NCBI GenBank assembly: GCA_963841585.1
Contig: CAWJDK010000031.1
Span: 182,450 to 246,449, forward strand
DNA: 64,000 nt
Origin: an uncultured Actinomycetes bacterium
GTDB lineage: Bacteria > Actinomycetota > Actinomycetes > Streptosporangiales > Streptosporangiaceae
Reading direction: 5' to 3'
Part shown: positions 1-64,000 of the stretch, one piece after another
How the letters are laid out: each line of letters opens with the position of its first letter
How positions within the stretch are numbered: position 1 is the first letter of the stretch
Made by a program: the position numbers and the translations under genes
The notes under the pieces: model-generated
Told to the model about the DNA's origin: nothing
Databases searched by the model: none
Seen by the model: only the letters and a program-made list of their open reading frames with translations

Positions 1-93
1 GCCGTACCGCAGCGCGAAGGCCTCGGCGCGGAGCAGGTCCCGGGCCGCCACCGCGGCCACGGTCACCTCGGGCACGCCGGCCGACGGCTCCAT
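1..93 (-). CDS. 5' end of an unidentified CDS that runs off the left edge of the window
   Basis: ATG (cat at 91-93 on + strand) followed by GC3-rich codons MEPSAGVPEVTVAAVAARDLLRAEAFALRYG. Too short for a family call. Confidence 0.25.
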   Translation of the reverse strand, partial: MEPSAGVPEVTVAAVAARDLLRAEAFALRYG

Positions 94-248
94 GAGGGCG
101 CGCTGCGATATGCGGGATGAGCCCAGGGTTCCGATCCGTAGCATCTGCACGGTTCAGGCTAAGCCATCCGGCCGGGGTCCAGCTGGAGAAAACCCGTGGC
201 CGACACGCCGCCACTCCACATTCACCTCCCGTTACTTCAGTACCGGAC

Positions 249-1067
249 ATGCCGTTACGATGCCTGGCATCACACCTATGGGGGACCAGGCAGAGGGAGA
301 CAGCGGTGGGCCAGGCGATCGACGGGCCGGGCCGGGTCGCGCTGGTCAGCGGCGGCTCGCGCGGTATCGGCGCGGCCACCGTGCGGCGGCTGGCCGCGGA
401 CGGCTGGAATGTCGGCTTCAGTTACTACGACGACGGGCCGTCCGCGCGTGCGGTGGAGAAGGACGCCTTCGAGCTCAGCGGCCATGCGATCGGTACCGAC
501 GTGGACATCACCGACGCCACCGAGGTCGGCTCCTGGTTCCGGCTGACCGAGGACGAGCTCGGCCCGGTGCAGGCGGTGGTCAGCTGCGCCGGCATCACCA
601 GGGAGCAGCCGCTGGTCCGGCTGGCCGAAGCCGACTGGCGCACGGTCATCGACACCAGCCTGGAGGGCGTGTTCCACCTCTGCCGCACCGCCGTATTCGC
701 CATGATGGAGCGCCGGTCGGGCCGGATCATCGCGGTCTCCTCGGTCTGCGGCGAGTACGACCACGCCCCGTCCGGCCGCGACACGCTGGCCCGGCCGGGC
801 CTGGCCGGGTTCGCCCGGGCGCTGGCCCTGCAGGCCGGCCGGTTCGGGATCACCGTCAACGCCGTGACCCCGGGCTCCGGCACCCTGGCCCGCGACGTGG
901 CCGCGCGGGTGCCGGAGACGACCCGGGCCGACCTGGCCGAGACGATCGCGCTGCGCCGGTTCGGCAGCGCCGCGGAGGTCGCCGACCTGGTCGCCTTCCT
1001 GCTCTCCGCAGACGCCTCCGACATCACCGGCCGGGTCCTCGAGGTACCCACCGCGATCGCGCTGTGA
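249..1067 (+). CDS. SDR-fold protein (FabG-like short-chain dehydrogenase family) with a degenerate catalytic motif
   Basis: Part of ORF 117..1067. Rossmann motif VALVSGGSRGIG, SCAG (NNAG-like) and an SSV serine are present. The expected YxxxK position reads DTLAR. Start uncertain (ATG 249 or later). Confidence 0.75.
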   Translation: MPLRCLASHLWGTRQRETAVGQAIDGPGRVALVSGGSRGIGAATVRRLAADGWNVGFSYYDDGPSARAVEKDAFELSGHAIGTDVDITDATEVGSWFRLTEDELGPVQAVVSCAGITREQPLVRLAEADWRTVIDTSLEGVFHLCRTAVFAMMERRSGRIIAVSSVCGEYDHAPSGRDTLARPGLAGFARALALQAGRFGITVNAVTPGSGTLARDVAARVPETTRADLAETIALRRFGSAAEVADLVAFLLSADASDITGRVLEVPTAIAL

Positions 1068-1136
1068 AGCGGACCTGCACGATGACGATGGACCCGCCCG
1101 GCCACGACGGCCGACCCGGCCCGCACCCGGCCTCGG

Positions 1137-2357
1137 CTAGCGCTTGAGCTCGGCGACGGCGAGGTCAGACCGGCCGGGCGGGCCGGGATCCTCGCCCTGG
1201 CCCTGGGCACGCTGCGGGCGCCTCAGCTGCGTGAGGGCCATGCAGCCCAGGAATGCGAGCCCGGCGATCAGGAAGCAGTTGGCGACGAGCGTGGTCAGCC
1301 AGTGGAAGCCGTACTCCCGCGGCCCGGCCGCGTGCGGGGTGAACCAGAACGGGGCCACCGCGAACAGCAGGTAGCCGGCCGCTGCGGCGCACCGGTGCCC
1401 GTCGCGGATCAGCAGCACCAGGGCGGGCAGGATCCAGACCCAGTGGTGCGCCCAGGAGATGGGGGAGACCAGCAGCTCGGTCGCCCCGGTGGCCGCGGTC
1501 GCGCCCAGCCAGTCCCCGCGGCGGACCAGCGCCGTCGCCACGGCCAGCCCGATGACGGCGAAGGCCAGCGCGACCATGACCCACCACCAGCCGATGTGAG
1601 CCTGGCCCCCGGCGATCCGGATCGCCGCGGCGTAGGGCGACTGGTTGCTGATGTACGGCGCGCCGACGCGGCTGGTGTCGTGAAAGAGGTGCTCCCAGTA
1701 CAGCCGGGACGCATGCGGTACGACCAGGAATCCGGTGAGTCCGCACAGCACGAACGTGCCGGCCGCGACGAGGGCGACCCGCATCCGCCTGGCCAGCAGG
1801 AAGAACACGATGAAGATGGCGGGCGTCAGCTTGATCGCGGCCGCGATCCCCACGCCTGCCCCAGCCGCCAGCCGGGACGAGCCGCGGGAGACGAGCCAGA
1901 TGTCGGTAACGATCAGGGCCAGCAGGATCAGGTTGATCTGGCCGAGGAACAGCGTCTCCCACACCGGGTCCAGCACCATCGCGGCCGCCACCAAGGCCGC
2001 CACCATGATCCTCGTCGGCCGGTAGCCGGCGATCTGCAGGATGCAGGTGCCGGAGTAGGCGAGGGCCGCGATCGAGACCAGGTCCCAGCCGACCCGGGCC
2101 ACGGCCAGCGGCAGCGCCGCGACCGGCACGAACACGATGGCCGCGAACGGCGAGTAGGTGAACCAGTGCCCGTACGCCAGCGCCAGGTACAGGCGGCTGT
2201 CGTCCAGGACGGCGTGGCCGCCCCACATGTAGATGCGGAAGTCCAGGGCGTTGTACGTGGCCGCGAAGACGATGACCGCCGCGAGCTCGAGGCCGAGCAC
2301 CCCGTACCCGACCGGAGCGAGCCACCGCCTGCGGGGTGTTGTCCCCTCGGCTGGCAC
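1137..2357 (-). CDS. Polytopic membrane glycosyltransferase, DUF2029/GT87 (PimE-like mannosyltransferase) family
   Basis: 406-aa ORF with about 10 hydrophobic helices. Overall resemblance to actinobacterial GT87 alpha-1,2-mannosyltransferases (ALDFRIYMWGG, AIKLTPA segments). Confidence 0.75.
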   Translation of the reverse strand: MPAEGTTPRRRWLAPVGYGVLGLELAAVIVFAATYNALDFRIYMWGGHAVLDDSRLYLALAYGHWFTYSPFAAIVFVPVAALPLAVARVGWDLVSIAALAYSGTCILQIAGYRPTRIMVAALVAAAMVLDPVWETLFLGQINLILLALIVTDIWLVSRGSSRLAAGAGVGIAAAIKLTPAIFIVFFLLARRMRVALVAAGTFVLCGLTGFLVVPHASRLYWEHLFHDTSRVGAPYISNQSPYAAAIRIAGGQAHIGWWWVMVALAFAVIGLAVATALVRRGDWLGATAATGATELLVSPISWAHHWVWILPALVLLIRDGHRCAAAAGYLLFAVAPFWFTPHAAGPREYGFHWLTTLVANCFLIAGLAFLGCMALTQLRRPQRAQGQGEDPGPPGRSDLAVAELKR

Positions 2358-2366
2358 GCCCGCAGC

Positions 2367-2964
2367 CTAGCGGGTCAGCAGCAAGGCGGCGAACGCGTCG
2401 GCCATGAGCTGGTGCCCGCTGCCGTTCGGGTGGATCCGGTCCGGCCCGAACAGTCCCGGGTCGCACGCGCCGGGTATCGCCCACGCGTCCAGGCAGACCA
2501 CCCCGCGTCGCGCCGCCTGCTCCCTGATGATGTCGCTGGCCTCGCGAATCCGCTGGCGCGCCAGCTCTACCAGGTCAGCGGGCAGCGGCATGATCGCGGC
2601 GATATCCGGCAGCGTGCAGGTCAGCACGGTGGCCCCGGTACCGGACAGGCCCTCGAGCAGCAGGCCGAGTTCGGCGGCGAAGCGCTCCCCGCCAAAGCCG
2701 GGTTTCCTGATGTCGTTCATCCCCACCGTGACGCTGACCAGGTCCGGGTCCGAGGCTCGCCACCGACGGCAGCTGCTGCTCGAGCACCACGGCGGTGCTG
2801 GCGCCGTCGAAGGCCAAGATGGTCAGCGCGCATTGCACGGAGGTGCGCGCGGTCAGGATCCCGGCGAGCCGCCGGGCCCACCCGATCCGCGCGCCCCCCG
2901 GTCCGTGGTCGTCTCGCCCCGCGGTCAGGCTGTCCCCGAGCGCTACGTAGTTCGCCCAGCCCAT
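2367..2964 (-). pseudogene. SGNH/GDSL hydrolase split by a 1-nt frameshift
   Basis: ORF 2575..2964 carries block I (VALGDSLTAG). ORF 2367..2726 carries VSVTVGMNDI (reading upstream of its Met) and block V (DRIHPN). The frames join at about 2750, where ctcGGaccc has one extra G. Confidence 0.75.
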
Positions 2965-2968
2965 GCCC

Positions 2969-3247
2969 TCACCGTAAGCGACAACCCCCGGCGGCCGCGC
3001 GACAGAACGAAGCGGCCCCGCACAGCGCCGGCCCGGAACGAATCGGGACGCCGTTGCCCCGCAGCACGTCGCGGAGGTCGAGGATCAGCGGGAAGACCTC
3101 GCGGTTCCAGTCCTCGCCCTGCTCGTCCCAGGCGCGCTGCTCGGCCTCGACCGCCATCCGGTCCTCGGCGAACACGCGCTCGGTGAACCGCCTGATGAAC
3201 GGCCAGGCCAGGTTGAGGGCCCCTGGGACCGGCGGTTTCTCGATCAT
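2969..3247 (-). CDS. C-terminal segment of the Rieske oxygenase, encoded in a different frame (either a coupled ORF or a frameshift)
   Basis: 92-aa ORF MIEKPPVPGALNLAWPFIRRFTERVFAEDRMAVEAEQ. It overlaps the stop of 3244..4257 by ATGA. I recall this segment being contiguous with the catalytic domain in single-chain homologs. Confidence 0.55.
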   Translation of the reverse strand: MIEKPPVPGALNLAWPFIRRFTERVFAEDRMAVEAEQRAWDEQGEDWNREVFPLILDLRDVLRGNGVPIRSGPALCGAASFCRAAAGGCRLR

Positions 3248-4257
3248 GAGCAGCCGTAGACGTGGTTGGTGCGCTGCTCGGCGTCCTCGGGTACGTAGGC
3301 CACCCAGAGCGAGAACGCCGGAAGCTCGGCGTTCTCCGGGACCAGCTGGAGGGTCTGGTACGGGTACCCGGTGCGGATCGTAATGACGTCGGGCGACTTG
3401 CTGCCGCCGATGCCCTCGGCGGCCAGCAGGTTGGCGCCGCGGTTCTTCTTCCCGCCGGCGTGGGTGAACAGGTACCTGGCCTCTACCGAATCCGGGCCGG
3501 TCTCGTAGCCGAGCAGCTTAGGCTGAATCTTGCCCAGGATGCCCCGGTGCAGGAACTGGTGGTTCATGTCCAGCAGGTTCTCGTGCATGAACGAGTAGTG
3601 GCACTGGACGGTGCGCGAGAACATCATCGTCTTGTGCCGGCCGGAGTCGAACTCCGGCAGCTCGGGAAAGCCGGTCGTGGCCGCCTTCTCGGGATCGCCG
3701 GGAAAGACGAACACCAGGCCGTAGGCTTCGCGGACCGGATAGGCGCGGACGCCCCGCGGCGGCTGGCCGACGCCCTTGGGCAGGTACGGAATCTGCGAGA
3801 TGCGGCCGTTCCCCCGGTAGGCCCAGGCGTGATAGCAGCAGCGAAGCACATCGCCCTCGACGACGCCCATGCTCAGCGGTACCTGACGGTGGGCGCAGCG
3901 GTCCTCGAGCGCATAGACCGTGCCGCTCCCGCCCCGGTACAGCACGATCCGCTCACCCGCGAACACCGCCGCGAACGTCTTCTTCTTCCGCACGCTCGCC
4001 GATACGGCTACCGGGTACCAGAAGTCCGGGTCGATCCCGGTGCGCCTCAGGTCGGCCACCGCCTCGGCCTGCTCAGCCAGCCCACCGGTCTCGGCCTGCC
4101 CGGCCTCGGCCTGCCCGGCCTCGGCCTGCCCGGCCTCGGCCTGCCCGCCGTCGGCCTGCATTGTCCCGGCTTGCCCGATCTCGGCTTGCCCGGTCCCCGC
4201 TTGCTCCGCCAGATCGCCCTGGCCAGCGGCCGATCCGGCCGCGATTGTCTCGGTCAT
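3244..4257 (-). CDS. Rieske [2Fe-2S] non-heme iron oxygenase (PaO/ring-hydroxylating alpha-subunit-like)
   Basis: CAHRQVPL...CCYHAW matches the Rieske CxH...CxxH motif. The downstream catalytic domain has HENLLDMNHQFLH. Start chosen at MTETIAAGS (GGAGGG upstream). The N-terminus holds a (AGQAE)n repeat. Confidence 0.8.
   Translation of the reverse strand: MTETIAAGSAAGQGDLAEQAGTGQAEIGQAGTMQADGGQAEAGQAEAGQAEAGQAETGGLAEQAEAVADLRRTGIDPDFWYPVAVSASVRKKKTFAAVFAGERIVLYRGGSGTVYALEDRCAHRQVPLSMGVVEGDVLRCCYHAWAYRGNGRISQIPYLPKGVGQPPRGVRAYPVREAYGLVFVFPGDPEKAATTGFPELPEFDSGRHKTMMFSRTVQCHYSFMHENLLDMNHQFLHRGILGKIQPKLLGYETGPDSVEARYLFTHAGGKKNRGANLLAAEGIGGSKSPDVITIRTGYPYQTLQLVPENAELPAFSLWVAYVPEDAEQRTNHVYGCS
4091..4160. 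repeat. 15-bp tandem repeat (tcggcctgcccggcc, 4 full copies plus degenerate ones) inside the Rieske N-terminus
   Basis: Read directly at 4091-4150, with degenerate copies to about 4200. It is in frame and encodes AGQAE repeats. Confidence 0.85.
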
Positions 4258-4592
4258 GCGCCCTCCCCTGCGGTATTGGTTTCCCAGCTGTCCGGAGTAC
4301 CCCGCACCCCGCTGATACGAGGTTTCCGAGATAACCTGCACCACGGTCATCACCAGCCGCTCGCCTGGCCCCCGCCATCGCCGCCCTGGCCGCCGTTCTT
4401 ATGACATGCTGTGTTACGGGCGGTGCCGGAGTGACGAAAGCCAACTTTCGCGCGCCTGCGCGCTGCCCCCACAGCGGCAAACTATCACCGAGCCCCCACT
4501 CGACTACCAATAAGCCGCCATCCAGTCCCCGCTCAGCCGTCACCGAACCCTACCGGGCCCTCGAACGCCCCAGAAGTCAGGAAAGCCCCCGG

Positions 4593-5786
4593 GTGGTGGA
4601 CGCGTACACGCTGGCCCTGGCCGCGATCATGCTCACCGCGGGCTCGGCCGCGGACCGCGTTGGGGCGCGCAGGATCTTCACCCTCGGGCTGGCCGCCTTC
4701 GCCGTAGGCTCGGCCGCCTGCGCGGCCGCGCCACAGCTCGGCGTGCTGATCGCCGCCCGCGCCGTCCAGGGCCTGGGCGCGTCGGCCATGCTGCCCTGCT
4801 CGCTGGCGCTGCTGGTGCACCAGTTCCCCGACTCTCGCCAGAGGGCCCGCGCGCTCGGCGTCTGGGGCGGGATGGGCTCGCTGGGGGTCGCGCTCGGCCC
4901 GGTGGCCGGCGGCGTTCTGGTCACCGTGGCCGGCTGGCGCTCGATCTTCCTGGTCAACGTGCCGATCTGCCTGCTGACCATCGTCCTGCTGCGACGCTAC
5001 GCCACCGAGTCGCCCGCTAACCCTTACCGCAAAGCAGACGTCCCCGGCCTACTGCTCGGGGTGACCATGCTGGCCGCGGCCACCGCCAGCTTCATCACCG
5101 CGGGCCAGCAGGGCTGGCTCGCCCCGCTGCCCGGCTCCCTGCTCGGGGCCGGCCTCGCAACGGCCTGGCTCTTCCTCAGGGCCGAACGCCGCCACCCGCA
5201 CCCGCTCCTCCCGCTCGCGCTGTTCCGGTCACCGAACTTCAGCGGCGCCACCGCGGTCGGGATGATCTTCAACCTGGTGCTGTACGGGTCGCTGCTCTGC
5301 CTGTCCCTCTACCTGCAGGAGGTACGGCACGAGCCGGTGCTGGCCACCGGGTTCCTGCTGCTGCCGAGCAGCGTGTTCACCGGGCTCGGCTCGCTGGCCA
5401 GCGGCCGGCTGACCGCGCGCCTCGGACCACGGCCGCCGATGATCGCCGGGCTCACCCTGGCCGCGGCCGGCACGGCGTTGCTCGCCACCGCGGGAACCGC
5501 CACGCCGCTCGCGCTGATCCTGGCCGGCTCGGTCCTGATCGGCCTGATCTCGCTGGCCATGCCGGCCATGACCGCGGCGGTGGTGGGCGCGGCGGGCCCG
5601 GAGCACGCGGGCGCGGCCAGCGGCGTGCTCAACACGGCCCGCCAGTCGGGCGGCGCGCTCGGCGTCGCCGTGCTGGGCTCCCTCCTGGGCCACGCGACTA
5701 GCCTGCACGTTCCGCTCGTGGTGGCCACGGCCGGCTACATGGTCGCGATCGCCCTGGCCTGGGTGACCGTCACAGACCGCTCCTGA
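4593..5786 (+). CDS. MFS transporter, DHA2 (EmrB/QacA)-like, lacking the family's first ~50 residues (TM1)
   Basis: ORF 4401..5786. Family similarity starts at VVDAYTLALAAIMLTAGSAADRVGARR (the motif just after TM1). The upstream 190 nt of the ORF is non-hydrophobic. A GTG at 4593 with GGAAAG upstream is a possible start. Confidence 0.7.
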   Translation: MVDAYTLALAAIMLTAGSAADRVGARRIFTLGLAAFAVGSAACAAAPQLGVLIAARAVQGLGASAMLPCSLALLVHQFPDSRQRARALGVWGGMGSLGVALGPVAGGVLVTVAGWRSIFLVNVPICLLTIVLLRRYATESPANPYRKADVPGLLLGVTMLAAATASFITAGQQGWLAPLPGSLLGAGLATAWLFLRAERRHPHPLLPLALFRSPNFSGATAVGMIFNLVLYGSLLCLSLYLQEVRHEPVLATGFLLLPSSVFTGLGSLASGRLTARLGPRPPMIAGLTLAAAGTALLATAGTATPLALILAGSVLIGLISLAMPAMTAAVVGAAGPEHAGAASGVLNTARQSGGALGVAVLGSLLGHATSLHVPLVVATAGYMVAIALAWVTVTDRS

Positions 5787-5955
5787 TAAACCTCACCATC
5801 CCTCGGCCAGCACCCCGGAGCCCGGCGGCTGCGCGCGCACCGTCAGGCCTAACGAGGATTCCGCCATCCGTTCGGCCTCTTGGATCGTCACCCGCGGCCC
5901 CGGCAGCGCGCCGTGAGCGAAGAAGCCGACCCCGGGAACCGCTGTATCTCCCGAG

Positions 5956-6933
5956 TCAGGGGACGAAGACAATCCGGCCTACCGTGCCGCCGTCGGCCAG
6001 GCGCTGCAGCCCGGCGGGCACCTCGTCCAGCCCGAGCCGGTCGCTGACCAGCGGCCGGATGGTGCCCTCGGCCACGAGCTTGGTCAGCTGCGCGTGGCAG
6101 TCTCGGATGAGCTGGGGGTTCTTGCTCTGGTACAGGCCCCAGTGCAGGCCCACGATCGAGTAGTTCTTGATCAGCGCGTGGTTCAGCGCGGCCGACTGGA
6201 TCTGCCCGCCGGCGAAGCCGATGATCAGGATCCGGCCCTCGAACGCGATGCACTTGGTGGACCTGGTGTAGGTGTCGCCGCCCACCGGGTCGTACACCAC
6301 GTCGGCGCCGCGCCCGCCGGTGACCTCCTTGACCACCTCGACGAAGTCCTGGCTGTGCCGGTCGACCACCACGTCCGCGCCGAGGGCGCGCGCCGCCTCG
6401 GCCTTTTCCGCGCCGCCTGCCACGCCGATGACCCGGGCGCCGGCCGCCTTGCCCAGCTGGACCGCGCCGCTGCCGACGCCGCCCGCGGCCGCCTGGACCA
6501 GCAGGGTCTCCCCGGCCGCCAGCCCGGCCCGCCGGTACAGCCCGAACCACCCGGTCTGGTACGTGACGAAGAAGGCCGCCGCCTCGGCGTCGTCCAGGCC
6601 GTCCGGGGCGGGCAGCGCGCTGGCCGCGTTCATCAGCGCCAGCTCGGCGAAGGCGCCGCCTACCGGGGCGCCGATGAGCCGGTCCCCCGGCACGATCCCG
6701 GTCACGTCAGGGCTCGTCGCCAGGACCTCGCCGCACAGCTCGATGCCCGGGGTGTAGGGCAGCGGCGGCCGGACCTGGTAGAGGCCGCGGCACATGAGCA
6801 CGTCGGGGAAGTTCGTCGCGGCCCCGAGCACCCGCACCAGCACCTGGCCGGAACCGGGTTCGGGGTCGGGGACCTCGGCCAGCGTCAGCACGTCGCGCGG
6901 CTCGCCCAGCTCGCGCACCTGCCAGGCCTTCAT
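5956..6933 (-). CDS. NADPH:quinone oxidoreductase / zeta-crystallin-type MDR
   Basis: MKAWQVRELGEP..., AAAGGVGSGAVQLGK nucleotide-binding motif. ATGA overlap with the upstream SDR. Confidence 0.85.
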   Translation of the reverse strand: MKAWQVRELGEPRDVLTLAEVPDPEPGSGQVLVRVLGAATNFPDVLMCRGLYQVRPPLPYTPGIELCGEVLATSPDVTGIVPGDRLIGAPVGGAFAELALMNAASALPAPDGLDDAEAAAFFVTYQTGWFGLYRRAGLAAGETLLVQAAAGGVGSGAVQLGKAAGARVIGVAGGAEKAEAARALGADVVVDRHSQDFVEVVKEVTGGRGADVVYDPVGGDTYTRSTKCIAFEGRILIIGFAGGQIQSAALNHALIKNYSIVGLHWGLYQSKNPQLIRDCHAQLTKLVAEGTIRPLVSDRLGLDEVPAGLQRLADGGTVGRIVFVP

Positions 6934-7721
6934 GCCGTACCCCGCTCGACGTCCTCGATCCGCTGCTGCATCCGGTTCATCCCGTGCAGCCACCGGTCGG
7001 GGTCGCCGGCCCGCATCTGGTAGTACCGGGCGACCTCCGGGTGCGGCAGGATGAGGAACCGGCCCGCCGCCATGCCCTCGAGCAGCGCCTCGGCCACCTG
7101 CTCGGGCTCGATGGCTGCGTCCTGCAGCACCACCTGCCCGGCCTGCCCGGTCTGGGCCAGCATGTTCGTCCGCACCCCCTGCGGGCAGATGCAGTGCACC
7201 ACCAGGCCGCGGTGCTCGTAGGTGGCGGCCAGCCACTCCGCGTAGGATTCGGCGGCGTGCTTGGTCACCGAGTAGGTGGCCGAGCCCAGCATGGTGAGCA
7301 GCCCGGCCGCCGACGCGGTCACCACGAAGCAGCCGCGGCCGCGCTCCAGCCAGGCCGGCAGCAGCTCACGGGAGGCCCGCACGTGGGCCATGAGGTTGAC
7401 CTCCCAGGACTGCTGCCAGTCCAGGTCCGGCGAGTCCGGGCCGGTGCCGGCCGCGATGCCGGCGTTGGAGCAGTAGATGTCGATCTCGCCCAGGCAATCG
7501 CGGGCGGTGGCGATGAGCGCGGTCACACCCGGCTCGGTGGCCACATCGCCGGGCGCCGGGTACCCGCGGATCTCCTTGGCCACCGCCGTGGCCGCCTCGA
7601 AGTTCAGGTCGTTGACCACCACCCGCGCGCCCGCCGCGGCCAGCCCGCGGGCCAGCGCCCGCCCGATCCCCGAACCCGCGCCGGTGACGACCGCCCCGGC
7701 TCCTGCGATTTCTACCGTCAC
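6930..7721 (-). CDS. SDR family oxidoreductase
   Basis: VVTGAGSGIGRA, NAG, and an intact YSVTK (YxxxK) motif. Confidence 0.85.
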   Translation of the reverse strand: MTVEIAGAGAVVTGAGSGIGRALARGLAAAGARVVVNDLNFEAATAVAKEIRGYPAPGDVATEPGVTALIATARDCLGEIDIYCSNAGIAAGTGPDSPDLDWQQSWEVNLMAHVRASRELLPAWLERGRGCFVVTASAAGLLTMLGSATYSVTKHAAESYAEWLAATYEHRGLVVHCICPQGVRTNMLAQTGQAGQVVLQDAAIEPEQVAEALLEGMAAGRFLILPHPEVARYYQMRAGDPDRWLHGMNRMQQRIEDVERGTA

Positions 7722-8205
7722 GTCGGCAGGTTACCGTGCAGTTCCAGTGCAGGACAGGCGCGCCTCCTGCTGAGAACCACTCAGATCACTGCGGAACCAT
7801 CAGCATCACAATTCGTGTGTACCAAACCCGCTGGAACGCCATGAGACCCCGGTTCCAGTACGTTCGGACGCCCTGAAATTCCGGTTTCATGGCGTTCGGG
7901 GCGGGACGATCCTACCCAGGCGGCCATCGCCCGCGAGCGCGGCCTGCCCAGCTGGGCGGCCCTGAAGCAAGCCTGCGCCCAGGACGGGCCCGCCCTGGCC
8001 CATCTGCGCTGGATCATCGAGCGGTTCTCCGGCGCCGACCGCCCGGGGCGGGCGCCGCCCGGCGAGGACGAGCTCCCGCCGAGCCGGTGACCCGCCGGGT
8101 CTTCACGATCAGCCGCCGCGGCGGTGACCGCAAGCCCGCCGTCCGCGTGGTGCTGGACGCCCTGACCGACGCGGCCGCCCGCCTAGGCGGCGAACCTCGT
8201 GCCGC

Positions 8206-9021
8206 CTAGGCGGGCACCTCGCAGAGGATCTCGCCGTGCGGAATGAGGATCCAGCCGTCCTCGCTGGCCGCCCAGCGTAGCCAGGCGCGGGCCAGCCGCT
8301 CCAGGTCGTCCCGGGTGGCCAGGCCGTGCTCCACCGCCCGGTCGCCGAACGGTGATTTCGTCAGCCGGTCGGCCCACGACGTGCCCCACCACGTCCGGTC
8401 GCCGTCCCCGGTGTAGCACCACGCGCTGCCCGAGGCCTGCACGGACGCGAACCCGGCCTGCCGGGCCCAGGCCAGCATGCGCCGCCCGGCGTCCGGCTCC
8501 CCGCCGATCGCCCGGGCCACGCTCCGGTACAGCGCCAGCCACTCGTCCAGCCCCGGCTCCTCGGGGAACCAGAAGAACCCGCCGTAATCCCCGTCGCGCG
8601 CGGCGACCAGCCCGCCGGGCCGGCACACCCGCCGCATCTCGCGTAGCGCCGCCACCGGGTCGGTCAGGTGCTGCAGCACCTGGTGCGCGTGCACCACGTC
8701 GAACGTGCCGTCCGGGAAATCCAGGTGGTAGACGTTCCCGGTGTCGAACCGGACGTTGCGCTGCCCCCGGCGCTCCGCCGCCGCCCGGGCCTGCGCCAGC
8801 ACGTCGGCCGCCGCGTCGATGCCGGTCACGTCCCCGCCGGGCACCCGGGCCGCCAGGTCCGCGGTGATCGTGCCCGGGCCGCAGCCCACGTCGAGCACGC
8901 GCGCGTCCGGCGCCAGCCGCGGCAGCAGGTACCCCGCCGAGTTCTCCGCGGTGCGCCAGCGGTGTGACCGGAGCACGCTGTCGTGATGACCGTGCAGGTA
9001 GGTATCGGAGGCAGATGGCAT
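8206..9021 (-). CDS. Class I SAM-dependent methyltransferase
   Basis: VLDVGCGPGTIT motif I, DVVHAHQVLQH, PGGLV. Start at MPSASDTY. Confidence 0.85.
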   Translation of the reverse strand: MPSASDTYLHGHHDSVLRSHRWRTAENSAGYLLPRLAPDARVLDVGCGPGTITADLAARVPGGDVTGIDAAADVLAQARAAAERRGQRNVRFDTGNVYHLDFPDGTFDVVHAHQVLQHLTDPVAALREMRRVCRPGGLVAARDGDYGGFFWFPEEPGLDEWLALYRSVARAIGGEPDAGRRMLAWARQAGFASVQASGSAWCYTGDGDRTWWGTSWADRLTKSPFGDRAVEHGLATRDDLERLARAWLRWAASEDGWILIPHGEILCEVPA

Positions 9022-9685
9022 GCCCCCATCATCGTCTGTCCCACTACGTGGTCGCAAATGTATCCAGTATGTGGACATCGACGGCGACCACGTCCTCGGC
9101 CTGTGGGGCGGCTACCGCGACGAGGCCAGGACGGCCCCGTGGGACGAGCACACCATCACCAACGTCTGGTCCTCCACCAAGACCGTGACCAGCCTGGCCG
9201 CGCTGATGCTCGTCGACCGGGGCGAGCTGGACGTGGACCAGCCGGTCGCGAAGTACTGGCCCGAGTTCGGCGCCCACGGCAAGCAGGACGTCCTGGTCCG
9301 GCACGTCATGTCGCACGCCTCCGGGGTGTCCGGCCTGGACCAGCCGGCGTCGGTCGAGGTCCTCTACGACTGGGAGCAGTCCACCTCCCGGATGGCGGCC
9401 CAGGCGCCCTGGTGGAGCCGGGCACCGCATCGGGTTACCACGCGCTCAACTACGGGCACATCGCGGTTCGGCATCGGTTACGGGCTCCCCCTGGCGGCCG
9501 CGGTGGCCTACATCCCGGACGAGAAGATCTGCTTCTGGGGCGGCTGGGGCGGCTCGATCATCATCATGGACACCGGCCGCCGGATGACGGTTTCCTACAT
9601 GATGAACAAGATGGGGCCAGGCGTCGTCGGCTCCGACCGGAGCGCCGAGTACGTCACGGCGATCTACGACGCGGTCGCCCCGTAG
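9020..9685 (+). pseudogene. Beta-lactamase-family serine hydrolase remnant (N-terminal truncation, 1-nt frameshift, large internal deletion)
   Basis: SSTK (SxxK) motif present. After APWW the expected EPGTASGYHALNYGHI lies in the +1 frame (tggtgg-agccg lacks a G at about 9414). The reading returns at RFGIGYG. Total about 220 aa versus about 380 expected. Confidence 0.7.
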
Positions 9686-9690
9686 AAAGC

Positions 9691-9730
9691 GGCGCGGGCC
9701 GGGGAGGAAGATACCTCCCCGGCCCGCGCC
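9691..9730. terminator. Bidirectional GC-rich hairpin between convergent genes
   Basis: ggcgcgggccggggagg-aagata-cctccccggcccgcgcc, a perfect 17-bp stem. Confidence 0.6.
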
Positions 9731-9758
9731 AGCTAACGACCCGCCAGCTAACCAGCGG

Positions 9759-11735
9759 TCAGTGCCGGTATCCGAAGAAGAACGCCGGGCCGTACGGCGT
9801 GCCCACCCCGGTCTCGTCGTCGTAACCCGGGGTGTCGTGCAGGGTCGAGCTCTGCACGTCGACGGTTTGCAGCCGCCAGAACTTGCCTTGGCTGTTGTCC
9901 AGGAAGTTCGTGTAGTCGGTGCGGACCTGGGCCAGCGGCGAGGTCGGCGCCACGATGTCGTGCAGGGCCGAGGTGCCGAGCAGCCGGTAGTACAGCGGGT
10001 TGATGAAGCCCAGCAGGCGATGGTGCGCCTGGTCGGCCACTGCTACCACGCCCGCCAGAAGCGGGGAGGCAAGGCTGGTCCCGCCGATGCGGTACTGGGC
10101 CCAGTAGGTGCCGTTCGGGAACACCTGGGTCTCGCCGACCAGCATGCCGGTGTTGGGGTCGGCGTCCATCGCGATGTCGGGCACCGCCCGCATCGGGGTG
10201 CTGCCGTAGTACTCCGAGATGTTGGTGGGCACGTTGCCGGCCTGGTACCAGGGCTGGGTGTACAGCTGGCTGGTCCCGCCGCCGCCGCCGGAGTTGTAGG
10301 TGCCGGGCGGAGCCGGGGTCCAGGACTTCTTCTTCAGGGTCGAGTACGAGGTCTGCCAGCCATACTCGTCCAGCCACTGGCGGTGGCTGCCGATGAACAG
10401 GCTGGTGCCGCCAACCCCGGTGACGTAGGGCAGGTCGGCCGGGAAGTCCACGGTCTTGGCCGACAGGTCGGTGCCGCCGGCGGTCTGGTCGCCCGCGTCG
10501 CCGGCGGAGAAGTTCACCGTGATGCCGGTGAGGGCCGCTTCGAGGGAGAACTGCTCGTAGAACCGTACGTAGTCGGTGCCGAGCAGGGTGATGTCGTCCG
10601 TGTCGGAGCCCCAGGAGTTGCTGATCACGTCGGCGACATGGTTGTCGATCGTGGCCGCCCAGGTCTCGTCCAGCCCGCTGGCGCAGTCGGGCGCCCCGAC
10701 GTAGACGATGTTGGCGCCGGGCGCCATTGCGTGCACGGCCTCGACGTCGAGGGTCTCCTCGCCGTACCAGTCCTGGGGCCCGCACAGGCTGGTCTGGTCG
10801 AAGCCGTTCGGGGGCGGCACGATCTGGGAGAACTGGCCCGGCTGGAACAAGGGCTGGTGGTGCACCAGGTTGTACTTCTGGGCGTCGGCGTACATCGTCG
10901 GCGCCGCGTAGGCGTCGGTGACCGCCACGGTGACTCCGCCGCCGTCGAGGCCCGACTTGAGCAGCGAACTCTCGCCGTAGGCCGACTGGAGCTGCTGGGG
11001 GCCGTAGCCGCAGACCGCATAGGGCTGGTGCTTGCCGTAGGCAGCGGGCTTGTTGCTGGCTACCTTCTGCGCGTAGTAGGCCGAGCATGGCTGCACCCCG
11101 TACCTGGCGCCGGGCGGCGGACCGGGTTCGGTGGCGGCGGTGTGCTTGAGGGCGGTGCCCTGGTCGATCCCGATCACCCCGGTGAGCGCGCCGGCGACCA
11201 CGGCCGGGGTGCCCGCCGGAAGGGATAGCTCCGAGTTGTTCGCGTGAACGTCCTTACCGAGGTAGGAGTAGTCGTGCACGCTCGTGCCGAAGGTGCTCTC
11301 CACCTGCGCGACCGAACCCCTGGCCTCCACGTACATCCCGCTGGGCAGGGTCGTGGTGATCCGGAAGCCTTCCGAGCGGAGCCAGTGCTGGACCGCGGTG
11401 ACGGAGGACCTGGCCGGCGCGAAACGGGCGTCGAATTCCGCGTTGGTCAGCCACTGGCCGTAGCTGGGGCTGGCCGGGTCGGAGACCGCTTGCAAGGTGT
11501 CCATGGCGTCGGCTTGATCACGCATGCCGAGGAGTACGCCGAAGCTCATCTGCTGTGCCGGCGGGCTCGTGCCCATATCGCGCGCCTGGTGCAGCCACTT
11601 GGGCATGCTTCCGTCCAGCGGATGTCGGCCTTGCGCCGCGGCCGAAGCGACTCCGGCTGTCGCCGTCAGGCCGAGCACGGTGCCGCTGGCCAGCAGGCCA
11701 ATGGCCACCTTGCGAACGAATCGGGACGAACCCAT
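9759..11735 (-). CDS. Secreted S53 (sedolisin/kumamolisin-type) serine peptidase with pro-domain
   Basis: Signal peptide, pro-kumamolisin-like N-domain, GGTSLASPLLAG catalytic-serine motif. Confidence 0.9.
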   Translation of the reverse strand: MGSSRFVRKVAIGLLASGTVLGLTATAGVASAAAQGRHPLDGSMPKWLHQARDMGTSPPAQQMSFGVLLGMRDQADAMDTLQAVSDPASPSYGQWLTNAEFDARFAPARSSVTAVQHWLRSEGFRITTTLPSGMYVEARGSVAQVESTFGTSVHDYSYLGKDVHANNSELSLPAGTPAVVAGALTGVIGIDQGTALKHTAATEPGPPPGARYGVQPCSAYYAQKVASNKPAAYGKHQPYAVCGYGPQQLQSAYGESSLLKSGLDGGGVTVAVTDAYAAPTMYADAQKYNLVHHQPLFQPGQFSQIVPPPNGFDQTSLCGPQDWYGEETLDVEAVHAMAPGANIVYVGAPDCASGLDETWAATIDNHVADVISNSWGSDTDDITLLGTDYVRFYEQFSLEAALTGITVNFSAGDAGDQTAGGTDLSAKTVDFPADLPYVTGVGGTSLFIGSHRQWLDEYGWQTSYSTLKKKSWTPAPPGTYNSGGGGGTSQLYTQPWYQAGNVPTNISEYYGSTPMRAVPDIAMDADPNTGMLVGETQVFPNGTYWAQYRIGGTSLASPLLAGVVAVADQAHHRLLGFINPLYYRLLGTSALHDIVAPTSPLAQVRTDYTNFLDNSQGKFWRLQTVDVQSSTLHDTPGYDDETGVGTPYGPAFFFGYRH

Positions 11736-11881
11736 GCGCAGTCTCCCTTTTTACGGGACGAAATCCGCCAGAAGCAAACGGCTGCCAGCTAACCGTGCAG
11801 CTCAGGAGCGCGTCAAGTGGCCACGGGGGAGTGATGCGCGTTTGAGACGTGAATTCTTGAACCGCCGGGCGGGCAGATCCG

Positions 11882-12544
11882 TTACCGGCGCAGCAGTTCG
11901 CGCAGCACCGCCAGGACGTCGTGCACGGCGCTGCTGGTGGTGATCTCCGGGTCACCGAGCGACAGCGGGATGCCCATCCCGTCGGCGGCGGCCACGGCGA
12001 GCACGGCGACCTTGTCCGGGTCGTACCGGCCGCTGAAGACACCTCGCTCGATGCCGCGGCGGACCACGCTCGCCACCAGTTGCCGCCAGGCGGTGTTGTC
12101 CCGCAGCGCATCGGCGCGCATCTCACGGTCGCGAAGGCCGAAATGCCAGGATTCAATCCACAGCCGCCCGCCGCCGGGCGCGTCCGGGGCATATCCGGTC
12201 AGCGACCTGGTGATGATCGTCTCGAGCTGGTCCCACGAGTCGTCCAGGCCGTCGATCTCGGCTTCCAGCGCCGCGATCTCCACGCTGGACGCATGCTGGA
12301 ACGCCGCCACCAGCAGGTCCTCCCGCGAGCCGAAGTAGTACTGCAGGGTGCTGATCGGGACGCCGCTTTCGGCCGCCACGTCGGCGAAGCGGGTGGCGTC
12401 CGCGCCGCGGTCCGCGATCACCCGGCAGGCGGCCTCGAGCACCGCGATCTTCCGGCGCCCGGCTCGCCGGCCGGGGCCGCGGCCCCGTGACGGGCCACGG
12501 CCCGCGGTACCGGGTACCGCGGGCTCGAGGTGCGCTGAGGTCAC
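11882..12544 (-). CDS. TetR/AcrR family transcriptional regulator
   Basis: HTH FADVAAESGVPISTLQYYFGSREDL. GTG start overlaps the permease stop (GTGA). Confidence 0.85.
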   Translation of the reverse strand: MTSAHLEPAVPGTAGRGPSRGRGPGRRAGRRKIAVLEAACRVIADRGADATRFADVAAESGVPISTLQYYFGSREDLLVAAFQHASSVEIAALEAEIDGLDDSWDQLETIITRSLTGYAPDAPGGGRLWIESWHFGLRDREMRADALRDNTAWRQLVASVVRRGIERGVFSGRYDPDKVAVLAVAAADGMGIPLSLGDPEITTSSAVHDVLAVLRELLRR

Positions 12545-14058
12545 AGCGTGTTGCTCCCTTCGTCCCGAACGGGCGTGGTAATTCCCGCAGCGAAGTACCG
12601 GGGCAGGAACCGGGCGGTAACCACCATGATGATCACTCCCACGACGAGGGAACCAGCACCGATCAGGAAGATACCCCCGATTCCGTGGAAGCTGGAGTAG
12701 CTGCTCGCGGCCGGCCAGTAGGACTTGACCGACAGGACGAACGCGCCGAGCAGGGTCAGCCCGCCGATCATCGGCAGGATCCCCTTGGTGACCAGGTCCC
12801 GCACGCTGCCCAGCAGCGAGCGGCGGAAGAACCAGACGCAGGCGAACCCGGTCAGCCCGTAGTAAAAGGCGATCAGCAGCCCGACCGACGCGGCCGAGTC
12901 GGCCAGCACGTTCTTCGACATGGCGGTCAGCAGCACGTAGAACAGGGCCGAGATGCCGCCCATGACCAGCGTCGCGGTGGTCGGCGTGCGGAACCGCGGG
13001 TGCATCCGGGCGAACCAGCGGGGGATCGCGCCGTGCGCCGACATGGCCAGGACCGCGCGCGCGGTCGGCATGATCGTGGTCTGGCAGGACGCGGCCGTGG
13101 AGGTCAGCACGCACAGGACCAGCAGCTTGCCGGGCACGCTGCCGAGCACCGACGTGGCCATGGCGCCGAGCACGTCGGTGCTGTGCGAGGCCAGGAACGC
13201 GGGCCCGGCGTAGGCCAGGGCGGCCACGCTGACCACGGCGAAGATGGCGACCAGCATCAGCGTGGCCATGACCGCGGCGCGGCCCGGGGTGCGCGCGGAG
13301 TCCTTGGTCTCCTCGTTCACGCTCAGGCAGCAGTCCCAGCCCCAGTAGATGAACACGGCCAGCAGGAACGAGTTCGACAGACTGCCGAACGATCCCGTCC
13401 ACGGGCTCAGCCACGCCGCCGACGGGTGCGCCGCTCCGGGCAGCGCGTGCCCGGTGCCGGCCTTCACCAGCGCGACGATCGCGAAGACCGCCAGCGCGCT
13501 CACCTCGATGATCAGCAGCACCTGCTGCAGACGAGCCGACACCTCGATGCCGCGGTAGCAGACGCCGGTGAGCAGGGCGATGAACGCCACACCCGCCACC
13601 GTCACCCAGACGGCCCCGGCCCCCTGCAGGCCGACGAGCTGCATGAAGTACCGTCCGGCGATCTGCGCCAGGCTGGCCATCACGATGATGTCGGCCGCGA
13701 TCAGCCCCCAGCCGCCCATCCAGCCGGCCCGCGGCCCGAACGCCCGGGCCGTCCAGGTGAACGTGGTGCCGCAGTCCGGGTCGGCCTTGTTCAGCTCGCG
13801 GAACGAGTAGGCGATGCAGAGCATCGGCAGGAAGGACACGATCAGCGTGCCCGGGCTGTGCACCCCGACCACCGCGACGATCAGGCCGAGCGTCGCGGCC
13901 ATGCTGTACGCGGGCGCGGTCGAGGAGACCGCGATCACCACGCTGGAGAGCAGTCCGAGCGCCCCGGCCCGCAGGCCCTTGTCGTGGGTCTGCGCTGATG
14001 CCGCGGGCGCGGAGATAACGGGCGGAGCAGTCGTCTCCGCGCTAACGAGAGTGGCCAT
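12541..14058 (-). CDS. APC-family amino acid/polyamine permease
   Basis: 505-aa polytopic ORF with typical APC N-terminal segment (LGLLSSVVIAVSSTAPAYS). Confidence 0.9.
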   Translation of the reverse strand: MATLVSAETTAPPVISAPAASAQTHDKGLRAGALGLLSSVVIAVSSTAPAYSMAATLGLIVAVVGVHSPGTLIVSFLPMLCIAYSFRELNKADPDCGTTFTWTARAFGPRAGWMGGWGLIAADIIVMASLAQIAGRYFMQLVGLQGAGAVWVTVAGVAFIALLTGVCYRGIEVSARLQQVLLIIEVSALAVFAIVALVKAGTGHALPGAAHPSAAWLSPWTGSFGSLSNSFLLAVFIYWGWDCCLSVNEETKDSARTPGRAAVMATLMLVAIFAVVSVAALAYAGPAFLASHSTDVLGAMATSVLGSVPGKLLVLCVLTSTAASCQTTIMPTARAVLAMSAHGAIPRWFARMHPRFRTPTTATLVMGGISALFYVLLTAMSKNVLADSAASVGLLIAFYYGLTGFACVWFFRRSLLGSVRDLVTKGILPMIGGLTLLGAFVLSVKSYWPAASSYSSFHGIGGIFLIGAGSLVVGVIIMVVTARFLPRYFAAGITTPVRDEGSNTL

Positions 14059-14108
14059 GGGATGTGTACCGCCTTCCGCCCGGGCCGCGTGCCGGGGCTA
14101 TGGCAGTA

Positions 14109-14137
14109 CTGTATAGCAATACAATATTGTTGTACAG
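14109..14137. promoter_or_regulatory. Imperfect palindrome in the AT-rich leader of the permease-TetR operon (candidate TetR operator)
   Basis: CTGTATAGCAATA-CAA-TATTGTTGTACAG, 13-bp arms with 2 mismatches, 51 nt upstream of the permease start. Confidence 0.35.
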
Positions 14138-14165
14138 GTTTCTGGTACGAAGTTTTTTGACCTCC

Positions 14166-15008
14166 TCAGGCCGGCCCGTGCCGCTTGGCTCCGCTGCTCC
14201 CGTGGCCGTGGCCGTGGCCAGCGCCGTGGCCCGGGCGTCCGCCGGCCTCGGCGGTGCCCCGCGCCACAGCGAGCACGCCGAGCAGCGCGGCCAGCGGGAC
14301 GGCCACCGCGATGAAGTCGGATGAGGTGAAGTTGCCCAGCGCGTTCAGCGCCCCGGCGAACCCGACGATCAGCACCGCGACCACCGTCAGGCCCCACCCG
14401 TGCAAGAACAGCCGCAGCGTGAACGGCGGCCTGGGCTCGGCCACCTCGGCCACGGCGGTAACGGTCTTGGTCGCGCGCCGTTCGGTCAGGCCCTCGCGCA
14501 CCCGGGCGATGATGGTCAGCTCGCCGGGCTGCTCGGGCAGCAGCAGCAGGTCGCCGGGATGAGCCGGGTCGGGCGCGTGCGACACCGCGCCGCCGCCGAC
14601 CGCCCACGTCACGACCTGGTGCGGGCCCGCGGACTGGACCCGGAACCTGGCCTGCTCGCCGGCCACGACCTCATCCGGACCCTCGATAACCTCGGGCAGC
14701 CCCTTACCTGCCCGGCCGCCTGCGCCACTGCCTGCCCGGCCACCTGCCGCGGCGGGCTTGGCCCGCGCCTGTCCCTCCGTGGCCTCTTTAGCTGCGGCGC
14801 CTTCGATCGCGGCCGCGGCCTTCTCGGCCGAGCCGTTTCCGCTGACGACCGGGAACTGGCGCCGGACCAGCAGTTCCGCCAGCCGGATCTGGCGTGCGTT
14901 CACGCTCCAGGCCATGGCCACCACCACCGCGGCTACCGCGGCCGCGCCCAGCCCGAGCCAGGCGGCGACGGCGGGATGGCTGGCCCCTTGGACAAGGGCT
15001 TCGAACAT
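14166..15008 (-). CDS. Hypothetical membrane protein with a His/Gly-rich C-terminal tail
   Basis: 280-aa GC3-rich ORF. It has one N-terminal and two C-terminal hydrophobic helices and the tail GHGAGHGHGHGSS. No family recognised. Confidence 0.5.
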   Translation of the reverse strand: MFEALVQGASHPAVAAWLGLGAAAVAAVVVAMAWSVNARQIRLAELLVRRQFPVVSGNGSAEKAAAAIEGAAAKEATEGQARAKPAAAGGRAGSGAGGRAGKGLPEVIEGPDEVVAGEQARFRVQSAGPHQVVTWAVGGGAVSHAPDPAHPGDLLLLPEQPGELTIIARVREGLTERRATKTVTAVAEVAEPRPPFTLRLFLHGWGLTVVAVLIVGFAGALNALGNFTSSDFIAVAVPLAALLGVLAVARGTAEAGGRPGHGAGHGHGHGSSGAKRHGPA

Positions 15009-15119
15009 GTCATCTATTAAAACATATGATCGAACACCCGGAAACCCCGTTCGATTTCATTCGAACCGAACGAGCCCAGCCTCTCGCCCTCCGCCCCGGA
15101 CGCGGTCTCCGCCCAGCGT

Positions 15120-15230
15120 CTCGCCTCCGTCCCGGACCGCAGCCTTTGTCCATCGCCCTCGCCTCCGTCCCGGACCGCAGCTTTGTCCATCGCCTCGCCT
15201 CCGTCCCGGACCGCAGCTTTTGTCCACCCT
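15120..15230. repeat. Tandem repeat, about 37-bp unit x3 (ctcgcctccgtcccggaccgcagctttgtccatcgcc)
   Basis: Units at 15120, 15158 and 15194, with a degenerate copy just upstream. Confidence 0.85.
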
Positions 15231-15297
15231 CTGTCCGGCCGTGCCCATCGCCTTCGACGCGTCGCGACAGTGGCGCGGCGCGTCGGCCAGCGAAAGA

Positions 15298-15397
15298 AAC
15301 TTCGGTCACTCTGGCACCATCCGTACCCGATCATTCGATGTGAATGTCCCATTCATGCAGCTAGAACGACATGAATGGGACATTCACGCCGTATAAA
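15298..15397 (+). repeat. Hairpin-cored interspersed repeat, copy 1
   Basis: Perfect 18-bp inverted repeat GTGAATGTCCCATTCATG (15340-15357) / CATGAATGGGACATTCAC (15370-15387) with a 12-nt loop and a GCCGTATAAA tail. Homologous copies lie at 26395-26459 and 61120-61210. Confidence 0.85.
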
Positions 15398-15515
15398 AGG
15401 GGCGGGCCCGGGTGGTGGGCAAACGATTCTGCGGTCGCAGGAGGCTCTCGGGCGCGCAGGGGCACCACGGATCACAGCCTCGTAGCACGCCGTCCGCGCC
15501 TGGTCCCGCTGCACC

Positions 15516-15607
15516 GGAGGTGCAGCGGAGATGCCAGCGGAGGTGCAGCGAAGATGCCAGCGGAGGTGCAGCGGAGGTGCCAGCGGAGGTGCAGGGAAGA
15601 TGCCAGC
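15516..15607. repeat. Tandem repeat, 23-bp unit x4 (ggaggtgcagcggagatgccagc)
   Basis: Read directly; non-coding context. Confidence 0.85.
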
Positions 15608-15695
15608 GGAGAGGAATGCCGAGCCGACTTGACGTGAGCTCTCGTCCCCGCGGCGCCGCTGCTAGCCGCTCTCTGTTAGCCGTTGCAACAGCTAG

Positions 15696-15875
15696 CTAGC
15701 CGTTGTGGGGGCTGACTGAGCTCAGCGCGTCGTCCAGCATCCCGGGAAAGGTGTCCGGGTACTTGGCCAGCAGGTAGGTCATGACGCCGAGGAGATCGGA
15801 GCCGCTGAGCGCCTTGACCCGGGAGATCCGTAGCTCGGCGCCGGCCTCGTGGGTGCCGGTTTCAGAATCGGTCAT
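15696..15875 (-). CDS. Small hypothetical protein (59 aa) immediately downstream of 15885..16691
   Basis: My own translation is MTDSETGTHEAGAELRISRVKALSGSDLLGVMTYLLAKYPDTFPGMLDDALSSVSPHNG. GC3-rich, 9 nt after the upstream stop, and below the ORF-track size cutoff. Confidence 0.35.
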   Translation of the reverse strand: MTDSETGTHEAGAELRISRVKALSGSDLLGVMTYLLAKYPDTFPGMLDDALSSVSPHNG

Positions 15876-15884
15876 GCGTCCCGG

Positions 15885-16691
15885 CTACCCCCGGCAACGA
15901 GGAAAATCCGCCGCATTCCCGGTTAATGCACGCAGCGCTTCCTCTGGCACGAGCGCCAGCACCTCGGCCGCGGCAGCCGGAACGCCGCTGACGTACAGCG
16001 GCGGCGCCAGCGTGTGCGTGTCGGCCGCGACGATCTTGACGTCGGACAGGCCGATGGCCAGGTCCGCCGGGTCGGCCGCCAGCTTGTCCCGTACGGCGGC
16101 GGTGGCTCCCCTCAGCGCGCCGGCCGCGGCGCCGGCGTGGTGCCCCACCACCAGGTGCAGGTCGTTGTCCACGTCGGCGGGCCGGGCGTGGTAGCGGTGC
16201 AGCAGCCCCGCCGCGTTCATCTCGCGCCGAAGCTCGTCCAGCGGCATGCCCGCCCCTGCCACGCCAGCCAGCGAGTCGGCCGGCCATCCCACCAGCACGA
16301 ACGCCTCGCCTTGCACCGAGAAGGTCCGTTCGGCCAGGTGCTGGCCCCGGCTGCGGAACGGGACCGCCTGGTCCGGCCGGAACCCGCCGATCCTGACCCG
16401 CAACGGCACCGCGAAGCGCCGGGCCAGGATGTCCATCACCCGCGGCAGGTCCATCTCCTGCCGCACGCCCTCGTGCTCGAGCAGGTACTCGTTGACGATC
16501 GTGCCGCCCTCGCGCACGCCGTTGAGCGCGATCAGCGTGCCGTGCACCTGCTCCAGGGTGTACGGGCGGAAATCGGCCCCCACGTGCTCGGCGATCAGCG
16601 CCTGTACCCCGGTCAGCAGCTCGCGCAGCCGGCCGGTTTTCGGTCCGTAGAAGGCCACGGCCGAGATGAAACGGCTTCCCACCCCGTTCAT
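15885..16691 (-). CDS. Hypothetical protein (268 aa), family not recognised
   Basis: GC3-rich ORF. Weak 2H-phosphoesterase-like H-x-T motif (VHGTLIAL) plus HLVVGH. Divergent from the LLM gene. Confidence 0.55.
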   Translation of the reverse strand: MNGVGSRFISAVAFYGPKTGRLRELLTGVQALIAEHVGADFRPYTLEQVHGTLIALNGVREGGTIVNEYLLEHEGVRQEMDLPRVMDILARRFAVPLRVRIGGFRPDQAVPFRSRGQHLAERTFSVQGEAFVLVGWPADSLAGVAGAGMPLDELRREMNAAGLLHRYHARPADVDNDLHLVVGHHAGAAAGALRGATAAVRDKLAADPADLAIGLSDVKIVAADTHTLAPPLYVSGVPAAAAEVLALVPEEALRALTGNAADFPRCRG

Positions 16692-16726
16692 CCTGCCACC
16701 CCCGGCGGACGCGGTAGGTTGCGGAC

Positions 16727-17570
16727 ATGAAGTTCGGGCTCATGTACAACACCGGTTTCCTCGGCACCGACCCGGACCGGATGATCGCGGTGGCCCGGCA
16801 CGCGGAGCAGTGCGGCTTCGAGTCCTTCTACTGTCCCGAGCACATCGCGCTGTACCCGGGCGCCAGCGTCGGGCCGGTGACCTTCCCGGCGGCGACGCCG
16901 GTGGCCGATCCGCTCGAGTGCCTGGCCTTCGTCGCGGCGGCCACCGAGCGCATCCTGCTCGGCACCGGCGTCCTGCTGCTGCCCTATCATCAGCCGGTGG
17001 TCCTGGCCAAGCGGCTCGCCACGCTGGACGTGCTGTCCAAGGGCCGGATGCGCCTGTTCACCGTCGGCGTGGGCGCGCTGCCCGGCGAGGCCATGGCGGG
17101 CGGCGTCGACTTCGCCACGCGCGGCCGCCGCGCGGACGAGGCCATCGACGTGCTGCGGCTGCTCTGGGACGGGGACGAGAACGGGGTCAGCTTCGACGGC
17201 GAGTTCTTCTCCTTCACCCGCCTGTGCAGCTTCCCCAAGCCGCGGGCCAGGCTGCCCATCCACATCGGGGGCTCAAGCCCGGCCGCGGCCCGCCGCGCGG
17301 GCCTGCGCGGCGACGGCTGGTTCCCGGGCGGCCAGCTCACCGAGGCCGAACGAACCGCCCAGCTCGACGTAGTGCGAGAGACGGCCCGGGCCGCGGGCCG
17401 GGACCCGGCCGCGCTGGAGTACACCCGCTGGGGAGCCATCGACGTAACCGCCGACGACGTGGTCGCCTATGCCGCGCGGCACGACGCGCCTGGTCGTGTC
17501 GCCCGCCTCGCCCGACCTCTCCGAGCAGCTAGACCAGATCTCCGCCCTGGCCGCCCGCCTGGCCCTCTGA
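16727..17570 (+). pseudogene. LLM-class (luciferase-like) F420-dependent oxidoreductase with a C-terminal frameshift
   Basis: MKFGLMYNTGF...PEHIALYPG...IHIGGSSPAAARRAG. After VVAYA (about 17471) the family-like end RGTTRLVVSPASPDLSEQLDQISALAARLAL-stop (17570) sits in another frame. The in-frame continuation to 17980 is P/R/A-rich junk antisense to the next gene. Confidence 0.7.
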
Positions 17571-18383
17571 CCGGGCCGCCCCCGCCCCGCCCCGCCCCGG
17601 CCCACCCTGGCCCTCCGCCGGGCGGCCCAGGCTCGCCCGGGCCAGCTGAAGCAGCTGGCCGAGGGTGTCGCCGGGCTGCCCGGCCAGCACGTGCAGCCCC
17701 GCCGCCGCACGGGCGATCTCGTCGGCCTCCTGGCCGGCCCGCTTCACCGCCTCGGTGGTGGCCGAGGAGAGCACGACCAGGCTGGCCCCGGCCTCCCTGG
17801 CCAGCCCGGTCAGCTCGGCGACCGGCAGGTCGGCCGCCAGGTGATGCACCAGCCAGCGGTCCTCGCGCAGGCACGCGGTGGCCATCAGGGCCGGCAGCCC
17901 GTGCCGTTCCCCCGGCGGCGTGGTCACCAGCGCGATGCCGCGCGGGCGGCCCTGCGGCTGGTGGGTGCGGGCGGCGATGAGCCGCTCGCAGATGGCACTG
18001 GCCCGGTGCTCGGCCGCGATCGTCGCCTCGCCGGAGGCCCAGTCGTCGCCGATCCGCCGCAGCGCGGGCGCGATGATCCGCGAGCACAGATCGGCCAGCG
18101 GTACGCCGCGCGCCAGCCGGGCGAAGACGTGCCGTGCCGTGGTCTCGTCCCCGGCCATGATGGCCGCGTGCAGCCGGTCGGCCTGAGCCGCCCAGTCGCG
18201 CACCCGGATGTCCGGCCGCGGCGCGGTACCCGAGGCACGGCGGGCCGCGAGCGCGCTGACGTCCCCCTCCCTGACGTCGTAGCCGCGGCCGGTCTTCCTG
18301 GCCGGCAGCACGCCCTGGCGCACCCACGCGTAAGCGGTCTGGTAGTGCACGCCGAGCATCTCGGCGGCGTCGCGTAGCTGCAT
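17529..18383 (-). CDS. MerR/excisionase-type HTH regulator fused to a cobalamin (B12)-binding domain (CarH/LitR-like)
   Basis: N-terminal HTH LRDAAEMLGVHYQTAYAWVRQG. C-terminal B12-binding Rossmann segment IALVTTPPGERHGLPALMATACL...VVLSS. Confidence 0.8.
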   Translation of the reverse strand: MQLRDAAEMLGVHYQTAYAWVRQGVLPARKTGRGYDVREGDVSALAARRASGTAPRPDIRVRDWAAQADRLHAAIMAGDETTARHVFARLARGVPLADLCSRIIAPALRRIGDDWASGEATIAAEHRASAICERLIAARTHQPQGRPRGIALVTTPPGERHGLPALMATACLREDRWLVHHLAADLPVAELTGLAREAGASLVVLSSATTEAVKRAGQEADEIARAAAGLHVLAGQPGDTLGQLLQLARASLGRPAEGQGGPGRGGAGAARSEGQAGGQGGDLV

Positions 18384-18404
18384 GAGCGTCTTTCCGTACT
18401 CAGG

Positions 18405-18440
18405 ATTTCAGGGTTTAGTGTAATTTAGCATTATTAGTTC
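18405..18440. promoter_or_regulatory. AT-rich divergent promoter/operator with three ~10-bp-phased TTTAG/TTAG direct repeats
   Basis: atttcagggTTTAGtgtaaTTTAGcattaTTAGttc, between the regulator (start 18383) and the SRPBCC-epimerase gene (start 18464). Confidence 0.35.
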
Positions 18441-18463
18441 GCCGCCGTGAGGGGCTGAGGGAC

Positions 18464-19786
18464 ATGATGGGACTGACGTACTCCAGTGTTGTAGATGCAA
18501 GCCGTGACGAGGTGTTCGCCTGGCACACCAGGCCGGGCGCGATCACCAGGCTCACTCCACCATGGCAGCCGGTCACGGTGCTCCGCGAGGCGGGGTCGCT
18601 CCGGGACGGCCGCGCGATCCTCGGTCTGCCCGGCGGGCTGCGCTGGATCGCCGACTGCCAGCCCGGCGGCTATGACCCGCCGAACGCCTTCGCCGACTCG
18701 TTCCCCCGCCTGCCCTGGCGGCACACGCACCAGTTCAGCCCGGTGGGGGAGTCGGAAACGCTGGTGACCGACGTGGTTGAGACCCCGCTGCCCGCCCGGA
18801 TGCTGCGGTCCATGTTCGTCTACCGGCACCGGCAGCTCGCCGCCGACCTGGCCGCGCTGGCCCGCGCCCGCGCGATCAGCGCCGACCCGCTGACGATCGC
18901 GGTCACCGGCTCCAGCGGGCTGATCGGCACCGCGCTGACCGCGCTGCTGACCACCAGCGGGCACCGCGTCATCCCGCTGGTGCGCCGGCGGCCCAGCGAC
19001 GGGCAGCGCTACTGGCAGCCGGACGACCCGGCCCCGGAACTGCTGGCCGGGGTGGACGCGGTGATCCACCTGGCCGGGGCCTCGATCGGCGGCCGGTTCA
19101 CCGCCGAGCGCAAGAACGAGATCCGCGACAGCCGGATCCTGCCCACCCGCCAGCTGGCCGAACTGGCCGCCAGCCGCCCGGACATGCGGGCGTTCGTCAC
19201 GGCGTCGGCCATCGGCATCTACGGCCCGGACCGGGGCGAGGAGATCCTGACCGAAGCCAGTCCCCGGGGCGAGGGGTTCCTGGCCGACGTGGTGGCCGGC
19301 TGGGAGGATGCCGCCACCCCGGCGGCCGCCGCGGGCATCCGCACGGTCCAGGTCAGGACCGGCATCGTGCAGACGCCGCGCGGCGGCATGCTGCGCCTGC
19401 TCAGCCCGCTGTTCGAGGCCGGCCTCGGCGGCCGCCTCGGCACCGGCAAGCAATGGCTGGCCTGGATCGTCCTGGACGACCTGCTCGACATCTACCTGCG
19501 CGCCGTGCTCGATCCCGGGCTGTCCGGGCCGGTCAACGCGGTCGCGCCGGAGCCGGCCAGGAACATTGACTACACCCGGACGCTGGCCGCGGTGCTGCGC
19601 CGGCCCGCCGTGCTGCCGGTCCCCGGCCTCGCCCCCCGGCTGCTGCTCGGCGGCGAGGGCGCCAGGGAAATCGCCCAGGCCAGCCAGTACGTCCGGCCCG
19701 AGCGGCTGATCGGCGCCGGGCACCAGTTCCGCCAGCCGGAACTGGCCGGGGCGCTGCGTCATCTCTTCGGCCGCGAAGGCACATGA
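18464..19786 (+). CDS. SRPBCC (START/cyclase) domain fused to a TIGR01777/YfcH-type NAD-dependent epimerase (DUF1731)
   Basis: N-terminus DEVFAWHTRPGAITRLTPPW; Rossmann IAVTGSSGLIGTAL; C-terminal DUF1731-like end. Confidence 0.85.
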   Translation: MMGLTYSSVVDASRDEVFAWHTRPGAITRLTPPWQPVTVLREAGSLRDGRAILGLPGGLRWIADCQPGGYDPPNAFADSFPRLPWRHTHQFSPVGESETLVTDVVETPLPARMLRSMFVYRHRQLAADLAALARARAISADPLTIAVTGSSGLIGTALTALLTTSGHRVIPLVRRRPSDGQRYWQPDDPAPELLAGVDAVIHLAGASIGGRFTAERKNEIRDSRILPTRQLAELAASRPDMRAFVTASAIGIYGPDRGEEILTEASPRGEGFLADVVAGWEDAATPAAAAGIRTVQVRTGIVQTPRGGMLRLLSPLFEAGLGGRLGTGKQWLAWIVLDDLLDIYLRAVLDPGLSGPVNAVAPEPARNIDYTRTLAAVLRRPAVLPVPGLAPRLLLGGEGAREIAQASQYVRPERLIGAGHQFRQPELAGALRHLFGREGT

Positions 19787-20271
19787 GCGAGCGCAGGATC
19801 GCCGTCATCGGCGGCGGCGTGAGCGGGCTCACCGCCGGCTATGTGCTGTCACGTACCGACCACGTGACCCTCTTCGAGGCCGCCGGCCGTCTCGGCGGTC
19901 ACGCCGACACCCACCTGGTGCTGCCGGCCGCGGGGCCGCCACTCGGCGTCGACACCGGGTTCATCGTGTACAACGAACGCACCTACCCCCTGCTCACCAG
20001 GCTGTTCGCCGAACTCGGCGTGGCCACCCAGCCCTCGCAGATGAGCATGTCGGTCCGCTGCGCCGGCTGCGGCCTGCGGTACGCGGGCCAGCGCGGCCTG
20101 CCCGGCCTGGCCGCCGGCCTGCCCCGCGGCCGGGGCCGCTACCTGCGGATGACCGCCTCCCGCCCGCGATACGCCGACTACGTCGCCCGGACCAGCGGCT
20201 TCATCCCGCTCCCCCCGAAACGGGCGCCGGAACGGCGTGCCGCAGGCGCAGTCCCGCCGGAAAGGGGCTGA
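19783..20271 (+). pseudogene. Chimeric remnant: N-terminal ~124 aa of a COG2907-type FAD oxidoreductase joined to a DUF1295-like C-terminal tail
   Basis: IAVIGGGVSGLTAGY...GGHADTH...RYLRM, then abruptly YADYVARTSGFIPLPPKR. 162 aa versus about 430 expected. Confidence 0.6.
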
Positions 20272-21154
20272 GGAAGGTTTGCTCCGCCAGCCAGCCGAAC
20301 TCCCCGCCGCTCGCGTAGTGCGCCAGCAGCGCGACCGGCACGCTCAGCGGCTCCTCGCCGCGCCGGTAGGCCTCGATCCTGGCCACCAGGTCCAGCCGCC
20401 GCGGCCGGTCCAGCTGCCGCCCGATCCGGCTGTACGCGTGCTGCAGCGCGTTCGCGGTGCGGCCCGGAGTGGCCCGGCTCGCCATCGCGGCCAGGAACAG
20501 GTCCCGGTAGGCCGCCTCGGCCCCGGACCCTGCGCCCCGCCCCGCGCCGGCCACCACCCGGCCCGCCGCCCGGTAGCGCGTGGGGTCATGCGCGAGCAGC
20601 TGCAGCTTGTGCCGGGCGTGGAAGGCCACCAGGTCCCCCGCCGACCACGGCCCGGAGAACAGCGACCGCAGCCGCGCCGCGGCGAAGATCCGCTCGCAGA
20701 ACGCCTCGCGCAGCGCGGCGTCGTTCAGCCGTCCCTCATCCTCGGCGGCCAGCAGCGGGAACGCGGTCAGCACCCGGTCGGCGTACAGCCCGCGCCCGCC
20801 CTGGCCGGCCGCGACACCGTCCTCGCCGTACCGCGGGATGGCCCGGATGCCGCAGCTCGGCGACTTGGCCTTGAACACGTAGCCGTCCAGGTCACCGGGC
20901 GGCAAGGGGAGCGCCGTCATCGAATCGGTGTGGTCGGCGGTGCCGCTCCGGTTGACCAGCCGCCCGTCCGCGGTCAGCCGGATCGGCTCCCGCGGCGTGC
21001 CCAGCCCGATGGAGACTTCGGGACAGTACGGCACCCAGTCGACATGCGGCCCGAGGTCGTCGGTCAGGAACCGGTACCGCTTGTGACCGCCGTTGAACCT
21101 GACCTCCTCGCCGAGCAGGCAGCTCGACACTCCCACCCGCGGTCTGCCGGTCAT
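20201..21154 (-). CDS. ybgA: YbgA family protein (DUF523 + DUF1722)
   Basis: VGVSSCLLGEEVRFNGGHK (DUF523) and a C-terminal DUF1722 helical domain. Classic photolyase neighbour. Confidence 0.85.
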   Translation of the reverse strand: MTGRPRVGVSSCLLGEEVRFNGGHKRYRFLTDDLGPHVDWVPYCPEVSIGLGTPREPIRLTADGRLVNRSGTADHTDSMTALPLPPGDLDGYVFKAKSPSCGIRAIPRYGEDGVAAGQGGRGLYADRVLTAFPLLAAEDEGRLNDAALREAFCERIFAAARLRSLFSGPWSAGDLVAFHARHKLQLLAHDPTRYRAAGRVVAGAGRGAGSGAEAAYRDLFLAAMASRATPGRTANALQHAYSRIGRQLDRPRRLDLVARIEAYRRGEEPLSVPVALLAHYASGGEFGWLAEQTFLSPFPAGLRLRHAVPAPVSGGAG

Positions 21155-21167
21155 ATCCTTACCTTAG

Positions 21168-22472
21168 ATGGATACCGCGATCGTGGTCTTCACCCGTGAT
21201 CTCCGGCTGCACGACAACCCGGCGCTGCACCTGGCGTGCGCCCGGGCCCGGCAGGTGGTGCCGCTGTTCGTGCTCGACCCGGCCATCACCGCGCCCGCCA
21301 ACCGGGCTCGCTTCCTGGCCGAATCCCTCGCCGACCTGCGCGCGACCCTCCGCGAGCGCGGCGCCGACCTGGTCATCCGCCGCGGCGACCCAGCCGCCGA
21401 GGTGATCAGGCTCGCTACCGAGGTGCGCGCGACCGCGGTCTACCTCGCCGACGACGTCTCGCACTACGCCGCCGCCCGCCGCCGCAAGCTGGAACGCGAA
21501 TGCGAACGGCACCGGATCGAGCTCACCCTGACCCCCGGGCTGACCGTGCTGCCGCCCGCCGACCTGAAGCCGGCCGGGGGCGGCCACTACCGGGTCTTCA
21601 CCCCGTACTGGCGCGCCTGGCGCGCGGCCGCCTGGCGCCGGCCCTGCCCGGTCCCGCGGGCCATCACCATGCCTCCGGTCGAGAAGATCGGCCGCCTCCC
21701 GGCGAAGGAGACCGCCTCGCCCGACCTCGCCCCCGGCGGGGAGACGGCCGGGCGCCAGCGGTTCGTGAGCTGGCGGCAGCGCCTACTGGCCGGCTACGAC
21801 CAGAACCGCGATGACCTGGCCGGCAACGCGACCTCCCGCCTGTCCGCCTACCTGCGGTTCGGCTGCGTGTCGCCACTCGAAGTCGCGATCGGCGCCCTGG
21901 ACCGGCCGGCCGGGGATGAGCCGGGCGAGGAGTTCGGCCGGCAGCTCGCCTGGCGCGACTTCTTTTACCAGGTCACCGCCGCGTTCCCGGACATCGCCAG
22001 GAAGAACTGCCGGCCCGGCCCGGCCTGGCACGATGACCAGCGCGCGCTGGACGCCTGGCGCGAAGGCCAGACCGGGATCCCGATCGTCGATGCCGGCCTG
22101 CGCCAGCTGGCGGCCGAGGGTTTCATGCACAACCGGGCCCGGATGATCACCGCCTCGTTTCTCACCCGCAACCTCGGCATCGGCTGGCGGCACGGCTACG
22201 CGCACTTCGATGCGCTGCTGGCCGACGGAGACGTCGCGAACAACGCGGGCAACTGGCAGTGGGTGGCCGGGACCGGCCACAACACCCGGCCCAACCGGGT
22301 GATGAACCCGCTCCGCCAGGCCCGGCGATTCGACCGGTCCGGCGCATACGTCCGCCGCTACCTGCCGGAACTGGCCGGTCTCGATTCCGCCGTGATCCAC
22401 ACGCCGTGGAAGCTGCCCCCGGCCCAGCGGGTCCGGCTGGGATATCCGGGCCCGCTGGTGGAGCTGGCTTAG
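21168..22472 (+). CDS. phr: Deoxyribodipyrimidine photo-lyase (CPD photolyase)
   Basis: VVFTRDLRLHDNPAL, TGIPIVDAGLRQL, WQWVAGTG motifs. Confidence 0.9.
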   Translation: MDTAIVVFTRDLRLHDNPALHLACARARQVVPLFVLDPAITAPANRARFLAESLADLRATLRERGADLVIRRGDPAAEVIRLATEVRATAVYLADDVSHYAAARRRKLERECERHRIELTLTPGLTVLPPADLKPAGGGHYRVFTPYWRAWRAAAWRRPCPVPRAITMPPVEKIGRLPAKETASPDLAPGGETAGRQRFVSWRQRLLAGYDQNRDDLAGNATSRLSAYLRFGCVSPLEVAIGALDRPAGDEPGEEFGRQLAWRDFFYQVTAAFPDIARKNCRPGPAWHDDQRALDAWREGQTGIPIVDAGLRQLAAEGFMHNRARMITASFLTRNLGIGWRHGYAHFDALLADGDVANNAGNWQWVAGTGHNTRPNRVMNPLRQARRFDRSGAYVRRYLPELAGLDSAVIHTPWKLPPAQRVRLGYPGPLVELA

Positions 22473-22480
22473 CCAAGTGC

Positions 22481-23116
22481 TCAGGAGGACGGGGGCATAA
22501 GCACGCTGTCGATGATGTAGACGGTGGCGTTGGCGGTCTGGACGTTCCCGCAGACCACGTTAGCCTTGTTGACCTCGTAGGTGCTGCCCATCGCGGCCGG
22601 AGTAACCATGCCGCCTTCCAGGGTCTTGATGGCCGTGCCAGAGGACAGCTGGGCGGGGCTATAGCGGGCCGGGGCCACGTGGTACGTGAGGATCTTGGTG
22701 AGCTCGGCCTTGTTGGCCAGCAGCTTCTTCAGGGTGGCGGCCGGAATCTTGGCGAACGCGGCGTTGTCCGGGGCGAACACGGTGATGTTCGAGGCGGAGT
22801 TGAGCGTGTCCACCAGGCCGGCTGCCTTGACCGCCGTTACCAGGGTGGACAGCGCGGGGTTGGCGGATGCGGCAGTGGCCACCGGCGCGGTGGCCATGCC
22901 GGTGAAGCTGCCCGCCCCGGACTTGGGCACCGCCGCGCAGCCAGGGCCGAAGTCCTTGGCGGCCGTCGCTGGCGAGGAGGACATCGCCGTGGGGGAGGTG
23001 GCAGGCGAGGACGTGGCGCCTGAGGCTGCGGGCGACGACGAGGACGAGCTGCACGCGGCCGCGCCCAGGCTGAGGCTCACGGCCAGGCCCGATAGGGCGA
23101 GAAGACGGTACTTCAT
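22481..23116 (-). CDS. Fasciclin (FAS1) domain lipoprotein (MPT70/MPT83-like)
   Basis: Lipobox LSLGAAAC and FAS1 motifs TVFAPDNAAF and YHV. Start at MKYRLL. Confidence 0.85.
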   Translation of the reverse strand: MKYRLLALSGLAVSLSLGAAACSSSSSSPAASGATSSPATSPTAMSSSPATAAKDFGPGCAAVPKSGAGSFTGMATAPVATAASANPALSTLVTAVKAAGLVDTLNSASNITVFAPDNAAFAKIPAATLKKLLANKAELTKILTYHVAPARYSPAQLSSGTAIKTLEGGMVTPAAMGSTYEVNKANVVCGNVQTANATVYIIDSVLMPPSS

Positions 23117-23204
23117 GTTCTTGACTCCTTGATGGTTTTCGGGTTTTCCCTGATTCGGTTTTCCTTGACTACGGGCCGGTGTCATCCCGTGGATGCGGCG
23201 CCCG

Positions 23205-24791
23205 TCACATGACGGTCACCACGATGGAGTCCCAGCCGCTGGCCCCGTTGGGCACGGGGTAGGCGCGCTGCGGTGTCTGGGTCGCGCCTGAGTTATCGGT
23301 CGTCCGGACCCGGAGGTTGTGCAGCCCGGGTCTGGCGTCCCAGCCCCACATCCACTGCCGCCAGGTGTCGATGCCGCCTGAGGCGGCCAGCGTGGCCTGC
23401 TGCCACGGGCCGTTGTCCGCGCTGACCTCGACCTTGGCGATGCCCTTGGCTGGCGCCCAGGCCACGCCCGCCACCGTGACGCGGCCGGCCTTGACCTGGG
23501 ACAGCGGCTTGGGCACGTCGATGCGCGACTCGGTCTTGATGGGCGCCTGGGCGGAGTAGCCGCGCTGGGTCCAGTAAGCCTTCTGCCGCGCGAACGTGGT
23601 CAGGGTCAGCTTGGTGACCCACTTGGTCGCGGACACGTAGCCGTACAGGCCGGGGACGATCATCCGCGCGGGGAAGCCGTGCGCGACGGGCAGCGGCTGG
23701 CCGTTCATCCCGACGGCCAGCAGCGCGTTCCGGCCGTCCATGATGGCGGCGACCGGGGTGGAGATGGTCATCCCGTCGGTGGCGGCGGACAGCACCTGGT
23801 CGGCGCCGGGCCGCACCCCGGCCCGTCGGAGCAGCCCGGCCAGCGGCACGCCAAGCCATCTGGCGTTGCCGTTGTAGGTCCCGCCGACCTGGTTCGAGAC
23901 ACACACCAGCGTGATGTCGGCCTCGGTCAGCGGCATCTTCAGCAATTCGGTGAAGGTGAGCTCGACCGGCCGGTCGACCATGCCGTCGATCCGCAGCGTC
24001 CAGGTCTCCGGCGGCACCTGCGGCAGGACCAGGTCGGTGTCGACGCGGTAGAAGCTGGCGTTGGACGTCATGAAGGGCGTCAGCCCGGCAATCCGGAGGT
24101 CGGTGCCTGCCGGGACGGCCGGCGCCGGGACGGCCGCCCCGGGCAGCCGGACCGCCGCCCGGGACGAGGCGACGCTGAACCGGCCCAGCAGCGCGTTACC
24201 CAGGCCGCCGGCCGCCAAGCCCAGGGCCGCCGCTCCCGCCCCCACGGTCAGGAAGCGGCGGCGCTCGAGCCCCTGGCCGCCCGGTCCCCCCGCGTTCCCC
24301 GTCCCTTTCACGGGACCCGCGGCTTCCGGCTGGGCTGCCCCCCGTATCGCGCGCACCATCAGCACCAGCGTCACGCCCGCCACGACCGCGCCAGCCAGCG
24401 TCGGCATCACGTTGAGACCGCCCCCCTGGGTGACCGCGGCCGCGACGCCGACCGCGGCGAACACCGCGAGGGCGGCGAGCCCGTAGGCCAGCCGACGCGC
24501 GGCCAACACGCCGATCAGCACGGCGAACGCCGCCAGCAGCATCACGATGCCGGTGACCAGGGCCGCCTTGTCGTGCGTGCCGAAGTGCGCGATCGCGAAC
24601 TCCTTGACCGGCACGGGGGTCAGGTTGATAGCGGTCTCGCCGACCGCGGTGACCGGAGCGCCGTTCGGCCCGGTGACCGAGGCCGTCAGCTCGGCAATGC
24701 CCAGCGCCACGGCCCCGGTCAGCAGTCCGGCTAGGCCCGATGTCTTCATCACGGCGGCCATTCGGACCTGTCCGCGTAGCAGATTGGTCAC
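23205..24791 (-). CDS. Membrane-anchored molybdopterin-dependent (sulfite-oxidase-fold) oxidoreductase
   Basis: N-terminal TM helices, then TLVCVSNQVGGTYNGNARWLGVPL Moco-binding cysteine region and a C-terminal Ig-like domain. Confidence 0.85.
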   Translation of the reverse strand: MTNLLRGQVRMAAVMKTSGLAGLLTGAVALGIAELTASVTGPNGAPVTAVGETAINLTPVPVKEFAIAHFGTHDKAALVTGIVMLLAAFAVLIGVLAARRLAYGLAALAVFAAVGVAAAVTQGGGLNVMPTLAGAVVAGVTLVLMVRAIRGAAQPEAAGPVKGTGNAGGPGGQGLERRRFLTVGAGAAALGLAAGGLGNALLGRFSVASSRAAVRLPGAAVPAPAVPAGTDLRIAGLTPFMTSNASFYRVDTDLVLPQVPPETWTLRIDGMVDRPVELTFTELLKMPLTEADITLVCVSNQVGGTYNGNARWLGVPLAGLLRRAGVRPGADQVLSAATDGMTISTPVAAIMDGRNALLAVGMNGQPLPVAHGFPARMIVPGLYGYVSATKWVTKLTLTTFARQKAYWTQRGYSAQAPIKTESRIDVPKPLSQVKAGRVTVAGVAWAPAKGIAKVEVSADNGPWQQATLAASGGIDTWRQWMWGWDARPGLHNLRVRTTDNSGATQTPQRAYPVPNGASGWDSIVVTVM

Positions 24792-24847
24792 TCCTGGAAG
24801 TCAGTACAAACTGATGCGAGAGCAATCCAGATGCCACTCGGCCTCGA

Positions 24848-25447
24848 ATGGGGTGCATGAGCAGGTCTGAGATACGACAACTGCAGCCGGAGCCGGCGCC
24901 GGAATACGAGCCGGACCTCGCCGCCCAGCTGGCCCTGGTGGCGCGAGGCGACCACCGGGCGTTCGAGCGGATCTACGGTGAGCTGGCCGGACCGGTGTAC
25001 GGCGTGGTCCGGCAGGTGCTGAGAGACCCGGCTCAGTCCGAGGAAGTCGCCCAGGAAGTGCTGCTCGAGATCTGGCGCACGGCGTCCAGGTTCGACCCGG
25101 CCCGGGGCAGCGGCGCCGCCTGGGCGCTGACCATCGCGCACCGCCGCGCGGTCGACCGGGTCCGGGCGGAGAACGCCTGCTCGCGCCGGGAGCAGAAGGC
25201 CGCGGAGCCGGAGCCGGCCGAGGACGACGTGGCCGAGACCGTGGCGGCGACGCTGGAGCACCAGCGGGTACGCCGCTGCATGGACGGCCTGACCGGGTTG
25301 CAGCGCGAGTCGATCAAGCTCGCGTACTACAGCGGATACTCCTATCCGGAGGTCGCGCAGCTCCTCGGGGTCGCCCTCGGCACGGTCAAGACCAGGATCA
25401 GGGACGGGCTGATCAGGATGCGTGACTGCATGGGGGTGACGTGGTGA
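24848..25447 (+). CDS. sigK: ECF sigma factor, SigK-like (ECF19-type)
   Basis: Sigma-70 region 2 (SEEVAQEVLLEIWRTASRFD) and region 4 (YSYPEVAQLLGVALGTVKTRI). Followed by an RskA-type anti-sigma gene. Confidence 0.75.
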   Translation: MGCMSRSEIRQLQPEPAPEYEPDLAAQLALVARGDHRAFERIYGELAGPVYGVVRQVLRDPAQSEEVAQEVLLEIWRTASRFDPARGSGAAWALTIAHRRAVDRVRAENACSRREQKAAEPEPAEDDVAETVAATLEHQRVRRCMDGLTGLQRESIKLAYYSGYSYPEVAQLLGVALGTVKTRIRDGLIRMRDCMGVTW

Positions 25448-26229
25448 AGGTCATGCCTTACGAGCTGCACGTGCTCACCGGCAGCTATGCCCTGGACGCC
25501 GTCAGCGATGCAGAGCGCGAGGAGTTCGAGCGTCATCTGCAGCACTGCCCCAGTTGCGACGCCGAGGTGCGCGGACTGCGCGAGACCGCGGCCGGGCTCG
25601 CCCGGACCTGCGCCCTGACCCCGCCGGCCCGGATGGAGCAGCAGGTGCTGGCGGCCACGTACCGGACCAGGCAGCTCCCGCCGCTACCCGCCGACCGCCC
25701 CCGCCGCATCCCGCAAATCCCGCGTGTCGCGCACATTCCGCGTGTCGCGCACATTCCGCGTGTCACGCACATCCCGCGTGTCCCTAGCATCTCGCGCCTC
25801 CCGCGCCGGCTGGCCGTGCTCGCCGCCGCGGCCAGCGTGGCCGTGGCCGCCGGACTCGGGATCACCCAGCTATCCACCCAGCACCAGCTCGACCGGGCCC
25901 GGGCCACCGCGATCGCCCGGGTGGTCACCGCACCTGACGCCCGGGTCGATACCGCGCCGACCAGCGCGGGCGGGAACGTCACCGTCGTCACCTCGGCCGC
26001 GCTGCGCGAGTCGGTGGTCAGCGCCAGCGGGATGGCGTCCTTGCCGTCCGGCCGCGTCTACCAGGTCTGGGTGATGAGCCCGTCCGGCGCGCGCTCGGCC
26101 GGCCTGCTGCACGGCAGTTCCCTGCTGGCCTCCGCGGTCCGCCCCGGCGACCGGATCGGCATCACCGTCGAGCCCGCGGGCGGCACCGCCCGCCCGACCA
26201 CGAGCCCCGTCGCGGTCCTGCCCGTCTAG
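25441..26229 (+). CDS. rskA: Anti-sigma-K factor RskA-type (zf-HC2 N-domain, TM, extracytoplasmic RskA domain)
   Basis: LTGSYALDAVSDAEREEFERHLQHCPSCDAEV, a central TM, and C-terminal VYQVWVM...ITVEPAGG. The start overlaps the sigma stop. Confidence 0.75.
   Translation: MVKVMPYELHVLTGSYALDAVSDAEREEFERHLQHCPSCDAEVRGLRETAAGLARTCALTPPARMEQQVLAATYRTRQLPPLPADRPRRIPQIPRVAHIPRVAHIPRVTHIPRVPSISRLPRRLAVLAAAASVAVAAGLGITQLSTQHQLDRARATAIARVVTAPDARVDTAPTSAGGNVTVVTSAALRESVVSASGMASLPSGRVYQVWVMSPSGARSAGLLHGSSLLASAVRPGDRIGITVEPAGGTARPTTSPVAVLPV
25717..25806 (+). repeat. In-frame 18-bp tandem repeat x5 (IPRVAH units) in the RskA cytoplasmic linker
   Basis: atcccgcgtgtcgcgcac and variants read directly. Confidence 0.85.
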
Positions 26230-26248
26230 AGAAGTACTGGCCTGGCGC

Positions 26249-26339
26249 GGCAGCCTGGTACGGCAGCCTGGCACGGCAGCCTGGCACGGCAGCCTGGCAC
26301 GGCAGCCTGGCACGGCAGCCTGGTACGGCAGCCTGGCAC
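26249..26339. repeat. Tandem repeat, 13-bp unit x7 (ggcagcctggyac)
   Basis: Read directly. No spacers, and it lies immediately upstream of hairpin copy 2. Confidence 0.9.
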
Positions 26340-26394
26340 GGCGGATCGTCCGCCGCCGTACCACCTGCCCCGCTGGCATCATCAGCACCGCGAC

Positions 26395-26459
26395 ATACGA
26401 TGTGAATGTCCCATTCATGCAGCTGGAGCGACATGGCTGGGACATCCACGCCGTATAAA
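26395..26459 (+). repeat. Hairpin-cored interspersed repeat, copy 2
   Basis: GTGAATGTCCCATTCATG (26402-26419), loop cagctggagcga, CATGGCTGGGACATCCAC (26432-26449), tail GCCGTATAAA. Confidence 0.85.
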
Positions 26460-26777
26460 CAGCCGGGAGCAGCGGCCGCCGGGCCGGATCAGGAGCCACC
26501 ACAGCCACAGCGATCACTCCGCAGACGCCAGCCCCGAAGGCAGGCCCCGGCCAGTCCCGGCGAATCCGCGGAGAGCCCGTAATCCCCGACGTCAAAAGTC
26601 GCTAAGCCCCTGGACTCCCTCGCCAGCGCGACGATCGTGAAATTCACGCGGCCCGCAGCCTCAGTAGGCACCGAACTCCCTAGCATTACGGCACAGGCTG
26701 GCCGCTCGCCGGAGGAAGCACCTATCTATCATGTCCCGCGCTATATCGGCTTGCGGTATAGCGGGAGGCGCTATAGA

Positions 26778-27113
26778 GTGACCGGCGTGACAGACAGACT
26801 CGACCGCTGGGCTGATCCGCCGCTGCTGGTGCTGGCCAGCCTGGCCGACGAGCCCAAGCACGGCTACGCCATCATCCAGGACGTGGCGGAGACCATGGGC
26901 GTTCGGCTCAGCGCGGGCACCCTCTACGCGGTCATCGCCCGGCTCGAGGCGCGCGGCCTGATCGAGCCGCTCGAGTCCGACGACCGCCGCCGGCCGTACC
27001 GCATCACGATGGCCGGGGCCGAGGCGCTGGCGCAGCAGTCCGAGCGGATGAGCAAGGTCGCCTCGGTGGCCAGGGAGCGGCTGGGTACCCGCCTCGGCTG
27101 GGCCGGCGCATGA
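26778..27113 (+). CDS. PadR family transcriptional regulator
   Basis: LLVLASLADEPKHGYAIIQDV...GTLYAVIARLEARGLIE. GTG at 26778 preceded by GGGAGG. Confidence 0.8.
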   Translation: MTGVTDRLDRWADPPLLVLASLADEPKHGYAIIQDVAETMGVRLSAGTLYAVIARLEARGLIEPLESDDRRRPYRITMAGAEALAQQSERMSKVASVARERLGTRLGWAGA

Positions 27114-27958
27114 GGGCGTCCCTGGTCCAGGCCGCGCTGGCCCTCTACCCGCCCTCCTGGCGAGCCCGCTACGGCGACGAAGTCCGGGCGCTCCTCGAGG
27201 ACTCGGGCGACTGGCCGGCCGCCGTAGCCAGCGTCGCCTGGCGCGCACTGCCCGCCTGGTTCCGGCCGCCCCTGCGCGACCGGCCGACCCGGATGCGGGC
27301 CAGCCTGGCCACCGCGCTCATGTCCTGGTCCATGCTGGCCGGCCTGGGCCTCGTCTTCGCCCAGCTCACCCAGCTGCAGGGCCTCACCGCTCCCGGCCAC
27401 CCCGAACTTCGCTGGGCTTACGCCATCTTCGACGTCACCCTCGCCACCTCGGCCCTGGTCGCCGGGCTCGGCGGGTTGCCGCTGTGGCTGCTCATGCTGC
27501 GCCGGGCGTGGCGCGAGCGGCGCATCCGCGACGCGGTGTACTTGTCCCTGCCGCTGGTCGCTCCGGTCGCGTACCTGATCGGCCTGGCCGTGACGGTCCG
27601 GCTGGTCGCCGGCCCGAACGGGGTCAGCCAGGGATGGTTCGGTTTCGTCACCCTGACCGGGTTCGCCGCGGCTGCCACCGCGGCGACCGGACCGGGCCTG
27701 GCCCTGCGCAGGCTGCAGCCGCGGGGGCCAGCCCTGCGCCTGGCCGCGGCCGCGGCCGGCGTGTCGGCCGCGGTCACGGCGGTGGCCGCCGTGGCCATCG
27801 TGGTCGCCGTGACCAGCCTGAGCCTGTGGGCCCGACAGTTCGCCGGCTATCACGACGGCACCGTGTCAGGCATCTACCTGGCGCTGGTCGTCACCGCCGC
27901 GACCGTCACGACGGTGAGCGCCGCGCGCGGCACCCGGGCCGCGCTGGCCCAGTCCTAG
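27110..27958 (+). CDS. PadR-associated integral membrane protein (hypothetical)
   Basis: 282-aa ORF with ATGA overlap to padR and about 6 hydrophobic helices. Confidence 0.65.
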   Translation: MRASLVQAALALYPPSWRARYGDEVRALLEDSGDWPAAVASVAWRALPAWFRPPLRDRPTRMRASLATALMSWSMLAGLGLVFAQLTQLQGLTAPGHPELRWAYAIFDVTLATSALVAGLGGLPLWLLMLRRAWRERRIRDAVYLSLPLVAPVAYLIGLAVTVRLVAGPNGVSQGWFGFVTLTGFAAAATAATGPGLALRRLQPRGPALRLAAAAAGVSAAVTAVAAVAIVVAVTSLSLWARQFAGYHDGTVSGIYLALVVTAATVTTVSAARGTRAALAQS

Positions 27959-27970
27959 GAGAGCAGAGCC

Positions 27971-28519
27971 CTAGCCCGGACCGGTGAGCTGGGCCCGGGC
28001 GCACCTGCGGAAGGCTGCCACCAGGCGGCCGTGGTCGCCGGCCGGGTGACCAGCACGACGTGGCTCGGCTCGACGCCGTGCAGCAGGATCGTGGTGAGGG
28101 CGGCCCGGGTCGGGCAGCCGGCGGATGGGCTCGCCCGCGATGTCGTCGATGCTGACCGATCCCTTGCCGGCCAGCCGGTGGTCCAGCGGGACCAGCAGCA
28201 CCCGGGGCTCGTCGTACAGCACCGATAGTGATCCGGCTGGGCTGGGTGGCCGCCCGGGCGGCCGCCTGCGCGGCCGACCGCAGCAGCGCCTTGGCCTGCG
28301 GCAGGAAGACCTCGCCGGCCTCGGTCAGCCGGCTGCCCTGGGGGTGCGGTCCAGCAGCCGGGCGCCCAGTTGCTGTTCCAGGTGCCGGATCTGCCGGCTG
28401 CAGGGACAGCTGGGCCACGCGGAGAGCTTCGGCGGCGCGGCCGAATGCCGGTGCTCGGCGACCACGGTGAAGTACCGCACCAGCCGCAGGTCCAGGTCAG
28501 CGGGCGGCAAGTCTGGCAT
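27971..28519 (-). pseudogene. LysR-type regulator remnant (multiple frameshifts plus internal deletion)
   Basis: HTH LDLRLVRYFTVVAEHRH...SRQIRHLEQQLGARLLDRTP (28325..28519). The continuation GSRLTEAGEVFLPQAKALL sits in another frame, and a C-terminal piece (27971..28222) in a third. About 550 bp versus about 900 expected. Confidence 0.7.
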
Positions 28520-28590
28520 ACCTCGATACTACGACGGCGAGCTACGCCGGCACCCTGGGCCGCCCCTCTTGTCGGGCGGGCGCGCCGGAT

Positions 28591-28672
28591 AGCGTGGTTG
28601 ATCCGGGTTGTGCGGTTGATTGGGGGTACCCCAGTCCACCGGATCAACCATGAAGCCCCGATCAACCACGCT
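28591..28672. mobile_element. MITE-like element built from two IS1182-type terminal repeats
   Basis: AGCGTGGTTGATCCGGGTT...GGGGGTACCCC...CCCGATCAACCACGCT. The arms are inverted repeats of each other and match the architecture of the neighbouring IS ends (xCGTGGxxGATCxGGGTTxxGxGGxxGAT..GGTACCCC). Confidence 0.5.
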
Positions 28673-28818
28673 AATCGCAGCGGGTCCCCGGGCTGGCCTG
28701 GTACCCCGACCAGCAGACTCCTAGAACGCCCGGCCAAGTAGCCAGTCCGGCCACGGAGCGTCACACAGCGGCCAGTTTGTACCTTTTGTCCGGCCTGGGT
28801 GACGCATCTGCGCGGGTT

Positions 28819-30849
28819 ACCGTGGAGGATCGGGGTTACGTGGAGGATCCGGTACCCCCTGGGGCGTGTTGCAAAATAGATTTTGGTGTTTGGCCTGCTA
28901 GAACAGGGTTTATGGCGCACAGGTACCTTCCGGTGGACCGGGATCAGCCGGCCTTTCTGCCCCTGAATATGCGTGACTGGGTGCCGAAGGACCATGTTGT
29001 CTGGCTGGTCATCGACACGGTTGAGCAGCTGGGCACCCCGGAGCTGGCGGCGCGGCTGGCGGGCGGGACGCGGAAGAGCGCCCGGGGCCGGCGGGCGTAT
29101 CACCCGGTGATGCTGCTGACCTTGCTGGCGTACGCGTATTTGTCCGGGGTGCTGTCGACCCGGGCGGTCGAGGCGCGGTGCCGGGTGGATGCCACCTTCC
29201 GGCTGGCGTGCGCCGGGCTGGTGCCCGATCATACGACGATCTCCCGGTTCCGGCAGCGGGCCTGCGGGGAGGGCGGGCCGATGGAGGACGTGTTTTACGC
29301 GGTGCTGCGGGTGTGCGCGACGGCCGGGCTGGGCCGGCTGAGCGTGGTGGCGGCGGACGGGGTCAAGATCGGGGCGAATGCGTCGAAGGAGGCGAACCGG
29401 ACCGAGGCCGGGCTGCGCAAGCTGGCCGCGGCGGTCATGGCCGGGGCCGCGGCCGCCGATGAGCCGGACGCGGCGGAGACCGGCGAGGACCTGTTCGGCG
29501 GGCAGGCGCTGCCGCCGGGGTGGGCCGATCGGCGGTCGCGGCTGGCCCGGGTGCGGGCGTGCCTGGCGGACTTCGCCGCGCAGCGGGAGGCCGCCGAGGC
29601 GGCGCGGCGGGCGGCCGGCCAGGCGTGGCTGGACGCGCAGGCCGCCGGTAAGCCGGTGACCAGGCCGCCGGCGGCCGTGGCGGTGGAGGCGGCGCGGATC
29701 GCCCTGGAGGCCGAGGTGGCCCGGCAGCAGGCGCTGGTCGATGAGTGGGACCGCAAGCGGGCCGCGGGGGGCCGGGCGGGCAAGAAGCCGGTGCCGGCCG
29801 AGGCGTCCCGCCGGGTGGCCCGGCAGCGGGAACGGCTGGCCCGCGCCGAGGCCGCAGCCGCCGCCGCGCGGCAGGAGGAAGAGGAGGACCAGGCCGGGGG
29901 CGGTGAGCCGGACGGGACGGGGAAGAAGAAGGACAAGCCCAGGCCGGTGCGCAACGTCACCGACCCGGATTCGGCGCTGATGCCGGTCCGCGGCGGCGGG
30001 CTGAAGCAGGGGTACAACTGCCAGGACGCCGCCGCCGATGACCGGCTGATGCTGGGCGGGTTCGCCTCCTCCTGCGCCGCCGACACCGTGCACGCCGCCC
30101 GCCTGGAACAGGTCGCGGTCAAAGGCGCGCAGGTCGTCGCCGCCGCGCACGCCGATCCCGGGCACCCCGTAGCCGGCTGCCACGCCCGGATGTGCACCGC
30201 GGAAGATGCCGCCGATCCCGGCCACGACGTCACCGCCTGCCACGCGCGGATGACCGGGGGGATCGGCGTGCTGGTGGAAGACGCCGGGTACTGCTCCGAG
30301 GCCAACCTCACCGCCGGCGGCAGCGTGGACCGGCTTATCGCCACCGGCAACCGCGCCAGCATGGGCAAGGCCGCCCGGGACAATCCCGCGGCCGGGCCGC
30401 CGCCCGAAGACGCCACCGCGACCGAGAAGATGGACCACCGGCTGCGCACTCCCCAGGGCCGCGCCGCCTACAAGCGCCGCGCCCCCGACATCGAGGGCGT
30501 GCACGCCAGCATCGAGGACCTCATCGGGCTGCGCCGGTTCTCCATGCGCGGCCTGACCCTGGCCACCGGCGAGTTCCTGCTCGCCGGGCTGTGCCACAAC
30601 CTGCTGCTGCTGTCCCGCCTGCCCTAACCCGGGCCCGGGCGCGGAAACTTTCCCCACAGCCGGCGCCAGCACGCCCGGAAACTATCCACAGCCCCTCGAA
30701 CCGGCCTCCACCAGGCCAGACCCGGGCCACAGCAGCCTGCCGAGGCACCTGGAACTCGCTAATGTAAAGGAATGAGCCCAGGCCACGCGGAAATCGCAAC
30801 AGGCCCCAGGGGGTACCAAAAGCTCCGTATAACCCGGATCCTCCACGTT
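28819..30849 (+). mobile_element. IS1182-family (IS5-superfamily) insertion sequence, apparently intact
   Basis: About 54-bp terminal inverted repeats. Left is ACCGTGGAGGATCGGGGTTACGTGGAGGATCCGGTACCCCCTGGGGCGTGTTGC (28819-28872). Right reverse-complement is AACGTGGAGGATCCGGGTTATACGGAGCTTTTGGTACCCCCTGGGGCCTGTTGC (30796-30849). Ends may extend about 35 bp further out. Confidence 0.8.
28912..30627 (+). CDS. IS1182-family DDE transposase
   Basis: MAHRYLPVDRDQPAFLPLNMRDWVPKDHVVWLV (InsH-type N-domain), a long A/E/R-rich linker, and a C-terminal DDE region (EDAGYCSEANL...GLRRFSMRGL). Confidence 0.85.
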   Translation: MAHRYLPVDRDQPAFLPLNMRDWVPKDHVVWLVIDTVEQLGTPELAARLAGGTRKSARGRRAYHPVMLLTLLAYAYLSGVLSTRAVEARCRVDATFRLACAGLVPDHTTISRFRQRACGEGGPMEDVFYAVLRVCATAGLGRLSVVAADGVKIGANASKEANRTEAGLRKLAAAVMAGAAAADEPDAAETGEDLFGGQALPPGWADRRSRLARVRACLADFAAQREAAEAARRAAGQAWLDAQAAGKPVTRPPAAVAVEAARIALEAEVARQQALVDEWDRKRAAGGRAGKKPVPAEASRRVARQRERLARAEAAAAAARQEEEEDQAGGGEPDGTGKKKDKPRPVRNVTDPDSALMPVRGGGLKQGYNCQDAAADDRLMLGGFASSCAADTVHAARLEQVAVKGAQVVAAAHADPGHPVAGCHARMCTAEDAADPGHDVTACHARMTGGIGVLVEDAGYCSEANLTAGGSVDRLIATGNRASMGKAARDNPAAGPPPEDATATEKMDHRLRTPQGRAAYKRRAPDIEGVHASIEDLIGLRRFSMRGLTLATGEFLLAGLCHNLLLLSRLP

Positions 30850-31025
30850 ATTCGCAAGCGGGTCCCGGCCTGGCCTGGCGTCCGCGTGAATCTTGGGCCC
30901 GCTGAGACGGCTGTTACCTGACCTGCCCGCCCGTCCCTTACAGCCCCGGGCCCGGCGGCACGGGTTCGCCGCGAGCCGCAATCTGCGCGGCCGGACCCTC
31001 GCCCGGGCCCAGTACGAACCTGACA

Positions 31026-31742
31026 TCACGAAACCTCCAGTTCACTGCGGTGCTCCGCCACCCACTGGAAGGCGGCGCGCACCTCGCGCACGGCGCCCTC
31101 CTCGCGCAGCCGGATCAGGGCCGGGTCACCGGCCGCGGCGCCGGCCTGGATGCCGCGCCAGCACCGGTCCTGCCACCACATGATCACGTCCACGATCTCG
31201 CCCCGGCCGTCGAGCCGGTACGCGTCGCAGATCAGGCGGATCGCCCGCGCCGCCGACCCGGCGTCCGCGCCAGGCCCGAGCCCTAGGTACTGCCAGCACA
31301 CGTGCGCGACGTCGTGGATGCGCCGGCCGGGGCCGGCCAGGTCCCAGTCGATGAAGGCCACCGGGCGCAGGCCCGAGCCGGAGGAGTAGACGGTGTTGTA
31401 CGGGGACAGGTCGTTGTGGCACACGACCGCCTGGTCCCCCGCCAGCGGCGTGCCCGCGGTGAGGTCGTGGAATTCGCGGACGAGTTCGGTCACGCGGACC
31501 AGGCTGGCCTCCTCCGTCACGCCGTCCCGGCCGGGCTGCCAGGCCACGTAGCCGTCCACGAAGCTCAGGATCTCGCGGCCCCGCTCGTCCAGGCCGAGGA
31601 ACCGGGGCGCGCCGTCCCAGCCCGATCGCTCGAAGAAGCCGAGGAGCTCGTGCACGAAGCGGCCGGCCGGCGGGCGTCGTACCGTGTCACCGACGCGGAC
31701 CACGGTGTTGATCGAACCGCCCGGCAGCGGATGCTCGCTCAC
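31026..31742 (-). CDS. Aminoglycoside/choline-kinase-type phosphotransferase (APH family)
   Basis: VCHNDLSPYN (HxDxxxxN) and FIDWDLAG motifs. GTG start at 31742 chosen by family N-terminus; start uncertain. Confidence 0.75.
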   Translation of the reverse strand: MSEHPLPGGSINTVVRVGDTVRRPPAGRFVHELLGFFERSGWDGAPRFLGLDERGREILSFVDGYVAWQPGRDGVTEEASLVRVTELVREFHDLTAGTPLAGDQAVVCHNDLSPYNTVYSSGSGLRPVAFIDWDLAGPGRRIHDVAHVCWQYLGLGPGADAGSAARAIRLICDAYRLDGRGEIVDVIMWWQDRCWRGIQAGAAAGDPALIRLREEGAVREVRAAFQWVAEHRSELEVS

Positions 31743-31845
31743 CCTCCCATTCTCAGCCCGGCTGAACCTGCCGACGATCGCGATCGCTGGCCTGGCCGCG
31801 TGGCTGAGCCGCCGCGGCTGGACCGCCCTGGGGCAGGCCGGGACC

Positions 31846-32019
31846 ATGGTCGGATTCGTGCTGGCCAGGACCGTGGGGATATTCGGCTTCCACCTGACGC
31901 TCTCCTCCGGCCTGGCCTGGACCGTGCTGATGGCCGAGGCGGCCGGCCTGGTGATGCTGCTGCTGACCGCCGCCCTTCTCTGGCATCGGCGGCAGCCGTC
32001 GCGGCTCGCTGGAGGATAA
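31846..32019 (+). CDS. Small hydrophobic protein (57 aa, 2 predicted helices) just upstream of the VIT gene
   Basis: MVGFVLARTVGIFGFHLTLSSGLAWTVLMAEAAGLVMLLLTAALLWHRRQP. GC3-rich. The stop is 20 nt before the VIT start. The frame also stays open and hydrophobic upstream. Confidence 0.35.
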   Translation: MVGFVLARTVGIFGFHLTLSSGLAWTVLMAEAAGLVMLLLTAALLWHRRQPSRLAGG

Positions 32020-32039
32020 TCCAGCGAGTGGGCGAGGAA

Positions 32040-32789
32040 ATGCATGAACCTGGTCATGCGGTCCGCCAGGCTGCGCTCGCGGCGGGATGGTCGCACCGGC
32101 ATCGCGACGTGTCCGGCGGCTGGCTGCGGCCGACGGTCTTCGGCGCGGTGGACGGGCTGGTGACGAACGCCTCGCTGATCGCCGGGCTGGGCGGCGGCGG
32201 GGTCTCGGCGCACACCGTGATCCTCACCGGCGTGGCCGCCCTGGTGGCCGGGGCCTTCTCCATGGGCACCGGCGAGTACGTATCGGTGACCAACCAGAAC
32301 GAGCTGGTGCATGCCGAGGTCGCGACCGAACGGACCATGCACGCCCGCTTCCCCGCCGCCGAGCAGGCCGAGCTGGCCGAAACCTTCATCGGCTACGGCG
32401 CCGACGAGGAGACCGCGGCACGGATGGCCGCCGCGGTATCCCGTGACCCCGACACCGCACTGCGCGTGCACACCCGCGAGGAGCTCGGCGTCGACCCGTT
32501 CGAGCTGCCGTCGGCCGTGGTCGCCGGCATCTCGTCGCTGATCGCCTTCTCCACCGGGGCGCTCATCCCGCTGCTGCCCTACCTGGCGGGCCTGACCGGA
32601 ACGGGCGTGGCGCTGGCCGCCTCCCTCGGCATCGCCGCGGTGGCGCTGCTGACCGGCGGCATGGTGGTGGGCAGGCTCACCGGGCGCCCGCTGCTGCGCT
32701 CGGGCCTGCGTCAGCTCGCCCTGGGCGCCCTGGCCGTCGGGGTGACGTACGCGGTCGGCAGCCTCATCGGCGGCGGCCACGCGGTCTGA
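32040..32789 (+). CDS. VIT1/CCC1-family (iron/manganese transporter) membrane protein
   Basis: FGAVDGLVTNASLIAGLGG, GEYVSV, C-terminal TM bundle. ATG 32040 preceded by GAGGAA. Confidence 0.85.
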   Translation: MHEPGHAVRQAALAAGWSHRHRDVSGGWLRPTVFGAVDGLVTNASLIAGLGGGGVSAHTVILTGVAALVAGAFSMGTGEYVSVTNQNELVHAEVATERTMHARFPAAEQAELAETFIGYGADEETAARMAAAVSRDPDTALRVHTREELGVDPFELPSAVVAGISSLIAFSTGALIPLLPYLAGLTGTGVALAASLGIAAVALLTGGMVVGRLTGRPLLRSGLRQLALGALAVGVTYAVGSLIGGGHAV

Positions 32790-33161
32790 CCAGGGCATCC
32801 CTGAACCTATCGTTAACCGGCTGAACCATCTCCTGATCATGGACGTGTCCATGACGGGAGGCGGAGTGACGGATACGCGGGGGCGTGCCGCCGTGGCCAG
32901 CCTGGTCACGCCAGGCGCGGGCCCAGCTGACCAGCCCCGCGGCGGCCGCCGCGTCCCTGCCCGGGCTGCGCGGCTACCAGCGGCGGCTGAACGCCGCCAA
33001 CGAGCCGGTGGAGGACGCGGTCCGGCCATCCGCGGTCAGCTCGGCCTGCCCCCGCCCGATACCAGCTGACCGCGGCTAAACCCGGCGGTGAACTGAAACG
33101 ACCGACCGCACGTGATCCCTAACGGGAGACCACATGCACCTGTGAAGGGGAGACAATCCGA

Positions 33162-33707
33162 ATGCGAAAGATATGGGGCGTGGCTGGCTTGGCTGCTCTT
33201 GCCCTGACCGTGTCCGCCTGCGCCAGTTCGGGCAGCAGTAGCTCGTCTGCGGTGACCAACACGCCCGCCGCGGGCGGCAGCAGCAGCGCGGCGGCGGCCG
33301 GCGGGAGCACCGTCGCCGAGAAGACCATCGGTAGCCAGCAGGTGCTCGTCGATTCCCAGGGCATGACCCTGTACTGGTTCGTCCCGGACACCTCGAGCAA
33401 ATCGAACTGCTCGGGCCAGTGCGCGGTCTACTGGCCGCCGGTCAAGGGCCCGCTCACCGCCGGCTCGGGCGTGACCGGCACGCTGAGCACCATCACCAGG
33501 TCCGACGGCAGCACGCAGGCGACCTATGACGGCCACCCGCTCTACACCTACGTCGGCGACAAGAGCCCCGGGCAGGCCACGGGCAACGGCAAGAACCTCT
33601 CCGGGGGCCTGTGGTGGGAGATGACGGTCTCCGGCTCAACGCCCGCCCCGGCGGCGGGTGCCGGGGGCTCCTCCGCCACTTCCGGCGGCGGAGGATACGG
33701 CTACTGA
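33162..33707 (+). CDS. Lipoprotein, PF03640/COG4315 family (Y-x-[FWY]-x-x-D repeat)
   Basis: Lipobox LTVSAC, MTLYWFVPD, CSGQCAVYWPP, HPLYTYVGD. Confidence 0.8.
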   Translation: MRKIWGVAGLAALALTVSACASSGSSSSSAVTNTPAAGGSSSAAAAGGSTVAEKTIGSQQVLVDSQGMTLYWFVPDTSSKSNCSGQCAVYWPPVKGPLTAGSGVTGTLSTITRSDGSTQATYDGHPLYTYVGDKSPGQATGNGKNLSGGLWWEMTVSGSTPAPAAGAGGSSATSGGGGYGY

Positions 33708-33741
33708 GCTCGCGCTCACCGTCCGGGCGCGCAGTGTCCAA

Positions 33742-33770
33742 GGCGGGCGCGGCCCCAGGCCGCGCCCGCC
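33742..33770 (+). terminator. GC hairpin after the lipoprotein gene
   Basis: ggcgggcgcggcc-cca-ggccgcgcccgcc, a perfect 13-bp stem with no U-tract. Confidence 0.5.
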
Positions 33771-33988
33771 GCGGGCACCGGTCGTTTCCCCAGTGCAACC
33801 AGTAGCGTTACCCGGAATCCGCGGATAGCGGTGCGCGATAAGTTCGCGCCGCCGCTATTCGCTTTCCTGTGCCCGGAATCATGGCCATAATGAACACGCG
33901 AACGGCGCTGCGGGCCTGAAATATAAAGCGGCACAGAAGCAACTGCGGGGACGGGCCTGCGCCTCTTGACGGAACGAGGGGAAGAGGC

Positions 33989-34753
33989 ATGACGCTCACA
34001 TCCGGGGAATCGATCGACGACGTGCAGACCAGCCCGGCGGCGCACGCCGTGGACCTGCGCAAGACCTACGGGGCCGGGCAGGCGGCCGTGCACGCCCTGG
34101 CTGGCATCAACGTGACCTTCGAACGGGGCCGGTTCACCGCCGTGATGGGCCCGTCGGGCTCGGGCAAGTCGACGCTGATGCACTGCATGGCGGGTCTCGA
34201 CCGGCCGACATCGGGGCAGACGTTCGTGGGTGGCCAGGATGTCGGACAGCTCGACGACGCCGGTCTCACCCGGCTGCGCCGTGACAAGATCGGCTTCGTC
34301 TTCCAGTCCTTCAACCTCGTCCCGACGCTCACCGCGGCCGAGAACATCACCCTGCCCGCCGACCTGGCGGGCGCCAAGGTCGACCGGGACTGGCTTGGTT
34401 ACCTGGTCAAGCAGCTGGGTATCGAGGACCGTCTCACGCATCGTCCCAGCGAGCTCTCCGGCGGTCAGCAGCAGCGCGTAGCATGCGCCCGGGCGCTGAT
34501 TAACAAACCGGACCTCGTCTTCGCCGACGAGCCCACGGGCAACCTCGACTCCAATGCCTCGGCCGGCGTGCTGTCCTTCCTCCGGCAGTCGGTCTCCGAC
34601 CTGGGCCAGTCGATCGTGATGGTGACCCACGACCCCAGGGGCGCCGCCTACGCGGACCGGGTCGTCTTCCTGGCCGACGGGACCGTGGTGAGCGAGCTCG
34701 GCCAGCCCACCGCCAACTCGGTCCTGGAGCGGATGCGGACGCTGGGGTCCTGA
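33989..34753 (+). CDS. ABC transporter ATP-binding protein (MacB/LolD/FtsE-type)
   Basis: Walker A GPSGSGKST, signature LSGGQQQR, Walker B LVFADEPT. Confidence 0.9.
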   Translation: MTLTSGESIDDVQTSPAAHAVDLRKTYGAGQAAVHALAGINVTFERGRFTAVMGPSGSGKSTLMHCMAGLDRPTSGQTFVGGQDVGQLDDAGLTRLRRDKIGFVFQSFNLVPTLTAAENITLPADLAGAKVDRDWLGYLVKQLGIEDRLTHRPSELSGGQQQRVACARALINKPDLVFADEPTGNLDSNASAGVLSFLRQSVSDLGQSIVMVTHDPRGAAYADRVVFLADGTVVSELGQPTANSVLERMRTLGS

Positions 34754-34754
34754 C

Positions 34755-37265
34755 ATGCGGAAGGTGACGATCAAGGGCCTGCTGGCCCACAAGCTCAGGC
34801 TGGCGCTGACCGCGCTCGCGATCGTGCTCGGCGTCACGTTCATCTCGGGCACGTTCGTCCTCACCGACACCCTGCAGAACACGTTCACGGTGCTGTTCGG
34901 CAACATCTACCAGAAGGTGGACTTCCAGGTCCGCGGGGCCGCCCAGCTCGGCACCGGCGCGAACGCGACGCGCAACGAGCTGCCCGCGTCGCTGCTGGCC
35001 ACCGTGCGCGGCGTGGCCGGTGTCCAGGCCGCCCAGGGCCAAGTCACCGGCTACGCCCAGTTCGTGGCGCGTGACGGCAAGGCCATCTCAACGGGCGGCG
35101 CGCCCACCCTGGCCGTCGCCTTCGACCCGGACCAGCAGATCTCCCCGCTGCACCTGGTCGCGGGCGGCCCGCCGGCCACCCCCGATGACGTCGTGATGGA
35201 CGCCGGGACGGCACAGAAATACGACTTCGCCGTAGGGGACCGTGTCCGCATCCTGTCGGCCGGGCCGCCCCGGACCTTCACCATCACCGGCATCGCGGAG
35301 TTCGGCACGGCCAACAACCTGGCGGGAGCCACGCTGGCCGCGTTCACGCTGCCGGTCGCGCAGGCGATCGCCCAGGAGCCCGGCAAGCTCGACGCCATCA
35401 ACGTGGTGACCGCACCGGGCGCCAGCAAGGCCGCGGTCCAGCAGGCCATCGCCCGGGCCCTGCCGCCCGGGGTCGAGGTGGTCACCGGGCAGACCGTGGC
35501 GAGCGAGAATACGAGCTCGGTCAACCAGGCGCTGTCGTTCTTCTCCACGGCGCTGCTGGTCTTCGCGTTCATCTCCCTGTTCGTCGGCGCGTTCACCATC
35601 TACAACACGTTCTCGATCATCGTCGGGCAGCGGACGCGCGAGCTGGCCCTGCTGCGGATCGTCGGCGCCAGCCGCCGCCAGGTGTTCGGGTCCGTGCTGG
35701 CCGAGGCGGCCATCACCGGGCTCGTCTCCTCGGTGATCGGCCTGGGCCTCGGGGTGCTGGCCGCGCTCGGGCTGCAGGCGCTGCTGCGCGGGTTCGGCGT
35801 CACGCTGCCCCCGGGATCGCTGGTATTCGAGCCGCGGACCGTACTGATCGGGCTGGCCGTCGGGGTCGGCGTGACCGTGCTGTCCGCGATCGGCCCGGCC
35901 CGCGGAGCGGTGCGCATCCCGCCGGTCGCCGCGCTCGACGACCGGCAGTCCGCGGCCAGCGCCTCGCTGCGGCGCCGGTTCATCTGGGGTACCGCCGTGG
36001 CCGTGATCGGCGCGGTCCTGCTCGGCCTCGGCCTGGCCAAGCCGGCTATCCAGCTCGTGGGAATCGGCGCGGCCGCCCTGTTCATCGGCGTCGCCACGCT
36101 GTCCCCGGCTCTCGCCCGCCCGCTGTCCAGCGTGATCGGGCGTCCGCTGCCGCGGCTGCTCGGCGTGGCCGGAAAGCTCGGGCGGGAGAACTCCATGCGC
36201 AGCCCGCGGCGTACCGCCCAGACCGCCGCGGCGCTCATGGTCGGCCTGGCCCTGGTCTCCGCGATGGCCGTTTTCGGCGCCTCGCTGTCGAAATCGGCCA
36301 CCAGCAGCGCGGACCAGGCCATCAGCGCCGACCTCATCGTGACGGCCACCGGGTCGGGCCAGCTCAGCAACTCGGTACCGGCCACGGCGTCAGCCGTGCC
36401 GGGCGTCACCGCGTCCAGCGTCGTTTACCAGGGGCCCTTCGAGTTCCAGAACACGCTGACCTCGCTCACCGCGGTGTCCACCGACCACCTGGCCGACACG
36501 GTGATCCTGCGGATGACCGCGGGCACGCCAGCCGCCTTGGCCCAGGGTGAGCTGCTCATCGACTCCACCACCGCCACGTCGAAGCACCTGTCGGTCGGCG
36601 ACTCGGTTCACGCCCGGTTCGCCCGGACCGGTCCGGCCGTACTGCGCATCGGCGGGATCTACCAGGCCAACGCCCTGATCGGGAGCTATCTGGTCAGCGC
36701 CGGGTTCTTCGGCGCCCACTATTCGCCGCAGCCTCCGGGCGCGCTCCTGCTCCGCACCAACGGCGCCGCCGTGGACAACGCCGTGACCAAGGCGCTGGCC
36801 CCGTACCAGAACCTGCAGGTCCAGACCCGGGCTCAGTTCGAGCAGTCTCAGGTGTCCGCCGTCAACCAGCTGCTCGGGCTGGTCTACGCCCTGCTCGGCC
36901 TGGCGGTGATCATCGCGCTGATCGGGATCGTGAACACGCTCATGCTGTCGGTGTTCGAGCGCACCCGCGAGATCGGCCTGCTGCGGGCGGTCGGCATGCG
37001 GCGGCGCCAGGTCCGCGTGATGGTCAGGTCCGAGGCGGTGATCCTCGCCATCTTCGGCGCCATCGTCGGGATCGTGATCGGTACCGCGCTGGGCCTCGCG
37101 CTGGTCGCGTCGCTCCGACAGCAGGGCATCACCGACACCGCCGTGCCGGTGACCAGCCTGCTGGTCTTCCTGCTGCTCGCCGCCGTGCTCGGGCTGGTGG
37201 CCGCCAGCTGGCCGGCCCGCCGGGCGGCCCGGCTGGACGTGCTGGCCGCCATCGCGGCCGAGTAG
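34755..37265 (+). CDS. ABC transporter permease with two FtsX domains (MacB-type, 10 TM)
   Basis: 836 aa with two FtsX-like 4-TM modules, each preceded by a large extracytoplasmic domain. Confidence 0.9.
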   Translation: MRKVTIKGLLAHKLRLALTALAIVLGVTFISGTFVLTDTLQNTFTVLFGNIYQKVDFQVRGAAQLGTGANATRNELPASLLATVRGVAGVQAAQGQVTGYAQFVARDGKAISTGGAPTLAVAFDPDQQISPLHLVAGGPPATPDDVVMDAGTAQKYDFAVGDRVRILSAGPPRTFTITGIAEFGTANNLAGATLAAFTLPVAQAIAQEPGKLDAINVVTAPGASKAAVQQAIARALPPGVEVVTGQTVASENTSSVNQALSFFSTALLVFAFISLFVGAFTIYNTFSIIVGQRTRELALLRIVGASRRQVFGSVLAEAAITGLVSSVIGLGLGVLAALGLQALLRGFGVTLPPGSLVFEPRTVLIGLAVGVGVTVLSAIGPARGAVRIPPVAALDDRQSAASASLRRRFIWGTAVAVIGAVLLGLGLAKPAIQLVGIGAAALFIGVATLSPALARPLSSVIGRPLPRLLGVAGKLGRENSMRSPRRTAQTAAALMVGLALVSAMAVFGASLSKSATSSADQAISADLIVTATGSGQLSNSVPATASAVPGVTASSVVYQGPFEFQNTLTSLTAVSTDHLADTVILRMTAGTPAALAQGELLIDSTTATSKHLSVGDSVHARFARTGPAVLRIGGIYQANALIGSYLVSAGFFGAHYSPQPPGALLLRTNGAAVDNAVTKALAPYQNLQVQTRAQFEQSQVSAVNQLLGLVYALLGLAVIIALIGIVNTLMLSVFERTREIGLLRAVGMRRRQVRVMVRSEAVILAIFGAIVGIVIGTALGLALVASLRQQGITDTAVPVTSLLVFLLLAAVLGLVAASWPARRAARLDVLAAIAAE

Positions 37266-37393
37266 TAGCGAGAAGTCCTTACCGGCCGCTTACGTGACCC
37301 GCGGTCGCCCAGTCCCATGCCGGGAATTTGCGTATCACAGACGCGAGGCATGCGGTTCTACGGATCCAGCGACCTGGCGAATGGAGAACCCTG

Positions 37394-37930
37394 ATGCGTA
37401 ACCCAGGATGGGCGGGGGCCGCCCTGATCGCCGTGGCCCTGGCGGTCACTGCGTGCGGGACCGGCTCGGCGGGCGACGCCTACGGCACCCCCGCGGCCGG
37501 CAGCACCACCGGCACCCCGGAGGCCCGCGGCACTACCGGCGGCACCACCGGTGGCAGCCAGGCCAGGCCGGCCTCACCCTCCCTCGGACCGGCCACCGCC
37601 CTGAAGACCGAGACCACCCGGCCCGGCCAGGTCCTGGCCAGCAGCCGCGGGCTGACGCTGTACTACTACTCCGAGGACAAGCGGGGCACTGGCACGTCGG
37701 TGTGCACCGGTGCCTGCGCCACCGCCTGGCCGCCGCTGGCCGCGCCGGTCAAGGCCCCGGCGGGCGTGCACCTGCCGGGCCCGCTCGGGGTGATCACCCG
37801 GCCGAACGGCGTCAAGCAGGTCACCCTCAACGGCTATCCCCTCTACTTCTATGCCGGGGACAAGGCTCCCGGCCAGGCCACCGGCAACGGCATCGAGGGT
37901 TCCTGGCACGTCATCAAGATCAAGGCCTGA
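37394..37930 (+). CDS. Lipoprotein, PF03640/COG4315 family (paralog of 33162..33707)
   Basis: Lipobox LAVTAC, LTLYYYSED, CTGACATAWPP, YPLYFYAGD. Confidence 0.8.
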   Translation: MRNPGWAGAALIAVALAVTACGTGSAGDAYGTPAAGSTTGTPEARGTTGGTTGGSQARPASPSLGPATALKTETTRPGQVLASSRGLTLYYYSEDKRGTGTSVCTGACATAWPPLAAPVKAPAGVHLPGPLGVITRPNGVKQVTLNGYPLYFYAGDKAPGQATGNGIEGSWHVIKIKA

Positions 37931-37939
37931 CCGCCCCGC

Positions 37940-38256
37940 TCAGTGAGCTCCTGCGCCCGCAGCCCGGCGTGCAGGTTGCCGACGTCGTCCTGCCAGAGGA
38001 CGGCCAGCGCCCGGGCCGACTGCACGTCCGCGTCGGTGAAGGCCTGGCTGGACAGCTCGGGGTATTCCAGCACCCGGACCCGCGGCAGCGCGCTGATCTG
38101 CGGCCCGTGGTGCTGCCGCCGGTCCGGCAGGATCACCGTCACCCGCTCGCCGTACCGGGAGGTCAGCTCCTCGGTGATGCGGTAGGACAACGGGCCGTCA
38201 CCGCACACGATGAGGTGGTCGCCGCGAGGATCCGCGCGCCGGGGGAGCGCAGGCAT
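37940..38256 (-). pseudogene. 5' remnant of a TrkA-N/NAD-binding (K+ channel-associated) protein gene
   Basis: DHLIVCGDGPLSYRITEELTSRYGERVTVIL...VGNLHAGLRAQEL matches family N-termini. The reading then runs into the antisense of the lipoprotein gene. Confidence 0.45.
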
Positions 38257-38300
38257 GCAGTGATCATAATGGTAGGCAACCGTCGGAAAGGGGATCGCAA

Positions 38301-39305
38301 GTGGCAGCCGTCGAGACCGTACGCGGGCCGGTCGACCTGGGCAACCTGGGCCCGACCCTGATGCACGAGCACGTCTTCGTCCTCTCCACCGAGTACACGC
38401 AGAACTACGGCAGCGACTGGTGGGACGAGGATGCCATGGTCGCCCGCGCCATCGACAGGCTCAACGCCCTCTACGCCAAGGGAATTCACACCATCGTCGA
38501 CCCCACCGTCTGGGGCCTGGGCCGCTATATCCCGCGGATCCAGCGGATCGCGGCGGAGACGCCCGTCAACATCGTCGTCGCGACCGGCCTGTACGCCTAC
38601 GAGGAACTGCCCCATCAGTACGAGCACCGCGGGCCCGGCCTGGCGATTGACATCCCCGAGCCGATGGTCACCGACTTCAGCCGGGACATCACCGAGGGCA
38701 TCGCCGGTACCGGTGTCAAGGCCGCCTTCCTCAAGTGCTGCATGGAGACCCCCGGGCCCAGCCCCGGCGTCGAGCGGATCGCCCGCGCCATCGCCCGGAC
38801 CCACGTCGAGACCGGCGCGCCCATCACCGTGCACACCTCCGGCCCGCACCAGACCGGCCGGATCGCGGTGCGCATCTTCCGCGAGCAGGGCGTGGACCTG
38901 TCCAAGGTGGTGATCGGGCACGCGGGCGACAGCAACGACCTGGACTACCTGACCGAGCTGGCCGACGCCGGGGTCGTGCTCGGCATGGACCGTTTCGGGC
39001 TGGACCTGTACAACCCGACGGCCGAACGGGTCAAGACGATCGCCGCCCTGGCGGCCCGGGGCTACGCCGGGAGCATGGTGCTCGCCCACGACGCGAACTG
39101 CTTCATCGACTACTTCGGCGCCGCGCACGACCAAGTGCGCGCCGCGGTCTTGCCCAACTGGCACTACGAGCACATCTCCGACGACGTGCTGCCGGCCCTG
39201 CTGGCGTCGGGCGTCGCCCAGGAACAGATCGACACGATGATGGTGGAGAACCCGGTGCGGTACTTCACGCCGGCCAAGGGCCCCGTCACGGTGGAAGGGA
39301 CATGA
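38301..39305 (+). CDS. Phosphotriesterase-like lactonase (PLL/PTE amidohydrolase family, QsdA-like)
   Basis: GPTLMHEHV (HxH), VKAAFLKC (carboxylated-Lys region), VHT, GHAGD, LAHDANC. GTG start with GGAAAGGGGA upstream. Confidence 0.85.
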   Translation: MAAVETVRGPVDLGNLGPTLMHEHVFVLSTEYTQNYGSDWWDEDAMVARAIDRLNALYAKGIHTIVDPTVWGLGRYIPRIQRIAAETPVNIVVATGLYAYEELPHQYEHRGPGLAIDIPEPMVTDFSRDITEGIAGTGVKAAFLKCCMETPGPSPGVERIARAIARTHVETGAPITVHTSGPHQTGRIAVRIFREQGVDLSKVVIGHAGDSNDLDYLTELADAGVVLGMDRFGLDLYNPTAERVKTIAALAARGYAGSMVLAHDANCFIDYFGAAHDQVRAAVLPNWHYEHISDDVLPALLASGVAQEQIDTMMVENPVRYFTPAKGPVTVEGT

Positions 39306-40837
39306 TGAAGGACCACAGTGAGCCCCGTCATCAAGAGCTGGGCGGCATCTTCGACATGACCGGCGTCGTCCGCGGCGAGGACGGCATCAAGCGGTACGAG
39401 GGACTGCCGCGCAACCTGGTGCAGATGTTCCGCGCCGCGGTCGACCAGGACGGCGCCGCCGAGGCGGTGGTGGAGACCGGAGGGGGCCCGCGGCTGAGCT
39501 ACGCCTCGCTGTGGGACCGGGCCGCCCGGGTAGCGGGCGGCTTGCGCGGCCTCGGCGTCCGGCGCGGCGACCGGGTGGCGATCCGGCTCGGCAACGGCGT
39601 GGACTGGGTGCTGGCCTTCCTCGGCGCTGTACTGGCCGACGCGGTCGTGGTGCCGGTCAACACCCGCTTCACCGAGGAGGAAGCGAACTACGTGGTGACC
39701 GACTCGGGCGCGAAGTACGTCTTCATGCCCGGCGACCCGCTGCCCGACGGCGCCCCCCTGGTCGTGGCCGACGCCGAGCCGCCGGGCCCGGCCGCGATCT
39801 TCTACACCAGCGGCACCACCGGCTTCCCTAAGGGCGCGGTGACCAGCCACGAGAACTTCCTGTCCAACGCCGAGACCTGCCGCCGCGCTCTGTCCTCGGA
39901 TCCCTCGGGCATGCGCACCCTGATCTCGGTGCCGCTGTTCCACGTGACCGGTTGCAACAGCCAGCTGCTGTCGGCGCTGTACAACGGCGGCACCGCGGTG
40001 ATCATGCCGGCCTTCGAGGTCGGCGCGTTCCTGCGCGCCATGGAGGAGGAGCGGATCGACACCATGGTCACGGTGCCGGCCATCTACTGGCTGGCCATCA
40101 GCCAGCCGGCCTTCGCCGACGTGGACATCTCGCGGGTGCGCTCGGTCTCCTACGGCGGGGCGCCGATCGCGCCCGACCTGGTGGCCCGGCTGGCCAAGGC
40201 GTTCCCGCAGGCGCGGCTGGGCAACGGGTTCGGCCTGACCGAGACCTCGAGCGTGTCCACCTTCCTGCCGCACGAGTTCGTCGCCCACGCCGACTCGGTG
40301 GGTTTCCCCGCTCCGGTGGTCGACGTCCGCCTCGACCACGCGGGTCCGGACGGCGCCGGCGAGCTGCTCATCCGCGGGCAGAACATCGTCTCCGGCTACT
40401 GGAACAAGCCGGAGGCCACCGCCAGTACGTTCACCGGCGGCTGGCTGCACAGCGGCGACGCGGCCCGGATCGACGACGAGGGCCTGGTCTACCTGGTCGA
40501 CCGGATCAAGGACATGATCAACCGCGGCGGCGAGAACGTGTACTGCGTCGAGGTGGAGAATGCCCTGGCCGGCGCGCCGGGCGTGTACGAGGCGGCGGTC
40601 CTGGGCGTGCCCGACGAGATGATGGGGGAGAAGGTGGGCGCGGTGATCGTGCCGATGCCCGGGACCTCCCTCGATGTCCCGGCCGTGCTCGGCTACCTGG
40701 GCGAGCACATCGCCGACTTCAAGGTCCCGCAGTACCTCGCGGTCAGCAGCACGCCGCTGCCGCGCAACCCCGGCGGCAAACTGCTCAAGCGGCGGCTGCG
40801 CGAAGACGTCGACTGGGCCGCCGCCTTCCGCCGCTGA
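39302..40837 (+). CDS. AMP-dependent acyl-CoA ligase (QsdC/FadD-like)
   Basis: YTSGTTGFPKG, GNGFGLTET, SGDAARIDDEGLVYLVDRIKD, PRNPGGKLLK. ATGA overlap with the lactonase. Confidence 0.85.
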   Translation: MMKDHSEPRHQELGGIFDMTGVVRGEDGIKRYEGLPRNLVQMFRAAVDQDGAAEAVVETGGGPRLSYASLWDRAARVAGGLRGLGVRRGDRVAIRLGNGVDWVLAFLGAVLADAVVVPVNTRFTEEEANYVVTDSGAKYVFMPGDPLPDGAPLVVADAEPPGPAAIFYTSGTTGFPKGAVTSHENFLSNAETCRRALSSDPSGMRTLISVPLFHVTGCNSQLLSALYNGGTAVIMPAFEVGAFLRAMEEERIDTMVTVPAIYWLAISQPAFADVDISRVRSVSYGGAPIAPDLVARLAKAFPQARLGNGFGLTETSSVSTFLPHEFVAHADSVGFPAPVVDVRLDHAGPDGAGELLIRGQNIVSGYWNKPEATASTFTGGWLHSGDAARIDDEGLVYLVDRIKDMINRGGENVYCVEVENALAGAPGVYEAAVLGVPDEMMGEKVGAVIVPMPGTSLDVPAVLGYLGEHIADFKVPQYLAVSSTPLPRNPGGKLLKRRLREDVDWAAAFRR

Positions 40838-40900
40838 CCGGTAAAAATCACCCGCCGCCCGCGTAGCGGGCCCGCTACCGTCCCGAGTTATCGTCATAGG

Positions 40901-41560
40901 GTGACCGCCACGTCGGAAGCCCAGCCGGGAACCCGGGGCGGTACGATCGTGCCCGCGGCCGCCCTGACCCGCCCGCCGGCCAAGAAGACCAGCAAGATCA
41001 GCCTCTCCGCCCGGATCGTGTCGACCGCCGCCCGCTGGATCTACGAGGGCAGGCGGCTGGACATGCAGGGCCTGGCCGACGAGCTCGGCGTGTCCCGGGT
41101 GACCCTGTTCCGGCGGGTTGGCAGCCGGGAGGAGCTGATCAGCCAGGCGCTGTGGCGGCTCACCGAGCGCATGCTGAAGATCGCCGTCGAGCGCTGGGAG
41201 GCCGAACGGCCCGAGGGTGAGCTGCATACCCCCGGCACCATCCGGCACATCAACGCGATGGTCGCCGGGTCGGCCGGCCTGCGCCGGATGCTCGACGACG
41301 AGCCCGTCCTGACCATGCGCGTGCTCACCGACCCGCGCGGCCGGATACAGAGCGGGTTCGTGGCCTTCAACGAGGAACTGCTGCGCCGCGACATGGAAGA
41401 GTTCGGCCTGGTCACGATCATCGAGCCGGGCGCGCTGGCGTACGCGCTGCTCCGGCTGGGCGAGTCGTTCCTCTACGCGGACGTGATCGCCGCCCGCAAG
41501 CCCGACGTGGAAACCGCCAACCGGCTGCAGCAGGCCCTCATCGAGGGCATCCTGCCCTAG
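40901..41560 (+). CDS. TetR-family regulator, QsdR-like
   Basis: HTH LDMQGLADELGVSRVTLFRRVGSREELI. C-terminal domain of the QsdR type as I remember it. Confidence 0.7.
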   Translation: MTATSEAQPGTRGGTIVPAAALTRPPAKKTSKISLSARIVSTAARWIYEGRRLDMQGLADELGVSRVTLFRRVGSREELISQALWRLTERMLKIAVERWEAERPEGELHTPGTIRHINAMVAGSAGLRRMLDDEPVLTMRVLTDPRGRIQSGFVAFNEELLRRDMEEFGLVTIIEPGALAYALLRLGESFLYADVIAARKPDVETANRLQQALIEGILP

Positions 41561-41580
41561 GCGAACCCAGGGCAGGATGC
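41547..41580. terminator. Hairpin between the convergent qsdR-like and MFS genes
   Basis: gcatcctgccct-aggcgaaccc-agggcaggatgc, a 12-bp stem that overlaps the qsdR-like stop codon. Confidence 0.45.
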
Positions 41581-41590
41581 CTCGGCTTCC

Positions 41591-43612
41591 CTAGACGGTG
41601 GCCTGGAGCTTGGCCAGCTCCTGCTGCACCCTGGCCTCGTGCTCGGCCTCGTCCCGCTTGGCGTCCCGGGTCCGCCAGCGGCCCCGCAGCAGCGGGATGG
41701 ACAGCAGGAAGAAGATGATGCCGCCGAAGCAGATCCAGTACCAGGTCTTCCACTGCCCGGCCGTCTTGGCCGCGGCGTTCTGCACATCCGCGGCGTGCGC
41801 CTTCAGGTAGGTGAAGACTCCCGGCGGGACCTTGGACAGCGCGGTCAGCTGCGCCGAGTACGGGGCGATGGTATTCAGCTGCGCCGAGTACGGGGCGATG
41901 GTCTTCAGCTGCGCCGCGTACGGGGCGACCTGCTGCAGCTGGGGCGCGGCCGCGATCACGCCGTTGATGGCCGCCTTGTTGGTCGCGATCGTGGTCAGCA
42001 TGGCGATGCCCTTGGCGCCGCCGCCGGCCGCGGCGATCGCCTGGCCCAGCAGCGCGGGCGGGATCTTGGACGCGCTCGGGTAGGTGGCCAGCTTGGTGAA
42101 CAGCGCCGGGTGGGCCTGGATCACCGCGAGCTGGGGCGCGAACTTCTGCGCGTTCGCGAGCTGGACGGAGTCGGTCTTCACGATGGTCAGCACGTTCGGC
42201 GGGATCGCCTGAGCGGCGGCCAGGACGTTCGGCGGGATCTTCTGCGCGGTCGCCACGACGTCCGGGTGCGCGGTGGCGAAGGCCAGCTGGCTCTGGTACT
42301 GGGTCGCGTAGGCCTGCACCTGGGCCCCGTAGTTCACCAGCGGGGTGACCGTGTTGACCACCAGCGGGAGGCACAGGTAGGCGAGGAAGACCACGATCCG
42401 GATGATCCAGCCCCAGATGGCCAGGCCGGTGGCGATGAGCGCCGGGTTGCGGGCCTCCACCGTCTCGGTGAAGCTGGCCATCCACGGGGTGTAGGCGATG
42501 CCGAGGCCGAGCGACAGCAGGGCCAGCATGAGGGCCAGCGAGTAGTAGCCCGGGTGATGGCCGGCCTGCTCCAGGTAGACCACGGTCATGATCGCGGCCA
42601 GCACGCCGCCGATCACCATGAACGGCTTGCGGACCCGGAACCGGTCGGAGATGATCCCGACCAGGATCACCGCGATGACGTTGAAGCCCCAGTTCCAGTT
42701 GCCCAGCCCGTTGGCGTCCTTGACCGACAAGCCGAACACGGTGGTCAGGTAGATCACGGCGAACGCGACGGCGGTGTAGTAGATCAGCAGCATGATCGAC
42801 ACCGCGATGGAGGAGACGATGACGTCGGTCTTGAGCAGCTGGCGGAACGGGTGACGCAGCGCCGCCTCGATGTCCGCTTCGGTCAGGCCCTTGGCCTTGG
42901 CCTCGATCAACGCGCGGTCGCGCATGGTCACCATCAGCTGGTCCCGCAGCCGCGGGGACAGTTCCTTCAGCCCGATCAGCGCGATCACGAACACGACGAT
43001 GCCGGCGATGCCGCAGATGCGGTACTCGTGGGTCCAGAACCGGTCGTTGTTGACGACGGCGGGAACGGTGGCGCTGCCTACCACCGAGACGATCAGGCTG
43101 CCGATCACCGGGCCGCTGGTCCAGAAACCCATGGCCGTGGCCCGGCCCACCTGCGGGGAGAAGTCCCGGATCAGGGCGGGGGTGGCGACCAGGCAGATGC
43201 CTTCCACGAAGCCGACGACCCAGCTCTCGATGGTGAACGTCCACTTGTTGGTCGCGGTGGGCATGATGAACGCGACGAACACCCCGGTGAAGAACAGGCC
43301 GAACACGACCAGGTTGGCCCGGCCGAGCCGGTCGGTGATCCCGGCGAACAGCGAGCCGAACGCCCCGATCAGCGCCCCGAACGCCAGCGTCAGCACGAAG
43401 AACGTGAAGCTCATGTGCAGGTTGGCCAGGAGCAGCGTGGACACCGAGCCGCCGACATAGAGCTCGTAGTACAGCGTGATCGTGGCCAGCACCGTGATGG
43501 CCAGGTACGTCACCCTGGGCCTGGTTTCCGGATAGGAATCGAGCTGCCGTTTAAGGAGCCAGTCAACCCACCCGGGCCGAGTGGAGACTGGCTGCGCGGC
43601 GGTCCCTGACAT
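41591..43612 (-). CDS. MFS transporter with a ~250-aa C-terminal repeat-containing extension and an extra terminal TM helix
   Basis: 12-TM MFS core, then an A/Q/P-rich domain with APYSAQL repeats, then WKTWYWICFGGIIFFLLSIPLL and a charged tail. Start at MSGTAAQP, because the codons upstream are AT3-rich. Confidence 0.8.
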   Translation of the reverse strand: MSGTAAQPVSTRPGWVDWLLKRQLDSYPETRPRVTYLAITVLATITLYYELYVGGSVSTLLLANLHMSFTFFVLTLAFGALIGAFGSLFAGITDRLGRANLVVFGLFFTGVFVAFIMPTATNKWTFTIESWVVGFVEGICLVATPALIRDFSPQVGRATAMGFWTSGPVIGSLIVSVVGSATVPAVVNNDRFWTHEYRICGIAGIVVFVIALIGLKELSPRLRDQLMVTMRDRALIEAKAKGLTEADIEAALRHPFRQLLKTDVIVSSIAVSIMLLIYYTAVAFAVIYLTTVFGLSVKDANGLGNWNWGFNVIAVILVGIISDRFRVRKPFMVIGGVLAAIMTVVYLEQAGHHPGYYSLALMLALLSLGLGIAYTPWMASFTETVEARNPALIATGLAIWGWIIRIVVFLAYLCLPLVVNTVTPLVNYGAQVQAYATQYQSQLAFATAHPDVVATAQKIPPNVLAAAQAIPPNVLTIVKTDSVQLANAQKFAPQLAVIQAHPALFTKLATYPSASKIPPALLGQAIAAAGGGAKGIAMLTTIATNKAAINGVIAAAPQLQQVAPYAAQLKTIAPYSAQLNTIAPYSAQLTALSKVPPGVFTYLKAHAADVQNAAAKTAGQWKTWYWICFGGIIFFLLSIPLLRGRWRTRDAKRDEAEHEARVQQELAKLQATV
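41846..41935. repeat. In-frame 30-bp tandem repeat x3 in the MFS C-terminal extension
   Basis: cagctgcgccgagtacggggcgatggtatt and variants, encoding APYSAQL(N/K)TI. Confidence 0.85.
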
Positions 43613-43753
43613 GCGGTCACCCCTTGCCGTCGAGCGGTTTAGGCCAGGCTGATGGTGACTCGACGGTAACCCCCCAACAGGTAACAGATCAATAATTTGT
43701 TTCATACGTTTCCGCTAGATAGCCGGCGAGTAGTCCGGTCCTAAGCTCGTCCT

Positions 43754-46012
43754 GTGACAACGGTGAGGACGGCGGTCCGGGTGGAGGGGGTCGTGCAGGG
43801 TGTCGGCTTCCGCCCGTTCGTGCACGCGCTGGCTACCGGCCTGGGCCTGACCGGGCTGGTCGGCAACGACCTCGACGGGGTGTTCGCCGAGGTCGAAGGG
43901 CCAGCCGCCGCGGTCAGCGAGTTCTTGCGCCGGCTGGAGCGGGACGCGCCCCCGCTGGCCAGGATCGAGCGCGTCACCGCGATGGCCGTCACGCCGCAAC
44001 GCTCGGCGGAATTCGTCATCGCCGCCAGCGCCGCGGGCTCCGGGCTGCGCCGCACCCTGGTGTCGGCGGACACCGCGACCTGCGCGGACTGCCTGCGCGA
44101 GCTGTCCGACCCGGCGGACCGCCGCCACGAATACCCGTTCATCAACTGCACCAACTGCGGGCCCCGGTTCACCATCGTCCGCGACGTGCCCTACGACCGG
44201 CCGCTGACCACGATGGCGCCGTTCGCCATGTGCGAGCGGTGCGCGGCCGAGTACCACGACCCCGCCGACCGCCGCTTCCACGCCCAGCCCACCTGCTGCC
44301 CGGCCTGCGGCCCCCGGCTCGCCCTGCTCAATTCTGGCGACGACGACAGCACGGACCCGCTCCAGGCGGCCGCCGGACTGCTCCGCCGCGGCCGCGTCCT
44401 CGCCGTCAAGGGGCTGGGCGGCTACCACCTGGCCGCCGACGCCGGCTGCGAGCAGGCCGTGGCCGCGCTGCGCGCGCGCAAGCACCGCGAGGACAAGCCG
44501 TTCGCGGTCATGGCCGCGGACCTGGCCGCGGCCGCGGAACTGGCCGAGGTCGACGCCGCGGCCGCCGCCCTGCTGACCAGCCCGGCCCGCCCGATCGTGC
44601 TGCTCCCGCGACGCCCCGATGCCGCCGTCGCCACCGCCACGGCCCCGGCCAACCGCCACCTCGGCGTCATGCTGCCGTACACTCCGCTGCACCACCTGCT
44701 GCTCGCCGCCGTAGCCCGTCCGATCGTCTTGACTAGCGGGAACGTCTCCGACGAGCCGATCGTCTACCGGGACGACGAAGCCCGGGAGACGCTGAAGGAC
44801 ATCGCGGACGCGTTCCTGACCCACGACCGGGCCATCCACGTCAGGACCGACGACTCGGTGGCCAGGACGTTCCGCGGCCGCCCGATGCTCGTCCGCCGCT
44901 CCCGCGGCTACGTTCCCGAGCCGATTACGACCGGGACCAGCTTCCCGCGCCCGGTGCTGGCCTGCGGCGCCGAGCTGAAGAACACGTTCTGCCTGGCCCG
45001 GGGGCGCCACGCCTTCGTCTCGCACCACATCGGGGACCTGGAGAACGCCGAGACCCTGCGCTCGTTCACCGAGGGCATCGAGCACTTCCGCCGGCTGTTC
45101 GACACCGACCCGCAGGTCGTGGCGCACGACCTGCACCCGGAGTACCTGTCCACCAAGTACGCGATGGAGCTGGACCGGCCGCTGGAAGGCGTCCAGCACC
45201 ACCACGCCCACATCGCCTCCTGCCTGGCCGACAACGGGGAGGACGGTCCGGTCATCGGGGTGGCCTTCGACGGGACCGGCTACGGCACCGACGGAACGAT
45301 CTGGGGCGGCGAGTTCCTGGCCGCCAGCCTGGCCGCCTTCGAGCGCGGTGGCCACCTCGAGCCGGTGCCCATGCCGGGCGGCGCGGCCGCCATCCGGCAG
45401 CCGTGGCGGATGGCGGCGGCCTATACCGGCGACCCCGAGGTCGCCCGCCGTCACCCGGACCAGTGGTCCGCCGTGCTCGCGATGGCCGCCAAGGGCATCA
45501 ACTCCCCGCTCACCTCCAGCGCGGGCCGTCTGTTCGACGCCGCCGCGGCCCTGCTCGGCGTCCGGGACGCGATCAACTACGAGGGCCAGGCCGCGATCGA
45601 GCTCGAGCAGCTCGCCGATCCGGGCGAAACCGGCGCGTACCCGGCCCGGGTCGAGGGGGGCATCCAGGCCGGGGTCCCGTTCCGGATCCGCGGGTCCGAC
45701 CTCCTGCACGCCGTCATCGAGGACCGAACGGACGGCGTTCCCGCCCCGGTCATCGCGGCCCGCTTCCACCATGGCGTGGCCGCGCTGATCGAGGCGGGCT
45801 GCCTGCTCATGCGCGAGCGTTACGGCCTGGACACGGTCGCGCTGTCCGGCGGCGTGTTCCAGAACCTGCTCCTGCTGCGCGCCACGGTGGCCAGGCTGGA
45901 GGCCCGCGGCTTCCGCGTCCTGCTGCACGCCCGCGTCCCGTGCAACGACGGCGGCATCAGCCTCGGCCAGGCCCTGGTCGCGGCTAACCGAGTGGCCGCT
46001 AGCAGATCCTAG
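43754..46012 (+). CDS. hypF: [NiFe]-hydrogenase maturation carbamoyltransferase HypF
   Basis: Acylphosphatase VQGVGFRPFV, two CxxC-x18-CxxC zinc fingers (CADCLRE..CTNCGPRF; CERCAAEY..CPACGPRL), and YrdC and Kae1-like domains. Confidence 0.92.
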   Translation: MTTVRTAVRVEGVVQGVGFRPFVHALATGLGLTGLVGNDLDGVFAEVEGPAAAVSEFLRRLERDAPPLARIERVTAMAVTPQRSAEFVIAASAAGSGLRRTLVSADTATCADCLRELSDPADRRHEYPFINCTNCGPRFTIVRDVPYDRPLTTMAPFAMCERCAAEYHDPADRRFHAQPTCCPACGPRLALLNSGDDDSTDPLQAAAGLLRRGRVLAVKGLGGYHLAADAGCEQAVAALRARKHREDKPFAVMAADLAAAAELAEVDAAAAALLTSPARPIVLLPRRPDAAVATATAPANRHLGVMLPYTPLHHLLLAAVARPIVLTSGNVSDEPIVYRDDEARETLKDIADAFLTHDRAIHVRTDDSVARTFRGRPMLVRRSRGYVPEPITTGTSFPRPVLACGAELKNTFCLARGRHAFVSHHIGDLENAETLRSFTEGIEHFRRLFDTDPQVVAHDLHPEYLSTKYAMELDRPLEGVQHHHAHIASCLADNGEDGPVIGVAFDGTGYGTDGTIWGGEFLAASLAAFERGGHLEPVPMPGGAAAIRQPWRMAAAYTGDPEVARRHPDQWSAVLAMAAKGINSPLTSSAGRLFDAAAALLGVRDAINYEGQAAIELEQLADPGETGAYPARVEGGIQAGVPFRIRGSDLLHAVIEDRTDGVPAPVIAARFHHGVAALIEAGCLLMRERYGLDTVALSGGVFQNLLLLRATVARLEARGFRVLLHARVPCNDGGISLGQALVAANRVAASRS

Positions 46013-47159
46013 GCAGGGGGTCACCCACCAGCAGGTCCACGATCCTGGTCCCGCCGAACGCCGTCTTCAGCTGCACGATCCCCGGCTGCTCGGCCCGGAC
46101 CTGGCCGATGACCGCGGCCTGCTCGCCGAGCGGGTGCGCGCGCAGCGCGGCCACCGCCCGGTCCGCGTCCTCGCCCGGCACCACCGCCACCAGCCGGCCC
46201 TCGCACGCCACGTACATCGGGTCGATGCCGAGCAGTTCGGAGGCGCCGCGCACCTCGGCCCGGACCGGGATCGCGTCCTCGACGGCCAGCACGCCCACGT
46301 CGGCCGCCCTGGCGATCTCGTTGAGGATCGTGGCCACCCCGCCGCGGGTCGCGTCGCGCATGGCCCGCACCCCCGGCACCGCGTCCAGCAGGGCCGCCAC
46401 CAGGCTGTTCAGCGGGGCCGTGTCGGAGCAGATGTCCGCCTCGATGTCCAGCTCGCCGCGGGCCAGCATGATCGTGATGCCGTGGTCTCCGACCGGCCCG
46501 GAGACGATGATGGCGTCACCCGGCTGCGCCTGGGCCACGCCCAGGTTCACGTCCCGCTCGATGACGCCGACCCCGGCGGTGTTGATGTAGCACCCGTCGG
46601 CCTTGCCCTTCTGCACCACCTTGGTGTCGCCGGTGACGACGTGCACCCCGGCCCGTTCGGCCGCCGCCCGCATCAACTCGGTCACCCGCTGCAGGTCGGC
46701 GACGCCGAAGCCCTCCTCCAGGATGAACCCGGCCGACAGGTACAGCGGCGTGGCCCCGGCCACCGACAGGTCGTTGACGGTGCCGTTGACGGCCAGGTCG
46801 CCGATGTCGCCCCCGGGGAAGAACAGCGGGGATACCACGTAGGAGTCGGTGGTGAGCGCGATCCTGGCGCCGCCCACGGCCAGCTGGGCCGCGTCCTCGA
46901 GCGGCTCGAGCAGCGGGTTGCGGAACGCGTCGAGGAACACCGCCTCGATCAGGGTCTGCGTGGCCTTGCCGCCGGACCCGTGCGACATCGTGATGCGCTC
47001 TTCCCTGACCTTGGGGCGGCGCCGCCGCGCGCGGTCGATGCGGTCCAGCACCTGCTGTTCCCGCTCCGCCAGCGGCAGCTGGCGCCGTCCCTCGGCAGCG
47101 AGGCCCTCCGGCCCTAGCTCGGATCGGGCCAGGGCCTCGTCGATCCAGCTCTTGCTCAT
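45999..47159 (-). CDS. hypE: Hydrogenase maturation protein HypE
   Basis: PurM-like fold, ITMSHGSGG, terminal PRIC motif. The 3' end overlaps the hypF 3' end by 14 nt. Confidence 0.92.
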   Translation of the reverse strand: MSKSWIDEALARSELGPEGLAAEGRRQLPLAEREQQVLDRIDRARRRRPKVREERITMSHGSGGKATQTLIEAVFLDAFRNPLLEPLEDAAQLAVGGARIALTTDSYVVSPLFFPGGDIGDLAVNGTVNDLSVAGATPLYLSAGFILEEGFGVADLQRVTELMRAAAERAGVHVVTGDTKVVQKGKADGCYINTAGVGVIERDVNLGVAQAQPGDAIIVSGPVGDHGITIMLARGELDIEADICSDTAPLNSLVAALLDAVPGVRAMRDATRGGVATILNEIARAADVGVLAVEDAIPVRAEVRGASELLGIDPMYVACEGRLVAVVPGEDADRAVAALRAHPLGEQAAVIGQVRAEQPGIVQLKTAFGGTRIVDLLVGDPLPRIC

Positions 47160-48292
47160 GCCCGGCTCGCCCCGGAAGCCTCGGCGACCCGGTTCCGGTT
47201 CATCCGGCCGAAGTTGTAGTAGGCCGCGCAGGCCCCTTCGGGGGATACCATGCAGGTCCCGATCGGGGTCTCCGGCGTGCACGCGGTGCCGAACACCTTG
47301 CACTCCCACGGCTTGAGCACGCCCTTGAGCACCTCGCCGCACTGGCAGGCCTTCGGGTCGGCCACCCGCACCCCGGGCACCTGGAACAGCAGCTCGGCGT
47401 CCATCGCCGCGTACTTCTCGTGTACCTTCAGCGCCGAGTGCGAGATGAAGCCGAGGCCGCGCCACTCGAAGTAAGGCCGCAGCTCCATCGTCTCGCCGAT
47501 GGCCTTCAGCGCCACCAGGTTGCCGTCCCACGGCACCACGCGGGAGTACTGGTTCTCCACCTCGGACCGGCCCTGCGCCAGCTGCTGCATGAGCATGTAG
47601 ATGGACTGCAGGATGTCCAGCGGCTCGAAGCCGGCCACCACGACCGGCTTGCCGTACTGCTTGGCGATGAACTCGTACGGCCGGCAGCCGATCACCGTGG
47701 ACACGTGCCCCGGGCCGATGAAGCCGTCGAGCCGCAGGTCCGGCGAGTCGAGGATGGCCTTGATGGCCGGGACGATCGTGACGTGGTTGCAGAACACCGA
47801 GAAGTTCTTCAGCCCCTCCGCCGCGGCCCGGATCATGGTCATCGCGGTGGACGGCGCGGTGGTCTCGAACCCGATCGCCATGAACACGACCTGCTTGTCC
47901 GGGTTCTGCCGGGCGATCTTGAGCGAATCCAGCGGCGAGTACACCATCCGGATACTGGTGCCCTCGGCGTTGGCGTCGAAGAACGAGCCGCCGCTGCCCG
48001 GCACCCGCATCATGTCGCCGAACGAGGTCATGATCACGTCCGGCTGCGAGGCCAGGTGGATCGCGTCGTCCACCCGCCCCATCGGGATCACGCAGACCGG
48101 GCAGCCCGGGCCGTGTACCAGGGTGATCGACTCGGGCAGGTAGTCCTCGAGGCCATGCTTGTAGATCGTGTGGGTGTGGCCGCCGCACACCTCCATCAAC
48201 TTGTACTGGCGGCCCGGCTCGCACAGCGCCGCGATCTTCGCGGCCAGCGCGTGGGCCTTGTCGGCATCACGGAATTCGTCGACAAACCGCAT
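47156..48292 (-). CDS. hypD: Hydrogenase maturation protein HypD
   Basis: CGGHTHTI, GPGCPVCV, FETTAP, and C-terminal CxxC...C cluster motifs. ATGA overlap with hypE. Confidence 0.92.
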   Translation of the reverse strand: MRFVDEFRDADKAHALAAKIAALCEPGRQYKLMEVCGGHTHTIYKHGLEDYLPESITLVHGPGCPVCVIPMGRVDDAIHLASQPDVIMTSFGDMMRVPGSGGSFFDANAEGTSIRMVYSPLDSLKIARQNPDKQVVFMAIGFETTAPSTAMTMIRAAAEGLKNFSVFCNHVTIVPAIKAILDSPDLRLDGFIGPGHVSTVIGCRPYEFIAKQYGKPVVVAGFEPLDILQSIYMLMQQLAQGRSEVENQYSRVVPWDGNLVALKAIGETMELRPYFEWRGLGFISHSALKVHEKYAAMDAELLFQVPGVRVADPKACQCGEVLKGVLKPWECKVFGTACTPETPIGTCMVSPEGACAAYYNFGRMNRNRVAEASGASRA

Positions 48293-48307
48293 CGTGCCCA
48301 CGCTCCT

Positions 48308-48580
48308 CTACTCGATCAGGGACGCCTTCAGCGCCGCGATCTCGTCCTCGTAGGCCTGGCCGATGCCCTCGAGGAACTGCATGGCCGCGGTCGCCTCCTG
48401 CTCGTCGATCTTCGACAGCGCGAAGCCGACGTGGATCAGCACCCATTCGCCCGGCACCGGCGGATCGTCGCAGAGCAGGCCGATGTTGATCATCCGCCGG
48501 ACCCCGCTCACGTCCACCTTGGCCAGGTCCGGTTGTTCCGGGTGAAGCTCGATGACCTCACCGGGTATGCCGAGGCACAT
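48308..48580 (-). CDS. hypC: Hydrogenase maturation chaperone HypC/HybG/HupF family
   Basis: N-terminal MCLGIPG motif, 90 aa. Confidence 0.9.
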   Translation of the reverse strand: MCLGIPGEVIELHPEQPDLAKVDVSGVRRMINIGLLCDDPPVPGEWVLIHVGFALSKIDEQEATAAMQFLEGIGQAYEDEIAALKASLIE

Positions 48581-49463
48581 GTGAGACCTCCTTCACGGTC
48601 AGCTCCCAGAACACTTGATAGATCGTGGTCTGCGCTTCCTGGACCCGGTGCACCGAGGACGACGGCACCACGAAGAGGTAGTCGATGCTGTCCAGCTCGG
48701 CCATCTTTCCGCCGTCGTAGCCGGCCAGCCCGATGGTGAGCATGCCGCGCCGGCTCGCCTCGTCGAAGGCGCGCAGCAGGTTGGCCGAGTTGCCGCTGGT
48801 GGACAGCCCGACCGCGATGTCGTTCCGGCCGCCGAACGCAGCCAGCTGCCGGGCGAACACCACCTCCACGCCGACGTCGTTGCACAGCGCGGTGACCACC
48901 GAGGTGTCGTTGGCCAGCCCGAACGCGGGCAGCGGGGGAGCGTCCCCACCGGGATTGAGGAACAGGGTGGCGAGCTGGGCGGCGTCGGTGGCGCTGCCGC
49001 CGTTTCCGAAGGCGAACAGCCGCCCGCCCGCGCCGAACCTGGCCGCGGCCTGCGCCGCGCACTCGGCGATCCGCGCCCCGTCCCGCGCGCCGACGGCGCG
49101 ACGCAGCTCGCCGATCTCGGCCGCCTTGGCCACGGTCGAGGCGCGCACCTGGTCGAGCACGGCGGATAGGTCGGTGGTGTCGGAGTACAGGAAGGGATAC
49201 AGGGATTCCATCGCGTCGCTCATGGCCCGCCGCCCCCTACCACGCGCGATGGCCTCCCGGGCGTGCACCAGGATCGTGTCGCCCACGCCGGCGCTCACCA
49301 GGGCCACGCTGACCGTCTCCTCGCCCGCGCCGGTGTTGACCACGGCCATGGCGTCATCCAGCAGCCGCACCACCCGGACCTCGACAGCCGTGTCCGAGCA
49401 GGTGATGCACAGGTCACCGATGCAGGCAGGCCGCCCGCCGACGCCGTCTGGCTCCTGGTTCAT
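48558..49463 (-). CDS. Fusion protein: HypC-like OB domain + SIS (GmhA/DiaA-like sugar-isomerase) domain
   Basis: N-terminus CIGDLCITCSDTAVEVRVVRLLDDAMAVVNTG...VGDTILVHAREAI. SIS part RLFAFGNGGSATDAAQLA...IAVGLSTSGNSANLL...LTIGLAGYDGG. Confidence 0.75.
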   Translation of the reverse strand: MNQEPDGVGGRPACIGDLCITCSDTAVEVRVVRLLDDAMAVVNTGAGEETVSVALVSAGVGDTILVHAREAIARGRGRRAMSDAMESLYPFLYSDTTDLSAVLDQVRASTVAKAAEIGELRRAVGARDGARIAECAAQAAARFGAGGRLFAFGNGGSATDAAQLATLFLNPGGDAPPLPAFGLANDTSVVTALCNDVGVEVVFARQLAAFGGRNDIAVGLSTSGNSANLLRAFDEASRRGMLTIGLAGYDGGKMAELDSIDYLFVVPSSSVHRVQEAQTTIYQVFWELTVKEVSHVPRHTR

Positions 49464-50065
49464 GTCACCACTCCCGGGCCGAGCACGCCCGGCTGCTCGA
49501 AGAACACATGCACCAGCTCCCACAGCACGTGGTACGCGGTCACCTGCAGCTCCTTGACCACCCTGGGGTCGTCCGACGGGATGAGCAGCAGGTGATCGGC
49601 CGCCTTGGCCGCCGCGATCTGGCCGCCGTCCCCGCCGGCCAGGGCGATCGTCAGCAGGCCGCGCTCCCGGGCCGCCTCCAGCCCGGCCAGCACGCTGGGG
49701 CTGTTGCCGTCGGCGGACAGGCCCAGCGCGATGTCGGCGGGATCGGCCAGGTAGCCGATCTGGTGGGCGAAGATCGCGGCCACGCCATCGCGTTCGGCGA
49801 TCCCGCTGACGGTGGCCACGTCGGTGGTGAGCGAGATGGCCGGCAGCGCGCGCTTGCCCACGATGACCGGGTGGACGAACTCGACCGCCACGTGCTGCGC
49901 GTCGGTGCTGGCCGCGCCGACGCCGAACACCACGAGCTGGCCGCCCCGGTGGAAGCGCACCGCCATGGCGTGGCAGGCTGCCGCGACGGCGTCCGCCTGG
50001 CCGGCCAGGTCCTCCGTGGGCCCGCTGCGCAGTTCGAACAGGCGGCGGGCCTCAGACCCGTTCAC
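49460..50065 (-). CDS. SIS-domain protein (second GmhA-like paralog)
   Basis: QLVVFGVGAASTDAQHVAVEF...IALGLSADGNSPSVL...LTIALAGGDGG. GTG start chosen at 50065. ATGA overlap with the downstream gene. Confidence 0.7.
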   Translation of the reverse strand: MNGSEARRLFELRSGPTEDLAGQADAVAAACHAMAVRFHRGGQLVVFGVGAASTDAQHVAVEFVHPVIVGKRALPAISLTTDVATVSGIAERDGVAAIFAHQIGYLADPADIALGLSADGNSPSVLAGLEAARERGLLTIALAGGDGGQIAAAKAADHLLLIPSDDPRVVKELQVTAYHVLWELVHVFFEQPGVLGPGVVT

Positions 50066-50339
50066 CGGTTGCGATCCGTCCGTGTGACACGCTCTCCGCG
50101 AGCTGTCATGACAGCACCGTAGGACACATGTGTATGGGCGTCTAGTGGCCGACAGGACACTTCTGGTAAGAACCACGCATCAGTTGTGTCCGCCCAACCC
50201 CACCCTACGCTTCACCCGCTACCCGGCCGGTCCCCGCGCAGCCTGCTCCCCACATCAGCCCGGCGCCGCTGGGCTCGCGGCTCGGCGCAACGGGCGCGAC
50301 ACCCGTACTCTTCGTCCCTCACACCCCAAGTGGCGAGGT

Positions 50340-50387
50340 ATGAATGTGGCGCTCTGCACAAGAGAATGTGCACAGCGCCATATTCAT
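50340..50387. repeat. Stand-alone hairpin related to the interspersed repeat family
   Basis: ATGAATGTGGCGCTCTGCACA-agagaa-TGTGCACAGCGCCATATTCAT, 21-bp arms with 2 mismatches. It shares the TGAATGT...A(C/T)ATTCA stem base with copies 1-3. Confidence 0.7.
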
Positions 50388-50556
50388 GACAATCCCCGCG
50401 CCCCTGGCGGCTCGCCTCGGGGCAGGGGTGAAAAGGACCTCGCGGGCGAACCGCGGCCCGAGCACCCACGGGTGCGCGAAGTACTCCACGCCCGGGATCG
50501 GTTCAAGGTGATCAGCGCGACCCGGCCGCGCCGCTCGTACAGGACCTCGTCCGCCA

Positions 50557-52128
50557 TCAGGCTTCCTCCAAGGGGGGTCTGGGGGGATGGGTCCCCCCAG
50601 GAGCGGGGGGGTCTGGGGGGGTCGTCCCCCCGGGGGTAAGGAGCCGTTTGAGCACCTTCCCCGACGGGTTCCGCGGCAGCGTGCCGCGGAACTCCACCCG
50701 CCGGGGCACCTTATAGCCGGCCAGCCGCTCCCCGCAGAAGGCCAGCACGTCCGCCTCGGCCAGCGCGTGCCCGGGCCGCGGCACCACGTAAGCCTTGCCC
50801 ACCTCGCCGAGCCGCGGGTCGGGCACGCCGATCACGGCCGCCTCTACCACCCCGTCCAGCCGGGCCAGCACCTGCTCCACCTCGGCCGGGTACACATTGA
50901 AGCCGCCGCAGATGTACATGTCTGTGAGCCGGCCGGTGATGGTCAGGTACCCGTCCGCGTCCAGGCGGCCGGCGTCGCCGGTGTGCAGCCAGCCGTGGCC
51001 GTCGATGGCGGCCTTGGTGGCGTCCGGGTCGTCGAGGTAGCCGAGCATCATGTTCGGCCCGCGCAGCAAGATTTCATCCGAACGGCCGATTTTCACCTCG
51101 AACCCGGCGGCAGCCCGCCCCGACGTGGTGGAAACCAGCTCGGCAGGATCGCCCGGGCGGCACATCGTCGCCACCACCGCCTCGGTCAGCCCGTAGCCGG
51201 TCAGCACGGTCTCGAAGCTCAGTTCGCGCCGCATCCGCTCGACCAGCGCGACCGGCACGTCCGCCGCGCCGGTGACGGCGAGCCGCAGGCTGGACAGGTC
51301 GCGGGCGGCCCGCTCCGGGTGATCCAGGATCATCTGGTAGATCGTCGGCGCCCCGGGCAGCACGGTGATCCGCTCGGCCTCCACCAGCCGCATCGCCTCG
51401 CCCGCGTCGAAGACCGCCTGCGGCACCAGCGCCGCGCCGCTGACCAGGCAGGCGAGAATGCCCGCCTTGTAGCCGAACGTGTGGAAGAACGGGTTGACCA
51501 CCAGGTACCGATCGCCCGGGCCCAGCCGCGCGCAGTCCGCCCAGGCCCGGGCCACCCCGAGGGACCGCTCGTGCGAGGTCATCGCGCCCTTGCTCCGCCC
51601 TGTGGTGCCCGAGGTGAACATGATGTCGCTGACGTCCCCCGGCCGCACCGCCCCCGCCCGGCGCCGGGCCTTTGCCAGCGACCCGGCCTGAAGAAACACA
51701 TCCAGCTCTTCCGGCAGCCGGACGACCAGCCCGAGCCGTTCCAGGTTGTCGGGCCCGGCCGCCCTCAGCAGGTCGCCCAGCCGGTCCACGCCGAGGAAGT
51801 CGCCGGCCACGAACAGGGCCCGCGCGCCGCTGCGGCCGATCACGTCGAGTGCTTCGGGCCCGGTGAACCGCGTGCTGACCGGGACCAGCGCCGCGCCCGC
51901 ACCGAGCGTGCCCAGGGCGATGAGCAGCCACTCGGACCCGTTCGGCGCCCACACCGCCACCCGGTCCCCGGGACCGACGCCGGCCTCGATCAGCACGCCG
52001 CTGACCGCGGTCACCCGCTCGTCCAGCTCGCGGTACGTGAGCCTGCGCCCGCCCGGTTCCGCCACCGCCTCCGCGTCGCCGAAATCCCTCGCCGCCCGGG
52101 CCAGAGCGGCCGGTACCGTCAGCTCCAC
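50557..52128 (-). CDS. Acyl-CoA synthetase (FadD3-like by sequence type and context)
   Basis: FTSGTTGRSKG, TGYGLTE, TGDAGRLDADGYLTITGRLTD, PRNPSGKVLK. GTG 52128 preceded by GGGAGG. The ORF-track TTG at 52185 lies inside the operator-like palindrome. Confidence 0.8.
   Translation of the reverse strand: MELTVPAALARAARDFGDAEAVAEPGGRRLTYRELDERVTAVSGVLIEAGVGPGDRVAVWAPNGSEWLLIALGTLGAGAALVPVSTRFTGPEALDVIGRSGARALFVAGDFLGVDRLGDLLRAAGPDNLERLGLVVRLPEELDVFLQAGSLAKARRRAGAVRPGDVSDIMFTSGTTGRSKGAMTSHERSLGVARAWADCARLGPGDRYLVVNPFFHTFGYKAGILACLVSGAALVPQAVFDAGEAMRLVEAERITVLPGAPTIYQMILDHPERAARDLSSLRLAVTGAADVPVALVERMRRELSFETVLTGYGLTEAVVATMCRPGDPAELVSTTSGRAAAGFEVKIGRSDEILLRGPNMMLGYLDDPDATKAAIDGHGWLHTGDAGRLDADGYLTITGRLTDMYICGGFNVYPAEVEQVLARLDGVVEAAVIGVPDPRLGEVGKAYVVPRPGHALAEADVLAFCGERLAGYKVPRRVEFRGTLPRNPSGKVLKRLLTPGGTTPPDPPAPGGTHPPRPPLEEA
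50572..50637. repeat. Duplicated G-run/C-run module at the 3' end of the fadD3-like gene
   Basis: GGGGGGTCTGGGGGGATGGGTCCCCCC...GGGGGGGTCTGGGGGGGTCGTCCCCCCGGGGG. It encodes the tail PGGT(T/H)PP(D/R)PP x2. Confidence 0.85.
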
Positions 52129-52180
52129 CGCGCCTCCCAACCGCCCCTCCCTAGCCTCCACCGCCCGCCCCTTCCCAGCA

Positions 52181-52194
52181 AGCAAGTGCTTGGT
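52181..52194. promoter_or_regulatory. CAAG-N2-CTTG palindrome (KstR2-type operator candidate) between the divergent fadD3-like and ACAD genes
   Basis: AGCAAGTGCTTGGT read directly. It resembles my recollection of the KstR2 motif. Confidence 0.4.
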
Positions 52195-52229
52195 AGGTTT
52201 AGCCTACGCACCACCCCGAGGAGGCCCAG

Positions 52230-64000: not shown

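Follow-up and report, generated by a model that had tools for sequence, protein, structure and literature searches.

The window (the whole 64-kb stretch of DNA that was analysed) holds three same-strand copies of a repeat sharing a hairpin core, which belong to a family that we interpret, with a probability of roughly two in three, as a dispersed, non-coding, intergenic mosaic repeat of the REP/BIME type in a lineage of soil actinomycetes, where it is used as a safe harbour by insertion sequences (IS). In Proteobacteria, REP-type repeats have been well studied together with the IS110 elements targeting them; the present family, which is abundant in metagenomes, appears to be undescribed and to constitute their actinomycete counterpart. 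HypD proved too conserved for placing the host lineage more precisely, as its best named matches, 87-88% identical, are divided between Pseudonocardiales and Streptosporangiales. Since it marks intergenic sites at which four IS families gather, its recognition is of help for annotation and explains assembly breaks at such sites.

Three copies in the window

Copy 1 (15296..15478, plus strand; nhmmer E=2e-31) is a member of subfamily B and comprises a 5' module starting with AACTTCGGTCACTCTGGCACCATCCGTACC, the hairpin, the tail GCCGTATAAA and a 3' module of ~80 nt that ends in GCACCACGGATCACAG. Its hairpin core (15340..15387) is formed by two arms, 15340-15357 and 15370-15387, which are perfectly complementary over 18 bp and enclose a 12-nt loop, while the surrounding imperfect palindrome reaches 15326-15401. 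Copy 2 (26331..26606, plus strand; nhmmer E=1e-32), with arms at 26402-26419 and 26432-26449, represents subfamily A. Copy 3 is split by an IS: the left part (61117..61210, plus strand) contains the 5' module of subfamily B and the hairpin (arms 61162-61179 and 61192-61209) and ends at the IS junction with CATTCACG, and the right part (62739..62820, plus strand) consists of the tail CCGTATCCGCG and the 3' module of subfamily B, with GATCACCAGTCACAAGAACG followed by GCACCAGAGG. Once rejoined, the two halves can be aligned over their full length with intact copies of subfamily B.

The 18-nt left arm GTGAATGTCCCATTCATG is present in all three copies on the same strand, with 0, 3 and 2 right-arm mismatches in copies 1, 2 and 3, respectively, and a search with the arm yielded 6 matches in the window against 0.00 expected in shuffled sequences. 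Aligned with each other, the window copies share 27 invariant bases, CGATGTGAATGTCCCATTCATGCAGCT, and copies 1 and 2 also share the tail given above. With its perfect palindrome, copy 1 carries a minority allele; the right arm of most copies reads CATGGCTGGGACATCCAC. In terms of base composition, the GC content of 0.48 at 15298-15397, 0.57 in copy 2 and 0.49 in copy 3 (46-57% for the copies) is set against 0.717 (72%) for the window. The initial annotation, which had described hairpin-cored, AT-rich, array-flanked copies on one strand, is thus borne out for all three, as are the perfect 18-bp arms and 12-nt loop for copy 1. Its estimate of ~100 bp for the element was too short; by alignment, the conserved unit extends over ~185-275 bp.

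That these copies go back to a single segmental duplication in the recent past, or resemble each other by chance, is a practically negligible possibility. Their common strand would be in keeping with a duplication, but the similarity is limited to 100-185 bp between unrelated flanks, copy 2 falls into another subfamily, a 21-mer of the same core recurs in 29 independent soil-metagenome contigs, and 0 matches are expected by chance.

Anatomy and dispersal of the family

The limits of the unit were defined by alignments of subfamily-B copies (copy 1 and 11 others) and of 11 subfamily-A copies, which give ~185 bp for subfamily B, including copies 1 and 3, and ~275 bp for subfamily A, including copy 2; the family as a whole ranges over 200-290 bp or 185-275 bp. 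Variable 5' and 3' modules surround the strongly conserved, AT-rich and imperfect hairpin, whose left border is ATWCGAT and whose right border is GCCGTAT. Mosaicism is apparent from two copies (L053r and L054r) that join a different hairpin subfamily to the same 5' or 3' modules.

In total, 33 copies fall into 30 distinct flank contexts or clusters, pooled over many genomes, and none of the 33 overlaps an open reading frame with GC3 support. The orientation of the neighbouring genes is mixed, copies being located behind stop codons as well as in the gaps of convergent and of divergent gene pairs. Three syntenic 20-kb loci of relatives contain 0-1 copies, two being devoid of the element and one (L059) having a single copy. 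In the rskA-padR gap, ~470 bp are present in the window and in L059 (RskA 91% identical), and the element is absent from the more distant L060 (79%) and L061 (76%), which miss the block corresponding to 26230-26700; loss rather than gain could also account for this distribution. Neither the element boundaries in the aligned copies nor the filled and empty rskA-padR sites revealed a common direct repeat indicative of target-site duplication. Likewise, terminal inverted repeats were searched for without success, the only inverted repeats found being that of the internal hairpin and some short, unrelated pairs rich in GC. Of the REP/MITE-like nature proposed in the initial annotation, the REP-like part is therefore retained on the basis of the 33 copies in 30 flank contexts and of their intergenic position, while the MITE-like part is not, given the lack of terminal inverted repeats and of target duplication. 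The core does occur elsewhere, the copies are not parts of one duplicated segment, and they do not lie inside a conserved coding gene, three points on which that annotation had made its interpretation depend.

Concerning the mode of dispersal, the repeat would spread in trans by means of an enzyme that recognises the hairpin, and an enzyme of the HUH/RAYT type would be the obvious candidate mobiliser; a Pfam scan of ~35 window genes detected no Y1/HUH (RAYT-type) transposase.

Several other identities were considered and rejected. Sequence or context spoke against dif, parS, a DnaA box, Rex/CRP operators and a plasmid single-strand origin. Small open reading frames across the hairpin are not conserved, and a TAG lies in the loop of copy 1. 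Two promoter-like motifs were judged by eye, namely an ECF-type GAAC-N17-CGTC in the 5' module of subfamily B and a TATAAA as -10 element; both are poorly conserved and absent from subfamily A, and the tail has a CCGTATCC allele.

Insertion of an IS110-family element into copy 3

The element that splits copy 3 is an IS of the IS110 family, 1,528 bp in length (61211..62738, minus strand), which reads CAGGGAGGATG...AAGAGCAT on its own strand and whose ends were derived from IS copies of 83-90% identity in other contexts. It encodes a DEDD transposase/recombinase of 346 aa (61430..62470, minus strand) that matches the Pfam families DEDD_Tnp_IS110 (PF01548; 5.5e-19) and Transposase_20 (PF02371; 1.9e-13) and has 346-aa homologues that are up to 94% identical. 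The initial annotation had missed this IS and held that no known IS explains the architecture; in fact, it accounts for the odd spacing in copy 3.

Insertion took place exactly between hairpin and tail, CATTCACG^CCGTATC, and the junctions GATACGG|IS|CGTGAATG, compared with the intact ATACGGCGTGAATG, are consistent with the absence of a duplication. The IS is bordered by long non-coding ends of 268 nt on the 5' side and 219 nt on the 3' side. Within the latter, a target-guide RNA stem-loop is predicted (61341..61423, minus strand) that is closed by a 17-bp stem and contains both guides in an internal loop, the consensus fold being stem, internal loop, stem. Guide 1 (61391-61401) matches the left target flank GATACGG^C in sense orientation, while guide 2 (61366-61370) is antisense to the right flank CGTGA. 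Both guides match and co-vary with the left and right flanks, respectively, in five IS variants with differing targets, whereas the 5' non-coding end of the IS offers only short palindromic target matches that do not co-vary. As judged from these matches, the junction of right arm and tail, TCACG^CCGTATC, is a predicted programmed target of the IS110-family recombinase, and TCACGCCGTATC represents the candidate insertion target of the recombinase together with its RNA.

An IS of 90% identity occupies the same junction in another copy (L020) with a different 3' flank. At related hairpins, the P0011 IS is found at the base in six sites and the P0010 IS in three. The earlier suggestion that the hairpin is a recombinase recognition site thus gains credence at the level of sequence, in that the hairpin/tail junction is apparently targeted by the IS110-family elements of copy 3 and L020, and related IS variants reside at the bases of related hairpins. 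The five natural guide-target pairs stem from one IS110-type lineage and are all situated at hairpin bases; they bear on the recent claim that stem-loops in the target add specificity to bridge recombinases.

Since copy 3 and L020 adjoin an IS, the hairpin element might itself be part of the IS110-family element, either as an IS end or as a non-autonomous derivative (MITE) of its ends. This is very improbable: the similarity among the five IS variants stops at CAGGGAGG... and ...AAGAGCAT with different sequences beyond, the flanks of the distant IS variants L008 and L018 are unlike the repeat, and no IS lies near copies 1 and 2 or near most of the metagenome copies. Moreover, the halves of copy 3 rejoin to an intact element, which shows no similarity to the non-coding ends of the IS and has no terminal inverted repeats.

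Use of the repeat by other insertion sequences

In other copies of the family, elements of the IS1182, ISAzo13 and IS4 types interrupt the hairpin loop (GCAG-CTGG), as seen from their junctions and from Pfam matches of the transposases; for one split element (L039) the right half was recovered. Altogether, IS insertions in the loop or at the tail affect 7 of the 33 copies. It is because of these insertions in the loop and at the junction that we regard the repeat family as a landing pad on which several IS families find a safe harbour. The window also contains an IS1182-type element at 28675-30627, which was checked for a hairpin copy and does not lie inside one.

Tandem arrays beside the element

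All three window copies are accompanied by tandem arrays. Copy 1 has an array of 36-37 bp x3.9 on its 5' side within the same gene gap (15083..15226; TRF score 193-209) and a G-rich array of 23 bp x4.2 on its 3' side (15510..15611; TRF 15515-15611), the copy number of which differs in an orthologue (L049) with 95.7% identical flanks. Copy 2 is preceded by a 13-bp unit, GCCTGGCACGGCA, repeated 7.9 times (26240..26342; TRF). In the case of copy 3, a 5' array that TRF resolves as 14 bp x15.7 or 57 bp x3.3 (60867..61090) is complemented by a 3' array of 22 bp x5.3 (62968..63085; TRF); the latter is 1.76 kb away because the 1,528-bp IS sits in between, and begins ~150 bp past the element once the IS is removed. 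With units of 10 to 57 bp, the arrays are mutually unrelated. Not all of them are C-rich on the plus strand, the array at 15515 being G-rich.

The association itself, proposed in the initial annotation, is statistically real. All 5 non-coding arrays in the window that score at least 100 adjoin the element, as opposed to 0 in 14 other gene gaps, and array density amounts to 1.59 per kb at -300 to -40 compared with 0.26 per kb elsewhere in comparison sequence that is partly coding (~six-fold; p = 8.6e-5). They cluster immediately 5' of the element, with occasional ones on its 3' side.

In subfamily A, the array unit of copy 2 equals the 5'-terminal motif of the element itself, and a single-copy GCCTGGYGCGGCGGATCGT starts the element at other loci; L059 has a 14-bp unit x~5 at the copy 2 locus, and L046 has a 10-bp unit x3.2. 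Arrays of subfamily A are the amplified terminal 10-14 nt of the element, and orthologues differ in both array unit and copy number. Arrays could arise where replication meets an obstacle at the element boundary, through strand slippage or template switching, and the tight directional link to such fast-changing arrays offers a possible model for the origin of minisatellites in bacteria.

A bolder proposal, which we rate as rather unlikely, sees more in the element than a passive repeat. The hairpin would be a structural gate read by several mobile elements, requiring a match of sequence plus structure in the case of the IS110-type recombinase. It might also act as a directional obstacle at which any sequence located at the 5' boundary gives rise to new tandem arrays, in which case the element would be a built-in minisatellite generator of GC-rich actinomycete genomes. 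In a stronger version, the minus strand would give rise to a structured RNA, and a dedicated mobilising protein would bind the conserved loop and mismatches of this RNA.

Structure and conservation of the hairpin

Over 10 variants and 25 pairs, 88% of the cells in the stem are paired, and double changes from A-T to G-C and from T-A to C-G occur between hairpin subfamilies. We infer that the hairpin forms in single-stranded DNA or in RNA. For copy 1, the fold reaches z = -4.8 on the plus and -6.3 on the minus strand, and single-copy folds overall range from z = -3.2 to -6.3. Alternatively, the repeat might encode, in multiple copies, a structured small RNA that is most likely expressed from the minus strand, with the hairpin as its central helix and a closing helix that joins the 5' and 3' modules. 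In line with these fold values, the consensus fold is better on the minus strand (-45.5 / -43.0 vs -34.5 kcal/mol), the closing helix CUGGUGCU/GGUGCCAG and its variant GUGGAUG/CAUUCAC need G-U pairs that exist on the minus strand only, 93% of the cells are paired, and double changes affect 6 pairs. On the contrary, the covariation term is ~0, 18-37 of 500 shuffles reach the values observed and thus fall inside the false-positive range stated for the tool, and 19 of the 24 hairpin pairs are invariant. Strand evidence is in conflict as well: read on the minus strand, the commonest allele has a 2x2 mismatch (GC/AA), at a place where the plus strand has a U-G pair. A scan of both strands for sigma-70-type promoters gave nothing, no terminator-like site was detected on either strand at 15000-15700, where the stem is AT-rich and followed by the tails GCCGTATAAA / ATCGAATGA, and Rfam returned no match at gathering score for the whole window and only spurious miRNA matches (E >= 0.046) for 15000-15700. 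Furthermore, the IS insertions in loop or tail of seven copies are tolerated, and 3' modules are swapped between subfamilies. Taken together, a small RNA gene is an unlikely interpretation.

With respect to sequence conservation, loop and right arm are near-invariant in the aligned copies, well above the flanking modules; conservation of the left arm is partly an ascertainment effect, as the metagenome copies were all retrieved by an exact 21-mer of this arm. The conservation of loop and right arm suggests a sequence-specific ligand or function, beyond a plain 'junk repeat'. One such ligand could be a DNA-binding protein, either a transcription factor or one of the nucleoid-associated or architectural proteins, for which the arms would serve as inverted binding sites, making the copies regulatory or structural sites instead of a selfish repeat. 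Arms, loop and tail being near-invariant would fit, and each arm of the window subfamilies is a small palindrome, TGAATG-N3-CATTCA (5 matches vs 0.37 expected), with arm centres 30 bp apart; a further palindrome, CGTGAAATTCACG, is present 3' of copy 2 at ~26637-26649. Nevertheless, we consider this quite unlikely, inasmuch as position and orientation relative to promoters or gene starts are inconsistent, the inner mini-palindrome is lost in the related GTGGATGCC subfamily, IS-disrupted copies are frequent, and the orthologous locus of relatives is devoid of the element, yet retains the adjacent PadR operator-like repeats.

Comparison with known systems

The preferred reading as a REP-like mosaic repeat draws on features shared with the REP/BIME elements of Enterobacteria and Pseudomonas, which are likewise intergenic, dispersed and non-coding and combine an imperfect palindrome with conserved mismatches and mosaic flanks. 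REP elements are also favoured IS insertion sites, including those of IS110-family IS621 and of ISPpu9/10 (PMC11208160; PMC12288879), and are targeted by IS110-family elements (PMC11208160; PMC11187229). The present unit differs from them by its length, 185-275 bp compared with 20-40 bp per REP (5-8 times longer), by its single hairpin in place of clusters of alternating REPs, and by its AT-rich core in a 72% GC genome of an actinomycete host. In addition, no GTAG precedes the palindrome on its 5' side (the flanks being CGAT and GCCG), and no RAYT is encoded among the ~35 window proteins. To our knowledge, the directional association with unrelated tandem arrays is not a described feature of REP elements either.

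A second likeness, to IS110/IS1111 elements with bridge RNA or seekRNA (IS621, ISEc11, ISPpu10), concerns the IS in copy 3, of which the repeat is the target. This IS shares with them the DEDD (RuvC-like) and Transposase_20 domains, the lack of terminal inverted repeats and of an evident target duplication, and a predicted RNA internal loop with one segment per target strand; moreover, its relatives are naturally reprogrammed. As for ISPpu10, its target abuts a stem-loop, and the stem-loop beside the ISPpu10 target is a determinant of specificity (bioRxiv 10.64898/2026.03.19.712850). It deviates from these elements in that both non-coding ends are long. The guides are located 3' of the gene as in the IS1111 type, but the 11-13 bp subterminal inverted repeats of that type are not visible, and the guide order, bottom-strand match followed by top-strand match, is the one reported for the IS110 type (PMC11187229).

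Other systems resemble the repeat in part. MITEs are likewise short non-coding elements that occur in multiple intergenic copies and are polymorphic for presence/absence, whereas the repeat lacks terminal inverted repeats, target-site duplication and a parent IS whose ends match it. Pneumococcal BOX elements (boxA-boxB(n)-boxC) are modular intergenic repeats with a tandem module of variable copy number as well; their module does not vary in sequence between copies, in contrast to the present arrays, each of which has its own unit and which are element-derived only in subfamily A. Integron attC sites, the targets of IS1111-attC elements, are imperfect hairpin recombination sites with conserved unpaired bases that are also targeted by the IS110/IS1111 family; this identity was rejected, as GTTRRRY core sites, a cassette array and an integrase are missing and the copies are scattered. 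An antitoxin array of a type III toxin-antitoxin system was dismissed too, for no same-strand open reading frame follows the hairpin in copies 1 and 3 and the array units are unrelated. Finally, among the matches listed from a scan of genome contigs with the 18-mer arm, most were chance ones in a Flavobacterium coding region, and one, at an Amycolatopsis eburnea locus, corresponds to a related but different hairpin.

Composition and dispersal of the hairpin repeat

The hairpin repeat is a real and dispersed, REP/BIME-like mosaic element of an under-sampled soil actinomycete lineage, in which HypD shares only 87-88% identity with its nearest named homologues; it belongs with this known kind of repeat and constitutes no new category. 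Its 18-nt arm GTGAATGTCCCATTCATG, together with the complement, occurs six times in the window, while shuffling predicts 0.00 occurrences, which confirms the three same-strand copies recognized in the initial annotation. The arms are located at 15340-15357 and 15370-15387 in copy 1, where they form a perfect pair with a 12-nt loop, and at 26402-26419 and 26432-26449 in copy 2 as well as 61162-61179 and 61192-61209 in copy 3, where the pair is imperfect. The segment CGATGTGAATGTCCCATTCATGCAGCT is invariant across all three copies, and the tail GCCGTATAAA is common to copies 1 and 2. Fold z-scores of the hairpins range from -3.2 to -6.3, and the GC contents of copies 1, 2 and 3 (0.48, 0.57 and 0.49) lie below that of the window (0.717), as the proposed AT-richness had implied.

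Scanning metagenomes with a 21-mer taken from the core recovered 29 soil contigs, whose alignment with the window copies distinguishes two subfamilies, A and B, and yields a larger unit than the ~100 bp originally assigned. Subfamily B (copies 1 and 3) comprises, in this order, a 5' module of ~45 nt (GCGAACTTCCGTCACTCTGGCACCGTCCGTACCAGATCATWCGA), the 48-nt hairpin, a tail (GCCGTATAAAC or GCCGTATCC) and a 3' module of ~80-90 nt (...GGGATCACCGGTCACAGGAATGTCCCGGGAACGCAGGAGCACCAGGGG), while subfamily A (copy 2) starts with GCCTGGYGCGGCGGATCGT and extends over ~275 bp. The perfect 18-bp inverted repeat is real in copy 1 but represents a minority allele, most copies carrying the right arm CATGGCTGGGACATCCAC. 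Outside the unit, sequences are unrelated between copies (30 flank clusters among 33 copies), neighbouring genes occur in every orientation and no copy overlaps an ORF, in line with intergenic placement. No further full copies were found in the window by nhmmer.

Directly past copy 3 on its 3' side, the window segment 62868-62903 (CACGAACGCGGCATCCACGCCGCATTTCACG) weakly and partially resembles the right arm and tail found in the related GTGGATGCC subfamily of hairpins (E = 0.11 with nhmmer; compare contig L053); it may represent one half of a decayed copy. In Amycolatopsis eburnea (locus L006, 2535-2611), an AT-rich hairpin with 36-nt arms, ATGTGATGAAAGGGTCGTTCATCTCG and CGACATGAATGACCCTTTCATGACAT, follows a stop codon, and a lone arm identical to GTGAATGTCCCATTCATG of the window lies ~100 bp from it; repeats of this kind may be common across the Pseudonocardiales. 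Four GC3-supported ORFs adjoining copies 1 and 2 (14166-15008, 15696-15875 and 15885-16691 on the minus strand; 27110-27958 on the plus strand) have no Pfam match. Among the products of these four ORFs, the one of 280 aa resembles a membrane protein in which a linker is rich in Ala/Gly and the tail in His/Gly.

RNA or protein recognition

A structured RNA encoded on the minus strand would agree with the better fold of that strand, which is also required by the G-U pairs in the closing helix and the common GUGGAUG/CAUUCAC variant. On the contrary, the common GC/AA mismatch favours the plus strand, the covariation term is ~0 and the shuffle controls fall inside the tool's stated false-positive range. 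The element has no Rfam match, and neither a sigma-70-type promoter nor an intrinsic terminator or terminal inverted repeats were found in it. Between hairpin subfamilies, pairing of the basal stem is kept by substitutions on both sides, A-T becoming G-C and T-A becoming C-G, which fits any hairpin- or palindrome-dependent function. The near-invariance of arms, loop and tail, far above that of the flanking modules, bears on a possible protein site and hints at a sequence-specific partner, although invariance of the left arm is partly due to retrieval of the copies with the 21-mer; this near-invariance is the main feature left unexplained.

The repeat as a landing pad for insertion sequences

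Copy 3 is split by an IS110-family element of 1,528 bp, whose ends at 61211 and 62738 were obtained by alignment with 83-90% identical IS copies from other contexts. Its transposase ORF (61430-62470, minus strand) features DEDD_Tnp_IS110 and Transposase_20 domains. Its close homologues in soil metagenomes number in the thousands, and its named homologues derive from Streptosporangiaceae MAGs. Rejoining the flanks (...GGGACATTCACG + CCGTATCCGCG...) restores the hairpin-tail junction of the intact element, and the rejoined copy 3 aligns with subfamily B end to end. The 22-bp array stands 1.8 kb downstream of copy 3 because the IS intervenes; upon its removal the array lies ~150 bp beyond the element, similar to the layout of copy 1. 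In contig L020, a 90% identical IS occupies the identical junction, and the sequence past the element's 3' end differs.

Immediately 3' of the stop codon that ends the transposase gene, a small hairpin is bracketed by two target-matching segments. Guide 1 reads in the same sense as the left flank and includes base 1 of the right flank, guide 2 is antisense to the right flank's first five bases, and both co-vary with the target flanks among five IS variants. In the window and L020, guide 1 GATACGGC corresponds to GATACGG^C and guide 2 TCACG to CGTGA; in contigs L050-L055, GATACGGC likewise corresponds to GATACGG^C and CCACG to CGTGG. The respective correspondences are CCAGAGTTGGC to CCAGAGTTGG^C and ACACG to CGTGA (4/5) in L018, TAATCGGC to TAATCGG^C and GATCG to CGATC in L008, and CAAACGAC to CAAACGA^C and CGATG to CATCG in L056-L058. 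The predicted consensus fold of this region, a 17-bp stem around an internal loop bearing both segments, has the same architecture as bridge RNAs and seekRNAs, in which a stem with an internal loop carries the target-matching segments (PMC11208160; PMC11187229). From these correspondences, an RNA is predicted to guide the IS to the hairpin-tail junction of the repeat.

Insertion sites of the related P0011 (6/6) and P0010 (3/3) IS are situated at the base of related-subfamily hairpins, GTGGATGCC...GGCATCCAC and ATCGATGCC...GGCATCGAT, several of them embedded in the same subfamily-B modules. For ISPpu10, a stem-loop beside the target is reported to be itself a specificity determinant (preprint 10.64898/2026.03.19.712850); the target abutting a hairpin here is analogous in layout. 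Going by the descriptions of the IS110 and IS1111 groups in PMC11208160, it would be unusual in both groups that the two non-coding ends of an IS are long, as they are in the window IS. The 5' non-coding end (62471-62738, minus strand, 268 nt) is highly conserved among IS variants and devoid of flank-matched segments; a promoter, a leader or the RNA's donor-binding portion may be located in it.

Five further copies diverge within the loop of the hairpin, and in four cases they do so immediately past GCAGCTGG. The insertions encode an IS1182-type transposase in L021, an ISAzo13-type transposase in L039 (with a CTGG duplication and the element's right half 1.7 kb away) and an IS4-type transposase in L048, while those in L023 and L027 have one end sequence in common that was not matched to an IS. 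Altogether, 7 of 33 copies are IS-disrupted, paralleling the role of REP elements as known IS targets. The repeat thus acts as a landing pad on which an RNA-guided IS110-type element and no fewer than three further IS families have inserted.

Another IS1182-type transposase gene (28675-30627, plus strand; DUF772 and DDE_Tnp_1_6) has no hairpin copy in its flanks. Since this stretch of the syntenic locus L059 consists of a LysR-family gene and, after it, a NosD-like gene, it is probably a lineage-specific insertion.

Association with tandem arrays

The repeat is associated with unstable tandem arrays. TRF recovered all previously described arrays with slightly different copy numbers. The five non-coding arrays of the window scoring >=100 all lie in gene gaps holding the element, while none of this score occurs in the 14 other gaps (~14 kb in total). 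All three window copies are array-flanked, as initially annotated. Over all copies, 10 of the 26 with enough upstream sequence feature an array whose centre falls 40-300 bp from the core on the 5' side; array density in this interval is 1.59 per kb versus 0.26 per kb elsewhere (p = 8.6e-5), the comparison sequence being partly coding. Array units are unrelated from locus to locus. Subfamily A arrays take the opening 10-14 nt of the element itself as their unit, expanded to 13 bp x8 in the window, 14 bp x~5 in L059 and 10 bp x3 in L046. Copy 1 and its 95.7% identical orthologue L049 carry different numbers of units in the 3' array. Given the 5' enrichment and the differing units and copy numbers between orthologues, the arrays are fast-evolving VNTRs directionally tied to the element and may have arisen at its boundary, by slippage or by template switching.

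Strong coding tandem repeats (4085-4193, 25712-25782, 41845-41928 and 42188-42265), whose periods are 15, 18, 30 and 33 bp, are in-frame in GC3-supported ORFs for a Rieske oxygenase, RskA and an MFS transporter, and bear no relation to the hairpin repeat. Adjacent to the 22-bp array, an open stretch lacking a proper start (63160-63473, plus strand; ...GEAGIRQIIDVGAGLPTAGNTHEV...) looks by eye like a SAM-dependent methyltransferase gene fragment and may be a pseudogene remnant.

Probable gain of the element between rskA and padR

In the window and L059 (RskA 91% identical), ~470 bp separate rskA and padR, comprising the array, the subfamily A element and ~95 bp more, whereas the spacing is only 30-50 bp in the related loci L060 (RskA 79%) and L061 (76%), both of which keep the PadR operator-like repeats. 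Parsimony favours gain of the element in the window's lineage, its loss in the relatives being the less parsimonious account of these spacings. Repeated GCGCTATA(T/G)CGG motifs directly upstream of the PadR-family gene (26738-26776 in the window, ~9700-9745 in L060 and ~10795-10835 in L061) are probably the PadR operator, as they are kept in relatives without the hairpin element. Within the ~470-bp block missing from L060 and L061, the perfect palindrome CGTGAAATTCACG (~26637-26649) is kept in L059, and its half-site resembles the hairpin arm ends (GTGAA/TTCAC).
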